Shown piece by piece: positions 1 through 64,000 of a stretch of DNA of 64,000 nucleotides (position 1 is the first letter of the stretch; every line of letters begins with the position of its first letter). The DNA comes from Gaiellales bacterium (GTDB lineage Bacteria; Actinomycetota; Thermoleophilia; Gaiellales; Gaiellaceae). The notes under the pieces were generated by a model. That model made no database searches and was not told the DNA's origin. It saw only the letters and a program-made list of their open reading frames with translations. The translations under genes and the position numbers were made by a program. Where the stretch lies: positions 9,663 through 73,662 of the forward strand of contig JBBQLT010000010.1 in NCBI GenBank assembly GCA_038328165.1, read 5' to 3'.

Positions 1-207
1 CTGATGGAGGACGCCGCGACCGCGGAGATCTCGCGCGCTCAGGTGTGGTCGTGGGTGCAGGCCGGCCGCTTCGACGAGGCGCGAGTGCGCGCCGAGATCG
101 CAAAGGTCGAGGCTGCAGACGCGGCGAAGGAGGTCTTCGCCGAGGTCGCCCTCTCGACGCCGTTCAAGGACTTCCTGACGACAACGGCCTACGCGCGTCT
201 TCCGTGA
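1..207 (+). CDS. aceB: malate synthase A, C-terminal end (5' part lies outside the window)
   Basis: The frame is open from the window edge. The tail EDAATAEISRAQVWSWVQ...DFLTTTAYARLP matches the conserved malate synthase A C-terminus. Stop TGA at 205-207. Confidence 0.75.
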   Translation: MMEDAATAEISRAQVWSWVQAGRFDEARVRAEIAKVEAADAAKEVFAEVALSTPFKDFLTTTAYARLP

Positions 208-917
208 GTCTCGAGAGCACCAAAGCAGACGACATCGCCGTCCTGATCGAAGAAGCGATCGTCTCGGGCGAGATCGAGCCGGGCGCCGTCCTGCGGCAGG
301 AGCAGTTGTCGGAGCGCTTCGGCGTCTCGCGCACACCGGTGCGTGAAGCACTGCGGCGGCTGGCCGCGCTCGGACTCGTCTCATTCGTGCCGAACCGCGG
401 TGTGCGCGTGCGCGAGGTCTCACGCGACGAGCTGCGCGAAGCGTTTCTCGTGCGCGCGGAGCTGGAGGCGCTCGTGACCGAGCTCGCGGCGCGCAGGCTG
501 ACGCCGGAAGCTCTCGTCGAGCTCGAGGAGTGCGAAAAGCGATTCGCGAGGCTGACCAAGGAGGTGCGGTCACGCGAGCCCGGCGGCGACCGGAGGTCGC
601 TGATGGCGAACTGGATGAGTGCGAACCACGCGTTTCACGACGTGCTCTATCGCACCGCCGACGCGCCCTACATCGAGTCGGTCGCGAAGGCGGCGCGGCG
701 TAGCTTTGCGGGCACGACGGTGTGGGCGCCCGTCGACGAGGAGCTCGATCGGCTCTACGAGCGCAATCAGGCGGAGCACCGTGCGATCAGGCAGGCGCTC
801 GCGGCCGGCTCGATCGCCGGGGCGCGCGAGCTTGCGCACGAACACGTGATGCACTCGTTCGAACTGCTCCAGTCGATCCTGGCGCACGTCGCCGCCGATT
901 TCGCGCGCGCAAAGTGA
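204..917 (+). CDS. GntR-family transcriptional regulator (FadR/FCD-type C-terminal domain)
   Basis: wHTH segment LRQEQLSERFGVSRTPVREALRRLAALGLV followed by a helical FCD-like domain. GTG at 204 overlaps the aceB stop (GTGA). The ORF-track start at 45 would lie inside aceB. Confidence 0.85.
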   Translation: MSLESTKADDIAVLIEEAIVSGEIEPGAVLRQEQLSERFGVSRTPVREALRRLAALGLVSFVPNRGVRVREVSRDELREAFLVRAELEALVTELAARRLTPEALVELEECEKRFARLTKEVRSREPGGDRRSLMANWMSANHAFHDVLYRTADAPYIESVAKAARRSFAGTTVWAPVDEELDRLYERNQAEHRAIRQALAAGSIAGARELAHEHVMHSFELLQSILAHVAADFARAK

Positions 918-2566
918 CCTTTACGACGCGGCCGGAGCTGCGCGGCAACTTCGGTGCGGTCGCGTCGACACATTGGCTCGCGTCGGCGACGGCGATGTCG
1001 GTCCTCGAGCGCGGCGGGAACGCGTTCGATGCCGTCTGCGCAGCGGGTTTCGTCCTGCAGGTCGTCGAGCCTCACCTGAACGGGCCGGGCGGCGATCTGC
1101 CTGTCGTGTTCTGGTCGGCGGAGCGGGGCGAGTCGCTCGTCCTCTGCGCACAGGGAGTCGCGCCGGCGACGGCAACGATCGCGTGCTTTCACGATCTCGG
1201 GTACGACGCCGTTCCCGGGACCGGTGTGCTCGCTGCGTGCGTCCCCGGCGCGGTCGGCGGCTGGCTTCTTCTGCTCGAGCGGTTCGGCACCTGGCCGCTT
1301 GCCGACGTGCTCGCGTACGCGATCGGCTATGCGGAGCGCGGCTACCCGGTCGTGCCGGGGATCACGGCGGTCGTCGAGCGCGACGAGGCGCTGCTGCGCG
1401 GGTGGCCCGGGACGGCCGAGCTGTACCTCCCAGCTCCACAGCCCGGCTCGACCTTCCGCAACCCGCAGCTCGCGGCGACCTGGCGGCGGCTGCTCGACGA
1501 GTCGGGCGGCGACGTCGAGCGGGCGCGGCACGTCTTCTACGAGGGCTTCGTCGCCGAGGCGATCGATCGCTTCTCGCGCGAACATGGCGGGCTTCTCACG
1601 GGCGCCGACCTGGCCGCATGGCGCGCGACGCTCGAAGCGCCCGCGACGATCGACTACCGCGGCTTGACCGTCTGCAAGACGGGGGCCTGGGGTCAGGGGC
1701 CTGCGGGCCTCCAGCAGCTCGCGCTGCTCGAGGGCTTCGACGTCGGCAGCATGAGCGAGGCAGAGCTCGTGCATGTGACGACCGAGTGCGCGAAGCTCGC
1801 GTTCGCAGACCGCGACGCGAGCTATGGCGACGACCCGGATGTCCCACTCGAGCGGCTGCTCTCCAAGGCGTATGCCGCGGAGCGTCGCGCGCTCGTCGGC
1901 GAGGAGGCGAGTGGCGAGCTACGTCCGGGTCTCGGGCGGCTGCCAAAGCTGGCAACCTCCAATGAGGTACATGGGCGCGGCGCGCCCGGGGACACAGTTC
2001 ACGTAGACGTCGCCGACCGGTTCGGGAACCTGATCTCGGCGACGCCGAGCGGGGGTTGGCTGCAGAGCTCGCCTGTCATCCCGACGCTTGGCTGGCCGCT
2101 CGGCACGCGTGCGCAGATGTTCTGGCTCGACGAGGGTCACCCCTCGGCGCTCGTTCCGGGCCGGCGGCCACGCACGACGCTCTCGCCGGGACTTGTCCTA
2201 CGCGACGGCGAACCGTGGCTTGCCTACGGCACGCCGGGCGACGACCGGCAGGAGCAGTGGGCGCTGCACGCGCTCGTTCGCCACGTCGACCAGGGACTCA
2301 ACCTGCAGGAGGCGATCGACGCCCCGGAGTGGGAGACCCGTCATCTGATCTCGTCCTTCGTGCCGCGGATCGCAAAGCTCCGCTCACTCGCGGTCGAGTC
2401 CCGCTTTGGCGACGACGTCGTCGCGGACCTCCGCCGGCGCGGTCACGACGTGACGGTCGCCGACCCGTGGTCGCTCGGCCGCGTCAGCGCGGTCGCCCGT
2501 GAGGGAGCGGAGCTCCGCGCCGCAGCGAACCCGCGCGGCATGCAGGGCTACGCGATCGCGAGATAG
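914..2566 (+). CDS. ggt: gamma-glutamyltransferase family protein
   Basis: N-terminus GAVASTHWLASATAMSVLERGGNAFDA and the autoprocessing region GDTVHVDVADRFGNLISATPSGGW are typical of GGT. GTG at 914 overlaps the upstream stop (GTGA). Confidence 0.85.
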   Translation: MTFTTRPELRGNFGAVASTHWLASATAMSVLERGGNAFDAVCAAGFVLQVVEPHLNGPGGDLPVVFWSAERGESLVLCAQGVAPATATIACFHDLGYDAVPGTGVLAACVPGAVGGWLLLLERFGTWPLADVLAYAIGYAERGYPVVPGITAVVERDEALLRGWPGTAELYLPAPQPGSTFRNPQLAATWRRLLDESGGDVERARHVFYEGFVAEAIDRFSREHGGLLTGADLAAWRATLEAPATIDYRGLTVCKTGAWGQGPAGLQQLALLEGFDVGSMSEAELVHVTTECAKLAFADRDASYGDDPDVPLERLLSKAYAAERRALVGEEASGELRPGLGRLPKLATSNEVHGRGAPGDTVHVDVADRFGNLISATPSGGWLQSSPVIPTLGWPLGTRAQMFWLDEGHPSALVPGRRPRTTLSPGLVLRDGEPWLAYGTPGDDRQEQWALHALVRHVDQGLNLQEAIDAPEWETRHLISSFVPRIAKLRSLAVESRFGDDVVADLRRRGHDVTVADPWSLGRVSAVAREGAELRAAANPRGMQGYAIAR

Positions 2567-2618
2567 ACCGCGAACGCAACGATCGTCGCGGCGAGGAGCG
2601 GCATAGGATGGCGCTCCG

Positions 2619-5042
2619 ATGAGCGCAGACCTGCAGCCGAGGTACGACCCGCACGGCGTCGAGGAACGCTGGCAGGAGACCTGGGAGGCCGAAGGGCTCT
2701 ACAACGCCGACCCTGACCCGTCGCGCACGCCGTATGTGGACGCGCATCCGCCGCCGAACGTGACCGGCGAGCTCCACACCGGGCACGCCCTCCAGCTCGC
2801 GATCGGCGACACGGTGGTGCGCATGAAGCGGATGCAGGGCTTCAACACGCTCTTCCAGCCCGGCTATGACCATGCCGGTATCTCGACCCAGAACGTCGTC
2901 GAGAACGTGCTCGTGAGCGAAGGCACGTCGCGTCAGGAGCTCGGCCGCGAAGCGTTCGAGGCGCGCGTGTGGGAGTGGCTGCACGAATACGGCGGGAAGA
3001 TCCTCGTCCAGTTCCGCCGCATGGGCGCCTCGCTCGACTACAGGCGCACGCGATTCACGATGGACGACGCATACATCCGCGCCGTCATGCGCTTCTTCGT
3101 GCATCTCTATCGCCGTGGCTGGATCTACCGCGCGAACCGCATCATCAACTGGTGCCCTCACCACGAGACCTCGCTCTCGGATCTCGAGCTCGAGCACGTC
3201 ACCGTCGACGACACGCTTTCGACGATTCGGTATCCGCTCGCGGACGGCGACGGCTTCATCACGATCGCGACCGTCCGGCCTGCGACGATTCCAGCCGACG
3301 TTGCAGTTGCTGTTCACCCCGACGACGAGCGGTACAAACATCTGATCGGACGTGAGGTGATCGTCCCGTGGGTCGAGCGCCGCGTGCCCGTGATCGCAGA
3401 CGACCGGGTCGAGCGCGAGTTCGGGACCGGCGCGCTCAAGATCACGCCCGGCCACGATCCCACCGACTTCGCGATCGGCCGCGACCATGGCTTGCCCGAG
3501 CCGAGCTGCATCGCCGCCGACGGTCGCGTCACCGCGGAGGGCCTGGAAGGACTCACGCAGAAGGAAGCCGGCGACCGGATCCTCGCGTGGGTGAAGGAGC
3601 GGGGGCAGCTCGAGGGCCGGGAGCACTACCGCCACAGCGTCGCCGTCTGCGAGCGGTGCAAGACGCACATCGAGCCGCGGATCTCACTCCAGTGGTGGTG
3701 CGCGATGGACGAGATCAAGCAGCCGGCGCTCGCGGCGTTGCGCGAGCGCAGGATCGTGTTCCATCCCGAGAGCCAGCACCGGTTCGCGATCGACTCGCTC
3801 GAGCACGCGCCCGACTGGAACATCTCGCGGCAGATCTGGTGGGGCCATCAAATCCCGGTCTGGACGTGCCCGGACGGCCACCTGACGGTTGAGGAAACCG
3901 AGCCGGCCGCGTGCGCCGACTGTGGCTCGCGGGAGCTGACCCAGGAGACCGATGTGCTCGACACATGGTTCAGCTCGGCGCTGTGGCCGTTCGCGACCCT
4001 GGGCTGGCCGGAGGAGACCGCGGACCTCGCGTACTTCTATCCCGGTCACTTGCAGACGACCGCGCGCGAGATCATCAGGCTCTGGGAAAACCGGATGATC
4101 TTCTGCGGGCTCGAGTTGCTCGGCGAGATTCCCTTCAGCGACGTCGTGATCCACTCGACGGTGCTCGCCCGCGACGGGCGTCGCATGTCGAAGTCGCTGA
4201 AGACCGGCATCGACCCGCTCGAGCTGATCGAGAAGCATGGGACCGACGCCACTCGCTACGGCCTGATGAAGAACTCACTCACCCAGGACGTGCGTTTCTC
4301 GGACTCGGCTCTCGAGGAAGGCCGCAAGCTCTCGAACAAGCTGTGGAACGCCGCGCGGCTGATCATCACTGCCTGCGACGGCGCCAGTCCCGCCGAACGC
4401 CCGTCGTCACTGGAGGAGCGCTGGATCCTCGCGCGCCTTTCACAGGCGCAACGCGCCGAAGAGCGGCTGATCGGCGAATTCGACTTCGCGCATCTGACGG
4501 ACGAGCTGTACCACCTGACCTTCGACGATTTCTGCGACTGGTATCTCGAGGCGGTCAAGGCGCGGCTGTACGACGGCGACGAGGATGCCCGCGCGACGGC
4601 GACCGCCGCGCTCGAACGGCTCGTGAAGCTGCTGCACCCAATGATGCCGCACGTCACGGAAGAGATCTGGTCGCATCTGCCTGATCGCACGACGCGGCTG
4701 ATCGTCGCACCCTGGCCCGAGGCCGGTGACGAATCGGCTGCCGCCGCTCTCACTCGTGTGCAGGAGTACGCGCAGGTGTTCCGTCGCTCGGGTGTCGTTC
4801 CGCAACTCGACGGTGACGAGCAGCGGATCTTCGACGCGGTCGTGAAGCCGGCCCGCGCGCCGCAGCGCGAGAACGGCAACGCCGAAGCCGAGCGCGAGCG
4901 GCTGCGCAAGGAGATCGCTCGCGCGGAGAAAGCGCTCGCGAACGAGCGGTTCGTCGCCAGTGCGCCGGCCGAGGTCGTCGCCGCCGAGCGGGACAAGCTC
5001 GATCGCTACCGCCGTGAGCTCGATGCAATCGGCGACGCGTAA
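2619..5042 (+). CDS. valS: valine--tRNA ligase
   Basis: HIGH-type motif PPPNVTGELHTGHA, KMSKS-type motif RMSKSLKTG, and a C-terminal coiled coil (ERERLRKEIARAEKALANERF). Confidence 0.95.
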   Translation: MSADLQPRYDPHGVEERWQETWEAEGLYNADPDPSRTPYVDAHPPPNVTGELHTGHALQLAIGDTVVRMKRMQGFNTLFQPGYDHAGISTQNVVENVLVSEGTSRQELGREAFEARVWEWLHEYGGKILVQFRRMGASLDYRRTRFTMDDAYIRAVMRFFVHLYRRGWIYRANRIINWCPHHETSLSDLELEHVTVDDTLSTIRYPLADGDGFITIATVRPATIPADVAVAVHPDDERYKHLIGREVIVPWVERRVPVIADDRVEREFGTGALKITPGHDPTDFAIGRDHGLPEPSCIAADGRVTAEGLEGLTQKEAGDRILAWVKERGQLEGREHYRHSVAVCERCKTHIEPRISLQWWCAMDEIKQPALAALRERRIVFHPESQHRFAIDSLEHAPDWNISRQIWWGHQIPVWTCPDGHLTVEETEPAACADCGSRELTQETDVLDTWFSSALWPFATLGWPEETADLAYFYPGHLQTTAREIIRLWENRMIFCGLELLGEIPFSDVVIHSTVLARDGRRMSKSLKTGIDPLELIEKHGTDATRYGLMKNSLTQDVRFSDSALEEGRKLSNKLWNAARLIITACDGASPAERPSSLEERWILARLSQAQRAEERLIGEFDFAHLTDELYHLTFDDFCDWYLEAVKARLYDGDEDARATATAALERLVKLLHPMMPHVTEEIWSHLPDRTTRLIVAPWPEAGDESAAAALTRVQEYAQVFRRSGVVPQLDGDEQRIFDAVVKPARAPQRENGNAEAERERLRKEIARAEKALANERFVASAPAEVVAAERDKLDRYRRELDAIGDA

Positions 5043-6132
5043 AGGCTCCGCCGCGGTCGAGTGGGTCGAGTCGCTCAACCCGTGGCCGCCTGACGGCTTC
5101 GGGCTCGAGCGGATCACGGCGCTGCTCGAACGCCTTGGGAACCCGCAGCAGGCATTCGCGTCCGTCCACGTCGTCGGCACGAACGGCAAGTCGACGACTG
5201 CGCGCACGATCGCCCGGCTGCTCGCGGCGGAAGGGCTTCGCGCCGCGTCGTATCTCTCGCCCCACGTCGCCGGCTGGCACGAGCGGCTCGACACCGACGC
5301 CGCCGGGCTCGAACGGGCGCTCGCGCGCATTCGCCCGGCCGCAGAGTCGGTCGGTGCCACCCAGTTCGAGTCGCTGACTGCCGCCGCTTTCGCCGACTTC
5401 GCGAACCGCGGAATCCAGGTGGCCGCCGTCGAAGCTGGGCTCGGCGGCCGATACGACGCGACGAACGTCGTTAATGCCCCCGTCGTCGTCCTGACGAACG
5501 TCGCGCTCGATCACACGGACGCTCTCGGCGAGACCCGCGAGCTGATCGCGGCCGAGAAGCTGGCCGTCGTCCGGCCGGGCTCGGTGGTCGTGACCGGCGA
5601 GCCCGAGTGGGACGGCCTCGCCCGTGCGCAGGGGGCGGCCCGGATCGACCATCCCGGCCGAAGCGCGCTCGCGCTTGCCGGCGCTGCCGCCGAGGCGTAC
5701 CTCGGTCGACCCCTCGCGCGCATTCCGCAGCACGCGGAGCCGCTGCCGGGGCGGCTCGAACGGGTCCGAGAACGGCCGCTCGAGATCCGCGACGGTGCGC
5801 ACAACCTCGCGGGCGTCGCGTGGCTCTTGCCCCGCCTTCCCGATCGCACGTTCACGCTCGTCGCCTCGATTCTGGCCGACAAGGAGGTCGATTCCATGCT
5901 CAGGGCGCTCGCCCAGCGCGCGGACACGCTCGTCGCGACGCAGTCCTCGAGCCCACGCGCGCTTCCCGTCGATTCGCTCGCGGCTCTCGCGCGACCCCAC
6001 TTCGCGCACGTCGAATCGGTGGCCGATCCCGTCGCTGCCCACCGCAGGGGACTCGAGCTGGCGGGGCCGGAAGGAGCCTTGCTCGTCGCCGGTTCCCTCT
6101 ACCTGCTTGCCGACCTCGCTCGCGACGAGTGA
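5023..6132 (+). CDS. folC: bifunctional folylpolyglutamate synthase / dihydrofolate synthase
   Basis: Mur-ligase P-loop VHVVGTNGKSTT and the conserved valS-folC order. The start is taken as ATG 5023, with in-frame GTG 5014 as an alternative. It overlaps the valS end. Confidence 0.85.
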   Translation: MQSATRKGSAAVEWVESLNPWPPDGFGLERITALLERLGNPQQAFASVHVVGTNGKSTTARTIARLLAAEGLRAASYLSPHVAGWHERLDTDAAGLERALARIRPAAESVGATQFESLTAAAFADFANRGIQVAAVEAGLGGRYDATNVVNAPVVVLTNVALDHTDALGETRELIAAEKLAVVRPGSVVVTGEPEWDGLARAQGAARIDHPGRSALALAGAAAEAYLGRPLARIPQHAEPLPGRLERVRERPLEIRDGAHNLAGVAWLLPRLPDRTFTLVASILADKEVDSMLRALAQRADTLVATQSSSPRALPVDSLAALARPHFAHVESVADPVAAHRRGLELAGPEGALLVAGSLYLLADLARDE

Positions 6133-6133
6133 A

Positions 6134-6256
6134 ATGCATACGATGGCCCGTCCCGGTGACCGAATCAGCGTCTTCCTCTTCGCACTCTTCCTGCTCGTGT
6201 GCTTCGTCGGCCTGGCATTTGCCGCGGGCTACGGGTTAGCGAGCTTCTTCCTGTGA
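6134..6256 (+). CDS. small hydrophobic membrane protein (40 aa), in the position of the DUF4233 gene found after folC in actinobacteria
   Basis: ATG lies 2 nt after the folC stop. Peptide MHTMARPGDRISVFLFALFLLVCFVGLAFAAGYGLASFFL contains one TM helix and has high GC3. Its stop overlaps the next gene's GTG (GTGA). Confidence 0.4.
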   Translation: MHTMARPGDRISVFLFALFLLVCFVGLAFAAGYGLASFFL

Positions 6257-6771
6257 TCGCATCCGGTTTCGGCAGCGTGCATGACTTCTTTCACTCCTCG
6301 ACGTGGTACGTCATCCGCAATCTTGCCCTGCTCCTCGTGCTCGTCTTCTGGGTCGCGACGATCTACTGGGTCTACAAGGACGCACGCCGGCGGATCGCCG
6401 ATCCACTGCTCGTCTGGGTGTCGACGACACTCGGCATTCTCCCGTTCATCGGGCCGCTGATCTACATGCTGTTCCGGCCACCCGAGTATCTCGAGGATGT
6501 CCGAGAGCGCGAGCTCGAGATCAAGGCGATGGAGAAGCGCCTCGGCGCCCGCGACCTGCATTGCCCCGTCTGCCGCGCCGACGTCGACGAGGACTTCCTC
6601 GTCTGCCCCGTGTGCACGACGAAGCTGCGTCAGTCGTGCGTGACGTGCCACCGGCCGCTCGAGGCGCTCTGGCAGGTCTGCCCGTATTGCGAGACGCCGA
6701 TCGAGCCCGATGACGCGAAGGTGAAGGTCGCCGAGCGCAAGCAGCCGCCGCGCCGCGCGCGTTCGCGGTAA
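6253..6771 (+). CDS. membrane protein with C-terminal double zinc-ribbon
   Basis: Two N-terminal TM helices (WVYKDARRR context) then CPVC...CPVC...CVTC...CPYC. The GTG 6253 start is inferred from the GTGA overlap. The ORF-track start is 6199. Confidence 0.65.
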   Translation: MIASGFGSVHDFFHSSTWYVIRNLALLLVLVFWVATIYWVYKDARRRIADPLLVWVSTTLGILPFIGPLIYMLFRPPEYLEDVRERELEIKAMEKRLGARDLHCPVCRADVDEDFLVCPVCTTKLRQSCVTCHRPLEALWQVCPYCETPIEPDDAKVKVAERKQPPRRARSR

Positions 6772-6784
6772 CCTGCCCGGCCGC

Positions 6785-7204
6785 ATGGCCCTCGAGCAAA
6801 CACTGATCCTCGCGAAGCCGGACGCCGTCGGGCGGAGCCTTGCAGGTGAGATCCTCGCGCGCTTCGAGCGTCGCGGCCTGAAGTTGCGCGCGGCCCGCCT
6901 CCTCACCGCGAGCCGCGAGCTCGGTGAGTCGCACTACGCCGAGCACTCCGAGAAGCCCTTCTTCGGCGAGCTCGTCGACTTCATCACCTCAGGGCCGACG
7001 CTCGCATTCGTCCTCGAGGGAGAGGGCGCGATTGCGACCTGTCGCAAGACGATCGGCGCGACGAACCCGGCCGACGCAGACGCCGGCTCGTTGCGCGGGT
7101 CCTTCGCGCTCGCGATGCCGGACAATCTCGTCCACGGCTCCGACTCACCGGAGTCGGCCGAGCGTGAGATCGGGCTCTGGTTCCCCGATGGCCTCGCCGG
7201 CTGA
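6785..7204 (+). CDS. ndk: nucleoside-diphosphate kinase
   Basis: MALEQTLILAKPDAV...NLVHGSDSPESAEREI, with the catalytic His context NxxHGSD. Confidence 0.95.
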   Translation: MALEQTLILAKPDAVGRSLAGEILARFERRGLKLRAARLLTASRELGESHYAEHSEKPFFGELVDFITSGPTLAFVLEGEGAIATCRKTIGATNPADADAGSLRGSFALAMPDNLVHGSDSPESAEREIGLWFPDGLAG

Positions 7205-7967
7205 CGAGCTGGCCGCGAGCGACGCTGCGCGGAATGCCGTGCTCTGGACGCAATCGAACGCGGACTACACCGACGAGCATGCGGCCGACAACTGGGCGCT
7301 CGACTCGATCCACTGGGGTATCTGGTCGATCGACGAATCCGAGCTGAACGTGCTCGGCGAGGTCTCCGGACTCGACGTGGTCGAGCTCGGATGCGGTACG
7401 GCGTACTTCTCCGCGTGGCTCGCGAAGCGCGGGGCGCGGCCGATCGGCGTCGACATCACGACCGCCCAGCTCGACACGGCGCGGCGCCAGATGGCCGAGA
7501 CGGGCATCGAGTTCCCGCTGGTCGAGGCGGACGCGGCGGTGACGGGCCTACCGGACGCGAGCGCCGATCTCGTCCTCTCGGAGTACGGCGCGTCGATCTG
7601 GGTCGACCCGTACCGCTGGATCCCGGAGGCAGCGCGGCTCCTTCGGCCCGGAGGCCGGCTCGTCTTCCTGCGCAACTCGACGCTCGTGATTCTCTGTTCG
7701 CCCGATGAGGTGCCTGCTTCCGAGACGCTGCAACGGCCCCAGTTCGGCATGCACCGCTTCGAATGGCCGGATGACGGAGTCGAGTTCCATCTGCCGCATG
7801 GAGAGTGGATCGACCTTCTGCGCGCAAACGGCTTCGCGATCGAGCGCCTGATCGAGATTCAGGCGCCGCCGGATGCGGAGACGCATCACCGCTACTCCTA
7901 CGTGACGGCCGACTGGGCGAAGAAGTGGCCGTGCGAGGAGATCTGGGCGGCACGCAAGCGCGCGTGA
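7188..7967 (+). CDS. class I SAM-dependent methyltransferase
   Basis: Motif I VVELGCGTAYFSAWLAKRGARPIGVD and post-I/II acidic residues. ATG 7188 overlaps the ndk end. Confidence 0.8.
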   Translation: MASPADELAASDAARNAVLWTQSNADYTDEHAADNWALDSIHWGIWSIDESELNVLGEVSGLDVVELGCGTAYFSAWLAKRGARPIGVDITTAQLDTARRQMAETGIEFPLVEADAAVTGLPDASADLVLSEYGASIWVDPYRWIPEAARLLRPGGRLVFLRNSTLVILCSPDEVPASETLQRPQFGMHRFEWPDDGVEFHLPHGEWIDLLRANGFAIERLIEIQAPPDAETHHRYSYVTADWAKKWPCEEIWAARKRA

Positions 7968-8533
7968 GTGCTCAGGCGGCACCGCCGATCCTGCTCGCCT
8001 CGACCTCGCCGCAGCGGCGCGCGATCCTGACGCAGCTCGGCGTGCCGTTCGAGGTTGTCGCGCCCGGCTACGTCGAGGTTCCCGGGACGGGGCCGCTCGA
8101 GCGCGCCGCAGGCAAAGCGCGCTCCGTCGACGGTGGCGGGCAGCCGGTGCTCGGAGTCGACACCGAGGTGCTGCTCGACGGAGAGCTGCTGGGTAAGCCC
8201 GCGAACGCCACCGAGGCGGAGGCGATGCTCGAAGTGCTCGCAGGACGAACGCACGAAGTGGTCTCGGGCCTCTGCCTCTGCACACCTGCCTGGGAGGAGC
8301 TGCACTCCGCGACGACGCTCGTCACGTTCCGGTCCCTGACGCCGCGCGACCTCGCACGCTACGTCGCTTTCGGCGAGTGGGACGGGCGCGCCGGCGGCTA
8401 CGCCATTCAGGGACGTGGCGCGGCGCTCGTCGAGCGCATCGAGGGGGACTTCCTCAACGTGGTGGGCTTGCCGGCGGCGCTCCTCGTCGGCGTGCTCGCT
8501 CGCCGGTTTGCAGGCGAGTACGGGTTCGGCTGA
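7964..8533 (+). CDS. maf: Maf-like nucleoside triphosphate pyrophosphatase (septum formation protein)
   Basis: ILLASTSPQRRAILTQLGVPFEV...GGYAIQGRGAALVERIEGDFLNVVGLP. GTG 7964 overlaps the upstream stop (GTGA). Confidence 0.85.
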   Translation: MSAQAAPPILLASTSPQRRAILTQLGVPFEVVAPGYVEVPGTGPLERAAGKARSVDGGGQPVLGVDTEVLLDGELLGKPANATEAEAMLEVLAGRTHEVVSGLCLCTPAWEELHSATTLVTFRSLTPRDLARYVAFGEWDGRAGGYAIQGRGAALVERIEGDFLNVVGLPAALLVGVLARRFAGEYGFG

Positions 8534-9390
8534 TGCCCCGGGTCCACGACGATGAGCTCGACATCGATGAGGCGCTCGTGCGCGCGTTGCTCGAGCTGCA
8601 ATTCGCCCGCTGGGCGAACCTTCCGCTCACGCGGGTCGAACCGGACGGCACCGTCAACGTGATCTTCCGCCTCGGCGACGACCTCGCAGTTCGGCTGCCC
8701 CGCCGCGAGGGACCTCAGGTCGAGGAGGACGCAGAGTTTCAGTGGCTGCCGGTGCTCGGCCCGCAGCTGCCCCTTGCCGTTCCGGTTCCCGTCGCGCGGG
8801 GCAGGCCGGGCGCCGGGTACCCGTGGTTCTGGTCGGTGCACACCTGGCTCGACGGCGAGCCGCCTGACGGGCCGGTCGAGGCGGACGTGCTCGCCTCGTT
8901 CGTTGTGGCGCTGCAGCGCATCGACACGGCGAACGCACCCGAGCCGTCGGGTGGCCGCGGCAAGCCACTCGCTTGGCGCGACCGGTTCGTTCGCGACGCG
9001 CTCGAACGCGTCGACGCGCCCGGCGCAATCGTGTTGTGGGAGGAGGCGATGGCGGCCCCCGAGTGGCCCGGCGCGCGCGTGTGGATCCACGCCGACCTCG
9101 ACGCGCGCAACGTCCTCGTGCGCGACGGGCGCCTGGCCGCGGTGATCGACTGGGGCGGTGCAGGCGTCGGCGACCCTGCCGTCGACGTGATGGCCGCGTG
9201 GAAGCTCATCGCCCGCGACGAACGCGAACGATTCCGCTCGGTGCTCGACGTCGACGACGCGACCTGGCTCCGCGCCAGGGGCTGGGCGGTTTCGCAGGCG
9301 CTGATCGCGCTCGGCTACTACACGCTCGAGACGAACGCGGTTCTGGTGCGGGAAGCCCGGCGCTGGTTGGCCGAAGCGTTAGCAGGCTAG
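8533..9390 (+). CDS. aminoglycoside/choline-kinase-like phosphotransferase family protein
   Basis: Brenner motif HADLDARNVLV and IDWGGAGVGDP. The ATG shares one base with the maf stop (TGATG). Confidence 0.8.
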   Translation: MPRVHDDELDIDEALVRALLELQFARWANLPLTRVEPDGTVNVIFRLGDDLAVRLPRREGPQVEEDAEFQWLPVLGPQLPLAVPVPVARGRPGAGYPWFWSVHTWLDGEPPDGPVEADVLASFVVALQRIDTANAPEPSGGRGKPLAWRDRFVRDALERVDAPGAIVLWEEAMAAPEWPGARVWIHADLDARNVLVRDGRLAAVIDWGGAGVGDPAVDVMAAWKLIARDERERFRSVLDVDDATWLRARGWAVSQALIALGYYTLETNAVLVREARRWLAEALAG

Positions 9391-10461
<1,071 letters not shown>

Positions 10462-10469
10462 ACGCACCC

Positions 10470-11402
10470 GTGAACGTTCAGGAGCTCGACGCGCGGACGG
10501 CTCCCGACGCGCATCTCCGCACGATCCACGAGATCGAGCAGGCGTGCCTCCCTGAGCTCATCCCCGGGGAGCCGGGCCGCAGCGCGGAAGAGGCGATCGC
10601 GTTTTTCCGTCACCAGCCGGTGACCCACGAGACGTTCAACTGGCTCGGTGACGGCGGCTTTGCGAGCCTGTACATCCATGGTCCGAGGGCCGCATTCGTG
10701 CAGCTCTTCGTGCTCCCAGAGCGGCGGCGCTCGGGGCTCGGCACCGCCTTGCTCGCTGCGGTGCGGGCTCGTGCTGGCGAACGTGGGGTCCACGAACTGC
10801 ACGGGCATCACGCGACGCCCGCCGGTGCCGCGTTCGCAGTTCGCTTCGGTGCAACGCCAGGGCAGCGCGAGGTCCGCTCGCTTCTTCGCCTGCGCAGGGC
10901 AGAGCTCCCGGAGCCGGCGATTCCCGCAGGCTGGGGCGTGCAGACGTGGCTGACACGCGTACCGGACGAGCATCTCGCAGCGTTCGTGCGCGCCCGTGCA
11001 GCAATGGACGACGCGCCTGGATCCGAGGAGATCGACTTTCCGACCGCGACCGCGGCACGGGTGCGCGCCTCCGAGGACTCGTTGGTCGAGCGAGGGCGCG
11101 AGATGCGCCTGACGATCGCCTTGGACGAGGCGGGCGAGATCGGCGCGTTGACGGAACTGCGCGTCTCGAGCGGCTCGACGGTGGCGTTCACCGACGACAC
11201 CGGCACGGTGGCGTCACACCGTGGCCAGGGGCTTGCACGTGCGGTCAAGCTCGAGTCGCTCAGGCGCTTGCGTGCCGACCATCCGGAGGTCGAGGTAGTT
11301 ACAACCATGAACGCCGAGGAGAACGCCGCGATGCGGCACATCAACACGTCGGTGGGCTTTCGCGCGGCCGCGACGCTGACGACTGCGACGCTCGCGCTGT
11401 GA
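10470..11402 (+). CDS. GNAT-family N-acetyltransferase with two tandem GNAT-like halves
   Basis: Two acetyl-CoA-type motifs (RRRSGLGTALL and HRGQGLARAV), about 310 aa, overall architecture like MshD/Eis. It starts 9 nt after mreB. Confidence 0.7.
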   Translation: MNVQELDARTAPDAHLRTIHEIEQACLPELIPGEPGRSAEEAIAFFRHQPVTHETFNWLGDGGFASLYIHGPRAAFVQLFVLPERRRSGLGTALLAAVRARAGERGVHELHGHHATPAGAAFAVRFGATPGQREVRSLLRLRRAELPEPAIPAGWGVQTWLTRVPDEHLAAFVRARAAMDDAPGSEEIDFPTATAARVRASEDSLVERGREMRLTIALDEAGEIGALTELRVSSGSTVAFTDDTGTVASHRGQGLARAVKLESLRRLRADHPEVEVVTTMNAEENAAMRHINTSVGFRAAATLTTATLAL

Positions 11403-11890
11403 TCGAGACCGAGCGCCTGCTGCTGCAACGGTTCGCCGAGGACGACCGCGACACGGTTGCGCGCTGGAACGCCGACGCGGAGTTCACGCGGCACCTCGCC
11501 GGAGTACAGACGCGGGAGCAGAGCGACGAGGCCTTCGACCGCTGGGAGCGGCATTGGGCCGAGCACGGCTTCGGGCTCCTCGCCGTCGTCTGGAACGAGA
11601 CGGGGGAGCTGATCGGACGCGTCGGCCCCCAGTTCCACCGGTACTGGCCCGCCGACCCCGAGGTGGGCTGGGCGCTCGACCCTGCGTGGTGTGACCGGGG
11701 GATTGCGACCGAAGCCGGGCGCGCAACTGTCGACTGGGGCTTCGGCGAGCTCGGCTATGCACGCCTCGTCTCGATCACAACCGATCCGAACGTGGCGTCG
11801 CAGCACGTGATGGCGAAGCTCGGTTTCACGCTGCACGCGCGGATTCCGAGTGAGTGGGGCAGGCTCCGTGTGCACGCGCTCGATCGGTAG
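11399..11890 (+). CDS. GNAT-family N-acetyltransferase (RimJ/RimL-like)
   Basis: ETERLLLQRF...EVGWALDPAWCDRGIATEA...NVASQHVMAKLGF. GTG overlaps the upstream stop (GTGA). Confidence 0.8.
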   Translation: MIETERLLLQRFAEDDRDTVARWNADAEFTRHLAGVQTREQSDEAFDRWERHWAEHGFGLLAVVWNETGELIGRVGPQFHRYWPADPEVGWALDPAWCDRGIATEAGRATVDWGFGELGYARLVSITTDPNVASQHVMAKLGFTLHARIPSEWGRLRVHALDR

Positions 11891-11923
11891 CCTCTCGCGA
11901 CGAGCCGGCGTGTCGGTTCAGGT

Positions 11924-12898
11924 TTGTCGCTCCTACCTGCCATCGCCGCTACGCTTGTGCGAGTGCCACGCAACCGGACCGTCCGCCTCGCGGTCCTGGG
12001 CTCATCTGTCCAGCGCACCGCCGCCTCCGGCTATCCCTCGAGTCGCTCCAGCGCCCTCAAGCGCCGGATCATCGTGGGCGGCCTGGTGCTGGCCTCGCTC
12101 GTTCTGATCACGGTCTCGTTCCGCTCGAGCGCCCTCGACGGCGCGCAGGGCACCGTTGCGGGGATCCTACGGCCGTTCGAGGTGGCCGCCGACCGCATTT
12201 CGCGCCCCTTCCGCGACGCCGTCGGGTGGACGCACGGCGTCATCAATGCGAAGAGTGAGAACAAGAAGCTTCGCCAGAGAATCGAGATCTTGAGCCAGAA
12301 GGTGATCCAGGACGAGTCGGCGGTTCAGGAGAACGTGCAGCTGAAGGCGCAGCTCCGCTACCACGGGCCGTCGTCGATCCGCGATTTCGTCAAGGTCGGC
12401 GCCGCGATCCTCACGCACCCGCAGAGCCCGATCGATCAGAGCGTGACCATCGCGACCGGGACGAGTAGCGGGGTTGCGGGGGGAGACGTCGTCGTCGATC
12501 CTTCGACCGGTGGCCTTGTCGGAACGGTCGACCGCGCCTGGTCGAGTGTCGCGCGCGTGACCCTGCTGACCGACGGCCAGAGCGCAGTCACGGCAACCGA
12601 CCTCACGTACCCTTCGGCGATCGGCGTGATCACGCGCGGAGCGGGTGGCAGCGACGTGCTCGTGCTCGACAGCGTCGCGAAGAGTACGTCCGTCGGCATC
12701 GACGACACGGTGATCACCGCGGGCACGCTCGGCAAGGGCGCACTTCCGTTCTCGTCGATGTTCCCGCGCGGGATCCCGATCGGCTCCGTCTCGAGCGCGT
12801 CGAACAACGACGTGAACCCGTTCAAGAACATCCAGGTCAAGCCGCTGGTTGATTTCTCGTCGCTCCGATCGGTGATCGTCCTGGTTCCCAAGGCCTGA
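11924..12898 (+). CDS. mreC: rod shape-determining protein MreC
   Basis: N-terminal TM helix, a coiled-coil segment (ENKKLRQRIEILSQKVIQDESAVQEN) and C-terminal beta domains (GIPIGSV). The start is uncertain: TTG 11924, or GTG 11957/11963. Confidence 0.8.
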   Translation: MSLLPAIAATLVRVPRNRTVRLAVLGSSVQRTAASGYPSSRSSALKRRIIVGGLVLASLVLITVSFRSSALDGAQGTVAGILRPFEVAADRISRPFRDAVGWTHGVINAKSENKKLRQRIEILSQKVIQDESAVQENVQLKAQLRYHGPSSIRDFVKVGAAILTHPQSPIDQSVTIATGTSSGVAGGDVVVDPSTGGLVGTVDRAWSSVARVTLLTDGQSAVTATDLTYPSAIGVITRGAGGSDVLVLDSVAKSTSVGIDDTVITAGTLGKGALPFSSMFPRGIPIGSVSSASNNDVNPFKNIQVKPLVDFSSLRSVIVLVPKA

Positions 12899-13410
12899 TG
12901 GACGGCGTCAAGGCTGGGCTCGTTCTCTTCGTCGTGGCGCTCCTGCAGCTCGCTGTCCTCACCCAGTACAGCGCGTTCCGCACATCGAGCATCGTGCTCG
13001 TCGCACTGCTCTCGATCGCGTTGCTCCGCGGCTCGGTCTTCGGGGCAGTCGCCGGTTTCGCTATCGGACTGTTGCTCGACAGCGCCACGCTCGGAACCCT
13101 CGGCGTCTCGTCACTGCTGCTCACCGTCGGCGGGTTCTGGATCGGCCGGTACGGCGAGACGACCGCCCGGGACCGCTTCCACGCGCCGTTCCTCTCGGTT
13201 GCGGTCGTCACCGTGCTGTTCGCGTTCGGGCAGCTCGCGCTGCAGTTTCTGCTCGGTGAGCCCGCCCCGGCGGGCCTCGTCGTGCAGGGGCTGCCACTTG
13301 GGCTCTTGCTCAATCTGCTGCTGACACTGCCGGTCTACACGCTCGTGCGCAGGATGTTCCCGCCGCTCGAGCTCGGAGACCGGGTCCGGGAGGTGCGTCT
13401 TCTTGGCTAA
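12898..13410 (+). CDS. mreD: rod shape-determining protein MreD
   Basis: 170-aa polytopic membrane protein immediately after mreC (TGATG overlap) and before PBP2. Confidence 0.7.
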   Translation: MDGVKAGLVLFVVALLQLAVLTQYSAFRTSSIVLVALLSIALLRGSVFGAVAGFAIGLLLDSATLGTLGVSSLLLTVGGFWIGRYGETTARDRFHAPFLSVAVVTVLFAFGQLALQFLLGEPAPAGLVVQGLPLGLLLNLLLTLPVYTLVRRMFPPLELGDRVREVRLLG

Positions 13411-15403
13411 CGCACCGGGGCGGTTCCTGCCGGGCGATCCGCGCACCGCCGAGCCGTACCGCCTGACCCCGCAGCTCGCGCTCCGGGTTGCGATCCTCGC
13501 GTTCCTCGCGCTCGGTGTGTTCGCGCTGCTCTTCCTACGGCTCTGGGCGCTTCAGGTTCTCTCCGGCGACCGGTATCTCGCGCAGGCGAACGACAACCGC
13601 GTTCGCACGATCCGCGTCGAGGCTCCGCGAGGCCCCGTGCTCGACCGGTACGGCCGGCTGGTCGTGACGAATGTTCCCGGCACACGCGTCGAGCTGTGGC
13701 CCGCCGACCTCCCGAAGAGCTGGCCCGTGGAGCGTAAGGAGCTACGCGCTCTCGCCGTCGTCACCGGGGTGAGCGTGCAGGAGATGCTCGCTCAGTTGCG
13801 TCGCCACGGCCAGGATCCGCTGACACCGATCGTGGTGCAGAACGGCCTCCATCAGGATCAGATCGACTACCTGAGGGAGCGCGCTCCCGACTTCCCCGGT
13901 GTGCAGTTGCAGGAGAGCTACCTCCGTAAGTACCCGTACCGCTCCCTCGCAGCGCAGGTGCTCGGTTACGTCGGGCAGATCTCACCGAGCGAGTACACGA
14001 GCCTGAAGACCAAGGGCTACGTGCCGACCGACTCGATCGGCCAGGCGGGCATCGAGTCGACCTACGACACCTACCTGCGTGGGAAGAACGGCAAGGCTCA
14101 GCTGACCGTCGACTCGCGGGGCCGGCCGAAGGGGCGCGCGACGCTCGTGACGCAGTTCACGCCCGGTGAGGCGCTGCGGCTGACGATCGACATCAAGCTG
14201 CAGCGCGCTGCCGAGCAGGCACTCCGCTACGGCATCCACCTCGCGCGAGTGAGCGGCATCGAAGGGCAGCATGCGAACGGCGGCTCGATCGTCGCGCTCG
14301 ACCCGCGTGACGGGGCCGTGCTTGCGATGGCGTCGTACCCGACCTATCAGCCGTCGATCTACGTCGGCCGTAAGGACGCGACGAAGCTTGCCCCTGTACT
14401 GGATCCGAAAACGGCCGAGCTGGCGAACCATCCGGGCATCAACCGGGCGATCGATGCGGCGTACCCGCCGGGCTCGACGTTCAAGCCCGTGACGGCGCTC
14501 GCGGCGATGCAGGAGGGGCTGATGCATCCCTACGAGACGATCCCGTGCATCCCGGTCTACACCGCCTACAGGCAGGCGTTCAACAACTGGACGCCGCTGA
14601 TCAACATGGGAATGGACCTCCAGCGAGCGCTCGCGCAGTCGTGCGACACGTACTTCTACGAGCTCGGCCGCCGCTTCTACGTCCTCCCATCCGATCGCGG
14701 GCACCCGCTGCAGGGGTGGGCGAACCGCTTCGGCCTCGGGGAGAAGACGGGGATCGACGCGGGCCCTGAGGCGGCCGGCCTGATCCCGACGCCCGAATGG
14801 CGTCGCGCTGCGTACCCCGCAAGCCAGGGGTACGGGGTGATCGACCGCACGTGGAAGCCGGGCTACTCGATCCAGCTCGCGATCGGCCAGGGACAGGTGC
14901 TCGTGACTCCCCTTCAGATGGCGCGGCTCTATGCGGTGATCGCGAACGGCGGCAAGCTCGTAACCCCGCACCTGGCAGCGGACGTCGAGCTGACCGGCAA
15001 CGACGGGAAGGCCGCACGCATCCTCCGCCGCTTCGGGGCGCAGCCCTCGCAGCCCACGGGTGTCGACCCGACCGCGCTTCGCTATGTCCAGCAGGGGCTG
15101 GAAGAGGCGACGCACGCATCGTTCGGCACCTCGTCGGGCGTCTTTGGCAACTTCCCCGTCGACATCGCCGGCAAGACGGGGAGCGCCGAGAAGAACGTCA
15201 CCCTGCCCGGCTATCCGCAAGCGCCGAAGCTGACCCAGTCGTGGTGGTGCGGCTACGGGCCGTTCGATGCGCCCACGATCGTCGTCTGTGCCGTGATCGA
15301 GAACGGCGGTCACGGTGGGACGGCGGCCGCGCCGGCGGCGTTGAAGGTGTTCGAGCAGTACTTCCGCAAGTCCGCGACCCCGACAGCCCACGCGAGTGAC
15401 TGA
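13403..15403 (+). CDS. mrdA: penicillin-binding protein 2 (elongasome transpeptidase)
   Basis: PBP dimerisation domain plus transpeptidase motifs STFK (PGSTFKPV), an SxN region and KTGS(A) (GKTGSAE). Confidence 0.9.
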   Translation: MANAPGRFLPGDPRTAEPYRLTPQLALRVAILAFLALGVFALLFLRLWALQVLSGDRYLAQANDNRVRTIRVEAPRGPVLDRYGRLVVTNVPGTRVELWPADLPKSWPVERKELRALAVVTGVSVQEMLAQLRRHGQDPLTPIVVQNGLHQDQIDYLRERAPDFPGVQLQESYLRKYPYRSLAAQVLGYVGQISPSEYTSLKTKGYVPTDSIGQAGIESTYDTYLRGKNGKAQLTVDSRGRPKGRATLVTQFTPGEALRLTIDIKLQRAAEQALRYGIHLARVSGIEGQHANGGSIVALDPRDGAVLAMASYPTYQPSIYVGRKDATKLAPVLDPKTAELANHPGINRAIDAAYPPGSTFKPVTALAAMQEGLMHPYETIPCIPVYTAYRQAFNNWTPLINMGMDLQRALAQSCDTYFYELGRRFYVLPSDRGHPLQGWANRFGLGEKTGIDAGPEAAGLIPTPEWRRAAYPASQGYGVIDRTWKPGYSIQLAIGQGQVLVTPLQMARLYAVIANGGKLVTPHLAADVELTGNDGKAARILRRFGAQPSQPTGVDPTALRYVQQGLEEATHASFGTSSGVFGNFPVDIAGKTGSAEKNVTLPGYPQAPKLTQSWWCGYGPFDAPTIVVCAVIENGGHGGTAAAPAALKVFEQYFRKSATPTAHASD

Positions 15404-15415
15404 GAGAGACCCGGC

Positions 15416-16600
15416 GTGACGATCGAAGCTGTCAACACACGCGCGCGCGGCCTGCGCGCGCATCGCGAGTCGGAGTCCGCCGGCCTCGCCGGTGTTCTGC
15501 GCCGTCTCGACTGGTTGCTTCTGCTTGCGCTCGGCGGGGTCGTCGGCTACGGCCTGTGGGCGATCGACGGGATCACCCGACACGATCCGGGCGGTTCGGC
15601 GGTGACGCGCCAGGGGCTCTATGTGTTCGCCGGTGCGTTGCTCTTCGTCGCGGCGCTCGTTGTCGATCCCGACCGTTTTCGAGCCTTCTGGCGACCGATC
15701 TACTTCGGCACGCTCGGCCTCATGATGTTCGTGCTCGTCGCGGGCGCGGCAACGCGCGGCTCACGGCGCTGGATCGACGTCGGCTTCTTCACCTTCCAGC
15801 CGTCCGAGTTCGGAAAGGTGCTGTTCGTGCTTGCGCTCGCCGGGCTCCTCGCGGAGCGCTCGCGCTCGATCGGGGATCCACGCGCGCCGCTCGCCGCGCT
15901 CGGGTATGGGCTGCCGCCGATCGTGCTCGTGTTCGTGCAACCCGACATCGGAACGGCGCTCGTCTACATGGCAGCGCTCGCGGCCGTGCTTTTCATCGCC
16001 GGGGTCCGCTGGTCGCACCTTGGCGTCCTGGGTGCGATTACTGTCGCCGGTGCACTTGCCGTCCTCTGGCTGCTGCCCGTGGCCGGCGTCAACGTGTTGA
16101 AGCCGTACCAGACCGATCGTCTGGTGGGCTTCACGCATCCCGGCAACGATCCGCGTGGGGCGACGTACAACCTGCGTCAGTCGATCACCGCCGTCGGTGC
16201 CGGAGGCCTGCGCGGGCGGGGCGTCCTCGGCGCTACGCAGACGCGGCTCAACTACCTTCCCGAGCACGCGACCGACTTCGCGTTCGCGTCGCTGGCGGAG
16301 GAGCGGGGGTTCTTCGGCGCCGCGATCCTGCTCTTGCTGTATTTGCTCGTCGTGTGGCGTGCCCTGAAGATCGTCGCCGGCGCGCGCGACCTCTACTGCG
16401 CCGTCGTCGCCGGCGGTATCGCGTTTATGTTCCTCTTCCAGGTGTTCGTGAACAGCGCCATGACGATGGGAGTCGCGCCGATCACCGGCATTCCGTTGCC
16501 CTTCGTCTCCGTCGGCGGGTCGTCGATGATCACCAACTTCCTGGCGATCGGCATCCTCCAGTCGATCCATCTCCGGCGCGGGATGCGGAGGCGTGGATGA
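15416..16600 (+). CDS. rodA: rod shape-determining protein RodA (SEDS glycosyltransferase)
   Basis: FtsW/RodA/SpoVE signature: FQPSEFGKV, QPDIGTAL, TDFAFASLAEE and PLPFVSVGGSS. Confidence 0.9.
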   Translation: MTIEAVNTRARGLRAHRESESAGLAGVLRRLDWLLLLALGGVVGYGLWAIDGITRHDPGGSAVTRQGLYVFAGALLFVAALVVDPDRFRAFWRPIYFGTLGLMMFVLVAGAATRGSRRWIDVGFFTFQPSEFGKVLFVLALAGLLAERSRSIGDPRAPLAALGYGLPPIVLVFVQPDIGTALVYMAALAAVLFIAGVRWSHLGVLGAITVAGALAVLWLLPVAGVNVLKPYQTDRLVGFTHPGNDPRGATYNLRQSITAVGAGGLRGRGVLGATQTRLNYLPEHATDFAFASLAEERGFFGAAILLLLYLLVVWRALKIVAGARDLYCAVVAGGIAFMFLFQVFVNSAMTMGVAPITGIPLPFVSVGGSSMITNFLAIGILQSIHLRRGMRRRG

Positions 16601-17349
16601 GGAAGATGAAGCTTGGCCCGCTCGGTGTGCTCTCGGCCGTGCGCGAGTTGCGGCGGGGAGCGGGCGATCTACGTCCGCTGGCGGTCGCCGGCGCCCGCGA
16701 GCTCGTGCCGCTCCTCGCACGTGAGCTGCGCGCGGGGGGCGACGCATCGGCTGTCGTCGAGAACCGCCTCGACGGCGTGGCTGCGCTTGTCTGGGTAGGC
16801 CCGCCGGATGAAGGCCAGCTCCGCGCCGCGTCGCGCGCCGGCATCCCGATCGTGGCGGTGGGCGAGGAGACGTCCGTGCCCTACGTGCTCAGCTCGGCCG
16901 TCGTCCACGTGCCGCCAGGGCAGGGCTTCCCGGTCGCCGAGATCACCCGCGCACTCGCGCATGGCCTCGGCGAGGACGGCACGTCCCTCGCTGCGCGGCT
17001 GCCGGCTCTCCGCGGCGCGGTCTGCGACGAGCTGATCGCGTCCTTCGCGAAGCGCAACGCGATCATCTCGGCTGCGATCTTCGTCCCCGGTGTCGACCTG
17101 CCGGTGCTGACGCTGAACCAGATCCGCCTCGTCCTGCGGATCGCACTCGCCCACGGCGAGCAGATCGACAACCGACGGGCGGTCGAGCTCGTCGGTGTCG
17201 TCGGCGCGGGCTTCGGTCTGCGTGCCGCCGCGCGCGAGCTGCTCGACCTCGTGCCGGTAGCCGGCTGGGCCGTGAAGGGCGCGGTTGCCTACTCGGGCAC
17301 GAAAGCAATCGGCGAAGCCGCCGTCCGCTACTTCGCCAAGCGTCCCTAA
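16597..17349 (+). CDS. hypothetical protein with DUF697-like C-terminal half
   Basis: ATG overlaps the rodA stop (ATGA). The C-terminal segment AAIFVPGVDLPVLTLNQIRLVLRIALAHGE...GWAVKGAVAYSGTKAIG resembles DUF697. No Walker A motif was seen in the N-terminal half. Confidence 0.6.
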   Translation: MRKMKLGPLGVLSAVRELRRGAGDLRPLAVAGARELVPLLARELRAGGDASAVVENRLDGVAALVWVGPPDEGQLRAASRAGIPIVAVGEETSVPYVLSSAVVHVPPGQGFPVAEITRALAHGLGEDGTSLAARLPALRGAVCDELIASFAKRNAIISAAIFVPGVDLPVLTLNQIRLVLRIALAHGEQIDNRRAVELVGVVGAGFGLRAAARELLDLVPVAGWAVKGAVAYSGTKAIGEAAVRYFAKRP

Positions 17350-17464
17350 CGCGTCCCAAGCAGCCCTGTGCAAGTGCTCCGGGACGCGGTCGGAAAGGCA
17401 CGAGGACCGCTCCGTCCGGTTCAGGTCCTAGGCTCACCTTCATCGAACTGGAGGTGACGCCCGC

Positions 17465-17671
17465 ATGCCACTGACCGGTGCCCAGGAAGCACATGAGCTC
17501 TTGCTGATCGAAGAAGCCGATGCATGGTTCGAGTACCTCGAGGCGACTCGCGGGCAGTCAGCCGTCCGCTACGTCGAGGTCGAGCCATGGGCCTGGGCGC
17601 GGCTCAGCCAGCGAATGCGGGCGATCCGCACGCGTCGCTCGAAGCTCCGGCCCGCCGCCGAAGCCGCGTAA
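17465..17671 (+). CDS. hypothetical small protein (68 aa)
   Basis: Strong SD GGAGGTGA lies 6-7 nt upstream of the ATG, and GC3 is high. I recognise no family. Confidence 0.5.
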   Translation: MPLTGAQEAHELLLIEEADAWFEYLEATRGQSAVRYVEVEPWAWARLSQRMRAIRTRRSKLRPAAEAA

Positions 17672-17785
17672 GACCCTGCTGATACCCTGCCGGAAGGCCT
17701 ATGCCAAGGCTTTTCCACCCAAACCGCGACGCGCGCCCGTCACAGACGGCGCGGCTGCGCGCGCGCCCATTCGAGGAGAGATCGT

Positions 17786-20647
17786 TTGCCACTGCCCTGG
17801 TTCCGGCGCAAGAAGCCGGAAGAGATGGCGCCGTCTTCGGCTGCCACAGAAGTCCCGCACGTTGAACCGCTGACCGTCGAGGAGCCCGCCGAGAAGCAGG
17901 CGGCCGGCGGACAATCGAGCCCCACCGACCCCAACGCACCGAAGAAGCGTCGTCGCGGCACGCGGGGTGGACGCAACCGCAGTAAGAAGCCGGTCGACGG
18001 CGCGCCCGTCGCCGACGGAGCCGCGCCAGCTCCGCGCGACCGCAGCGTCCCGGAGCGCAAGCCTGCCGAGAAGCAGGCCGGCGAGCGCAAACCGCGCGAC
18101 CGCTCGTCCCAGCCCGCCCGCCGCCGCCAGGCGCCGAAGCGTGCGCCACTCCCGAAGGCGAAACGCGAGCTGCTCGTCTCGGTCGACGCGGGGGAAAAGC
18201 GAGTCGCGGTGCTCGAGGACGACAAGGTCGCCGAGGTCTACCTCGAGCGGCCCGAGCGCCGCTCGATCGCAGGGAACATCTACCTCGGCGTTGTCGACAA
18301 CGTGCTGCCGGGCATGGAAGCCGCGTTCGTCGAGATCGGCCTCGAGAAGAACGGCTTCCTCTTCGTCGATGAGATCGTCGGTCCCGAGCTCGAGGGCCGC
18401 AAAGGCGCGCGCAAGATTCAGGATCTGATCCAGCGCGGCCAGAACGTGCTTGTCCAGGCGGTCAAGGACCCGATGAAGACCAAGGGCGCACGGCTCACCA
18501 CCGAGATCTCGCTGCCCGGCCGCTTCGTCGTCTACGTCCCCCACGGCGAGGGCCTCGGCGTCTCACGGCGGCTGGAAGATGAGGAGCGCAACCGCCTGAA
18601 GGCGATCCTGAAGGAGCACGCGCCGAAGAAGGGCGGGGTGATCGTTCGCACGGCGGCCGAAGGCGCCTCGGCCGACGACATCGAGCGCGACCTGGACTTT
18701 CTCCAGCGCCTCTGGCGCTCGATCGAGGCGAAGGCAAAGGAGTCGACGGCGCCGTCGCTGATCTACCAGGAGGCCGAGCTGCCGCTGCGCGTCGTGCGCG
18801 ACCTCTTCACCGGCGACTTCGAGCGGCTGCTCGTCGACCACGACCGGACGTACAAACGCATCGTCGGCTACCTGAAGAAGACCTCGCCGCACATGGCCGA
18901 GCGGGTGACGCGCTACAAGGAACGCGAGCCGCTGATGGAGGTCTTTGGTGTGGAGCAGGAGATCCGCTCGACGCTCGGTCGCCGTGTCGACCTCCCGTCT
19001 GGTGGCTACCTGATCTTCGACTACGCCGAAGCGTTCACCGTCATCGACGTGAACACCGGCCGCTTCGTCGGCTCACGCTCGAAGAAGTCGGGCGCGCGGC
19101 TCGAGGACACGATCACGAAGAACAACCTCGAGGCCGTCAAGGAGGTCGTCCGCCAGCTGCGCCTGCGCGACGTCGGCGGCATCATCGTCATTGACTTCAT
19201 CGACATGGCAAGCCCGAAGAATCGCGCCGCCGTCGAGGAAGCGCTCGGTGCCGAGCTCGAACGCGACCGTACGAAGACCTATGTCGTCGAGATCTCACCA
19301 CTCGGGCTCGTCGAGATGACCCGCCAGAACGTGACCGACGGGCCACGCGAGGTCATGACGAAGAAGTGCCCCACCTGCGGCGGCGACGGCATCGTCATCT
19401 CCGAGCACACCGCTGCTGTCGACATCGAGCGCAGGTTGCGCATGCTGCCGACTCCGGGCTCGCGCTCGAAGGCGTTCAAGGTCGAGGTGGCGGCGAAAGT
19501 CGCGAGCCTCGTTGCCGGCCCTGGCGGTTCGCGGCTGCGCGAATTGGAGGAGACGACGAAGCGCGTCTTCTTCCTCGTCGGCAAGGAGGGCGAGCATCTC
19601 GATCACTTCCGCGTGCTCGAGCAGGGCACACTCGAGAAGGTCGCTCCGAAGGTTCCCGTCGAGGTCGGCCAGGAGCTCGAGTTGAAGCTCGGCGAGGTGG
19701 GTCTGTACGACGCACGCGCCGGGGTGGCGAAGGTCGAGTCGATCGACGTCGTCGTCGGTGACGCCGCGACCCTCGTCGGCAAGCGGGTCAAGGCGCGCAT
19801 CACCGCCGTCACCGAAGGCCTCGCCTGGGCAGAGCTGCTCTCACCCGTGACGGCGGGCGACGATCCGTTGACCGCGGAAGCCGAAGCCGAGAAGCCCACG
19901 CGGGCGAAGCGCCCCAGCACGAAGAAGGCCTCGGACGCGACGGACGGCCTGGTGGACGAGTTCGAAGACGACGACGAAGCCGAGCTCGCGGCCGACGACG
20001 CGGAGCCAGAGGCCGACGATGCCGAGCTCGAGCCCGACGTCGCCGCCGACGGTGCACCGGCCGGTCCCGCGAAGAAGCGCACCCGCCGGGGCACGCGTGG
20101 CGGCCGGAACCGCAAGAAGCCCGGTGCTGCAGGGGCAACGACGGCAGCGGGCTCCGCCGCGGAGAACGGTGGCGAGCTCGCCGGCCCGGCTGCCGCGGAG
20201 TTCGTGCCCGAGCCCGCGACCGAGCCCACCGGCGCACCGGCGGAGGATCCTGACGACGAGTCGCGCCTGGTTGGCCCGGTGATTCACCTGCCGGGCCGCG
20301 AGCTCGACGGCGAGGCTTCCGACGACGCGGTTGGCGAAGCGGCGCCCGCGAAGAAGCGCACGCGGCGCGGCTCGCGCGGTGGCAAGAACCGCCGGAAGAA
20401 GCCGGCAGCTGCGGCCGGCGGAGCGGCCTTGGAGGCCTCGAGCGTCGACCCGGCCGACGACGCGGTCTCGATCGATGCTGAGCATGAGGTCGAGCCGGCT
20501 CCCGTCCCCGCGGCGGTCGCAGAGCGCGAGCGCGAGCGCGAGCCAGATCCCGAGCCCGAGGAGAGACCCGATCCGGCGTCCGAGCAGACCACGAACAACG
20601 TGGACGGCGAGTGGGAGTACACCCCGATGTCTCAGTGGGGCGAATAA
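17786..20647 (+). CDS. rne: ribonuclease E/G family endoribonuclease with long Arg-rich/acidic N- and C-terminal extensions
   Basis: S1 domain (NIYLGVVDNVLPGMEAAFVEIGLEKNGFL), catalytic core (FTVIDVNTG, GGIIVIDFIDM) and Zn-link CPTCGGDG. TTG start is preceded by GGAGAG. Confidence 0.9.
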   Translation: MPLPWFRRKKPEEMAPSSAATEVPHVEPLTVEEPAEKQAAGGQSSPTDPNAPKKRRRGTRGGRNRSKKPVDGAPVADGAAPAPRDRSVPERKPAEKQAGERKPRDRSSQPARRRQAPKRAPLPKAKRELLVSVDAGEKRVAVLEDDKVAEVYLERPERRSIAGNIYLGVVDNVLPGMEAAFVEIGLEKNGFLFVDEIVGPELEGRKGARKIQDLIQRGQNVLVQAVKDPMKTKGARLTTEISLPGRFVVYVPHGEGLGVSRRLEDEERNRLKAILKEHAPKKGGVIVRTAAEGASADDIERDLDFLQRLWRSIEAKAKESTAPSLIYQEAELPLRVVRDLFTGDFERLLVDHDRTYKRIVGYLKKTSPHMAERVTRYKEREPLMEVFGVEQEIRSTLGRRVDLPSGGYLIFDYAEAFTVIDVNTGRFVGSRSKKSGARLEDTITKNNLEAVKEVVRQLRLRDVGGIIVIDFIDMASPKNRAAVEEALGAELERDRTKTYVVEISPLGLVEMTRQNVTDGPREVMTKKCPTCGGDGIVISEHTAAVDIERRLRMLPTPGSRSKAFKVEVAAKVASLVAGPGGSRLRELEETTKRVFFLVGKEGEHLDHFRVLEQGTLEKVAPKVPVEVGQELELKLGEVGLYDARAGVAKVESIDVVVGDAATLVGKRVKARITAVTEGLAWAELLSPVTAGDDPLTAEAEAEKPTRAKRPSTKKASDATDGLVDEFEDDDEAELAADDAEPEADDAELEPDVAADGAPAGPAKKRTRRGTRGGRNRKKPGAAGATTAAGSAAENGGELAGPAAAEFVPEPATEPTGAPAEDPDDESRLVGPVIHLPGRELDGEASDDAVGEAAPAKKRTRRGSRGGKNRRKKPAAAAGGAALEASSVDPADDAVSIDAEHEVEPAPVPAAVAEREREREPDPEPEERPDPASEQTTNNVDGEWEYTPMSQWGE
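17942..17992 (+). repeat. Arg-rich motif copy 1 inside rne (KKRRRGTRGGRNRSKKP)
   Basis: This is the first of three near-identical coding repeats. Compare 20072-20122 and 20351-20404. Confidence 0.8.
20072..20122 (+). repeat. Arg-rich motif copy 2 inside rne (KKRTRRGTRGGRNRKKP)
   Basis: The DNA (aagaagcgcacccgccggggcacgcgtggcggccggaaccgcaagaagccc) closely parallels copy 3. Confidence 0.8.
20351..20404 (+). repeat. Arg-rich motif copy 3 inside rne (KKRTRRGSRGGKNRRKKP)
   Basis: The DNA is aagaagcgcacgcggcgcggctcgcgcggtggcaagaaccgccggaagaagccg, preceded by the same APAKK context as copy 2. Confidence 0.8.
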
Positions 20648-20728
20648 ACGAATTCGGGTAGGCGAGGGAATCTGCCAGTCGCTACACTTCCGGCGATTCG
20701 CAGGCCCCGCCCGCGATCTTCCACGCTT

Positions 20729-22762
<2,034 letters not shown>

Positions 22763-22763
<1 letters not shown>

Positions 22764-23317
22764 TGGTGGGCCTGTACGGCGGCGCATTCGATCCGCCGCA
22801 CCGTGGCCACGTCGAGCTCGCCCGACGCGCGAAGGAGGAGCTGGGGCTCGAGCGCCTGATTGTCCTCGTCTCGGGGGATCCCGGCCACAAACGGGTGGAC
22901 ACCCCGGCGGAGACTCGGCTGCGGCTCGCGCAGGCTGCGTTCCCCGGCGATGAGGTCGTTCTCGACGAGCACGCGAGGACAGTCGACACCCTGCGGGCGC
23001 ACCCGGAGTGGGTCGATCCTGTCTTCCTGATCGGCGCCGACGAGTTCTGCGACTTCCTCTCGTGGAAGGAGCCGAACGAGGTGCTCGAGCGCGCACGACT
23101 GGCCGTCGCAACCCGTCCCGGCTTTCCGCAGGAGCGCCTGGAGCGTGTGCTCGACGACCTCGATGCACCCGAGCGTGTCTCCTTCTTCGAGATCGAGCCG
23201 ACGCCGGTTGCCTCGCGGGAGCTCCGGGAGCGCCTGGCGGCCGGGATGCCTGCCGTCGAAGAACTGCCGCAGGCCGTGGCGGAGCTGATCGGGGCGGAAT
23301 CGCTGTATCGGCCGTGA
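22763..23317 (+). CDS. nadD: nicotinate-nucleotide adenylyltransferase
   Basis: GLYGGAFDPPHRGH (HxGH) and the conserved obg-nadD-rsfS order. TGATG overlap with obg. Confidence 0.9.
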
Positions 23318-23339
23318 ATGCCGGTACAATTCCAGTCGC

Positions 23340-23696
23340 TTGAGCCCCAATGAACAAGCACGCCGGATCGCGGCGCTCGCCCAGGAGAAGCTCGCCCGCG
23401 ATGTGGTCATCCTCGATATGCGGCCCGTCTGCGCGTACACCGACTTCTTCGTCGTGTGCACCGGCGGCAACCCGCGTCAGGTGAGATCGATCTGGGACGA
23501 GGTGCACGTGCGCCTGAAGAACGAGCACGATCTCATCCCGCGCTCCACCGAGGGCGGCACCGAGGCGACCTGGATCGTCGGCGACTACATCGACGTCGTG
23601 CTGCACGTCTTCACGCCCGAAGCGCGCGAGTTCTACCGCCTCGAGGACCTCTGGGACGACGTCCCGCACGAGGCCGTCGAAGCAGCCACAGCCTAA
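23340..23696 (+). CDS. rsfS: ribosome silencing factor RsfS (iojap-like)
   Basis: ARDVVILDMRPVCAYTDFFVVCTGGNPRQVRSI...DYIDVVLHVFTPEAREFYRLEDLW. Confidence 0.9.
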   Translation: MSPNEQARRIAALAQEKLARDVVILDMRPVCAYTDFFVVCTGGNPRQVRSIWDEVHVRLKNEHDLIPRSTEGGTEATWIVGDYIDVVLHVFTPEAREFYRLEDLWDDVPHEAVEAATA

Positions 23697-23853
23697 ACCG
23701 CGCCTGTCGCCTGGTTGGGCAACGGCTCATCCGATCGCTTGCGTAAGCTGTTGTCGATGTCCAACTTCCCCTGCAGCCGGGTCGAAGAAACCAGGTGATC
23801 GGCGTGCATAGGGCGCGGGATTTTGAGCTCGAAGCTACACTGGCGATGCTTCT

Positions 23854-23926
23854 GGGCCCATAGCTCAGCTGGGAGAGCGCCGCCGTGGCACGGCGGAGGC
23901 CGTCGGTTCGAGCCCGACTGGGTCCA
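23854..23926 (+). tRNA. tRNA-Ala (anticodon GGC)
   Basis: Manual cloverleaf: acceptor GGGCCCA/TGGGTCC including the Ala identity pair G3:U70; D arm GCTC-AGCTGGGA-GAGC; anticodon arm CCGCC-GTGGCAC-GGCGG; T arm GTCGG-TTCGAGC-CCGAC; discriminator A. CCA is not encoded. Confidence 0.9.
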
Positions 23927-23930
23927 TCCA

Positions 23931-23968
23931 CAGAAAGCCCTGCTAAGGCGGGGCTTTCTGTTTCTTTC
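23931..23968 (+). terminator. intrinsic terminator after tRNA-Ala
   Basis: 10-bp stem CAGAAAGCCC / GGGCTTTCTG with a 10-nt loop, followed by TTTCTTTC. Confidence 0.7.
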
Positions 23969-24076
23969 GCTGATTGAGACTGCCGGCCAGAGGACCGCCG
24001 CTTCGGCAGGATGTCAGCGCCTCGGCGCTCCGGCGACCGGGCACGCAGAGCTGAGCCCCGCGCATCTGGAACCGGG

Positions 24077-24394
24077 TCATAGGCCGAGGACAAGTAGCAA
24101 TGCCTCGTCAACGGCACGGAGTTCCTGCGCATCGAGTCGACCTGCCGATCGGCCGAGCCGCTCAGGGTCGACGACGGTCGTCTGCTCGACGACGACTCTC
24201 GTCTCTTCGCCCTCGAGCCGAATCGCGGGCCGGAAGCTTGCTGCGCGGGCGCCCGCGGAGGTTGGCGAGACGAGCACCGTGCTGAGGCCTAGGAACTCGT
24301 CGGCTTGAACGACGACCGCATACCGAGCGCCACGCTGCTCGTGTCCGCGTGCTCCCCGCGGCGCCGGGAGTCGGAATACCTCGCCGCGGACCAT
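24077..24394 (-). CDS. mazF: type II toxin, MazF/PemK family endoribonuclease
   Basis: The 105-aa product MVRGEVFRLPAP...RYAVVVQADEFLGLSTVLVSPTS...RVVVEQTTVVDPERL...LRAVDEALLLVLGL has the MazF/PemK pattern. Its ATG lies 1 nt after the antitoxin stop. Confidence 0.85.
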   Translation of the reverse strand: MVRGEVFRLPAPRGARGHEQRGARYAVVVQADEFLGLSTVLVSPTSAGARAASFRPAIRLEGEETRVVVEQTTVVDPERLGRSAGRLDAQELRAVDEALLLVLGL

Positions 24395-24395
24395 G

Positions 24396-24641
24396 TCAGT
24401 CGGTCGCTGGCGGGGCGAGCCCTGCGAGCTGCTCGCGGATGATCCGCATCTCCGCGCGGTCGCTCTCGTCTGCGGCGAGGCTGCGCACCTCGTCTCGGAC
24501 CGCAGAGCGCAGCCGCCGGCGAGCCGCGGCCTCACGGAGTGCGACACGCACCGCTTCCGAGTCTGAGAGCTGGCCGGCGCGCACGATCTCGAGGGCCGTC
24601 GCGGACGCATCGTCGAGGCGCACGTGCAGCGAGCGGGGCAT
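24396..24641 (-). CDS. ribbon-helix-helix (CopG/MazE-like) antitoxin
   Basis: 81 aa. The N-terminal beta-strand MPRSLHVRLDD plus two helices (ATALEIVRAGQLSDSEAVRVALREA) is typical of RHH. Start 24641 was chosen because the operator palindrome lies just upstream; ATG 24677 is an alternative. Confidence 0.75.
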   Translation of the reverse strand: MPRSLHVRLDDASATALEIVRAGQLSDSEAVRVALREAAARRRLRSAVRDEVRSLAADESDRAEMRIIREQLAGLAPPATD

Positions 24642-24651
24642 GCAACCAACT

Positions 24652-24670
24652 GTAGCACGAATCGTGCTAC
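24652..24670. promoter_or_regulatory. perfect 9-1-9 palindrome, candidate autoregulatory operator of the RHH/MazF operon
   Basis: GTAGCACGA-A-TCGTGCTAC lies 11-29 nt upstream of the antitoxin ATG. Confidence 0.5.
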
Positions 24671-24759
24671 GAGCCATCACGGCTTCAAGTCGACAATGGG
24701 AGCCACCAGCTCGACCGGCGGCCGGTTCGCGCAACGCTCGGTTCGGCCCACCTGATCAG

Positions 24760-24791
24760 CCGCGAGGCCCGCCAGGGCCTCGCGGTTTTTT
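24760..24791 (+). terminator. textbook intrinsic terminator with no upstream plus-strand gene
   Basis: Perfect 11-bp stem CCGCGAGGCCC / GGGCCTCGCGG, GCCA loop, then TTTTTT. The only genes to its left are on the minus strand. Confidence 0.75.
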
Positions 24792-25448
24792 CTCGGTCTC
24801 CGCTCGAGGCGGAGAAGACCGTCCCGATCGGCGGTGCCGCTCGCGTGGCGTGTGTTGCGCGGCCGGCTACAGACCGAGGACGAGCATCACCGCTTCGTCG
24901 CCTGAGCGCAGCTCGCGCGCGTGGGCGGGTGTTGTTCACGAATGATGCGTCTGAGGTCCCGATTCTGTTTGTCGTTCAGCCAGGACCGCGAGGTTTGTTC
25001 GGAAGCGCCACGACAGAGCGCGGAAACTCTGCAACCTGGTTCAAACCCGGAACCAGGTTGCGGGAGACTCGCCTGGGCCACTGTTTCGCACAGCACCACG
25101 AGTGGTCGTCGGTGCAAAGGACGAGCGCCGAGGCGCTGCCACGAGCCGGAAACCGTTCCTGTTCGGGCTTTGGGCGACCACGTTGCCGCCGGCGTCGATG
25201 GCGACCCGCCCGTCAGTGGCGCCTGCCGGGCATGCTTGCTCGATGACCCATTGCCCGATCTCGACGATGATTCCCGACGCCTCTGCGGCTGCAGTGAATG
25301 CACGCGGTCTGACCACTCCCCGTTCCGGATGGTGCCACCGGATCAGGGCTTTGGCGGTTCCCTTGGGGAATCGGAGGCATTGCTTCTCCGTTGCCGTCTG
25401 GTAGAACCGAATTCCCCCACGAAGCTGGTCACGAAGAGGAGTGAGACG

Positions 25449-26108
25449 ATGGCATTGCAGCTTGGCGACACAGCACCGGATTTCGAAGCGGAGACGACCG
25501 AAGGGACGATCCACTTCCACGACTGGCTCGGCGACTCCTGGGCCGTGCTTTTCTCGCATCCGCGCGACTTCACTCCGGTCTGCACGACCGAGCTCGGCTA
25601 CATGGCCCACATCAAGCCCGAGTTCGACACGCGCGGCGTGAAGATCATCGGGCTCTCGGTCGATCCGGTCGAGAACCACGCGAAGTGGGCCGCCGACATC
25701 GAGGAGACCCAGGGCACAGCGCCCAACTATCCGATGATCGGCGACGTCGACTTCAACGTGTCCAAGCTCTACGGGATGCTGCCCGGCGACACGTCGGGGG
25801 ACCCCACCGAGCGGACGCCGGCCGACAACCAGACCGTTCGAAACGTCTTCGTGATCGGGCCCGACAAGAAGGTCAAGTTGATCCTCGTCTACCCCATGAC
25901 GACCGGGCGCAACTTCGACGAGGTTCTGCGCGTCATCGACTCCCTGCAGTTGACGGCGAACCACAAGGTCGCGACGCCGGCCAACTGGAAGCACGGCGAC
26001 AAGGTGCTCATCGCGGGCTCCGTCTCCGACGAGGATGCCAAGAAGACGTATCCGGACGGATGGGAATCGCCCCGGCCGTACATCCGGATCGTGCCGCAGC
26101 CGAACTGA
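25449..26108 (+). CDS. 1-Cys peroxiredoxin (Prx6-type)
   Basis: LGDTAPDFEAETTEG...SHPRDFTPVCTTEL...VATPANW. SD AAGAGGAG lies 6 nt upstream. The ORF-track start 24921 is a non-coding 5' extension. Confidence 0.9.
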   Translation: MALQLGDTAPDFEAETTEGTIHFHDWLGDSWAVLFSHPRDFTPVCTTELGYMAHIKPEFDTRGVKIIGLSVDPVENHAKWAADIEETQGTAPNYPMIGDVDFNVSKLYGMLPGDTSGDPTERTPADNQTVRNVFVIGPDKKVKLILVYPMTTGRNFDEVLRVIDSLQLTANHKVATPANWKHGDKVLIAGSVSDEDAKKTYPDGWESPRPYIRIVPQPN

Positions 26109-26165
26109 ACGCCATTCGCGTCACGGGACGGGGGCAAGGGGCGCCCGCCCCGTGATGCGCGACGC

Positions 26166-26429
26166 TCAGTCGCCCGCGGGGCGCACGATGCAGCCCCCGT
26201 CCGCGCGCTGCACGATCAGCGGGACCATGCCGTCGGAAAGATATGACTCGATCGCTCGTGTCGACTCGACGACCAGGCGCTCGAGCTCGTCGTCGACGAA
26301 GCGGACGCGGAGGGTGCACGCCTCGCGCGTCTCGACGATCTCGGCATGAAGCCCGCGCGCGCCGAGCACCTCGGTGAGGTCGCTGGCGATGCCGCGCCGG
26401 GGCACCTCGATCTCAATCGTCACCGTCAT
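26166..26429 (-). CDS. hypothetical protein (87 aa)
   Basis: High-GC3 ORF with GGGAAG upstream of the ATG, divergent from the LysR gene. I recognise no family. Confidence 0.5.
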   Translation of the reverse strand: MTVTIEIEVPRRGIASDLTEVLGARGLHAEIVETREACTLRVRFVDDELERLVVESTRAIESYLSDGMVPLIVQRADGGCIVRPAGD

Positions 26430-26512
26430 TTTCGCTTCCCTACCCGTGTTAAGCAGGTGTTACGCATCCCGATCGACACAACCGAGGAAGCCGGCGCGCG
26501 TCCCATCCGGCA

Positions 26513-27445
26513 ATGGCAGCCGAATGGTGGTCCGGGATCGAGCTTCGGCACCTCGCTGCGCTCGATGCGGTCGCGCGTGAGGGCTCGTTCCGCCGTGCCG
26601 CCACTCGCCTCGGCTATGTGCAGTCGGCGATCAGCCACCAGATCGCGGCGCTCGAGAACCTCACCGGTAAGCGCCTGATCGAGCGCTCGCGTGGGACGCG
26701 GCCGCTCGCGCTCACGGAGGCAGGCGAGATACTCCTCGCGCATGCGGACGCCGTGATCGCGCGTGTGCGCGCAGCCCAGGCCGACCTCGCCGCGCTCGAC
26801 GGCGGCGGTGCTACAGCGCTCCGGGTGGGGGCGACACCTGACCTGCTTGCTCGGTTCGTGCCCGCGTTGCTCCGCGTCTACGGCGAGCCGGTCTCCCTGC
26901 GCGAGACACCGACCTCACGCGCCTTGCTCGCAGCGCTCGTGCGCGGTGAGCTCGATCTGGTGCTCGCGGAGACCCCGCTGCCGAAAGGCCCGCTCGATGC
27001 GGTGCCCCTTTGCGTCGACCCGTTTGTCGTCGTGCTCCAGGCCGGCGCCCCGCTCGGACGGCGCAGGCGCCCGGTGACGATCGAAGAGCTGGGACGACTG
27101 CCGCTGATCGCGCACGCACCCTCGAGGGCGCACGTCGAGGAGCACTTGCGGCTGCAGGGATTCGACGTTCGCTTCGTGCTCGAGGCGGCGACCGCCACCG
27201 CGGTGCAGGGTCTCGTTGCTGCGGGTCTCGGCGCGGCGATCGTCCCGCGCATCGCTGCCGACGAGCGCCGCGCCGAGACGCTGGTGGTGGAGCTCGAGAG
27301 CGGGCTCGTCGCGCCTCGCAGCATCGCTGCCGTGTGGAGCCGACTTCAGCCGCAGCGCGCGGACGCGGCTGCGTTCGTCGAGGCCGCTCGTTCGGCGTGC
27401 GCCGGCGTTGGCCTACGCGAGCCCCTCCTCGCGGCGACGATGTAG
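26513..27445 (+). CDS. LysR-family transcriptional regulator
   Basis: wHTH LRHLAALDAVAREGSFRRAATRLGYVQSAISHQIAALE plus a periplasmic-binding-like effector domain. Confidence 0.9.
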   Translation: MAAEWWSGIELRHLAALDAVAREGSFRRAATRLGYVQSAISHQIAALENLTGKRLIERSRGTRPLALTEAGEILLAHADAVIARVRAAQADLAALDGGGATALRVGATPDLLARFVPALLRVYGEPVSLRETPTSRALLAALVRGELDLVLAETPLPKGPLDAVPLCVDPFVVVLQAGAPLGRRRRPVTIEELGRLPLIAHAPSRAHVEEHLRLQGFDVRFVLEAATATAVQGLVAAGLGAAIVPRIAADERRAETLVVELESGLVAPRSIAAVWSRLQPQRADAAAFVEAARSACAGVGLREPLLAATM

Positions 27446-27605
27446 CGGACCTTCGATCGCGAGCATCGACGTCGTCGATCAACCACGACGCTCGGCTCGG
27501 CGTCTCAGCGTCCGAACCCTCCCCAGTGGCTCGCCGGGGCCGCACGGGCCCGTACGGCCCCGGCATTCACGGGCGCGCTGCGATCGTGTGAGAAGGTTCG
27601 CTGCG

Positions 27606-28514
27606 ATGAGGAGCGCACCAGGCGCGTTGACGAAAAGCACCTTCTCGATCGTTGCCGCCGACCCGCAGGCCGGGGAGGTGGGTTGCGCCGTCCAATCCAA
27701 GTACTTCTCCGTAGGCTCGGTGGTGCCGTGGGCCCGCGCCGGGCTCGGCGCCGCGGCGACACAGGCCGCGGGCGTCGCGATCTACGGTGAGCGCGCGCTC
27801 GACGAGCTCGCACTCGGTGTGCCTCCCGACGAGGCGATCGCGCACGTGTTGGCTTCAGACCCAGCGCGGGAGACGCGCCAGCTCGGGCTCGTCGCCGCCG
27901 ACGGCAGGGCGGCGTCGTTCACCGGCGCCGAATGTCCCGACTGGGCCGGCCATCTCATCGGTGCGGGGTTCGCCGTGCAGGGAAACATTCTCGCCGGGGA
28001 GTCCGTCGTCACCGAGATGGCGCGGGCCTACGAGGAGATGGTCGGGCCGCTCGTCGAGCGGCTCGTCGCCTCCCTCGAGGCCGGTCAGGCCGCGGGCGGC
28101 GACCGGCGAGGCCAGCAGTCGGCGGCGGTCATCGTGGAACGGGTCGGCGCGCGCTTCGAGTCGCGCGAGGGAATCGACCGGGTCTGTGACCTTCGTGTCG
28201 AGGACCATCCCGAGCCGATCGTCGAGTTGCGCCGCCTCGTCGGAATCTGGTCCACCTGGGAAGTCCAGAGGCAAGCGCACGCGCTCTCGGCGCGCGGGGA
28301 CCACGCCGGAGCCGCCGCCGCTCTTCGCTCTGAGCTCGAGCGGGGCGCCGAGGCAACCCTCTTCTACAACCTCGCCTGCTACGAGTCCCTTGCGGGGGAT
28401 GCTGCCGGGGCCATGGAGCATCTCCGCCGTGCGATCGAGCTCGATCCGTCCCACCGTGCACTCGCCGCGGGGGACCCGGACTTCGACCCGATTCGCCCGC
28501 TGCCCGATCTGTAG
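27606..28514 (+). CDS. DUF1028 (Ntn-hydrolase-fold) protein with C-terminal TPR-like helices
   Basis: The N-terminus TFSIVAADPQAGEVGCAVQSKYFSVGSVVPWARAGLGAAATQA is characteristic of DUF1028. The tail FYNLACYESLAGDAAGAMEHLRRAIELDP is TPR-like. Confidence 0.8.
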   Translation: MRSAPGALTKSTFSIVAADPQAGEVGCAVQSKYFSVGSVVPWARAGLGAAATQAAGVAIYGERALDELALGVPPDEAIAHVLASDPARETRQLGLVAADGRAASFTGAECPDWAGHLIGAGFAVQGNILAGESVVTEMARAYEEMVGPLVERLVASLEAGQAAGGDRRGQQSAAVIVERVGARFESREGIDRVCDLRVEDHPEPIVELRRLVGIWSTWEVQRQAHALSARGDHAGAAAALRSELERGAEATLFYNLACYESLAGDAAGAMEHLRRAIELDPSHRALAAGDPDFDPIRPLPDL

Positions 28515-28667
28515 CTCGAGCGTGTCGCCCTCGCGTGACAGGGCATGTCCAAATCGGGCAATGGCGCCTCGCCGGCCGCTTTGTCACGCTCTTGGCACGA
28601 AGATGGAACAGACATGCGACCATTGTCTCCGTATCGTTGCCGTCAAAGGCAACGAAAGGAGACGCAC

Positions 28668-29102
28668 GTGCGCAAGTGGTTTCTCATCTTGAGTGTGCTC
28701 GCCGTCCTCGCGGTTCCCGCCGGTGCTTCCGCGGCCGGTGGCGGTGGGCACATCCACGACGTCATCTGCGGTACCGCCTGTGATGGCGGTGGAGGTGGCT
28801 GGTCCGGCTGCACGCAGCTTCGAGCGGCGCATTCCGCGAGCGTCTGGCCGATCGCGTCGATCTCGCACTACCTGATCGTCAGCTACTGCAAGCGCTACGG
28901 AACCATCACCTCCGTGGCGATCTCAGCTCACGGCTGTGATACCGGCGGGGTGGCTTCGTGCGCCGTTGGCCCGGCCTGGCAGACAGGTGGGGGTGTCGGC
29001 TCGGGGTACGCTACGTTCGAGGCGCATGCGAACTGGTTCCTCTACACCTCGCCGTACTACAACAACAGCGACGTGCTGACTCTCACGGTTCCGCTCGGCT
29101 GA
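28668..29102 (+). CDS. secreted Cys/Gly-rich hypothetical protein
   Basis: SD GAAAGGAG lies before GTG 28668. Signal peptide VRKWFLILSVLAVLAVPAGASAAG, six Cys residues and Gly runs. I recognise no family. Confidence 0.6.
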   Translation: MRKWFLILSVLAVLAVPAGASAAGGGGHIHDVICGTACDGGGGGWSGCTQLRAAHSASVWPIASISHYLIVSYCKRYGTITSVAISAHGCDTGGVASCAVGPAWQTGGGVGSGYATFEAHANWFLYTSPYYNNSDVLTLTVPLG

Positions 29103-29191
29103 TGCCTCCGAGGTGGCTGACGACCACGGTGCTCGTCTGGTTGATCGCCGGCCTGGCGCTGCTCGTCCTCGTGAAGCTCATCCTGTCGTGA
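29102..29191 (+). CDS. possible 29-aa single-TM peptide
   Basis: ATG shares one base with the upstream stop (TGATG, the coupling pattern common in this window). Peptide MPPRWLTTTVLVWLIAGLALLVLVKLILS. Confidence 0.3.
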   Translation: MPPRWLTTTVLVWLIAGLALLVLVKLILS

Positions 29192-29279
29192 GCGACCGGA
29201 TGTCGCGGCCGTGGCTTCTCGCCCCACGGTCGCGCGCCGGACAATCCGCCGGGCCGTCCTCTTTCGTACACTTTCTGAG

Positions 29280-29525
29280 ATGTCGAGTGCCGCTTGGGAG
29301 TTGATCTTCATGTTGCTGATCCTGAAGATCCCGATTGTCTACCTGTGCTTCGTCGTCTGGTATGCGATTCGCGCCGAGCCCGAGCCCGGGGTCGACCCCA
29401 CCGACTACTCCGTCTGGCGCCCATGGCGGCGCCCGGACGGCCGCCGGCCGCGCCGCGGGGGCCCGCACGGCACGCGCGAGGCGGCCCGCCCGGCGCGTCC
29501 GCGCCGCGATAGAGTCGGCGCGTGA
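29280..29525 (+). CDS. small membrane protein with Arg-rich tail (81 aa)
   Basis: TACACT hexamer lies 7 nt upstream of the ATG, a leaderless-type arrangement. One TM helix (LIFMLLILKIPIVYLCFVVWYAI). Confidence 0.5.
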   Translation: MSSAAWELIFMLLILKIPIVYLCFVVWYAIRAEPEPGVDPTDYSVWRPWRRPDGRRPRRGGPHGTREAARPARPRRDRVGA

Positions 29526-29782
29526 TCGCTCCTCGCCGTGAACGGATCCGCCCAGCAGAGGCAGTCGCCGGACTCATGGCAGCCGGCGCCCTCTTCCTCG
29601 GTGCGCTCGAGCTCGCGTACCGTCCGTTCCGGCTTGCGCCGGCCGCGCTGATCCTCGTGCTCGTCGCGACGGTGATGAGCCGTGATCAGGAACGGCTGAT
29701 CACGCTGGCACTTGCGGTGATCGGCATCTGCTTCGTCGTCGGCGCAACGCTGCAGATACTCACGCACCACCCGCTCTATTAG
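29522..29782 (+). CDS. small polytopic membrane protein (86 aa)
   Basis: GTGA overlap with the upstream gene and two to three hydrophobic helices. Confidence 0.5.
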   Translation: MIAPRRERIRPAEAVAGLMAAGALFLGALELAYRPFRLAPAALILVLVATVMSRDQERLITLALAVIGICFVVGATLQILTHHPLY

Positions 29783-29843
29783 TGGTGTAACTCGCGTCCC
29801 GCCGAGAAGAGGACAAGCGGGGTCACCCTGGTACAACACAGGG

Positions 29844-32678
29844 ATGAGCTTGCACGACGTCGACGGCCTGAACGCCGGCTACGCGCGCGCTCTGCTCGAC
29901 GAGTACCTCGAGAACCCCGAGGCGGTGCCGTCCGAGTGGCGCGCGCTCTTCGAGAGCGGTGGCTCAGAGCTGGTCGCGACGCATCCCGGTCTCGCGCGCC
30001 TGCTCGAGGCGCTGCCGCAGGGCCGAAACGGCGAAAGCGGCCATGAGCCCCCGGCGGCGGCCCCGTCGCCCACGGCCGGCGTCGCCGGTGCAATCGACCA
30101 GCAGCTGCTTGGCGGCGTTGCCGCGGCGATGGCGCTCGTGAAGGCCCATCGAACGCACGGCCACCTCGCAGCCCGGCTCGATCCCCTCGGTTCCGAGCCG
30201 GTGGGCGATCCGTCGCTCGAGCCCATGCGCCTCGAGCCGAAGCTCACACCCGAGCTTCAGGCGCGGATCCCCGCGGCGCTCCTGCGCGTTCATGTCCCCG
30301 GCGACTCGCTGGCGGAGGTGCTCCCGAAGCTCTCCGAGACCTACTGCGGCACGATCGCCTACGAGCTCGAGCATCTCTCCGACCACCAGCAGCGCGTGTG
30401 GCTCCGACAGGCGATCGAATCCGGCCGGTACCGGCAGGCGCTCAGCGCGGAGGAGAAGCGCATGCTCTTCCGCCGCCTGTGCGAGGTCGACGGCATGGAG
30501 CGCTTCCTGCGGAAGCGATTCCTCGGGCAGAAGCAGTTTTCGCTCGAAGGCCTCGATGTGATGATCCCGATGCTCGACGAGACGCTCGAGCTCGCCTCCG
30601 ACTCCGGTGCGCACGACGTCGTGATGGGCATGGCGCACCGAGGACGCCTGAACGTCCTCGCTCACACGATCGGGATGCCGTACGAGTACATCCTGCGCGA
30701 GTTCGAGGGCGAGCGCACCCTTGACGCCGTCGCCGCCGATCCCGAAGGAGGGACGGGCGACGTCAAGTACCACCTTGCGGCTTACGGAACTCGCACGACG
30801 TCGAACGGGAAGGTCGGTGTGCGCCTCGTTGCGAACCCGAGCCACCTCGAGGCGGTCGATCCCGTCGTCGAGGGCCGGACGCGCGCCGAGCAGACAGATC
30901 GCTCGAGCCGGAACGGCGCGCACGATCCTTCGGTCGCGCTCGCGGTGCTGCTGCACGGCGACGCCGCGTTCGCGGGGCAGGGCGTGGTGGCCGAGACGGT
31001 CAACCTCCACGGCCTCGAGGGTTACTCCACGGGCGGCACGCTCCACCTGATCACGAACAACCAGATCGGCTTCACGACCGACCCGAGCGAAGGTCGCTCG
31101 ACGCGCTATTCGTCCGACCTCGCCAAGGGCTTCGATATCCCGATCGTGCACGTCAACGCCGACGATCCGGAGGCGGCCATCGCCGCCGTGCGCCTGTCGA
31201 TGGCCTACCGCCGCCGCTTCGGCCAGGACGTCGTCATTGATCTCGTCGGCTATCGGCGATTCGGCCACAACGAGCAGGACGAGGCTGCCTACACGCAGCC
31301 GCTGATGGTCGAGCAGATCGACGGCCACCCGAGCGTGCGTGAGCTGTACGAAGCCCGGCTCGTCGAGGAAGGCGTGCTGTCTCAGGCCGAAGCTGACACG
31401 TTCGTGCGCCAGGTGGAGTCGATGCTGCGCGACGCACACGAACGCCTGAAGGCCGCGCTCGACACCGAGACGCGCACGGTCGAGCACGACGGCGCGATCC
31501 CGCGCTCGACGACGGGTGAGGTGGTGACCGCCGTTGCTGCCGACGTTCTGAAGGCGTTGAACGAAGAGCTCCTTCGAACGCCGGAGGAGTTCACCGTGCA
31601 TCCGAAGCTCGCCAGGCAACTCGACCGTCGCCGCACCGCCGTCGAGGCAGGCGGCATCGACTGGGGGCAGGCCGAGGCGCTGTCGTTCGCGTCCTTGCTG
31701 CTCGACGGCATTCCGGTGCGCCTCAGCGGACAGGACTCGCAGCGCGGTACATTCTCGCAACGGCACCTCGTCCTCCACGACGTGCGCACCGCCGAGACGT
31801 TCACGCCGATGCAGTACCTCGACGACGCCACGGCGTCATTCGAAGTCTTCAACTCGCCACTTTCCGAGTTCGCGTGCGTCGGGTTCGAGTACGGATATTC
31901 CGCTGCGGCGCCGGAAGCACTCGTCCTCTGGGAGGCGCAGTACGGCGACTTCGCGAACGGCGCGCAGATCGTGATCGACCAGTTCATCTCGTCGGCGCTC
32001 TCGAAGTGGCGTGAGACGTCGCGGTTGACGCTGCTCCTGCCGCACGGGTACGAGGGCAACGGGCCCGAGCATTCGAGCGCGCGCCTGGAGCGGTTCCTGC
32101 AGTTGGGGGCGCAAGAAAACCTGCGGATCGTGAACTGCACCACCGCTGCGCAGTACTTCCACCTCCTCCGTCGCCAGGCGCTCGACGCCAACGCGCGCCC
32201 ACTCGTCGTGATGACTCCGAAGGGACTGCTCCGGCTGAAGGAGTCGTCCTCGACGCTCGGCGACCTCTCGACCGGCACGTTCCTGCCGGTGATCGACGAT
32301 GCCGCTGCCGATAAGGCAGCGGTGCGTAGGCTCGTGCTCTGCTCCGGCAAGGTGTACTACGACCTGCTCGGCCACGAGGCACGCGGCGATGGACGAGGTG
32401 TCGCGGTCGCCCGCGTCGAGCAGCTGTATCCGTTCCCTTCCGACGCGGTGCGTGCGCTCGTCTCCGCCTATCCCTCGCTCGACGAGGTGGTGTGGGCGCA
32501 GGAGGAGCCGCAGAACATGGGGCCCTGGCGGTCGATCCGCCATCGCTTGGAGGAAGCCTCGGGGAACGTGCGGTTGCGGTACGTCGGCCGGACGTGGCGC
32601 GCGAGCCCGTCAGAGGGCTACCCGACGGCACACGGAATCGAGCAGGACCGCATCGCCCGCGCCGCGCTCGAGCTGTAG
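29844..32678 (+). CDS. sucA: 2-oxoglutarate dehydrogenase E1 component
   Basis: The N-terminus LNAGYARALLDEYLENPEAVPSEW, a ThDP region (GDAAFAGQGVVAET) and transketolase-like domains. 944 aa, with no fused E2 segment. Confidence 0.95.
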   Translation: MSLHDVDGLNAGYARALLDEYLENPEAVPSEWRALFESGGSELVATHPGLARLLEALPQGRNGESGHEPPAAAPSPTAGVAGAIDQQLLGGVAAAMALVKAHRTHGHLAARLDPLGSEPVGDPSLEPMRLEPKLTPELQARIPAALLRVHVPGDSLAEVLPKLSETYCGTIAYELEHLSDHQQRVWLRQAIESGRYRQALSAEEKRMLFRRLCEVDGMERFLRKRFLGQKQFSLEGLDVMIPMLDETLELASDSGAHDVVMGMAHRGRLNVLAHTIGMPYEYILREFEGERTLDAVAADPEGGTGDVKYHLAAYGTRTTSNGKVGVRLVANPSHLEAVDPVVEGRTRAEQTDRSSRNGAHDPSVALAVLLHGDAAFAGQGVVAETVNLHGLEGYSTGGTLHLITNNQIGFTTDPSEGRSTRYSSDLAKGFDIPIVHVNADDPEAAIAAVRLSMAYRRRFGQDVVIDLVGYRRFGHNEQDEAAYTQPLMVEQIDGHPSVRELYEARLVEEGVLSQAEADTFVRQVESMLRDAHERLKAALDTETRTVEHDGAIPRSTTGEVVTAVAADVLKALNEELLRTPEEFTVHPKLARQLDRRRTAVEAGGIDWGQAEALSFASLLLDGIPVRLSGQDSQRGTFSQRHLVLHDVRTAETFTPMQYLDDATASFEVFNSPLSEFACVGFEYGYSAAAPEALVLWEAQYGDFANGAQIVIDQFISSALSKWRETSRLTLLLPHGYEGNGPEHSSARLERFLQLGAQENLRIVNCTTAAQYFHLLRRQALDANARPLVVMTPKGLLRLKESSSTLGDLSTGTFLPVIDDAAADKAAVRRLVLCSGKVYYDLLGHEARGDGRGVAVARVEQLYPFPSDAVRALVSAYPSLDEVVWAQEEPQNMGPWRSIRHRLEEASGNVRLRYVGRTWRASPSEGYPTAHGIEQDRIARAALEL

Positions 32679-32685
32679 CGGACTC

Positions 32686-32865
32686 TTACCGTTTCGGCCG
32701 GCGGCGCTGGGTCTCGAGCGCCTGCTTGGCGATCCGCGGGCCGTGCGTCCGTGCTTGCTTTGCGACCCACCGCCGCTGCTTCGGCGGCAGCCGGCGCCAG
32801 ATGTCCCAGATCGTGAGGGCGGCGCCGATGGGGCCGAGACGGCGGGTGAGTCCGAGCCGGGGCAT
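32686..32865 (-). CDS. small basic hypothetical protein (59 aa, below the ORF-track cutoff)
   Basis: My translation of the minus strand gives MPRLGLTRRLGPIGAALTIWDIWRRLPPKQRRWVAKQARTHGPRIAKQALETQRRRPKR. GC3 is high, and a CACAAT hexamer lies 6 nt upstream of the ATG (leaderless-type). Confidence 0.4.
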   Translation of the reverse strand: MPRLGLTRRLGPIGAALTIWDIWRRLPPKQRRWVAKQARTHGPRIAKQALETQRRRPKR

Positions 32866-32978
32866 GCGCGCATTGTGCCCGGCCTGGCTGCCCCGCGGGG
32901 CCGGAACTGCACCGCGCCGTCGCCAGGCCGGACTCCGGACCGCGTCAGCCGTGTCGGCCGAATCCGATTCTTCGAAGA

Positions 32979-32988
32979 TGGTCTAGAC
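32979..32988. promoter_or_regulatory. dre/GntR-like operator core TGGTCTAGAC overlapping a TAGACT -10-like hexamer
   Basis: aTGGTCTAGACtt lies 12-21 nt upstream of ATG 33000. TAGACT occupies 32984-32989. Confidence 0.4.
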
Positions 32989-32999
32989 TTCACTCAGAA

Positions 33000-33395
33000 A
33001 TGGCGTCAGAGCAGGAGGATTTCATGACCGTGGACACGTCGATGTTCGCGCAGGTGATCCAGGACCATCTCGAGCTCAAGCGCAGGAACGCGGCGCTCGA
33101 GCACGAGTTGCCTCTCGGCAGGTACATGTCTGTGGACCCGTTCGAGAATCACCCGCTCTTCAAGACCGAGGAGCAGGCGCGGCACGAGGACACCATGGAC
33201 GGTGTTCAGGGCATCGAAGCCGAGGAGACCTCGCTCGACTGGCCGAGCACCGACGACACGTTCATCGACGAGCCGCAAGCGCCGCTGCCTTCCTCCGAGG
33301 AGACGCAGGAGGTTGCCGCGACCGCGTCAGACCCGGATCAGCCGTCCGACGAGAACCTCTGGTCGCGCTCGCGCGACTTCGACTGGGGCGACTGA
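33000..33395 (+). CDS. acidic hypothetical protein (131 aa)
   Basis: High-GC3 ORF with an N-terminal helical segment (FAQVIQDHLELKRRNAALEHEL) and a D/E/P-rich tail ending DFDWGD. I recognise no family. Confidence 0.55.
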   Translation: MASEQEDFMTVDTSMFAQVIQDHLELKRRNAALEHELPLGRYMSVDPFENHPLFKTEEQARHEDTMDGVQGIEAEETSLDWPSTDDTFIDEPQAPLPSSEETQEVAATASDPDQPSDENLWSRSRDFDWGD

Positions 33396-33407
33396 CGGGG
33401 TTGTCGC

Positions 33408-35288
33408 TTACGGCTGCGCGAGCCGCAGCCAGAGGTTGTCGAGCACGCGTTTGATCGGCCAGAAGGTCGCTGAGCCGCCGAAGTCGAGCGTGCCTGCGGC
33501 GAAGACCTTCGCGCCCGCAGGCGTCTCGTAGTAGCTCATCTGCGCAGTGATCCCTGGCCCGAAGAGGTCGGGAATCTGCGCGAGGACGATCGTGCCCGGC
33601 GGCGACTCCGGCGTGGTCGCGTCGATCTCGATGCCGTAGCCGCCAACGAACTGACCGAAGGTCGACCCGTCCGTCAGGCCCGTTCCGTCCCACAGCCATG
33701 GTGCCGCGGCCGTCGGTTGCACCGTGAAGAGACCCTGCTTCTGGCCGTTGTCGTTCGCCCGGTACTGCACACCGATAAGGCGCGCTTCGGGCCGGCCCGC
33801 GTCGCGCCACTCGCCGATCTTGTGCAGCAGCTGCGCCTGCTTGTCGACCTTCCAGAAGAAGTTGTTCGCGGACAGGAACATCAGGTTCCCGCCGAGGTCA
33901 CGGAACCTCTCGATGACGTCGTACTCGTGTGACGTCACGTACTCCTCGTGACCCTCGAAGACGATCAGGTCGTAGGAATGCGCAAGGTCGTCGCCGGCGC
34001 TGATCGCATCGAAGTCGGAGTCGGAGATGAACTCGGCACTCTTCCCGGACCAGTACAGCCAGTGCAGGAACGGGAGGTCGTACCGGTAGAAGCGCGGCGG
34101 CACGCCGCGCGCGATATACGTGCGGCCGAGGTCAACGTTTCGGTTCGGCGGGCCCGCGTACCACGTATCGCCGTAACCGTCACCGTTCACATCCTGGAAG
34201 TTGTAGGCCTGCCAGGTATTCGTGGGGAGAACGACGAGGATACGGCTCGTCTGCCCGAGGAACGTCGGCCGGACGACGAACGGCGCGTAGCCGACCCGCC
34301 CGTCGGGCCCGGCGAATTGCGCGTAGTAGAGACCGCTCGCGAGCGTCGGGATGTGGAAGCCGATCCGGTGCTGCGTGCTCTGCCACTCTTTCCAGTCGAG
34401 CGTGACGGGCGCCTGGTCGACCTCGATTCCCGCGAGTTGGTTGTCGGCGTAGGTGATCACCTGCTCCGGTCCCGCATGAAACACACGCAGCGTCAGTGAG
34501 GGCTCGTCGGTCGCGATGTGGATGTAAGCGATGTCGCCGGGCAGGTAGCTGGGCTTCGTGAAGCCGGCGTCGATTCCCTGGAGGCGCACGACGGGGCCAC
34601 GCGGGGCGCGGCCGACGAACGCGTTCGTTGCGCCGTAGACGACCCGGTTGCCGGCAAGGTCGACCGACGTCAGCCGAACGAGGTACGTGCGCGGGTTGAG
34701 ATTGGGGCCTGGAACCCACGTCATCGTGTGCTTGCCGCGCGCGAACTGCGCGGTGAGCGTGGAGAGAGGGTGCGGCGCTTTGACCGTGCGCGTGACCTCC
34801 ATCGTGACCGTGGCCTCCTCGCCGAGGCGGAAGGAGATATCGGCGTGGTCTCGGAAGCCGTCGCCGTTCGGTGAGACGGTTGTCAGGAGCGCCGAGTCCT
34901 TCATGAAGGGCGTTGATCCGTTGTCGGCGCGAAGGTCGTGCAGCAGCGGGGGATGCGTGTCGATTCGCAGCGGCGCGGTCGCGAGAACGGACGACCGGTA
35001 GACGAGTCGCACGAGGTAGCTCCCGTTCGGCACGCGGCGGCCGCGGATGCGCCCATTCCAGCCGATCGCGAGCGCGGTCCGCCGCGCGGGCGGGACGATC
35101 CAGCCGACCGAGCGGCCCCTCCGGGTCGCGAGCCCCACACCGACTTGCCGGGGAACGGAGAGCTTCGCCGAGATCTGCAGCTGCGCACGGAGCGGGGAGT
35201 AGTCATGGGGTGCGACCGTCAGCGTTGCGGCGTGCGCCGGCGCCGCAACCGCGAAGGTGGCCACGACGAGGAGACCCAGACGGCGCAT
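33408..35288 (-). CDS. secreted protein: N-terminal FlgD-Ig-like repeats plus a C-terminal domain like the N,N-dimethylformamidase large subunit
   Basis: Signal peptide [20 protein letters not shown] and two SPNGDG/Ig-like segments. The C-terminal half contains [13 protein letters not shown] and [11 protein letters not shown], typical of the DMFase-beta-like family. Confidence 0.7.
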
Positions 35289-35319
35289 CGCTCGGCAGGG
35301 TAGCCGCGCGTGAGGATGC

Positions 35320-35748
35320 TCAGGTTCGCTGCTCGAGCTCGTTCGACTTGTGCGTCAGGGCCGAGAAACCGGCTTGTAGCCAGTCGTTCGCGCCCGCGGC
35401 GGCGAGCGACCACGTGAGGATCCTCCCGAATCGTGGAGCGAGGATCTGCGTGCTCCCGAGGCCCGCGGCGACCCAGGTGCCGATGCAGCGCGAGCACGTG
35501 ACGAGCTCTCCGATTGCCTGGCGAAGGTCGCCGGTCTCCACGGGTTCTTCGGCCCCCTCGCGTGCTGCGCCTTCCACGAACGGCTCGCGAAGGAAGCTCG
35601 TCACGTCGTCGCGCGCGATCGTCCGGGCAGCCTTGAACGTCGCCAATCCGAGGACCGTGAGGTCGAGCGCATCGTGGTCGCGCGGGTCGCGGTCGAGCAG
35701 GCGCGCGAGTAATCCTGCGACAGCGAGTCCGCCGACGAAGGTTCCCAT
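35320..35748 (-). CDS. DUF1360 domain membrane protein
   Basis: [27 protein letters not shown]...[15 protein letters not shown], the CxxC-x2-W hallmark of DUF1360. Confidence 0.7.
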
Positions 35749-35830
35749 GATCGTGGCGTACGCGGGAGGGCGGGGAGATCGCTCGCGCGGGGGTCATCTG
35801 AGCGGTCATGCCGGATACCCTGTGCCTTGC

Positions 35831-37836
<2,006 letters not shown>

Positions 37837-37840
<4 letters not shown>

Positions 37841-38310
37841 GCCTCGGGCTCGTCCTGGCCATCCTCTTTTCGGGATTCTTCACCGGCGCGCTCGCGCGGC
37901 TTGCGATCCCGGGCCCGGATCCGATGCCGATCTGGCTGACGATCGCGATCGGGCTTGCCGGATCGATCGTCGGCGCCGTCGTCGGGAAGGAGCTCTCACA
38001 TGGCAACGGCTACGTCGTGTCGTTCACGTCGTTTGCGGTGGCGATCGCGCTCGTCGCGGCCTACCGCCGCTACGTGCAGAAGCGGCCGATCTTCGGCCCG
38101 GGGGCGCGAGCCTTCCCCGATCGCGGCCTGGGCGTCGAGCAGCAGCGGGAGCGACTGCAGAAGCTCGGGGTCAACCCGGACGCGCTCGCACCCGACCCGA
38201 AGCACTTCGAACGGGCACGGCTCGACGCAATGCTCGTCGAATTGCACCGCGCCGGTGTGCTCGACGACGATGAGCTTACCGCGAAGCGCGCCGCGCTCGA
38301 CGCGCGCTAG
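37837..38310 (+). CDS. GlsB/YeaQ/YmgE-family stress membrane protein fused to a C-terminal SHOCT-like helix pair
   Basis: TM region [20 protein letters not shown]...[18 protein letters not shown]. The tail [26 protein letters not shown] matches the SHOCT pattern. ATGA overlap with uvrB. Confidence 0.7.
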
Positions 38311-39128
38311 GAAGGATCGACGGCGAGGGGCTCGCGGCCGCGCGCGAAGGTGCGCACGGCCGTGAGCCCCCAGTCGTCCTCCCGCCAGATGTAGGTCTCC
38401 ACCCGGAGCGTCCGGTCGCCGGCGACGTAGACCACACAGCCGCGCGCCTCGCCGCGGCGCTGCGGGCGCGGCTGGCCGAGGCCCGGCGCGATCGAGATCA
38501 CGACGCCGCGCACGTCGCCGGTGATCACTTCGAACTCGTGTCGTTCCGAGACCGTGCCCTGGTGGATATGCCCGCCGACGATCAGCTCCGCTCCCGAATC
38601 GACGAGTTGCGAGAGGACGTGGTTACGGCGCGCAACCGGCTTCTTCCTCGACCGCCAGGGCGCGCCGATCATCTGGTGGTGCAGGGTCACGACGCGGAGG
38701 GCCTCGGGGGAGCCTTCGCGAAGCTTGGCTGTCGCCCGGGCGAGCTGGGTGCCGCTCACCCCGCCCGACTGATGGCGCCAGGGTCGCACCGAGTTGATCC
38801 CGACGACGTGCGCGGTCGGGCTCGAGTAGGTCGGCTCGGTCGTCTTCCACTCTCGCTCGAATTCCGTCCACGTCGAGCTGAAGCGGGCCGGGAATGTGTA
38901 GGGGATGTCATGGTTGCCGGGCACTGCGAGCACCGGTAATCCGAACGTCCGCAGGAAATTCGCGGCGAGCTCGTGTTGTGAGCGCCGGCCGCGATGCGTC
39001 AGGTCGCCGCTTGCGATTACGAGCTCGGGGGCGACGCGATCGACCAATCCCGTCAGCGCACGCTCGAGAACCGGGTCGTCACGAGCGCCGAAATGGAGAT
39101 CCGACACGTGCAGGATACGAGTAGCCAA
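38307..39128 (-). CDS. metallophosphoesterase
   Basis: ILHVSDLHFG, GDLTHRG, GNHD and GHIH motifs. Its stop shares the palindrome CTAG with the convergent upstream gene. Confidence 0.85.
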   Translation of the reverse strand: MATRILHVSDLHFGARDDPVLERALTGLVDRVAPELVIASGDLTHRGRRSQHELAANFLRTFGLPVLAVPGNHDIPYTFPARFSSTWTEFEREWKTTEPTYSSPTAHVVGINSVRPWRHQSGGVSGTQLARATAKLREGSPEALRVVTLHHQMIGAPWRSRKKPVARRNHVLSQLVDSGAELIVGGHIHQGTVSERHEFEVITGDVRGVVISIAPGLGQPRPQRRGEARGCVVYVAGDRTLRVETYIWREDDWGLTAVRTFARGREPLAVDPS

Positions 39129-39156
39129 GGCCGCAGCAGGCTATACAGTGACTGTG

Positions 39157-39399
39157 ATGGCCGATGAGCAGTCGACTGAGATCTTCGACGATTTGTACCT
39201 CGGGCTCCGAGCCGGCGGGGCGCTGCGCAAGCAGCGCCGCGGCGAGCCGCTCACGGATGAGGAGCGCGAGGCGCTCGGACGCTGGCAGCGGCTGTCGGCG
39301 TGGCGCAAGGGCATCGCGATCAGCGGGTTCGCGGTCGGCACCTTCGGGCTGGGCTTCACGCTCGGCGGCCTCGTGTTCGGCCGCTGGCGCAAGGCGTAA
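39157..39399 (+). CDS. small membrane protein (80 aa)
   Basis: ATG 39157, high GC3 and a C-terminal TM helix (IAISGFAVGTFGLGFTLGGLVF). Confidence 0.45.
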   Translation: MADEQSTEIFDDLYLGLRAGGALRKQRRGEPLTDEEREALGRWQRLSAWRKGIAISGFAVGTFGLGFTLGGLVFGRWRKA

Positions 39400-39408
39400 C
39401 GGGTTTCG

Positions 39409-40461
39409 CTAGGCCTCCGACTCCCGGGTGAAGAGCACCGTCGGGGTGTCTTTCTCCGCCGGGTCGACATCGCGCAGAACGACGTCGAACAAGGTGACGA
39501 GGACAGCCGCGAGCGGTACGGCGAAGAGCACCGCCCAGCCGCTGAAGAGGATCCCGACCGTGGTGACGGACACGAGCACGAGCAGGGGCGAAAGCCCCAC
39601 GGCGTCGCCCAGGATGCGGGGCATGACGAGGTAGTCCTCGAGCAGCCGGATGCCGAGAACGCAGACGGCCGCGAGTACGGCGACGTGCACCGAAGCTGTG
39701 AACCCGACGCCGACCGCGAGACCGCCTGCAGCGAGCGGCCCGATCACCGGCACGATCTCGACGAGCCCGGCGAACGCTCCGACGAGGATCCAGTAGGGCT
39801 CCCCGACGGCCCAGAACAGGAGAGAGAGCGCCGTGCCGACGAGTGCGATGAGGAGGACCTGTCCTCGGACGAACGCCCCCAGCTTGGCGTCGATCAGATC
39901 CCACGTATCGCGCACGAGCTTGCGCTTCGGACGCTCGATCAGCGAGCAGACCACGTCGATCGCCTTGTCGCGCTCGAAGATCCAGTAGGCCGCCGCGGCG
40001 AAGGTGAAGAGGATGCCGATGACGACCTCGAAGGCCGTCAGTCCCGCCTGCGCGGCGGGCTTCACGAGCTCGTTGCGCTTCGGCAGATGCTTCAGCTGCT
40101 TCTGCAGCGCCGCGAGCACCTGGTGCTTGAAGCCGGTCGAATGGCGCGTGGCCCGGGCGATCTGTGCCTTCCCGGTCGGGCTGAGCGCATGGTTCACCTG
40201 ATCGAGGGCGCGTGGTGCCGCAAACGCAATCGCGCCAACCAGCAGACCGAGGATGACGAGGTAGTGCAGCGCAAGCCCGGCCGCGCGTGGCACGCGGTGC
40301 CGCTTCAACCACTCGATTCCCGGCCGCATGGCGGCCGCGAGGATGAGGGCGAAGAAGAGCAGGGCGAGCACGAGCCGGAGCTTCCAGAGCGCGAGTGCGA
40401 GCACGACGATGGCGCCTGCGACCAGGGTGACGACCGCGGTTCTGCGAGCTGTGTCGATCAT
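39409..40461 (-). CDS. AI-2E (PerM/YhhT) family transporter
   Basis: About 350-aa polytopic protein with the typical ...VPVIGPLAAGGLAV... region. The start is set at MIDTARRTAVV (ATG 40461); the ORF-track start is 40569. Confidence 0.8.
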   Translation of the reverse strand: MIDTARRTAVVTLVAGAIVVLALALWKLRLVLALLFFALILAAAMRPGIEWLKRHRVPRAAGLALHYLVILGLLVGAIAFAAPRALDQVNHALSPTGKAQIARATRHSTGFKHQVLAALQKQLKHLPKRNELVKPAAQAGLTAFEVVIGILFTFAAAAYWIFERDKAIDVVCSLIERPKRKLVRDTWDLIDAKLGAFVRGQVLLIALVGTALSLLFWAVGEPYWILVGAFAGLVEIVPVIGPLAAGGLAVGVGFTASVHVAVLAAVCVLGIRLLEDYLVMPRILGDAVGLSPLLVLVSVTTVGILFSGWAVLFAVPLAAVLVTLFDVVLRDVDPAEKDTPTVLFTRESEA

Positions 40462-40593
40462 TCCGCAGGAGTTTCCCTCATCCGGCGGCGTGCAACGCCG
40501 GCTGACATCTCCGCCACCGGGAACCGAGTACCGGTTCTCCGAGACGGCAACCTGCAGCTCGAGCCTCAAACGCGCGTTTGCGATTCGTCACAC

Positions 40594-40606
40594 TTGGTCT
40601 GACCAG
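40594..40606. promoter_or_regulatory. 6-1-6 palindrome TTGGTC-T-GACCAg (GntR/FadR-type operator candidate), copy 1
   Basis: It is part of a 22-nt direct repeat TTCGTCACAC-TTGGTCTGACCA (40585-40606), duplicated at 40659-40682. Confidence 0.45.
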
Positions 40607-40669
40607 AAATCGGCGCCGAACCGCGCGGGTACTGGCGTTCCGAGAGCCTCGTTGACAGTTCGTCCACAT

Positions 40670-40682
40670 TTGGTCTGACCAA
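40670..40682. promoter_or_regulatory. 6-1-6 palindrome TTGGTC-T-GACCAA, copy 2
   Basis: Perfect palindrome. It lies 13 nt downstream of a TTGACA hexamer (40652-40657) and 122 nt upstream of the CHRD gene. Confidence 0.45.
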
Positions 40683-40803
40683 GGGACGTGGCTCGAAGGG
40701 CGGTCGGCCCGCGCGGGCACGCCGGCTCGTAAATCCGCTTGCGCGCGTTCTCCGAAGGACCGTCCGAGCGGGCGCGTCCGGCGCCCGGCAGCGAGGAGGG
40801 CTC

Positions 40804-41250
40804 ATGAGGAAGATCGCATTGCTGGTGGCGGGGCTGCTGTCGGTCGTCGTCGCGGCCGCGGCGCTCGGCGCAAGCTCCGAGACCTACAAGATCGCGGCCA
40901 AGCTGACGACGAAGGCGGAGGTTCCAAAGCCAACCGGCGCACCGGCGTCGGCCGGAGGGTCGTTCATCGGCACGGTGAAGGAGAAGGGCGCCACGAAGAC
41001 GCTGATCTGGAAACTGACCTACTCCCACCTGAGCGGCGCCGGGTTCGCCGCCCACATCCACAAGGGCAAGCCCGGCGTCTCCGGCGCGGTGCTGGTCTCG
41101 CTGTGCGGCCCGTGCCACAGTGGCCAGACGGGCTCGGCGCACGTCACGGAGGCGATCGTGAAGGCGATCGAGGCGGGCTCGACCTACGTCAACGTCCACA
41201 CGAAGCGAAACCAGGGCGGCGAGATTCGCGGCCAGGTGAAGGTTCGCTAG
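40804..41250 (+). CDS. secreted CHRD domain protein
   Basis: SD GAGGAGGG and a signal peptide. [11 protein letters not shown]...[17 protein letters not shown]...[18 protein letters not shown] matches the CHRD pattern. Confidence 0.8.
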
Positions 41251-41303
41251 ACGCGGGAAGTTCGTGGGGGCCTGGGCCGGCAGCGGTGCGGGCCCCCCCT
41301 GTA

Positions 41304-41317
41304 CGAACACGTGTTCG
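41304..41317. promoter_or_regulatory. LexA (Cheo/SOS) box CGAAC-ACGT-GTTCG upstream of uvrA
   Basis: Perfect CGAAC-N4-GTTCG. It ends 5 nt before a TACAAT hexamer (41323-41328), which ends 8 nt before the uvrA ATG. Confidence 0.7.
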
Positions 41318-41336
41318 GTCGATACAATCGCCGGGA

Positions 41337-44188
<2,852 letters not shown>

Positions 44189-44192
<4 letters not shown>

Positions 44193-44398
44193 GTCAGCGG
44201 CCGAGCAAGCGCGCGGTGCTGCTCGCGATCGGCGCCGCGTGCGCGCTCGTCTTCGCTGCCGGCATGGCAGCTGCGTTCGTGAACCGCCATCACACGATCT
44301 GCTCCGACGGCAAGCCGCCCGTGCAGCAGCGCGGTGCTCTCCTCGGCCAGGTGGCAGTTCGCTGCTCGAACGGCCAGGTCGTCACACTGAACAACTGA
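44189..44398 (+). CDS. small membrane-anchored hypothetical protein (69 aa)
   Basis: GTGA overlap with the uvrA stop. One TM helix ([23 protein letters not shown]) and two Cys residues. Confidence 0.45.
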
Positions 44399-45009
44399 TG
44401 CGTGACTGGTGGCTTCGCGCCTTCCTCGTCCTCCAGCGACCGCGGCCAGTTTTCGTGGCGCTGCGCGACGACTCGAAGGAGTCGTTCGCCGACCGGGCCG
44501 AACCCGTGCTCGCGATCGTGCTCCTCGCGGGGATCGCCACCGTGCTCTCGAGCGCGACTGCCGGGCGACTGATGGACGACTCCTCCTACGACGGCCTGCT
44601 CGTCACGGTGTGGGCGTTCATCGCCGGCAGCCTCTACGGGATGTTCGGCTACTTCGCGTTCGGAGCGTTGTTGCACGGCGGCGCGAGAGCGCTCGGATCG
44701 CAGGGCTCCTATCGGCGCGCGCGTCACGTGCTCGCATTCGCAGCCGTGCCGATCGCGCTCTCGCTCGCGCTCTGGCCGGTCAAGATCGCGGTGTACGGCG
44801 AGTCGCTCTTTCGAAGCGGCGGCAGCGATCATGGCGTGGGTGTCCGCGTCTTTGACGTTCTCGAGCTCGTCTTTCTGCTCTGGGCGGCGGCCCTGCTCGT
44901 GATCGGCGTTCGTTCGGTGCACGGCTGGACTTGGTCTCGCGCCGGCGCCGCCTGCGCCGCCGCGATCCTCGTGCCCGCGGTCGTCGGCTTGACGCTCGCC
45001 TCGCTGTAG
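44398..45009 (+). CDS. Yip1-like polytopic membrane protein
   Basis: TGATG overlap with the upstream gene and five predicted TM helices. The overall pattern resembles the Yip1/DUF1282 family. Confidence 0.6.
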   Translation: MRDWWLRAFLVLQRPRPVFVALRDDSKESFADRAEPVLAIVLLAGIATVLSSATAGRLMDDSSYDGLLVTVWAFIAGSLYGMFGYFAFGALLHGGARALGSQGSYRRARHVLAFAAVPIALSLALWPVKIAVYGESLFRSGGSDHGVGVRVFDVLELVFLLWAAALLVIGVRSVHGWTWSRAGAACAAAILVPAVVGLTLASL

Positions 45010-45018
45010 CGCCCGTCG

Positions 45019-45093
45019 CTACTTGCCGGCGACCGACGAGACGTATGCGGCGACCTGCTTGATCTGGGCGTCGCTGAGCCACCCTTGAAGGAG
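45019..45093 (-). pseudogene. relic of the 3' end of a class I c-type cytochrome gene (24 codons plus stop, no start)
   Basis: The minus strand reads LLQGWLSDAQIKQVAAYVSSVAGK*. This matches the common cytochrome c C-terminus (...G.LSD.QI..VAAYV.S...). It follows the panB stop directly, and there is no start codon or haem-binding CxxCH region. Confidence 0.35.
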
Positions 45094-45993
45094 CTAGCGC
45101 GTGCGGACCTCTGCGAGCTCGTCCTCGAAGATCGCAAGCTCGTCGTCGGAGATCGAGTACGTGTGCTTCTCGTCGGGGAACGCGCCGCTCCGAACGTCGC
45201 CGGCGTAGAGCTCGATCGCCGCGCCGATCGTCGAGGCGAGGTCGGCGTACTGCTTCACGAAGCGCGGCGCGTGTCCCTCGTAGAGCCCGAGCAGATCGTG
45301 CCACACGAGCACCTGGCCATCGCACGCAGCACCTGCGCCGATGCCAATCGTCGGGATGTCGAGCGCCTCCGTGATCCGCGCGGCGACCGGTGACGGCACC
45401 GCCTCGAGGACGAGCGAGAAGCAGCCCGCCGCCTGCAACGCGAGCGCGTCCTCGAAGAGCCGGACGGCCTTCTCGGCCGTGCGACCCTGGGCTTTGAAGC
45501 CGCCGAGCATCGTGGCCGTCTGCGGTGTGAGGCCGAGGTGACCCATGACGGGGATGCCTGCGCCGGTCAGCGCGCGCACACGCGAGAGCGTCGTGCCGGC
45601 ACCCTCGAGCTTGACTGCATCGGCGCTCGCCTCCTTCACGAAGCGGATGCCGTTCTCGAGTGCCTGCTCGTCGGAGACCTGGTACGAGCCGAACGGGAGG
45701 TCGGCGATCACGAGCGGCCGCCGGGCGCCGCGCGTGGCCGCGCTCGTCAGCATCAGCATCTCGTCCATCGTTGCCGGCACGGTCGAGTCGTGGCCGAGGA
45801 CGACCATCGCCGCCGAGTCGCCGACGAGGATCAGGTCTACGCCGGCGGCATCGGCGATGCGCGCGGACGGCGCGTCATACGCGGTGATCATCACGATCCG
45901 GTCACGGCGGCGCTTCATCTCGACGAGCTCCGGCAAAGCGAGCTTGCCGGGCGCCGGTGTGCCAGGTGCGGGCTTCCGCGGACGGGTGGTCAT
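45094..45993 (-). CDS. panB: 3-methyl-2-oxobutanoate hydroxymethyltransferase
   Basis: RIVMITAYDAPSARIADAAGVDLILVGDSAAMV...VKLEG...GHLGLTPQ. Confidence 0.9.
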   Translation of the reverse strand: MTTRPRKPAPGTPAPGKLALPELVEMKRRRDRIVMITAYDAPSARIADAAGVDLILVGDSAAMVVLGHDSTVPATMDEMLMLTSAATRGARRPLVIADLPFGSYQVSDEQALENGIRFVKEASADAVKLEGAGTTLSRVRALTGAGIPVMGHLGLTPQTATMLGGFKAQGRTAEKAVRLFEDALALQAAGCFSLVLEAVPSPVAARITEALDIPTIGIGAGAACDGQVLVWHDLLGLYEGHAPRFVKQYADLASTIGAAIELYAGDVRSGAFPDEKHTYSISDDELAIFEDELAEVRTR

Positions 45994-46757
45994 TCGGATT
46001 CTCCTTCGCCGATCAGGACGTTGTCGATCAGGCGCGCCGAGCCGACGCGAGCAGCAATGGCGAGCGTGGGGCCGTCGAGGTCAGCGACTGCCACGTACTC
46101 GGGCTCGAGCCCGGCATCGCCGAGCACAGCTCGCGCAGCTTCGAGATCGCGTGTTTCGAGTGCGCGGGGAATCGCGAGCGCACGCGCGCGCTCGCTCGGA
46201 GAGAGGCGCGCGTTCCGTGATGAGAGCGCGAGGCCGTCGGAGTCTCGCACCGTTGCCAACACGCGGATCTCGACCGGCACGTTCAGGTCACGCACGAGCT
46301 GTTTCACCACGGCGACCTGCTGCGCGTCCTTGCGGCCGAACCAGGCGTACTGCGGCCGCACGATGTTGAGCAGCTTGAGGCAGATCGTCGTGACACCGCG
46401 GAAGTGACCTGGCCGGTGGAGCTCCTCGAGCCCCTCGGCTGCGCCTGTCGGCACGACCCAGGTTGCGAAGCGTGGCGGATACATCTCGGCCACGCTCGGC
46501 GCGAAAATGACATCGACGCCTGCAGCGTCCGCCATTTGCGCGTCATGGTCGAAGTCGCGCGGATAGGCGTCGAGATCACTGCGGTCGTCGAACTGTGCGG
46601 GGTTGACGAAGACGCTTGCAACGAGCACGTCGCATTCCGCGCGCGCCGCCCGGAACAACGCGAGGTGTCCCTCGTGCAGGGCGCCCATCGTGGGCACGAG
46701 ACCGACGACACCATGGCGAGGCAGGTCGAGCTCGCTGATCGCCCGCGCGACGATCAC
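45990..46757 (-). CDS. panC: pantoate--beta-alanine ligase
   Basis: VPTMGALHEGHLALF...VASVFVNPAQF...GHFRGVTT. 4-nt overlaps on both sides. Confidence 0.9.
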   Translation of the reverse strand: MIVARAISELDLPRHGVVGLVPTMGALHEGHLALFRAARAECDVLVASVFVNPAQFDDRSDLDAYPRDFDHDAQMADAAGVDVIFAPSVAEMYPPRFATWVVPTGAAEGLEELHRPGHFRGVTTICLKLLNIVRPQYAWFGRKDAQQVAVVKQLVRDLNVPVEIRVLATVRDSDGLALSSRNARLSPSERARALAIPRALETRDLEAARAVLGDAGLEPEYVAVADLDGPTLAIAARVGSARLIDNVLIGEGESE

Positions 46758-47404
46758 GCGCGCGTCACTTCCGCAAGCTCCTCGTACGCTCGCTCGAAGC
46801 CGGACCCATGAATTGCCGTGCGGTGCCGTTCGACGGTTTCCCAGTCACCTCGGGCAATCGGCCCCGTCAGCTCGAATCCGTTCTCGATCGTGCGTGTCAT
46901 CAGCGGCACGAGTGCCTCGGGCGGAACGCCGGCTTCCGAGACGAGAGCCGCAGCAGCCCGGTACAACGTGACGAGGAAGTTGGAGGCGATCGACGCTCCC
47001 GCGTGGTAGGCGGCGCGCTTACCGTCGGCGAGCTCGAACGGCCGCAGCCCGAGGGTCTCCGCGAGCCAACGCGCCCGGACGCGGCCGGCGTCGCCGTCGG
47101 CGGTGATCGCGCCCCACGCGCCGTCGAGTTGCTCCGGCCCGCGCGCGAGTGTGAGCGTCTGCAGGGGATGGAGGGAGAAGCGCGTCGTGTGCGGATCGAG
47201 TGCGGCAAGCGGTGTTCCGCCGGAGACGTGGGCGACCCACGGGCCTGGTTCGATCGCGCGCGCGACCTCGGCGATCGAGCGGTCGGGGACGCAAAGCAGG
47301 CGAAGCGCCCCGTCTTCGCGCACCGCGACACCGCGCTCGCGCAAGCGCGCTGCGATGGCTGAGCCGGCGCGGCCCGCGCCGATGACGGTGATCGAGTCGA
47401 ACAT
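46754..47404 (-). CDS. Rossmann-like / DUF2520 domain protein (first gene of the pan operon)
   Basis: ITVIGAGRAGSAIA dinucleotide fold and a C-terminal GPIARGD motif typical of DUF2520. It occupies the usual actinobacterial position upstream of panC. Confidence 0.75.
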   Translation of the reverse strand: MFDSITVIGAGRAGSAIAARLRERGVAVREDGALRLLCVPDRSIAEVARAIEPGPWVAHVSGGTPLAALDPHTTRFSLHPLQTLTLARGPEQLDGAWGAITADGDAGRVRARWLAETLGLRPFELADGKRAAYHAGASIASNFLVTLYRAAAALVSEAGVPPEALVPLMTRTIENGFELTGPIARGDWETVERHRTAIHGSGFERAYEELAEVTRA

Positions 47405-47498
47405 GAGGCTCCAGTTCCTCGCAGATACCGGGCAGGTCGTACAGTACGCGTTCCGTCCGGCCCCGGAGTGAAACTGCCTGGTTGGTAGGGTTGATGCG

Positions 47499-47705
47499 AT
47501 GCCGATCTACGAATACGTCTGCATGAGCTGCGAGTCCCATTTCGAGGAGCTCGTCGGCATGTCGGATCCCGATCCGGCCTGCCCCGACTGCGGCAAGGCC
47601 AAGGTCGCGAAGCAGTTCAGCACGTCGTTCGCAGCGCACGGCATGGCCGGGCAGCCCTCCTTCGGTGGCGGCTGTTGTGGCGGTAGTTGTGGCAGCTGCG
47701 GCTGA
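47499..47705 (+). CDS. FmdB-family zinc-ribbon protein
   Basis: [18 protein letters not shown]...CPDCG plus a Gly/Cys tail. TAGGGT hexamer lies 7 nt upstream of the ATG (leaderless-type). Confidence 0.85.
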
Positions 47706-49419
47706 TCTCTCGCTGCTCGCCTACGGCGACGTCGTCGCCGGTTGCACGAAGTGCGCGCTCGCCGCAGGGCGCACGCAGGTCGTCTTCGGCTCGGGCTCGG
47801 CGAGCGCGGAGCTGATGTTCGTCGGCGAGGCGCCGGGCTTCCACGAGGACAAGCAGGGCGTGCCGTTCGTCGGCGCCGCGGGCAAGCTGCTCTCGAAGCT
47901 GCTCGCGGGTATCGGTATCGAGCGCGACGAGGTCTACGTCGCCAACGTCATCAAGTGCCTGAGGTACAACGCTCAGGTTCAGCTTGGCGACGGTTCGTGG
48001 GCACGAATCGGCCGTCTGGTACGTGACCGGTATGACGGCACGGTGATGTCGGTCGATGAGGACGGTTTCCTCACTCCTCGTCGAGTAACCGGTTGGCACG
48101 CAAGCCCGTTGGCCGGGCGGAGAGTTTTCCGCGTGACGTTCGAGTCCGCCAAGCCAAACTCGAACGGCGGCGCGAACGTCGAGCTCACCGGAGATCATCC
48201 CGTGCTGACCGAGCGCGGTTTCGTTCCGGTCGAAGACATCATTCCCGGAGATCGGGTCGCCACAGGTCACGGGCTTAGCGATGTCGCCCGGGACGTCATC
48301 TGCGGCTCACTGCTCGGTGACGCCACGATTACCAGGGCGAGCTCTCACCTGCAGTTCGGCCACTCCCAGCGGCAGCTCGAGTACGCCCTTTGGAAGTCCG
48401 ACTTGCTCGAGGAGTTGCAAATGTCGTCGTCGCTCCTCGAAGTCGCGGCCGTAGTCGGCGGGACTCGAACCTACGGTGCGGTTCACGTCCGGTCGAAGTC
48501 GCATCGGGCACTACGGACGCTGCGAACGGATTTTTACGAGGGCAAGAAGCGCGTCCCGGCGTGGCTCGAGCACGAGCTCAACGATCGAATGCTCGCCGTG
48601 TGGTTCATGGACGACGGGTACATCCGGCGTCGTGCGAATGGCCGCTGCCGAGCGGAGATTGCAACGAACGGCTTTGATGCGGCGGATCTCCAAGTGCTGC
48701 TGCGCGCGCTCGCCCGCCTTGGGCTGTCCGCCAAAACATCGCGCGGTCGGATCTACTTCGACGCCGACACGAGTCAGGAGATTTCCTGGCGCATCGCCCC
48801 ATACACGCCGCCGTCAATGCGGTACAAGCTCGATCCCGCGGTAGCGGCTGCGATCCCATTCGACCCGGATCGATTCACGATCGCCGGCACACACGTCATG
48901 TTCGACGACATCGTGGTCGAAGACATCACCGATCGTCCCAGAACCGATACGACGTTTTTCTGCATCGATGTTGAGGGCACGCATAACTTCGTCACCGCCG
49001 GAGGCGTCGTGCACAACTGCCGTCCTCCGGGAAATCGCAACCCTCTGCCGGAGGAGATCGAGGCGTGCGAGGGACATCTCTTCCACCAGATCGAGTTGAT
49101 TCAGCCGAAGCTTGTCGCGACGCTCGGTAACTTCGCCACGAAGCTCCTCTCGGGCAAGCCGGCGGGGATCACGCAGGTGCACGGGCGGGAGCAGCGCGTG
49201 ACGCTCGGCGGTCAGGCCGTGACGCTCTATCCGATCTTCCACCCGGCCGCGGCGCTCTACACGCCGCGCATGCTCGCCGTGCTTGAGGCCGACTTTGGCC
49301 GCATCCCGGAGCTCCTCGGCCGCGCCGCAGCGGAACCGCCGCTCGTCGACCGTCTCGTCGCGGCCGCCCCGGCGCAGGAGCCCGCGCCGGCGGCGGAGCA
49401 GCAACTCGGCCTTTTCTGA
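47665..49419 (+). CDS. udg: family-4 uracil-DNA glycosylase interrupted by an intein (precursor 584 aa; about 230 aa after splicing)
   Basis: Exteins carry GCTKC, FVGEAPG, YVANVIK|C-RPPGNRNP and IFHPAAAL, the family-4 UDG motifs. The start is uncertain (GTG 47665, 47677 or 47689) and overlaps the fmdB end. Confidence 0.85.
47956..49017 (+). mobile_element. intein (354 aa) with LAGLIDADG homing-endonuclease domain
   Basis: Cys1 ([10 protein letters not shown]), block [20 protein letters not shown] motifs [10 protein letters not shown] (48301-48330) and [10 protein letters not shown] (48592-48621), block [23 protein letters not shown], and +1 Cys at 49018-49020. Confidence 0.85.
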
Positions 49420-49498
49420 CGGCACCGTCCAAGCCCCGTCCCGTTGAGAGGCGTTACCACCGTGAAACAGCGCGCGCTCCGCAAACCGGCATTGCACC

Positions 49499-49999
49499 AT
49501 GGCCGTGGTCAGACCAAGTGAAACGGATCGCCCACAGCCGGCTCTTGAGGGCGTGGCCTCTAAGGTCAGCGGCGTGGATCTCGTCACCGGATCGCCCGCG
49601 GAGACCGAAGCGCTCGCGGCGCGGCTCGCGGTTCGCCTGCGGGCCGGTGATGTCGTTGCCGTCTCAGGTGAGCTCGGCGCCGGTAAGACCACCTTCGTCC
49701 GTGGCGCCGCGCAGGCTCTCGGAGTGACCGAGCCGGTCTCGAGCCCCACGTACACGATCGGTCACCGCTACGAGGCACCGACGCCGGTTGCACATCTCGA
49801 CCTCTACCGCATCGCCGGGCTCGACGCGGGGCAATGGGGCGACCTCGAGCCCTATTTCGAAGGCACCGTCGCCTTCGTCGAATGGCCGGAGCACGGCGAC
49901 GACTGGCTCCCGCACGTCCGTGCGACCGTTACTCTCGATCACGTCGACGAGTCGCATCGACGCGTGAGGATCGACAGTGCAGACGATCTTGGCCTTTGA
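49499..49999 (+). CDS. tsaE: tRNA t6A37 biosynthesis ATPase TsaE
   Basis: GDVVAVSGELGAGKTTFVRG...SPTYTI...HLDLYR. The true start may be GTG 49574. Confidence 0.85.
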   Translation: MAVVRPSETDRPQPALEGVASKVSGVDLVTGSPAETEALAARLAVRLRAGDVVAVSGELGAGKTTFVRGAAQALGVTEPVSSPTYTIGHRYEAPTPVAHLDLYRIAGLDAGQWGDLEPYFEGTVAFVEWPEHGDDWLPHVRATVTLDHVDESHRRVRIDSADDLGL

Positions 50000-50531
50000 C
50001 ACCGCTACGACCTTTGGGGCCGTTTGCGCAGTCACCCCCGGCACCCGGGGGAGAGCGCTTCGCGCCGGCGATCTGCTCGAGGCCGTGGATTCTCTCGTCC
50101 GCGATCCTCGCGAGCTCGACGCGATCGTCGTCGGGCGTGGGCCCGGCAGCTTCACAAGCATCCGCATCGGTCTTGCGATGGCGCGCTCGCTCGCGCTGAC
50201 GCTCGACATTCCCGTCGCCGGCGCCTCGACCCTCGACGCGTACGAGGGCGGATTGCCCGTGCTCGATGCACGGCGGGGCGAGGTGTTCACAAGAGGCCCG
50301 CGCGTACTTGCACCCGAGGAGCTGGACGTGGAAGGCCGCACCCTGCTCGGCGACGGCGCCATCCGCTACCGCGCGCTGTTCGAAACGCACGGCGCAACCA
50401 TTCCCGGCGACGACGACCCGGCTCATCTCCCCGATCCACTCCTGCTCGTCGCGCGCGCCGGCCCGTTCGGTCCAGCCGGTCTCGTCGATCCGCTCTACGT
50501 TCGTGAGCCCGACGCGAAGGCGCGAACGTGA
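49977..50531 (+). CDS. tsaB: tRNA t6A37 biosynthesis protein TsaB
   Basis: ILAFDTATT...VVGRGPGSFTSIRIG, between tsaE and rimI. Confidence 0.85.
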   Translation: MQTILAFDTATTFGAVCAVTPGTRGRALRAGDLLEAVDSLVRDPRELDAIVVGRGPGSFTSIRIGLAMARSLALTLDIPVAGASTLDAYEGGLPVLDARRGEVFTRGPRVLAPEELDVEGRTLLGDGAIRYRALFETHGATIPGDDDPAHLPDPLLLVARAGPFGPAGLVDPLYVREPDAKART

Positions 50532-51001
50532 CTGCGGTAATGATCGAGATCCGCAGTCTCGACCTCATCGACCTGACCTCGATCGAGGCGATCGAACAGC
50601 GCGCCTATCCAACGCCGTGGTCTCGCTCGATGTTCGCATCGGAGCTCGCGAAGCCGACCTCGATCTGCCTCGGTGCGTTCGAGGGCGAAGACCTTGTGGG
50701 CTACATCGTCAACTCACGCTACGTCGACGCGTGGCACGTCATGAACGTCGCCGTTGAGCCGGGTCATCAGGGACGCGGCATCGCGACTGCGCTTCTCGAG
50801 CGACTCTTTGAGCTGACGCGCGATGACGAGCGGCGCGGCTACACGCTCGAAGTCAGGGTGACGAACGACCAGGCGATCGGACTGTACGAGAAGCTCGGCT
50901 TCGAGTCGCGCGGCATCAGGCGCGGCTACTACACCGACAACCGTGAGGATGCGCTGATCATGTGGCGCGATCCGGGCCATTCGGCTGCTCCGAACGGCTA
51001 G
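50528..51001 (+). CDS. rimI: ribosomal-protein-alanine N-acetyltransferase
   Basis: GNAT motif A HQGRGIATALL and the canonical tsaB-rimI-tsaD context. GTGA overlap. Confidence 0.85.
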   Translation: MTAVMIEIRSLDLIDLTSIEAIEQRAYPTPWSRSMFASELAKPTSICLGAFEGEDLVGYIVNSRYVDAWHVMNVAVEPGHQGRGIATALLERLFELTRDDERRGYTLEVRVTNDQAIGLYEKLGFESRGIRRGYYTDNREDALIMWRDPGHSAAPNG

Positions 51002-51004
51002 AGA

Positions 51005-51988
51005 TTGTCGCGGCAAGCATCCCTGATCCTGGGCATCGAGACGAGTTGCGACGAGACCGCCGGAGCGCTCGTCACCCGCGACGGCGAGATCGTCTCGAGC
51101 GTCGTCGCCTCGCAGGACGAGCTCCATGCGAGGTACGGCGGGGTCGTTCCGGAGGTGGCGTCTCGCCGGCATCTCGAGCTCGTGATGCCCGTCATCCAGG
51201 AGGCGCTCGCGGACGCAGGTGCGACGCTGGACGATGTCGAGACGGTCGCGGTGACCACCTGGCCGGGGCTGATCGGTGCGCTTCTCGTCGGGGTCTCCGC
51301 CGCCAAGGCGCTCGCGTGGGCGCGGCGGCTGCCGCTCGTGCCGGTCAACCACCTGCACGGCCACGTCGCATCGCTCTACTTGCGTCCGCTCGAGCTCGAA
51401 CCGCCGTTCACGTGTCTCCTCGCGAGCGGTGGCCACACGATGGTGCTCGAGGTCACCGACCAAAACGGCTACCGCGTCCTCGGTACGACGCTCGACGACG
51501 CGGCGGGCGAGGCGTTCGACAAAGGTGCACGCCTCCTGGGGCTCGGGTATCCCGGCGGGAGGTTGATCGACGAGCTCGCACAGCACGGGGATCCAGCGGC
51601 CTATGACTTCCCGGTCGCTCGCGTCCCCGGGCTCGACTTCTCGTTCTCCGGCCTCAAGACCTCGCTCCTCTACACCGTCCGACGACTTTCGCCGGACGAG
51701 CTCGCAGCGGGCCGCGCCGACTTGGCCGCGAGCTACCAGCGAGCGATCGTTCGCGCGCTCGTGGGTGGAATCGAAGCAGCCCGAGCCGAGGCGGGCGGCG
51801 GACAGATCGCGGTCGTCGGTGGTGTCGCAGCCAATTCAGAGCTGCGCGCCGCGCTCCCCGAGGCCGTGCTCGCTCCGCTCGCGCTCTGCACCGACAACGC
51901 GGCGATGATCGCCTCGGCCGGCCGCTATACGCGGCCCGTCCCATACCCCGACTACCTTTCGCTTGATGCACGCGCCGCGGCGGGTTAA
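51005..51988 (+). CDS. tsaD: tRNA N6-adenosine threonylcarbamoyltransferase TsaD
   Basis: ILGIETSCDET, VNHLHGH, GGVAANSELR and LCTDNAAMIA. Confidence 0.95.
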   Translation: MSRQASLILGIETSCDETAGALVTRDGEIVSSVVASQDELHARYGGVVPEVASRRHLELVMPVIQEALADAGATLDDVETVAVTTWPGLIGALLVGVSAAKALAWARRLPLVPVNHLHGHVASLYLRPLELEPPFTCLLASGGHTMVLEVTDQNGYRVLGTTLDDAAGEAFDKGARLLGLGYPGGRLIDELAQHGDPAAYDFPVARVPGLDFSFSGLKTSLLYTVRRLSPDELAAGRADLAASYQRAIVRALVGGIEAARAEAGGGQIAVVGGVAANSELRAALPEAVLAPLALCTDNAAMIASAGRYTRPVPYPDYLSLDARAAAG

Positions 51989-54530
51989 GGCTCGCCTCAC
52001 GATCCTGCTCGGGATCGCCGTCCTCACCGTCTCGTTCGGCCTCACGGTCTCGGCGCGCGGACGCGAGCGCGCGGCGCAGGCCCCCGCGGTCAGCTGGCTC
52101 GGTCTCGTCGGTGAGCCGCGCGCCGCCGTGCCGATCGGGCAGCGGATGATCGTGCTCCTGAAGACCCCGTCGCTCGCCCAGCGCCTCGCGAGAGCGCGCT
52201 TCGCGACCGAGGCACAGGAGCGCGCCTGGACCTCGTCCGCGTATGCGGCGCAGCAACAGGTGCTGACGACGCTCGCGGCCGAAGGGATCACCGTTCGGCC
52301 CGACTTCACCTACGCGCGGGTCATCGACGGGTTCTCGGCGACCCTCGACGGGCGCGCCGTCGCGCTGCTCGACCTGGATCCCGAGGTCGTCGGTGTCTAT
52401 CCGGTGCGTGCCGCGTATCCCGCCTCGGTTTCGGAGACGCTCCTTGCCTCGAGTGAGTTCGGAGCGACGAGCGGCCGTAGGCCGTCCGCCGATTTGCCCG
52501 GCTATGACGGTCGCGGCGTGACGATCGCGCTGCTCGACACGGGCGTCGACGAAGCGCATCCCTTCCTCCGCGGGCGGGTGCTCCCCGGCGTCGACGTCGT
52601 CGACAACCGCCAGGACGCGACGGCGCGCGCGAACCCACAGAACCCGAGCCAGGTCGAGCGCCATGCCACGGAGCTCGCAGGCATCCTCGCGGGCGTCGAC
52701 GGGCCGGGCGGGCTGCACGGTGTCGCTTCGGGCGCCACGGTGCTTCCGATCCGCGTCGCGGGCTGGCAGCCGGCGGCCGACGGGCGCGAGCTCGTCTACG
52801 CCCGGTCGGATCAGCTCATCGCCGGTCTCGAGCGCGCTGTCGACCCGAACAACGACGGCGATGCGCATGACGCCGTTCGCGTCGCGCTCATCGGCGTGGT
52901 CGAGCCCTATGCCGCCTTTACCGATGGCCCGGAGAGCCAGGCCGTCCAGGGGGCACTCGATCTGAACACCGTGGTCGTCGCTCCCGCCGGAAACGACGGT
53001 GGGGCCGGCCCGTCGTTCGGTTCGGTCGCCGGGCCGGCCGGTGCAGCCGGAGCGCTCGCTGTCGCCGCGACCGACTCGCGCGCTCGGCTTCCCCACGTTC
53101 GTGTCGTACTGCGCCGCGGTCTTGACGTGATCTTCGACGGAAACCTGCCGCTTCTCGGCTCGGCAATGCCTGCGCACTCGCTGACGCTCGGCGTCGCGAC
53201 CCCGCGAGCCACCCGTGGGCTTGCAGGGGCGACGAGCGCCGACTTCTTCGACGCTCACGGTTTCAGCCTCGTCGCCGGTCGCGTCGTCGTCGTTCCTGTT
53301 GGCTCGAGACCCGAGGCGCGAGCGGTCGCCGCCGCGCGTGCCGGCGCGGCCGCTGTCGTCTTTTACGGCAGTTCGCTGCCACCCGGGGCGCTTCCGATCG
53401 ACGAGGATGAGGCCGTGCCCGTGGTCGTCGTGCCGACCGCGGCGGCGCTCGAGTTACTCGCTGCGCGCCGCGCGGGCATCGACGTCGGGATCGCGCTCGG
53501 CCACGGGCATTCGGACGCAAACGCAGGACGCGGGCTCGTGGCCGGCTTCTCCTCGCAGGGTCTCGCGTTCGACGGCAGCATCAAGCCGGACGTCGCCGCC
53601 CCGGGCATCGGGATCGCGACCGCCGAGCCCGGCTCCGCCTCCGACGGCTCGCCGATCTACGGCGCAGTGAACGGCACAAGCGGCGCTGCCGCGACGGTCG
53701 CCGGGGCTGCGGCGCTGCTCGCCCAGATGCGGCCCGCGCTCGACGGCCCGGCGCTTCAGAGCCTGCTTGTCGGCTATGCACAACCGGGCGGCGCGCCTGC
53801 GACCCAGGTGGGGGCCGGAACCTTCCGGCTCGGCGCGTCGGCAGTTGGTGAGGTTGCCGCGCAGCCTGCGACACTTGGCTTTGGAATCTGGGGCGGCCCG
53901 CACTGGCATGCAACGCGCACGATCGTCGTGCGAAACGTCTCGACGCGACGGCTGCAGATCTCGCTGAGCGCGCTCGCGCAGGGCGAGTCCGAGGCGCTGC
54001 ATTTCCGGGTTCGACCGGATCGATTGTCACTCCGTGTCGGGCGCGCCGCCACGGTGAAGGTGACGGTCACGGCCGCGTCGGCTCCGCACGCGCGGCTTCT
54101 CACCGGCGTCATCCAGGTCGCCCCGTCCGGCAGTGAGACGCTTCGAGTGCCGTGGGCGATCTCGTTCCGCCGGTATTCAGCGAACCTCTTGCCGCACGTG
54201 TCGTTGAGCGATTCCTCGTTCAAGCCGTCGGACACGAGCCCGGCGGTGTTGACGATGCAGGCCGGCAACCTCGTCCACGATCACGGGCTGCAGATCCTGC
54301 CGGTCTCGCGGCTCGACATCCTGCTCTACAGCGCGAGCGGCCGGTTCGCGGGGGTGCTCGGCCGCCTGCGGAACCTGCTCCCCGGCTCGTACAGCTTCGG
54401 GATCACCGGCCGCGGGCCGTCGAGTGCCCCGCTTGCTCCGGGACGGTACGAGCTGCGGTTCGTCGCGTGGCCGACGCTGCCACGCAACGCCGAGCCCTCG
54501 CGGGAGCAGGTCAGCTTCCAGATCGAGTAG
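51966..54530 (+). CDS. secreted S8 (subtilisin-like) serine peptidase with inserted PA-like domain and C-terminal beta domains
   Basis: Catalytic triad contexts IALLDTGVD, HATELAGILAG and NGTSGAAATVAGAAALL. There is an N-terminal signal/anchor, and the gene overlaps the tsaD end. Confidence 0.85.
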   Translation: MHAPRRVKARLTILLGIAVLTVSFGLTVSARGRERAAQAPAVSWLGLVGEPRAAVPIGQRMIVLLKTPSLAQRLARARFATEAQERAWTSSAYAAQQQVLTTLAAEGITVRPDFTYARVIDGFSATLDGRAVALLDLDPEVVGVYPVRAAYPASVSETLLASSEFGATSGRRPSADLPGYDGRGVTIALLDTGVDEAHPFLRGRVLPGVDVVDNRQDATARANPQNPSQVERHATELAGILAGVDGPGGLHGVASGATVLPIRVAGWQPAADGRELVYARSDQLIAGLERAVDPNNDGDAHDAVRVALIGVVEPYAAFTDGPESQAVQGALDLNTVVVAPAGNDGGAGPSFGSVAGPAGAAGALAVAATDSRARLPHVRVVLRRGLDVIFDGNLPLLGSAMPAHSLTLGVATPRATRGLAGATSADFFDAHGFSLVAGRVVVVPVGSRPEARAVAAARAGAAAVVFYGSSLPPGALPIDEDEAVPVVVVPTAAALELLAARRAGIDVGIALGHGHSDANAGRGLVAGFSSQGLAFDGSIKPDVAAPGIGIATAEPGSASDGSPIYGAVNGTSGAAATVAGAAALLAQMRPALDGPALQSLLVGYAQPGGAPATQVGAGTFRLGASAVGEVAAQPATLGFGIWGGPHWHATRTIVVRNVSTRRLQISLSALAQGESEALHFRVRPDRLSLRVGRAATVKVTVTAASAPHARLLTGVIQVAPSGSETLRVPWAISFRRYSANLLPHVSLSDSSFKPSDTSPAVLTMQAGNLVHDHGLQILPVSRLDILLYSASGRFAGVLGRLRNLLPGSYSFGITGRGPSSAPLAPGRYELRFVAWPTLPRNAEPSREQVSFQIE

Positions 54531-54541
54531 ATTCGCGGCCG

Positions 54542-55813
54542 ATGGCCACCGCGGCGCCCGAGTCCCACCTCCGCGAGAACCCGTTCTCCCTCGCGCAGCA
54601 ACAGCTCTACAAGGTCGCCGAGGCGTTCGGCATCGACGAGCGTCTCGTGAACGTCCTCAAGGAGTGCAAGAAGGCGGTCGAAGTCTCGATTCCGACGTCG
54701 ATGGACGACGGCTCCGTGCGCGCATTCCGAGGCTACCGCGTCACGCACAACATCGCACGCGGGCCGTCCAAGGGCGGCATTCGCTACCACCCGGATGTCA
54801 CCGCCGACGAGGTGAAGGCGCTCGCCATGTGGATGACGTGGAAGTGCTCGCTGATGGGCCTGCCGTTCGGCGGGGCGAAGGGTGGCGTCGTCTGCGATCC
54901 GAAGGCGATGTCGCGCGGCGAGCTCGAACGCATGACGCGCCGGTTCACCTCGGAGATCATCAACGAGATCGGCCCGGAGAAAGACATTCCTGCGCCTGAT
55001 GTCGGTACGAATGCGGCGGTCATGGCGTGGATGTTCGACACCTATTCGATGAACAAGGGGCATTCGGTGCTCGGCGTGGTCACCGGGAAGCCGCTCACGA
55101 TCGGCGGGTCGCTCGGCCGGGTCGAGGCGACGGCCCGCGGTGGCGTCTTCTGCCTCGAGTCGGCCGTACGCAAGCAGGGGCGAACGCTCGAGGGCCTGCG
55201 CGTCGCGGTGCAGGGATTCGGCAACGTCGGCTCCTTCTTCGCGAAGCTCGTCGGCGAGCTCGGCGCCACCGTCGTCGCCGTCTCGGACTCCTCGGGCGGC
55301 CGCTTCAACGCAAACGGCATCGATGTCGCCGCGGCGTTCGCGCATAAGCAGGGCGGCGGGCCGCTTTCCGAGCTGAAGGGCGGAGACGCGATCTCGAACG
55401 AGGAGCTCGTGCTTCTCGACTGCGACGTGCTTGCGCCGTGCGCGCTCGAGCAGGTGATCACGGAGGAGAACGCCGCGAGCGTGAAGGCGAAGCTGATCGT
55501 CGAGGGCGCGAACGGGCCGGTCACGCCGGCCGCTGACGAGATCCTCGAGTCGAACGGCGCGCTCGTTCTTCCCGACGTCTTGGCGAACGCCGGCGGCGTC
55601 GTCGTTTCCTACTTCGAGTGGGTTCAGGGCTTGCAGGAGTATTTCTGGAAGGAAGACGAGGTCAACGCCCGTCTCAACTCGATCGTGACGCGTGCGTTCG
55701 ACGAGACCTGGAGGATGTACGAGGAGCGCAAGAGCTCGATGCGGATGGCCGCCTACGGCCTCGCCGTCCAGCGCGTCGCCGAGGCGACGATCACGCGCGG
55801 CCTGTACCCCTGA
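54542..55813 (+). CDS. gdhA: NAD(P)-specific glutamate dehydrogenase
   Basis: KGGIRYHPDVTADEVKALAMWMTWKCSLMGLPFGGAKGG and the dinucleotide fold VQGFGNVG. Confidence 0.95.
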   Translation: MATAAPESHLRENPFSLAQQQLYKVAEAFGIDERLVNVLKECKKAVEVSIPTSMDDGSVRAFRGYRVTHNIARGPSKGGIRYHPDVTADEVKALAMWMTWKCSLMGLPFGGAKGGVVCDPKAMSRGELERMTRRFTSEIINEIGPEKDIPAPDVGTNAAVMAWMFDTYSMNKGHSVLGVVTGKPLTIGGSLGRVEATARGGVFCLESAVRKQGRTLEGLRVAVQGFGNVGSFFAKLVGELGATVVAVSDSSGGRFNANGIDVAAAFAHKQGGGPLSELKGGDAISNEELVLLDCDVLAPCALEQVITEENAASVKAKLIVEGANGPVTPAADEILESNGALVLPDVLANAGGVVVSYFEWVQGLQEYFWKEDEVNARLNSIVTRAFDETWRMYEERKSSMRMAAYGLAVQRVAEATITRGLYP

Positions 55814-56052
55814 AGAAGGTCGTCGTCTATCACGGTCAGGGCTGCTCGCTCTGCGACCGTGCACGCGAGCAGGTCGTCCGGCTCCAGCGCGAGCTCGGGT
55901 TCGTCTACGAGGAGATCGACATCACGGGTCACGCTGACCTCGAAGCGCGATACCGCGAGTGGTTGCCGGTCGTGGAGGTCGACGGCGCGCGTGCGTTCGT
56001 CTACTACGTGGACGAGGCTGCGCTGGCGCGAAAAGTGTCACAAACGACGTAG
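55810..56052 (+). CDS. glutaredoxin-like protein (DUF836/thioredoxin fold); start codon unresolved
   Basis: VVVYHGQGCSLCDRA...EIDI...LPVVEVDG. There is no in-frame ATG, GTG or TTG between GTG 55618 (deep inside gdhA) and the CxxC motif. CTG 55810 overlaps the gdhA stop as CTGA. Confidence 0.55.
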   Translation: MKKVVVYHGQGCSLCDRAREQVVRLQRELGFVYEEIDITGHADLEARYREWLPVVEVDGARAFVYYVDEAALARKVSQTT

Positions 56053-56061
56053 ATTGTGACA
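56036..56061. promoter_or_regulatory. 8-bp inverted repeat TGTCACAA-N10-TTGTGACA upstream of rex
   Basis: Both arms contain Rex half-site-like TTGTGA/TCACAA, but they point outward rather than in the canonical orientation. The repeat spans the stop of the glutaredoxin-like gene. Confidence 0.35.
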
Positions 56062-56100
56062 ACCGGACGGTTGTGTTGAAGCCTTCGGGCACAATAGCTC

Positions 56101-56751
56101 GTGATGTTGCAAGCACAGTCGAACGGAGGGGCTCCCGACCGCTTGACGGTTGGAGTTGCAGCCCGCCTTTCCCGTTACCTTCAGGTCCTCTCGCAGGCGA
56201 AGAAGATGGGGAAGGAGCGCATCTCGTCGCAGGAGATCGCCGACTACACGAACATCAACGCGACGCAGATCCGGCGCGACCTCTCCAACTTCGGCAAGTT
56301 CGGCAAGCGCGGCGTCGGCTATTCGATCGACTCGCTGCTCGGAGAGATCCGAAAGATCCTCCGCACCCAGGGGCAGCACAACATCGCCCTCGTCGGCGCC
56401 GGCCGTCTCGGCCAGGCGATCGCAAGCTCTGCGATCTTCGCCGAGCACGGCATCAACATCGCCGCGGTCTTCGACTCCGACGACGCGCGGATCGGTCATG
56501 ACATCGGCGGCGCGACAATCGAGGACGAGGGCAGGCTGAAAGACGTCGTTCGCGACAAGAACATCGTCGTCGGCGTGCTCGCCGTCCCCGCAGGTTCCGC
56601 GCAGAAGGTGGCGGACGACCTTGTCGACGCCGGCGTTCGCATCATCTTCAACTACTCCGAGGCGCTCCTCGACGTGCCGAGTGATGTGACGGTGCACACC
56701 TCGAATCCGGCCGTCGAGTTGCTGCACGCGCTCTACTTCCACCTGGCGTAG
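56101..56751 (+). CDS. rex: redox-sensing transcriptional repressor Rex
   Basis: RLSRYLQVL...ISSQEIADYTNINATQIRRDLSNFGKFGKRGVGY plus the Rossmann fold VGAGRLGQAI. The start is GTG 56101 or ATG 56104. Confidence 0.9.
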   Translation: MMLQAQSNGGAPDRLTVGVAARLSRYLQVLSQAKKMGKERISSQEIADYTNINATQIRRDLSNFGKFGKRGVGYSIDSLLGEIRKILRTQGQHNIALVGAGRLGQAIASSAIFAEHGINIAAVFDSDDARIGHDIGGATIEDEGRLKDVVRDKNIVVGVLAVPAGSAQKVADDLVDAGVRIIFNYSEALLDVPSDVTVHTSNPAVELLHALYFHLA

Positions 56752-56761
56752 TCCCGCCGCC

Positions 56762-58003
56762 GTGCGGATCCTTCTCTGGCACGGGTATCTCCTCGGCGGC
56801 ACCGGCTCCAACGTCTACACACGCGCACTCGCACGCGAGTGGACGCGCGCCGGTCACGAGGTCGTCGTCGTCTGCCAGGAACGCGCGCCCGGGCAGTACG
56901 ACCTCGCGGGTGCCGAGGTCGTCGTTCCCGAGCTACCGGATAGCTTGTTGCCCGTGTTCGTGCTGGATCGCTACGCGGGGCTCGAGGCGAAGCTCCTGCA
57001 GGATTTCACGCCCGCGGAGCGGACCGCCTACGTCGAGGCGAATGCGGCTGCGCTGCGCCGGTTGCTGCCTGCCGACCTCGTTTTCACGAACCACGTGCTG
57101 ATGGGGGCACCCGTCGGTGCCGCAAGCGGCGTGCCGTTTCGCGTCAAGGCACACGGCTCGGAGCTGGAGTATTCGATGCGGGGCCGTCCCGAGCTCTCGG
57201 CGTGGGGGCGGGAGACGCTTGGGCACGCTGACGCGACCTTCGTCGGCTCGCGGCACATCCGCGAGGTGCTCGACGAGGTGGTCGGGCATGTCGACCGGGT
57301 GCACGAGGTGCCGCCGGGCGTCGACATCGACGAGTTCGTGCTCGAGGACCGGAGCGACGCGCTTGCCGGACTCGTCGAGGAGGCTCGCCGCGATCCGCCG
57401 AACCCGCACGGGGTCGAGGAGCGTCTGCCCGACGACGGTAATGCCGAGCGGCTGGCGCACTTCTTCTCGAGCGGCGCGCCGACGGTTCTCTACTTCGGGA
57501 AGCTGATCGAGCAGAAAGGCGTGCAGGTGCTGCTCGAGGCGATGCGGCACATCGATGCGCGGCTGCTCGTTGTCGGCTTCGGGCCCGAGCGCGCGCGATT
57601 CGAGGCGGCCGCTCCGCCGCGCACGCTCTTCACCGGGCCGCTCGAGCACCGGCACCTCGTGCACCTGCTGCCGCTCGCCGAGGTCACGGTCGTCCCGTCG
57701 ATCTTCCCGGAGGCGTTCGGCATGGTTGCCGCGGAGGCCGCCGCCGCCGGCTCGCCGCCGCTCGTCGCGCGCCACTCGGGGCTTGCCGAGGTCGCGGCCG
57801 GCCTGGAAGCGGAGTACCCGGAGCGTCTGCGCCACCTGGCGTCGTTCGAGACCGGAAACGCCGCGGACCTCACACGCAAGCTGAACGAGATCCTCGGTCT
57901 CTCTCGGTCCGATCACGACGAGCTGCGAATCGCCGCGCGCCGCGCAGTCGTCGAGCGCTGGTCGTGGGCGAGTGTCGCCGAGCGGCTGCTCGCACCGGTG
58001 TAG
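56762..58003 (+). CDS. GT4-family (GT-B) glycosyltransferase
   Basis: The N-terminus GGTGSNVYTRALAREW and the C-terminal EAFGMVAAEAAAAGSPPLV (EX7E-type) motif. Confidence 0.85.
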   Translation: MRILLWHGYLLGGTGSNVYTRALAREWTRAGHEVVVVCQERAPGQYDLAGAEVVVPELPDSLLPVFVLDRYAGLEAKLLQDFTPAERTAYVEANAAALRRLLPADLVFTNHVLMGAPVGAASGVPFRVKAHGSELEYSMRGRPELSAWGRETLGHADATFVGSRHIREVLDEVVGHVDRVHEVPPGVDIDEFVLEDRSDALAGLVEEARRDPPNPHGVEERLPDDGNAERLAHFFSSGAPTVLYFGKLIEQKGVQVLLEAMRHIDARLLVVGFGPERARFEAAAPPRTLFTGPLEHRHLVHLLPLAEVTVVPSIFPEAFGMVAAEAAAAGSPPLVARHSGLAEVAAGLEAEYPERLRHLASFETGNAADLTRKLNEILGLSRSDHDELRIAARRAVVERWSWASVAERLLAPV

Positions 58004-58156
58004 CGCGTGGCACCGGGCGCGTGTGTGTCTTCGGGTCAGGCGCGCGCCCGGCATTCGGTCGGTTTTTCCGCTGTCATCACCCGCCGCTCGTCCGAGTGGC
58101 GCCGGCATCCCACCGGAGTGGCTTCTTGCGCAAGTGCCTGTCCGTCGCGATGCCTT

Positions 58157-58176
58157 CCGTAACGGTGCCTGGCACC
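58157..58176. repeat. palindrome-containing repeat CCGTAACGGTGCCTGGCACC, copy 1
   Basis: Exact 20-mer shared with 58255-58274. The core is GGTGCC-T-GGCACC. Confidence 0.85.
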
Positions 58177-58254
58177 TGCTTTCCTTCGACCTCGCCCTCG
58201 ATCATGCCGACACCGTCACGGTTCCGAAAGGGCTGTGCGCGGATCGTCACACCC

Positions 58255-58274
58255 CCGTAACGGTGCCTGGCACC
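58255..58274. repeat. palindrome-containing repeat CCGTAACGGTGCCTGGCACC, copy 2
   Basis: It lies 98 nt from copy 1 and is followed by a tandem GGCACCGATCGC x2. Confidence 0.85.
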
Positions 58275-58370
58275 GATCGCGGGCACCGATCGCCCACCGG
58301 CTCGTGAAATCGGCGGCGGTGGTGACGCGGCGGGTGAATTCGGCACCGACCTCTAGGTACGCTGCCGCCG

Positions 58371-59528
58371 ATGGGCGAGGAACAGCGCGTCTCCTGGCAG
58401 GAGCTCCTCGCGACGTCCCGCGAAGCGTTCGAGGACGGCACCGACTTCACCGTTGCAGTCGAGGAGGAGTTCGCGCTGCTCGACCCGCACACGCTCGAGC
58501 TCACGGACCGCTTCGAGGAGCTGTACGCGGCCGCGATCGAGACCGACCTCGCGCCGAACATCGTCGGCGAGCTGATCGCGTCCGAGGTCGAGGTGCGAAC
58601 CGGACGCTGCGAGAACTTCGGCGAGGCGGCGGCGACGATGTACGAACGCCGCGGTCAGCTGCACGCGGTCGCACGCGAGCTCCAGCTCGGGTTGGGGGGC
58701 ACCGGATCCCATCCCTGGAGCCGCTGGCAGGACCAGCGCATCATCGATACACCGCACTACCGCCGCAACGATGAACTGCTGCGCTACGTCGTCTGGCGCA
58801 ACAACACCTTCGGCCTGCACGTGCACGTCGGCATCGCCGGCGCCGACCGTGCGATCGCAGTGCACGACGCCCTGCGCAACTTCCTGCCGGAGTTGCTCGC
58901 CCTGTCGGCGAGCTCGCCCTTCGTCGAGTCGGTCAACAGCGGGCTACATTCTGCGCGCACCCAGATCTTCACCCGCATGTTCCCGCGCTGCGGCATCCCG
59001 GATCCGTACGGCAGCTGGCAGGGATGGGAGGACTACGTCGCGTTCCTCTATCGAACCCGCTCGATCGCCGAGCACACCCAGGTCTGGTGGAGCGTCCGGC
59101 CGCACCTTGCCTACCCGACGATCGAGATTCGCATCTGCGACGGCCAGCCCGACCTCGCCGAGGCGAGATCGCTCGCCGCCCTGAGCTATGCCCTCGCCGC
59201 CCGCTGTGCGCGCGCAGTCGACGAGGGCGAGCCGCTGCCGAGCCTGCCACACCGGCTGCTCGAGGAGAACATGTGGCGGGCAATCCGCTGGGGCCTCTCG
59301 GGCGAGCTGCTCGACTTCGAGCACGGAGGCCCCGTCCCCGCCCGAGAGCGAATTGCGCAGCTCATCGACTGGGTCGGTCCGGTCGCCGAGGAGATCGGCG
59401 CCGCGCCCTACCTGGCCGTCCCCCAGGCGAACGCCGCCGAGCGGCAAATCGCCCGGTTCGCGCAGGGCGCGTCGCTCGCAGAGGTTTATGCGGACGAAGT
59501 GCGGGCGGGGGAGCCGGTCGGTGGCTGA
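58371..59528 (+). CDS. carboxylate-amine ligase, glutamate--cysteine ligase family 2 (YbdK-like)
   Basis: FTVAVEEEFALLD...GTGSHPW...FGLHVHVGI...IEIRICD, typical GCS2 motifs. Confidence 0.85.
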   Translation: MGEEQRVSWQELLATSREAFEDGTDFTVAVEEEFALLDPHTLELTDRFEELYAAAIETDLAPNIVGELIASEVEVRTGRCENFGEAAATMYERRGQLHAVARELQLGLGGTGSHPWSRWQDQRIIDTPHYRRNDELLRYVVWRNNTFGLHVHVGIAGADRAIAVHDALRNFLPELLALSASSPFVESVNSGLHSARTQIFTRMFPRCGIPDPYGSWQGWEDYVAFLYRTRSIAEHTQVWWSVRPHLAYPTIEIRICDGQPDLAEARSLAALSYALAARCARAVDEGEPLPSLPHRLLEENMWRAIRWGLSGELLDFEHGGPVPARERIAQLIDWVGPVAEEIGAAPYLAVPQANAAERQIARFAQGASLAEVYADEVRAGEPVGG

Positions 59529-59799
59529 GCAAGGAGAGAGCCCCGAGTTCGACGCGGCGGCGCTCCACGAGCAGCTCGCGTCGTTCGACGTCGACCAGTT
59601 CATCCTCTCGGCTGCCTCGACGATCGCAACTCTCGCCTACGCGAAGCTCGACCGCAACGATCTGCCGCAGGCGCGCAAGGCGATTGACGCCCTGGCCGCC
59701 CTCACTCCACTCGTCGACGGCGAGCTCGCCGTCGAGCTCCGCGGAGCGCTCGCAACCCTTCAACTCGCCTACGCGGAGGCCGCCTCGGGCACGGTCTGA
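59521..59799 (+). CDS. DUF1844-like small acidic protein
   Basis: GTG 59521 overlaps the upstream gene by 8 nt. VDQFILSAASTIATLAYAKL...ALAAL resembles DUF1844. Confidence 0.55.
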   Translation: MAEQGESPEFDAAALHEQLASFDVDQFILSAASTIATLAYAKLDRNDLPQARKAIDALAALTPLVDGELAVELRGALATLQLAYAEAASGTV

Positions 59800-59837
59800 C
59801 CGGAGCGACATCCCGAGCTTGTGATACATAATCGCCC

Positions 59838-59857
59838 GCGCTGAAGCCCTTCGGCGC
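59838..59857 (+). terminator. possible terminator hairpin before hppA
   Basis: GCGCUGAA-GCCC-UUCGGCGC (8 bp including one G.U pair) followed by TTGACTTTGTG. Confidence 0.3.
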
Positions 59858-59882
59858 TTGACTTTGTGAGGGAAGGAAACCG

Positions 59883-61940
59883 ATGGACTGGTTCATGCAT
59901 CACCCTGTGCTCCTCGGGCTCGTCGGTGCCGGCGTGGCCGTGGGGTGGGGGATCTACCTGACCTTCTGGCTGCTACGGCAGCCGGCGGGCAACGAGAAGA
60001 TGAGAGAGATCTCCGCGGCCGTCCAGGAGGGTGCTGCGGCTTACCTCAAGAAGCAGTACACCGCGATCGCGATCGTCGCGGTTGTCCCGTTCCTGGCGCT
60101 CGGCCTCTACCACAAGCTCGGCTGGGGCACCGCGTTCGGGTTTCTCGTCGGTGCGATCCTCTCGTCGGCTGCCGGGTTTATCGGCATGAACGTCGCCGTG
60201 CGGTCGAACGCACGAACCGCAGAGGCGGCTCGTGGTGGCTTGAAGCCGGCGCTGAACGTGGCGTTCCGCGCCGGATCGGTGACGGGCCTACTCGTGGTCG
60301 GGCTCGGGCTCCTCGGTGTCACGGGCTACTACTGGTTCCTCACGGCGGGCCTGAACAACTCGCCGACCTCGGCGATCGATGACCTCGTCGGGCTTGCGTT
60401 TGGCGGCTCGCTGATCTCGGTCTTCGCGCGGCTCGGCGGCGGCATCTTCACGAAGGCAGCCGATGTCGGCGCCGATCTGGTCGGGAAGATCGAGGCGGGG
60501 ATCCCGGAGGACGATCCGCGCAACCCCGCAGTGATCGCCGACAACGTCGGAGACAACGTCGGCGACTGCGCCGGCATGGCCGCCGACCTGTTCGAGACCT
60601 ACGCGGTCACCGCGGTCGCCGTGATGCTGCTCGGCACCGCGTTCCCGGATGCGCGTCTCTATCTCTATCCGCTCGCGCTCGGCGGGGTCTCGGCCGTGTC
60701 GTCGGTGATCGGCACGTTCTTCGCGCGCCTCGGCAAGGGCGAGAACGCCGTCATCAACGCGCTCTACAAGGCGGTGCTCGTCGCGACGATCCTCTCCGCG
60801 CTCGGATTCATTCCGATCACGATGGCGTTCGACGGCGGCAAGTACGGCTTCACCGACCTCTACGTGTCGGCCGCGGTTGGCCTCGTCGTGACGTTCCTCC
60901 TCGTCGCGATCACCGAGTTCTACACTGGCACACGCTGGAATCCGGTGAAGGCGATCGCCAAGGCGTCTCAGACCGGCCACGCGACGAACATCATCGAAGG
61001 GCTCGCGGTCGGTATGCAGGCGACGGCGCTCCCGGTGATCGTGCTCGCTGCGGGAATCCTCATCGCGCATCATTTCGCCGGCCTCTTCGGCATCGGTGTC
61101 GCGGTGATGGCGCAGCTCTCGATGACCGGCCTGATCGTGGCGCTCGACGCTTACGGTCCGGTCACGGACAACGCGGGCGGGATCGCCGAGATGGCCGACC
61201 TGCCAGAAGGCGTCCGCGCGATCACCGATCCGCTCGACGCTGTCGGAAACACGACGAAGGCCGTCACGAAGGGCTACGCGATCGGCTCCGCCGCTCTGGC
61301 GGCGCTCGTCCTGTTCGCGTCGTACACGAAGGGACTCACCGACCAGGCACCGGCCGGCAGTTCCTTGTCGCACATCTCGTTCGACCTGTCCGACGCGTGG
61401 GTCATCGCCGGCCTCTTCATCGGTGGGCTCATGCCGTTCCTCTTCGCGTCGCTCGCCATGCAGGCGGTCGGCCGCGTCGGCGGCGAAGTCGTGCAGGAGG
61501 TGCGCCGCCAGTTCCGCGAGCACCCCGGGATCATGGACTACACCGAACGGCCGGACTACAGCCGCGCGGTCGGGATCGTCACGACCTCGGCGATCCGTTC
61601 GATGCTCCTGCCGGCCCTCATCCCGATCGGGTTCCCGATCGTCGTCGGGCTGATCAACGCGCGCATGCTCGGCGGCCTGCTGATCGGCACGATCGTCACC
61701 GGCCTCTTCCTCGCGATCTCGATGACCTCGGGCGGCGGGGCGTGGGACAACGCGAAGAAGTCGATCGAGGACGGCGCCTACGGCGGCAAGGGCTCCGAGG
61801 CGCACGCAGCCTCGATCACCGGCGACACCGTCGGCGACCCGTACAAGGACACCGCAGGCCCTGCGATCAACCCGATGATCAAGATCGCGAACATCGTTGC
61901 GATCCTGATCATTCCGCTGATCGTCTCGGTTCACGGCTGA
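59883..61940 (+). CDS. hppA: membrane-bound proton-translocating pyrophosphatase
   Basis: About 16 TM helices with [45 protein letters not shown] and [14 protein letters not shown]. Confidence 0.95.
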
Positions 61941-61951
61941 TTAGCGCTCGT

Positions 61952-61979
61952 GCGGCGCGAGGCTTCGGCTTCGCGCCGC
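61952..61979 (+). terminator. stable hairpin with C(UUCG)G loop between hppA and the histidine kinase gene
   Basis: 11-bp stem GCGGCGCGAGG / CUUCGCGCCGC (one G.U pair) with loop CUUCGG. Only a weak U-rich tail follows (CGUUCUUGUG), so it may be an attenuator or stabiliser rather than a full terminator. Confidence 0.4.
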
Positions 61980-61992
61980 GCGCTACGTTCTT

Positions 61993-63237
61993 GTGATGCG
62001 CAGGCTTGCACCCGTGCTCGGGTCGGTCGCGGCGGTCGCTCTGGCGACCGGGATCGTGTACGCGCTGCGGCCGATTGCCCCGACGCTGAGCCTCGGCGTC
62101 GTCTACACGCCGGCAGTGCTTGCGACCTCGGTGTTCTGGGGGTTCGGCTTCGCAATGGCGACGGCGGTCGCCTCGATGCTCGCGTTCAACTTCCTCTTCC
62201 TGCCGCCCGTGCACACGCTGACGCTCGCCGACGGGCGCAACTGGACGGCTCTCGCCGTCTACGTGGTCACTGCCGTCGTTGCGAGCGAGCTCGCAGCGCG
62301 CGCCCGGCGTCGCGCGTCCGAGGCAGAGCAACGCGAGCGTGAAGCGGCGCTTCTCTCTGACGCGGCGGCGGCACTGCTGCAGGCGGCGCCGCTCGCCGAG
62401 ATTCGCAGCCGCGCGGACGAGCTGCTCGCTCGCAGCAACCCGATCTCCCGTCTGCGCCTCGAGGCGGCGCTCTCATCTCTGTTCGCCGTCTCCGCCGACC
62501 GCGAGCGACTCGAGGCGAAAGCGGTCGACGCCGAGGCGTTGCGCCGCTCGGACACGATTAAGACCGCGGTGCTGCAAACGGTCTCGCACGACTTCCGGAC
62601 CCCGCTCGCGACGATGGAGGCGGCGATCGGCGGCCTCCAGAGCGCTGCCCTCGAGCTGTCGGCGACCGATCGCGCCGAATTGCTCGACACGATCGGCCTT
62701 GAGGTCGGGCGCATGCGCCGCCTCGTCGAGAACCTGCTCGACCTCTCGCGGCTGCAGGCGGGCGCCGCGGTGACGCATGCCGAGCTGTGGCCGGTCGACG
62801 AGTTGCTCGCGCGCGCGGCCGCGGAGGCGGCGCCGGCGGGCCGCATTCGCATCGAGGTGCGCCTCGGTCTGCCGGCTGCGAAAGTCGACGCCGTTCAGGT
62901 GCAGCGGGCGCTCGTCAATCTGATCGAGAACGCCATGAAGTTCTCCCCAGCCGAGGCGCCGATCGACCTGCTCGGCCGCGAGGAGGATGGCAGGGTTGTG
63001 CTCGAGGTGCTCGACCGGGGGCGGGGGATCGACGAGACAGAAGCAGTGGTGCTGCTCGAGCCGTTTGTCCGCGGTAGCGGCGGCAGCACCGGTGGCTCTG
63101 GCCTCGGGCTTGCGATCGCAAACGGCTTTGTCGTCGTCAACGGTGGCACGCTGTCGCTCGCTGCGCGCGATGGAGGAGGGACGAGCGCGCGGATGACGCT
63201 CCCTGCCGAACGCGTCCCTGCGGCCGTGTCGCCATGA
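61993..63237 (+). CDS. kdpD: KdpD-like sensor histidine kinase lacking the N-terminal KdpD/Usp sensor domains (DUF4118-HisKA-HATPase only)
   Basis: DUF4118 membrane region (LGVVYTPAVLATSVFWGFGFA...FNFLFLPP), H-box VSHDFRTPL and N/G boxes (NLIENAMKFS, GSGLGLAI). 414 aa, against about 850-900 aa for full KdpD. Confidence 0.8.
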   Translation: MMRRLAPVLGSVAAVALATGIVYALRPIAPTLSLGVVYTPAVLATSVFWGFGFAMATAVASMLAFNFLFLPPVHTLTLADGRNWTALAVYVVTAVVASELAARARRRASEAEQREREAALLSDAAAALLQAAPLAEIRSRADELLARSNPISRLRLEAALSSLFAVSADRERLEAKAVDAEALRRSDTIKTAVLQTVSHDFRTPLATMEAAIGGLQSAALELSATDRAELLDTIGLEVGRMRRLVENLLDLSRLQAGAAVTHAELWPVDELLARAAAEAAPAGRIRIEVRLGLPAAKVDAVQVQRALVNLIENAMKFSPAEAPIDLLGREEDGRVVLEVLDRGRGIDETEAVVLLEPFVRGSGGSTGGSGLGLAIANGFVVVNGGTLSLAARDGGGTSARMTLPAERVPAAVSP

Positions 63238-63917
63238 GCACACGCATCCTGGTCGTCGATGACGAGCCGCAGTTCCTGCGCGCGCTCACGACCAACCTGC
63301 GCGGCGCGGGGTACAACGTCGAGACCGCGGCGAGCGCCGTCGACGCGCTCGCCGCCGCGGGCCTGTACCCGCCAGACGCGATCATCCTCGACCTCGTGCT
63401 CCCCGACCGGTCGGGGATCGAGGTGTGCCGCGAGCTCCGCACGTGGACCGACGCTCCGATCATTCTCGTCTCGGCGGTCGGCGAGGAGGACGAGAAGATC
63501 GCCGCCCTCGACGCGGGCGCCGACGATTACGTCACGAAGCCGTTCGCGATCGGTGAGCTGCTCGCTCGGCTGCGTGCTGCGCTGCGCCGGGCTGGCAACC
63601 CGGGCGAGCCAGTGCTCACCGTCGGCCCGATCACGGTCGACCTCGAAAAGCATACGGTCAGCGTCGCGGGCAAGGCAGTGCACCTGACGCCCCACGAGTT
63701 CCGGCTGCTGAGCCTGCTCGCGCAGAACGAGGGCAAGTTGCTGACCCACCGGTCGATCCTGCGCGAGGTCTGGGGTCCCGCCTACGGCGATGAGTCGAAC
63801 TATCTGCACGTCTACGTCTCGCAGCTCCGCCACAAGCTTGAACCCGATCCGGCACGTCCGCGGTTTCTGCTCACGGAGCCGGGCGCGGGCTACCGACTCG
63901 TCGCGCCGGAGGACTGA
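63234..63917 (+). CDS. kdpE: OmpR/KdpE-type response regulator
   Basis: Receiver domain ILVVDDEP...DLVLPDRSG...VSA..., then a winged helix LTPHEFRLLSLLA...LHVYVSQLRHKLEPD...GAGYRL. ATGA overlap with the kinase gene. Confidence 0.9.
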   Translation: MSTRILVVDDEPQFLRALTTNLRGAGYNVETAASAVDALAAAGLYPPDAIILDLVLPDRSGIEVCRELRTWTDAPIILVSAVGEEDEKIAALDAGADDYVTKPFAIGELLARLRAALRRAGNPGEPVLTVGPITVDLEKHTVSVAGKAVHLTPHEFRLLSLLAQNEGKLLTHRSILREVWGPAYGDESNYLHVYVSQLRHKLEPDPARPRFLLTEPGAGYRLVAPED

Positions 63918-63961
63918 CCTCTCCTGGCAACGCGACCGTGTGCACAGTTCGTGACGTTTCG

Positions 63962-63979
63962 GTAACGGTGCCTGGCACC
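63962..63979. repeat. palindrome-containing repeat GTAACGGTGCCTGGCACC, copy 3
   Basis: Identical 18-mer located 45 nt after the kdpE-like stop. The flank TGTGCaCaGtTCGTgAC resembles the flank of copy 2 (TGTGCgCgGaTCGTcAC). Confidence 0.85.
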
Positions 63980-64000
63980 GGTCCCGGCGGGCGGATCGCA

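Follow-up and report, generated by a model that had tools for sequence, protein, structure and literature searches.

This locus raises the question of what the extra residues inside a uracil-DNA glycosylase (UDG) gene are, and whether they belong to an intein that is still mobile. The window is the whole stretch of DNA that was analyzed, 64,000 nucleotides long, and all features described here lie on its plus strand. The UDG gene, which is chromosomal and belongs to a high-GC actinobacterial genome that is Thermoleophilia-like and probably of the Gaiellaceae, very probably carries a full-length mobile intein. This intein would leave the protein by class 1-type splicing, and the free intein would then home.

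The precursor ORF spans positions 47665 to 49419. It encodes 584 amino acids when counted from the GTG at 47665. The preliminary description had reported this ORF, a 354-amino-acid insert, a joined product of 230 amino acids and a set of motifs, and all of these were recovered at the same positions. The reading frame from 47665 holds, but the start does not agree with the one annotated publicly for an identical protein, P0001, which has 580 amino acids and begins at the GTG at 47677. The frame is open across all 584 codons, and the GC content of the genome is 68%. The precursor scores 184.9 bits in a profile search against TIGR00758 (UDG_fam4), above the cut-off of 125.3. The Pfam UDG match is broken into two pieces, one on either side of the 354-amino-acid insert.

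The N-extein (amino acids 1 to 97) spans 47665 to 47955. It ends in ...YVANVIK and aligns to the structures 4zbx and 1ui0. Its sequence contains a Cys-x2-Cys pair (C27 at 47743 to 47745 and C30 at 47752 to 47754) and UDG motif A, GEAPG (47824 to 47838). The C-extein spans 49018 to 49419, from CRPPGNRNP... to the stop codon. It includes HPAAAL, which fits motif B, HP(A/S)xxx. Its first residue is the +1 Cys (TGC, 49018 to 49020), which occupies the splice nucleophile position and is the third of the four conserved UDG cysteines. The fourth, Cys468 (49066 to 49068), lies 16 residues past it. Across the 235 aligned exteins, Cys is conserved in exactly four columns, in the order C-x2-C ... C-x15-C. 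The N-extein columns are 97% conserved, and both C-extein columns are 100% conserved. The C-extein pair probably corresponds to Cys85 and Cys101 of Thermus thermophilus UDGA, as reported by Hoseki et al. 2003. The C-x15-C spacing is identical when the spliced product is aligned with solved family 4 UDGs. These enzymes contain a [4Fe-4S] cluster ligated by four cysteines (PMC5295032), and the +1 Cys is, by its place in the alignment, one of the four conserved residues predicted to ligate it.

Joined in silico, the exteins give a product of 230 amino acids. It was compared with characterized family 4 UDGs, as had been proposed, and no gap was found across the junction with 4zbx or 1ui0 ("NVVKCRPPNNR"). 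The match to solved family 4 UDGs covers the full length, with E values from 1e-49 (4zbx) to 4e-39. The profile score, motif A, motif B and the four cysteines all place the protein in family 4. The spliced extein resembles T. thermophilus UDGA (1ui0), the Sulfolobus tokodaii enzyme (4zbx) and Thermotoga maritima TM0511 (1vk2), with which it shares GEAPG, KCRPP, HPAAAL and the four cysteines. None of the solved or characterized family 4 UDGs carries an intein, whereas the UDG described here would need splicing before it could fold and form the cluster site.

The intein spans 47956 to 49017 and contains 354 amino acids. In it, a LAGLIDADG homing endonuclease (HEN) is nested inside a Hint domain, as identified by profiles, an AF2 model and Foldseek. 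Block A begins with Cys1 (TGC, 47956 to 47958), the N-terminal splice nucleophile, which is present in 117 of 118 close relatives and in all 102 wider relatives. Block B is LTGDHPVL (48184 to 48207), with Thr78 at 48187 to 48189 and His81 at 48196 to 48198. Its T78-G-D-H81 aligns with the segment "TPDHKVLT" of the Mtu RecA intein. Block F spans 48955 to 48990 and has Cys336 (48961 to 48963) at position 4. Block G is GGVVHN (49000 to 49017), with penultimate His353 and terminal Asn354 (AAC, 49015 to 49017).

A check with Hint-N, Hint-C and LAGLIDADG profiles had been suggested, and all three exceeded their cut-offs. TIGR01445 (intein_Nterm) scored 26.6 against 24.5, and TIGR01443 (intein_Cterm) scored 19.5 to 22.1 against 15.6, both in NCBIfam. 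PF03161 (LAGLIDADG_2) matched intein amino acids 112 to 261 with an E value of 2e-23 and a score of 83.5 bits (cut-off, 25). Together with the split UDG match, these scores lie well outside what chance would produce. The Pfam profile Intein_splicing (PF14890) scored 32.1, under its gathering score of 35.8. The AF2 model of the intein has a pLDDT of 93.4 and a pTM of 0.89. In Foldseek, the full-length model resembles the TliVMA and PI-SceI inteins (E values of 2e-15 to 1e-11). The Hint part resembles the Mtu RecA, Npu and Ssp DnaE and Ssp DnaB mini-inteins with a probability of 1.0 and an rmsd of 1.6 to 3.3 Å; for the Mtu RecA mini-intein, identity is 30% and the rmsd is 1.9 to 3.3 Å. The GC content of the intein is 62.4%, compared with 68.2 ± 2.1% for the window, and it is the lowest of any 1,062-bp stretch there. 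This dip could stem in part from amino acid composition. An RNA scan of the window (Rfam and tRNA) found a single tRNA-Ala and nothing bearing on the intein.

The HEN domain is of the I-SceI type and covers intein amino acids ~107 to 300 (48274 to 48855), according to Pfam LAGLIDADG_2, phmmer and Foldseek. LAGLIDADG motif 1 (48301 to 48330) contains the catalytic Asp122 (48319 to 48321). Motif 2 (48592 to 48621) contains Asp219 (48610 to 48612) and Asp220 (48613 to 48615), and its "AVWFMDDGY" parallels "LAYWFMDDGG" of I-SceI. Both motifs thus have a conserved acidic residue, which together with the profile score places the domain in LAGLIDADG_2. In phmmer, amino acids 107 to 297 match 6x1j and I-SceI (1r7m). 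The modeled domain has the monomeric, two-lobed alpha-beta-beta-alpha-beta-beta-alpha fold. In Foldseek it superposes on 6x1j (I-WcaI) and on 1r7m and 3oor (I-SceI) with a TMt of 0.69 to 0.70 and an rmsd of ~3 Å over ~205 columns.

The insertion lies between Lys97 and the Cys of the conserved motif N-V-x-K/C-R-P-P, where the slash marks the insertion point here and below. The inferred homing site has its left half at 47935 to 47955 (TACGTCGCCAACGTCATCAAG) and its right half at 49018 to 49038 (TGCCGTCCTCCGGGAAATCGC). Joined, they give the empty-site sequence. The flanks in the window read AACGTCATCAAG/TGCCGTCCTCCGGGAAATCGC. Intein-free alleles had been proposed as a way of defining the site, and locus L002 provides one: it is a syntenic orthologue with 95% extein identity and a contiguous site without the intein. 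Its allele reads AATGTCATCAAG/TGCCGTCCTCCGGGGAATCGC, with ...GCAAATGTCATCAAG/TGCCGTCCTCCGGGGAATCGC... around the insertion point. How far the predicted recognition site reaches is taken from the flanks and this empty allele. Loci L004 and L005 are syntenic and contain the intein. At least 120 orthologues of the extein, with 77 to 95% identity, are intein free. Profiles, fold, the gapless spliced alignment and empty alleles agree on a complete LAGLIDADG intein in a family 4 UDG, as first described.

The residues needed for splicing and cleavage are conserved. T78, H81, D122, C336, D220, H353, N354 and the +1 Cys are each present in 120 of 120 close relatives, and D219 is present in 118. In the wider relatives, D122 is present in 101 of 102 and Cys336 in 100 of 102. 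The dN/dS ratio is 0.12 for the HEN (versus L003), 0.10 for the Hint parts and 0.10 to 0.15 for the exteins. At the splice junctions and at the two acidic positions of the nuclease, all residues are intact and, as judged by these sequence comparisons, under purifying selection. Orthologues with the same insert but without the Cys1 and His-Asn-Cys junctions would speak against an intein, and junction conservation of 117/118 to 120/120 excludes that case.

Related inteins are widespread at this site. The best 120 database matches to the intein are all UDG proteins with an intein, from Thermoleophilia-type MAGs. Close homologues bear the names Gaiellaceae and Solirubrobacterales. At least 61 clusters (50% identity) contain a full-length relative at the same UDG site. 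Relatives at this site also occur in UDG-PolA, PolIIIalpha-UDG and exonuclease-UDG fusions and on IMG/VR viral contigs, and HEN-deleted mini-inteins were found there as well. A 54%-identical intein occupies the same site in a MAG that has a GC content of 42.5% and is labeled Deltaproteobacteria. A search of genome contigs with the single intein sequence, a pattern that reaches close relatives only, retrieved one locus, L001. Its intein reading frame is broken. Going by these homologues, the UDG intein is unremarkable within a large family whose members often occupy this site in metagenomes and phages.

Intein presence and extein phylogeny were compared using two sets of 120 top matches, one obtained with the intein and the other with the extein. 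In the neighbor-joining (NJ) tree of the exteins, the 29 nearest neighbors of the window protein are all without the intein. The tree requires at least 11 gains or losses of the intein, compared with ~78 for shuffled labels. Pairwise identities of inteins and exteins are uncorrelated (Spearman, 0.05), and inteins are at least 59% identical even among exteins that are merely 40 to 60% identical. The gain and loss count and the missing correlation are indicative rather than rigorous because the two sets were queried differently and the NJ tree rests on ~206 columns. At that strength, the patchy presence and the uncoupled divergence of intein and extein point to mobility.

In the mobile-intein reading, splicing would begin with an N-S acyl shift at Cys1, helped by Thr78 and His81. 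Trans-thioesterification onto the +1 Cys would follow. Asn354 would then cyclize, helped by His353, and an S-N shift would complete the reaction. The products would be a UDG of ~25 kDa and a free intein of ~39 kDa. Splicing would free the thiol of the +1 Cys and bring back the C-x15-C spacing; only then could the [4Fe-4S] cluster and an active enzyme form. The free intein would act as a homing endonuclease that cuts intein-less UDG alleles around AAYGTCATCAAG/TGCCGTCCTCC. The intein would then be copied into the cut allele by recombinational repair. Homing would account for the patchy presence of the intein among close exteins and for its spread to divergent genes of the UDG superfamily, including phage UDG-polymerase fusions.

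We see a small chance that the intein is conditional, owing to the invariant thiols of Cys1, Cys336 and Cys+1. Splicing, and hence uracil repair, would then depend on redox state or on Fe-S availability, with reversible disulfides or a thioester branch at Cys336 as the gate. This would be a mechanistic subclass that combines Cys1 with Cys at F:4 but lacks the other two residues of the WCT triplet, Trp and Thr. It would be common to a large family of phage and chromosomal inteins with I-SceI-type nucleases. It is unlikely that the intein is vertically inherited and effectively domesticated, with splicing gating UDG maturation and the nuclease inactive or kept for a reason other than homing. The trigger could then be redox or Fe-S availability, acting via the thiols of Cys1, Cys336 and Cys+1. 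All three of these cysteines are invariant and in or close to the active site, and the +1 Cys is also an Fe-S ligand position. Redox- or stress-sensitive splicing is documented in other bacterial inteins, such as the mycobacterial DnaB intein (PMC6195587). The strong clustering of the intein on the extein tree (11 changes versus ~78 when shuffled) also fits vertical inheritance, but the closest exteins are without it. Conservation of the nuclease Asp residues equals that of the splicing residues, and dN/dS is 0.12 in the HEN; homing is the simplest explanation for this. Moreover, inteins of this family are found in unrelated hosts, and empty sites, full inteins and HEN-less mini-inteins coexist, which is the classical picture of the homing cycle.

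The class of the intein also has to be considered. It has the class 1 features of a Hint fold, Cys1, T-x-x-H and His-Asn followed by Cys+1, and the insert can be removed in frame. The preliminary description credited it with every canonical class 1 element, which is accurate for Cys1, T-x-x-H, His-Asn and the +1 Cys but not for block F, where position 4 is Cys and not Asp. Cys336 aligns to the Asp of the Mtu RecA block F, "RTFDLEVEELH". F:4 is "usually Asp" in standard inteins; PRP8 inteins have Trp there, and WCT inteins have Cys (PMC2807308). Given the word "usually," Asp at this position is a typical and not a defining feature of class 1. With Cys instead of Asp, catalytic details may depart from the textbook class 1 route. 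Class 3 inteins have the WCT triplet (Trp at B:12, Cys at F:4 and Thr at G:5), no N-terminal nucleophile and usually Ser or Thr at +1 (PMC2807308). The F:4 Cys raised the question of class 3, which was rejected because neither Trp nor Thr of the triplet is present, Cys1 is an invariant residue, and Cys stands at +1.

It is very unlikely that splicing is non-standard, with a branched thioester at Cys336 in a class 3-like or hybrid class 1/3 route. B:12 is Val here and V, I or F in 96 of the 102 wider relatives, with Trp in one. G:5 is Val, and Thr never occurs there in the same set. Cys1 is invariant, the class 1 T-x-x-H is retained in block B, and Cys follows the intein at +1, a position that in class 3 is nearly always Ser or Thr (PMC2807308). 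What suggests such a branch is the Cys itself: it is at F:4 in 120 of 120 close and 100 of 102 distant relatives, and the annotated intein of this family in a T5-like phage polymerase likewise reads ...WCIDV.... An F:4 Cys marked the WCT inteins in the 2009 InBase survey, three of which start with Ser or Cys (PMC2807308).

That the insert is an accessory domain or nuclease fused inside the UDG that does not splice, or that the gene is a disrupted pseudogene as the broken intein frame of the relative L001 might suggest, is made extremely unlikely by the intact and near-invariant junction nucleophiles and assisting residues, the Hint fold predicted at high confidence, and the 584 uninterrupted codons at 68% GC with a dN/dS of ~0.1; the insert also separates two of the four Fe-S cysteines and splits the most conserved UDG motif, so that tolerance without excision is unlikely.

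The mobile intein favored here resembles the PI-SceI (VMA1), TliVMA and PI-MtuI (Mtu RecA) inteins, in which the Hint domain is also interrupted by a two-motif LAGLIDADG nuclease. It shares with them Cys1, T-x-x-H, His-Asn and the +1 Cys, and a location in a conserved functional motif of a DNA metabolism protein. It differs from them in its host, a UDG, in its insertion before an Fe-S ligand Cys, and in having Cys and not Asp at F:4. Its nuclease matches LAGLIDADG_2 and superposes best on the free-standing, intron-encoded I-SceI and I-WcaI (TMt of 0.7), not on the nuclease domain of PI-SceI. It shares their fold, LLGD..., (A)WFMDDG(G/Y) and a C-terminal "P..M.YKL" with an identity of 23 to 26%. 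I-SceI and I-WcaI are free-standing ORFs in group I mitochondrial introns, whereas the nuclease here is nested in a Hint domain, is putatively released by protein splicing and has a predicted target.

A member of the same family is the DNA polymerase intein of T5-like phages. It occurs in Escherichia phage SelmaRatti (MZ501103.1), where it is annotated as "intein-containing DNA polymerase precursor," and also in Gostya9 and Salmonella phage smaug. The UDG intein matches it over the full length (query positions 1 to 350) with an E value of 5e-21 and only ~25% identity. The phage intein has Cys1 and a +1 Cys, T-P-D-H in block B, a Pfam LAGLIDADG_2 nuclease, Cys at F:4 ("...WCIDVKDNHNF") and "VGVVHN" at its end. 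The phage intein differs in its host, a family A polymerase, in its site (..PYA/C...HN/CKDTD), and in its location in a phage genome rather than a chromosome.

It had been suggested that the allele may be undescribed or rare. Undescribed agrees with a literature search combining intein with UDG, glycosylase, LAGLIDADG_2 and I-SceI, which returned no paper on a UDG intein; rare does not, as the allele is common in sequence databases. Papers on crAss-like phages and PaBG and a PolIII-alpha survey mention the two subjects independently of each other. The words uracil and glycosylase are absent from the main text of the intein survey of Novikova et al. 2016. Public annotations of UDG-intein genes read just "uracil-DNA glycosylase family protein." With the intein unannotated, UDG lengths and alignments from Thermoleophilia and from phage UDG-polymerase fusions will mislead unless the intein is removed.

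The UDG intein overturns nothing in current understanding. It adds a base excision repair enzyme to the list of intein hosts, with the site N-x-x-K/C-R-P-P directly before an Fe-S ligand Cys. Such a host fits the known bias of inteins toward conserved motifs of DNA metabolism proteins. Empty, full and mini-intein alleles occur at one site in chromosomes of more than one phylum and in phages, which makes them a convenient natural data set on the homing cycle. It may also yield a new I-SceI-type meganuclease, with a defined target of ~20 bp, and a compact splicing domain rich in cysteines.

The UDG-intein precursor is encoded on the plus strand at 47665-49419 (584 aa). The intein opens with a TGC codon in its N-terminal motif (47956-47985). 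Block B, LTGDHPVL, is at 48184-48207, and the two LAGLIDADG motifs are at 48301-48330 and 48592-48621 (the second containing AVWFMDDGY). The C-terminal blocks (48955-49017) end in AAC, and the +1 Cys codon TGC follows at 49018-49020. All of these plus-strand motifs were located by script, which reproduced every position in the preliminary description. The insert is 354 aa, and its in-silico excision leaves a UDG product of 230 aa. The identical public NCBI entry is 580 aa and starts at the GTG at 47677. This start agrees with a 29-nt overlap between the zinc-ribbon gene and UDG at the orthologous locus L002. The zinc-ribbon ORF of the window (68 aa, FmdB/Zn_ribbon_8-like, 47499-47705) overlaps the UDG ORF start (47665/47677) by 29-41 nt. 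Orthologous loci (L002, L004, and L005) share this overlap, suggesting that the two genes are translationally coupled. A tRNA-Ala (GGC) at 23853-23930 was the sole RNA gene found in the window (ARAGORN; Rfam at gathering thresholds).

Pfam finds the UDG domain in two pieces, one on each side of the insert, and a LAGLIDADG_2 domain (PF03161) within it (E 2e-23). The Pfam Intein_splicing match is slightly below the gathering score (32.1 versus 35.8). The NCBIfam curated cut-offs were passed by the intein N-terminal model (26.6 versus 24.5), the intein C-terminal model (19.5-22.1 versus 15.6), and UDG_fam4 (184.9 versus 125.3). The spliced product gives one unbroken Pfam UDG match. Its alignment runs gap-free over the junction with two family-4 UDGs of known structure, those from S. 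tokodaii (4zbx; E 1e-49, "NVVKCRPPNNR") and T. thermophilus (1ui0; E 4e-43, "NIVKCRPPQNR"). The insert was modelled confidently by AlphaFold2 from 77 homologues (pLDDT 93.4, pTM 0.89). The model contains the Hint fold, and the intein call thus withstands a check that could have overturned it. In Foldseek searches of the PDB, the whole model matched the full-length, endonuclease-containing inteins TliVMA and PI-SceI (E 2e-15 to 1e-11), and its Hint portion matched the Mtu RecA mini-intein (rmsd 1.9-3.3 A, 30% identity). The central domain matched I-WcaI and I-SceI (TMt 0.69-0.70, rmsd about 3 A). These free-standing, intron-encoded LAGLIDADG_2 enzymes are the nearest to the window nuclease by sequence and fold, rather than the nuclease domains of structurally characterised inteins. 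The I-SceI motif AYWFMDDGG parallels AVWFMDDGY of the window.

Intein-free alleles were retrieved with the spliced extein. They are plentiful (208-237 aa, 77-95% identity). The orthologue P0157 is 95% identical and lies on a 374-kb contig (L002) with the gene order of the window: PanB, PanC, DUF2520 (minus strand), the zinc-ribbon gene, UDG, TsaE, TsaB, RimI, TsaD, and an S8 peptidase. At its uninterrupted site, AATGTCATCAAG is directly followed by TGCCGTCCTCCGGGGAATCGC. In the window, AACGTCATCAAG precedes the intein and TGCCGTCCTCCGGGAAATCGC follows it. The syntenic loci L004 and L005 do carry the intein.

Conservation was assessed over the 120 nearest relatives in the database, each of them a UDG protein with the intein (intein identity 62-82%). 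Cys1 is conserved in 117 of 118 and Asp219 in 118 of 120. Thr78, His81, Asp122, Asp220, His353, Asn354, and the +1 Cys are each conserved in 120 of 120. Nei-Gojobori dN/dS against the 82%-identical copy at L003 was alike in all parts: 0.12 in the nuclease domain, 0.10 in the Hint parts, and 0.10-0.15 in the exteins. Because of this similarity, purifying selection on the nuclease is as strong as on the host enzyme. This argues for an endonuclease that is working rather than decaying.

An NJ tree of 235 exteins was constructed. It is crude and joins two sets from different queries, and its numbers are indicative only. The 29 nearest neighbours of the window extein in this indicative tree all lack the intein. 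On the same tree, parsimony gives at least 11 gains or losses versus about 78 with shuffled labels, also as an indication. Intein and extein identities appear uncorrelated (Spearman 0.05, 6555 intein-bearing pairs; indicative), and intein identity is at least 59% even where extein pairs are only 40-60% identical (indicative).

Mobility is independently supported by a distant copy, by composition, and by mini-inteins. A 54%-identical intein occupies the same UDG site at L001 (JACPST010000122.1), in a MAG labelled Deltaproteobacteria, hence from another phylum, with a GC content of 42.5%. At 600-760 of L001 the reading frame is lost through a frameshift and the deletion of some 9 codons immediately ahead of the first LAGLIDADG motif. 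Either the copy is decaying, in which case the UDG would be inactivated, or the assembly is at fault here. The lowest-GC 1062-bp stretch of the 64-kb window (47933-48994) coincides with the intein, at 62.4% versus 68.2 +/- 2.1% (0.18th percentile). The GC3 of the intein is 0.75 versus 0.85-0.88 in the exteins. Four representative clusters contain mini-inteins at the same UDG site from which the homing endonuclease is deleted (P0294, at L006 213-1367, P0312, P0365, and P0377; UDGs of 384-421 aa). These mini-inteins share related Hint N and C parts with the window intein (N part 52-61% identity). A homing cycle is expected to pass through all three states seen here, namely an empty site, a full intein, and a mini-intein.

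The intein was searched exhaustively with HMMER against 1.84 billion representatives (50% identity). It matched 3667 clusters at E <= 1e-3, and 203 clusters at E <= 1e-30. The intein is at the UDG site in 61 of the 110 clusters with a near-full-length match. The UDG is of stand-alone size in 43 of these 61 and part of a larger fusion in 18 (by Pfam, UDG-PolA with or without a 3'-5' exonuclease, PolIII-alpha-UDG, and 5'-3' exonuclease-UDG). Unrelated hosts of relatives include a dCMP deaminase, a CapD-like sugar enzyme, family A polymerases, an MT-A70/ParB methylase, DegT aminotransferases, and a 2'-5' ligase-like protein. The large polymerase-type proteins P0248, P0259, P0353, and P0371 each contain at least two family inteins at different sites; P0248, a UDG-PolA, has copies at aa 98-464 and 769-1140.

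The IMG/VR viral contigs L007 (2315-5614, 1100 aa) and L008 (3773-6154, 794 aa) encode UDG-domain ORFs with the intein (32-33% identical) at the homologous position between N-x-x-(K/L) and C. This suggests that phages act as a reservoir or vector for the UDG intein. Among GenBank phages, the closest relatives are DNA polymerase inteins of T5-like phages (about 25% identity). That of SelmaRatti is annotated as an intein, contains LAGLIDADG_2, and shares the block F/G pattern ...WCIDVKDNHNFVTKVGVVHN before the C. Phages have probably vectored the intein family of the window.

The element type is textbook, and a DNA repair enzyme as host agrees with the known host bias of inteins. The preliminary description had called the allele possibly undescribed or rare. 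The former holds to the extent that no paper describing a UDG intein was found in the searched literature corpus; the latter does not, and the allele is abundant in metagenomes. Public protein names of its relatives do not mention an intein. With SelmaRatti, phages already have an annotated family member, and the window element is one member of a large, annotation-recognised intein family.

Translation would yield a precursor of about 64 kDa. An N-S acyl shift at Cys1, helped by Thr78 and His81, would be followed by trans-thioesterification of the acyl group to Cys+1, Asn354 cyclisation assisted by His353, and an S-N shift that gives mature UDG. The free intein would then cut alleles that lack it, at the reconstituted site, and be copied into them through recombinational repair. 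Its target lies in the DNA for the most conserved motif of the UDG superfamily, which would explain how one intein family came to colonise very divergent UDG domains.

The exteins contain exactly four conserved Cys columns, as C-x2-C (47743-47754) and C-x15-C. The third is the +1 Cys (49018-49020) and the fourth is at 49066-49068. In family-4 UDGs, four Cys ligate a [4Fe-4S] cluster (PMC5295032). The C-x15-C spacing is the same in 1ui0. The second pair presumably corresponds to T. thermophilus Cys85 and Cys101 (Hoseki et al. 2003). The splice nucleophile thus also occupies a cluster-ligand position, a point that the preliminary description missed. In the precursor, the intein puts 354 residues between the two pairs, and we infer that splicing must precede formation of the cluster site.

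The second point missed is at block F position 4, which is Cys336 (48961-48963). HMMER aligns it with the block F Asp of the Mtu RecA intein. It is kept in 120 of 120 close and 100 of 102 distant relatives. This position is usually Asp in standard inteins, and Cys there has been described as characteristic of class 3 "WCT" inteins (PMC2807308). The W and T of WCT are absent (Val, Ile or Phe at B:12, Val at G:5). Cys1 and the T-x-x-H of block B are invariant, with Cys at +1. For these reasons the element is assigned to class 1, with an unusual and invariant Cys at F:4. The combination of this Cys with a +1 Cys at an Fe-S ligand position is the only feature of the element with some potential for surprise.
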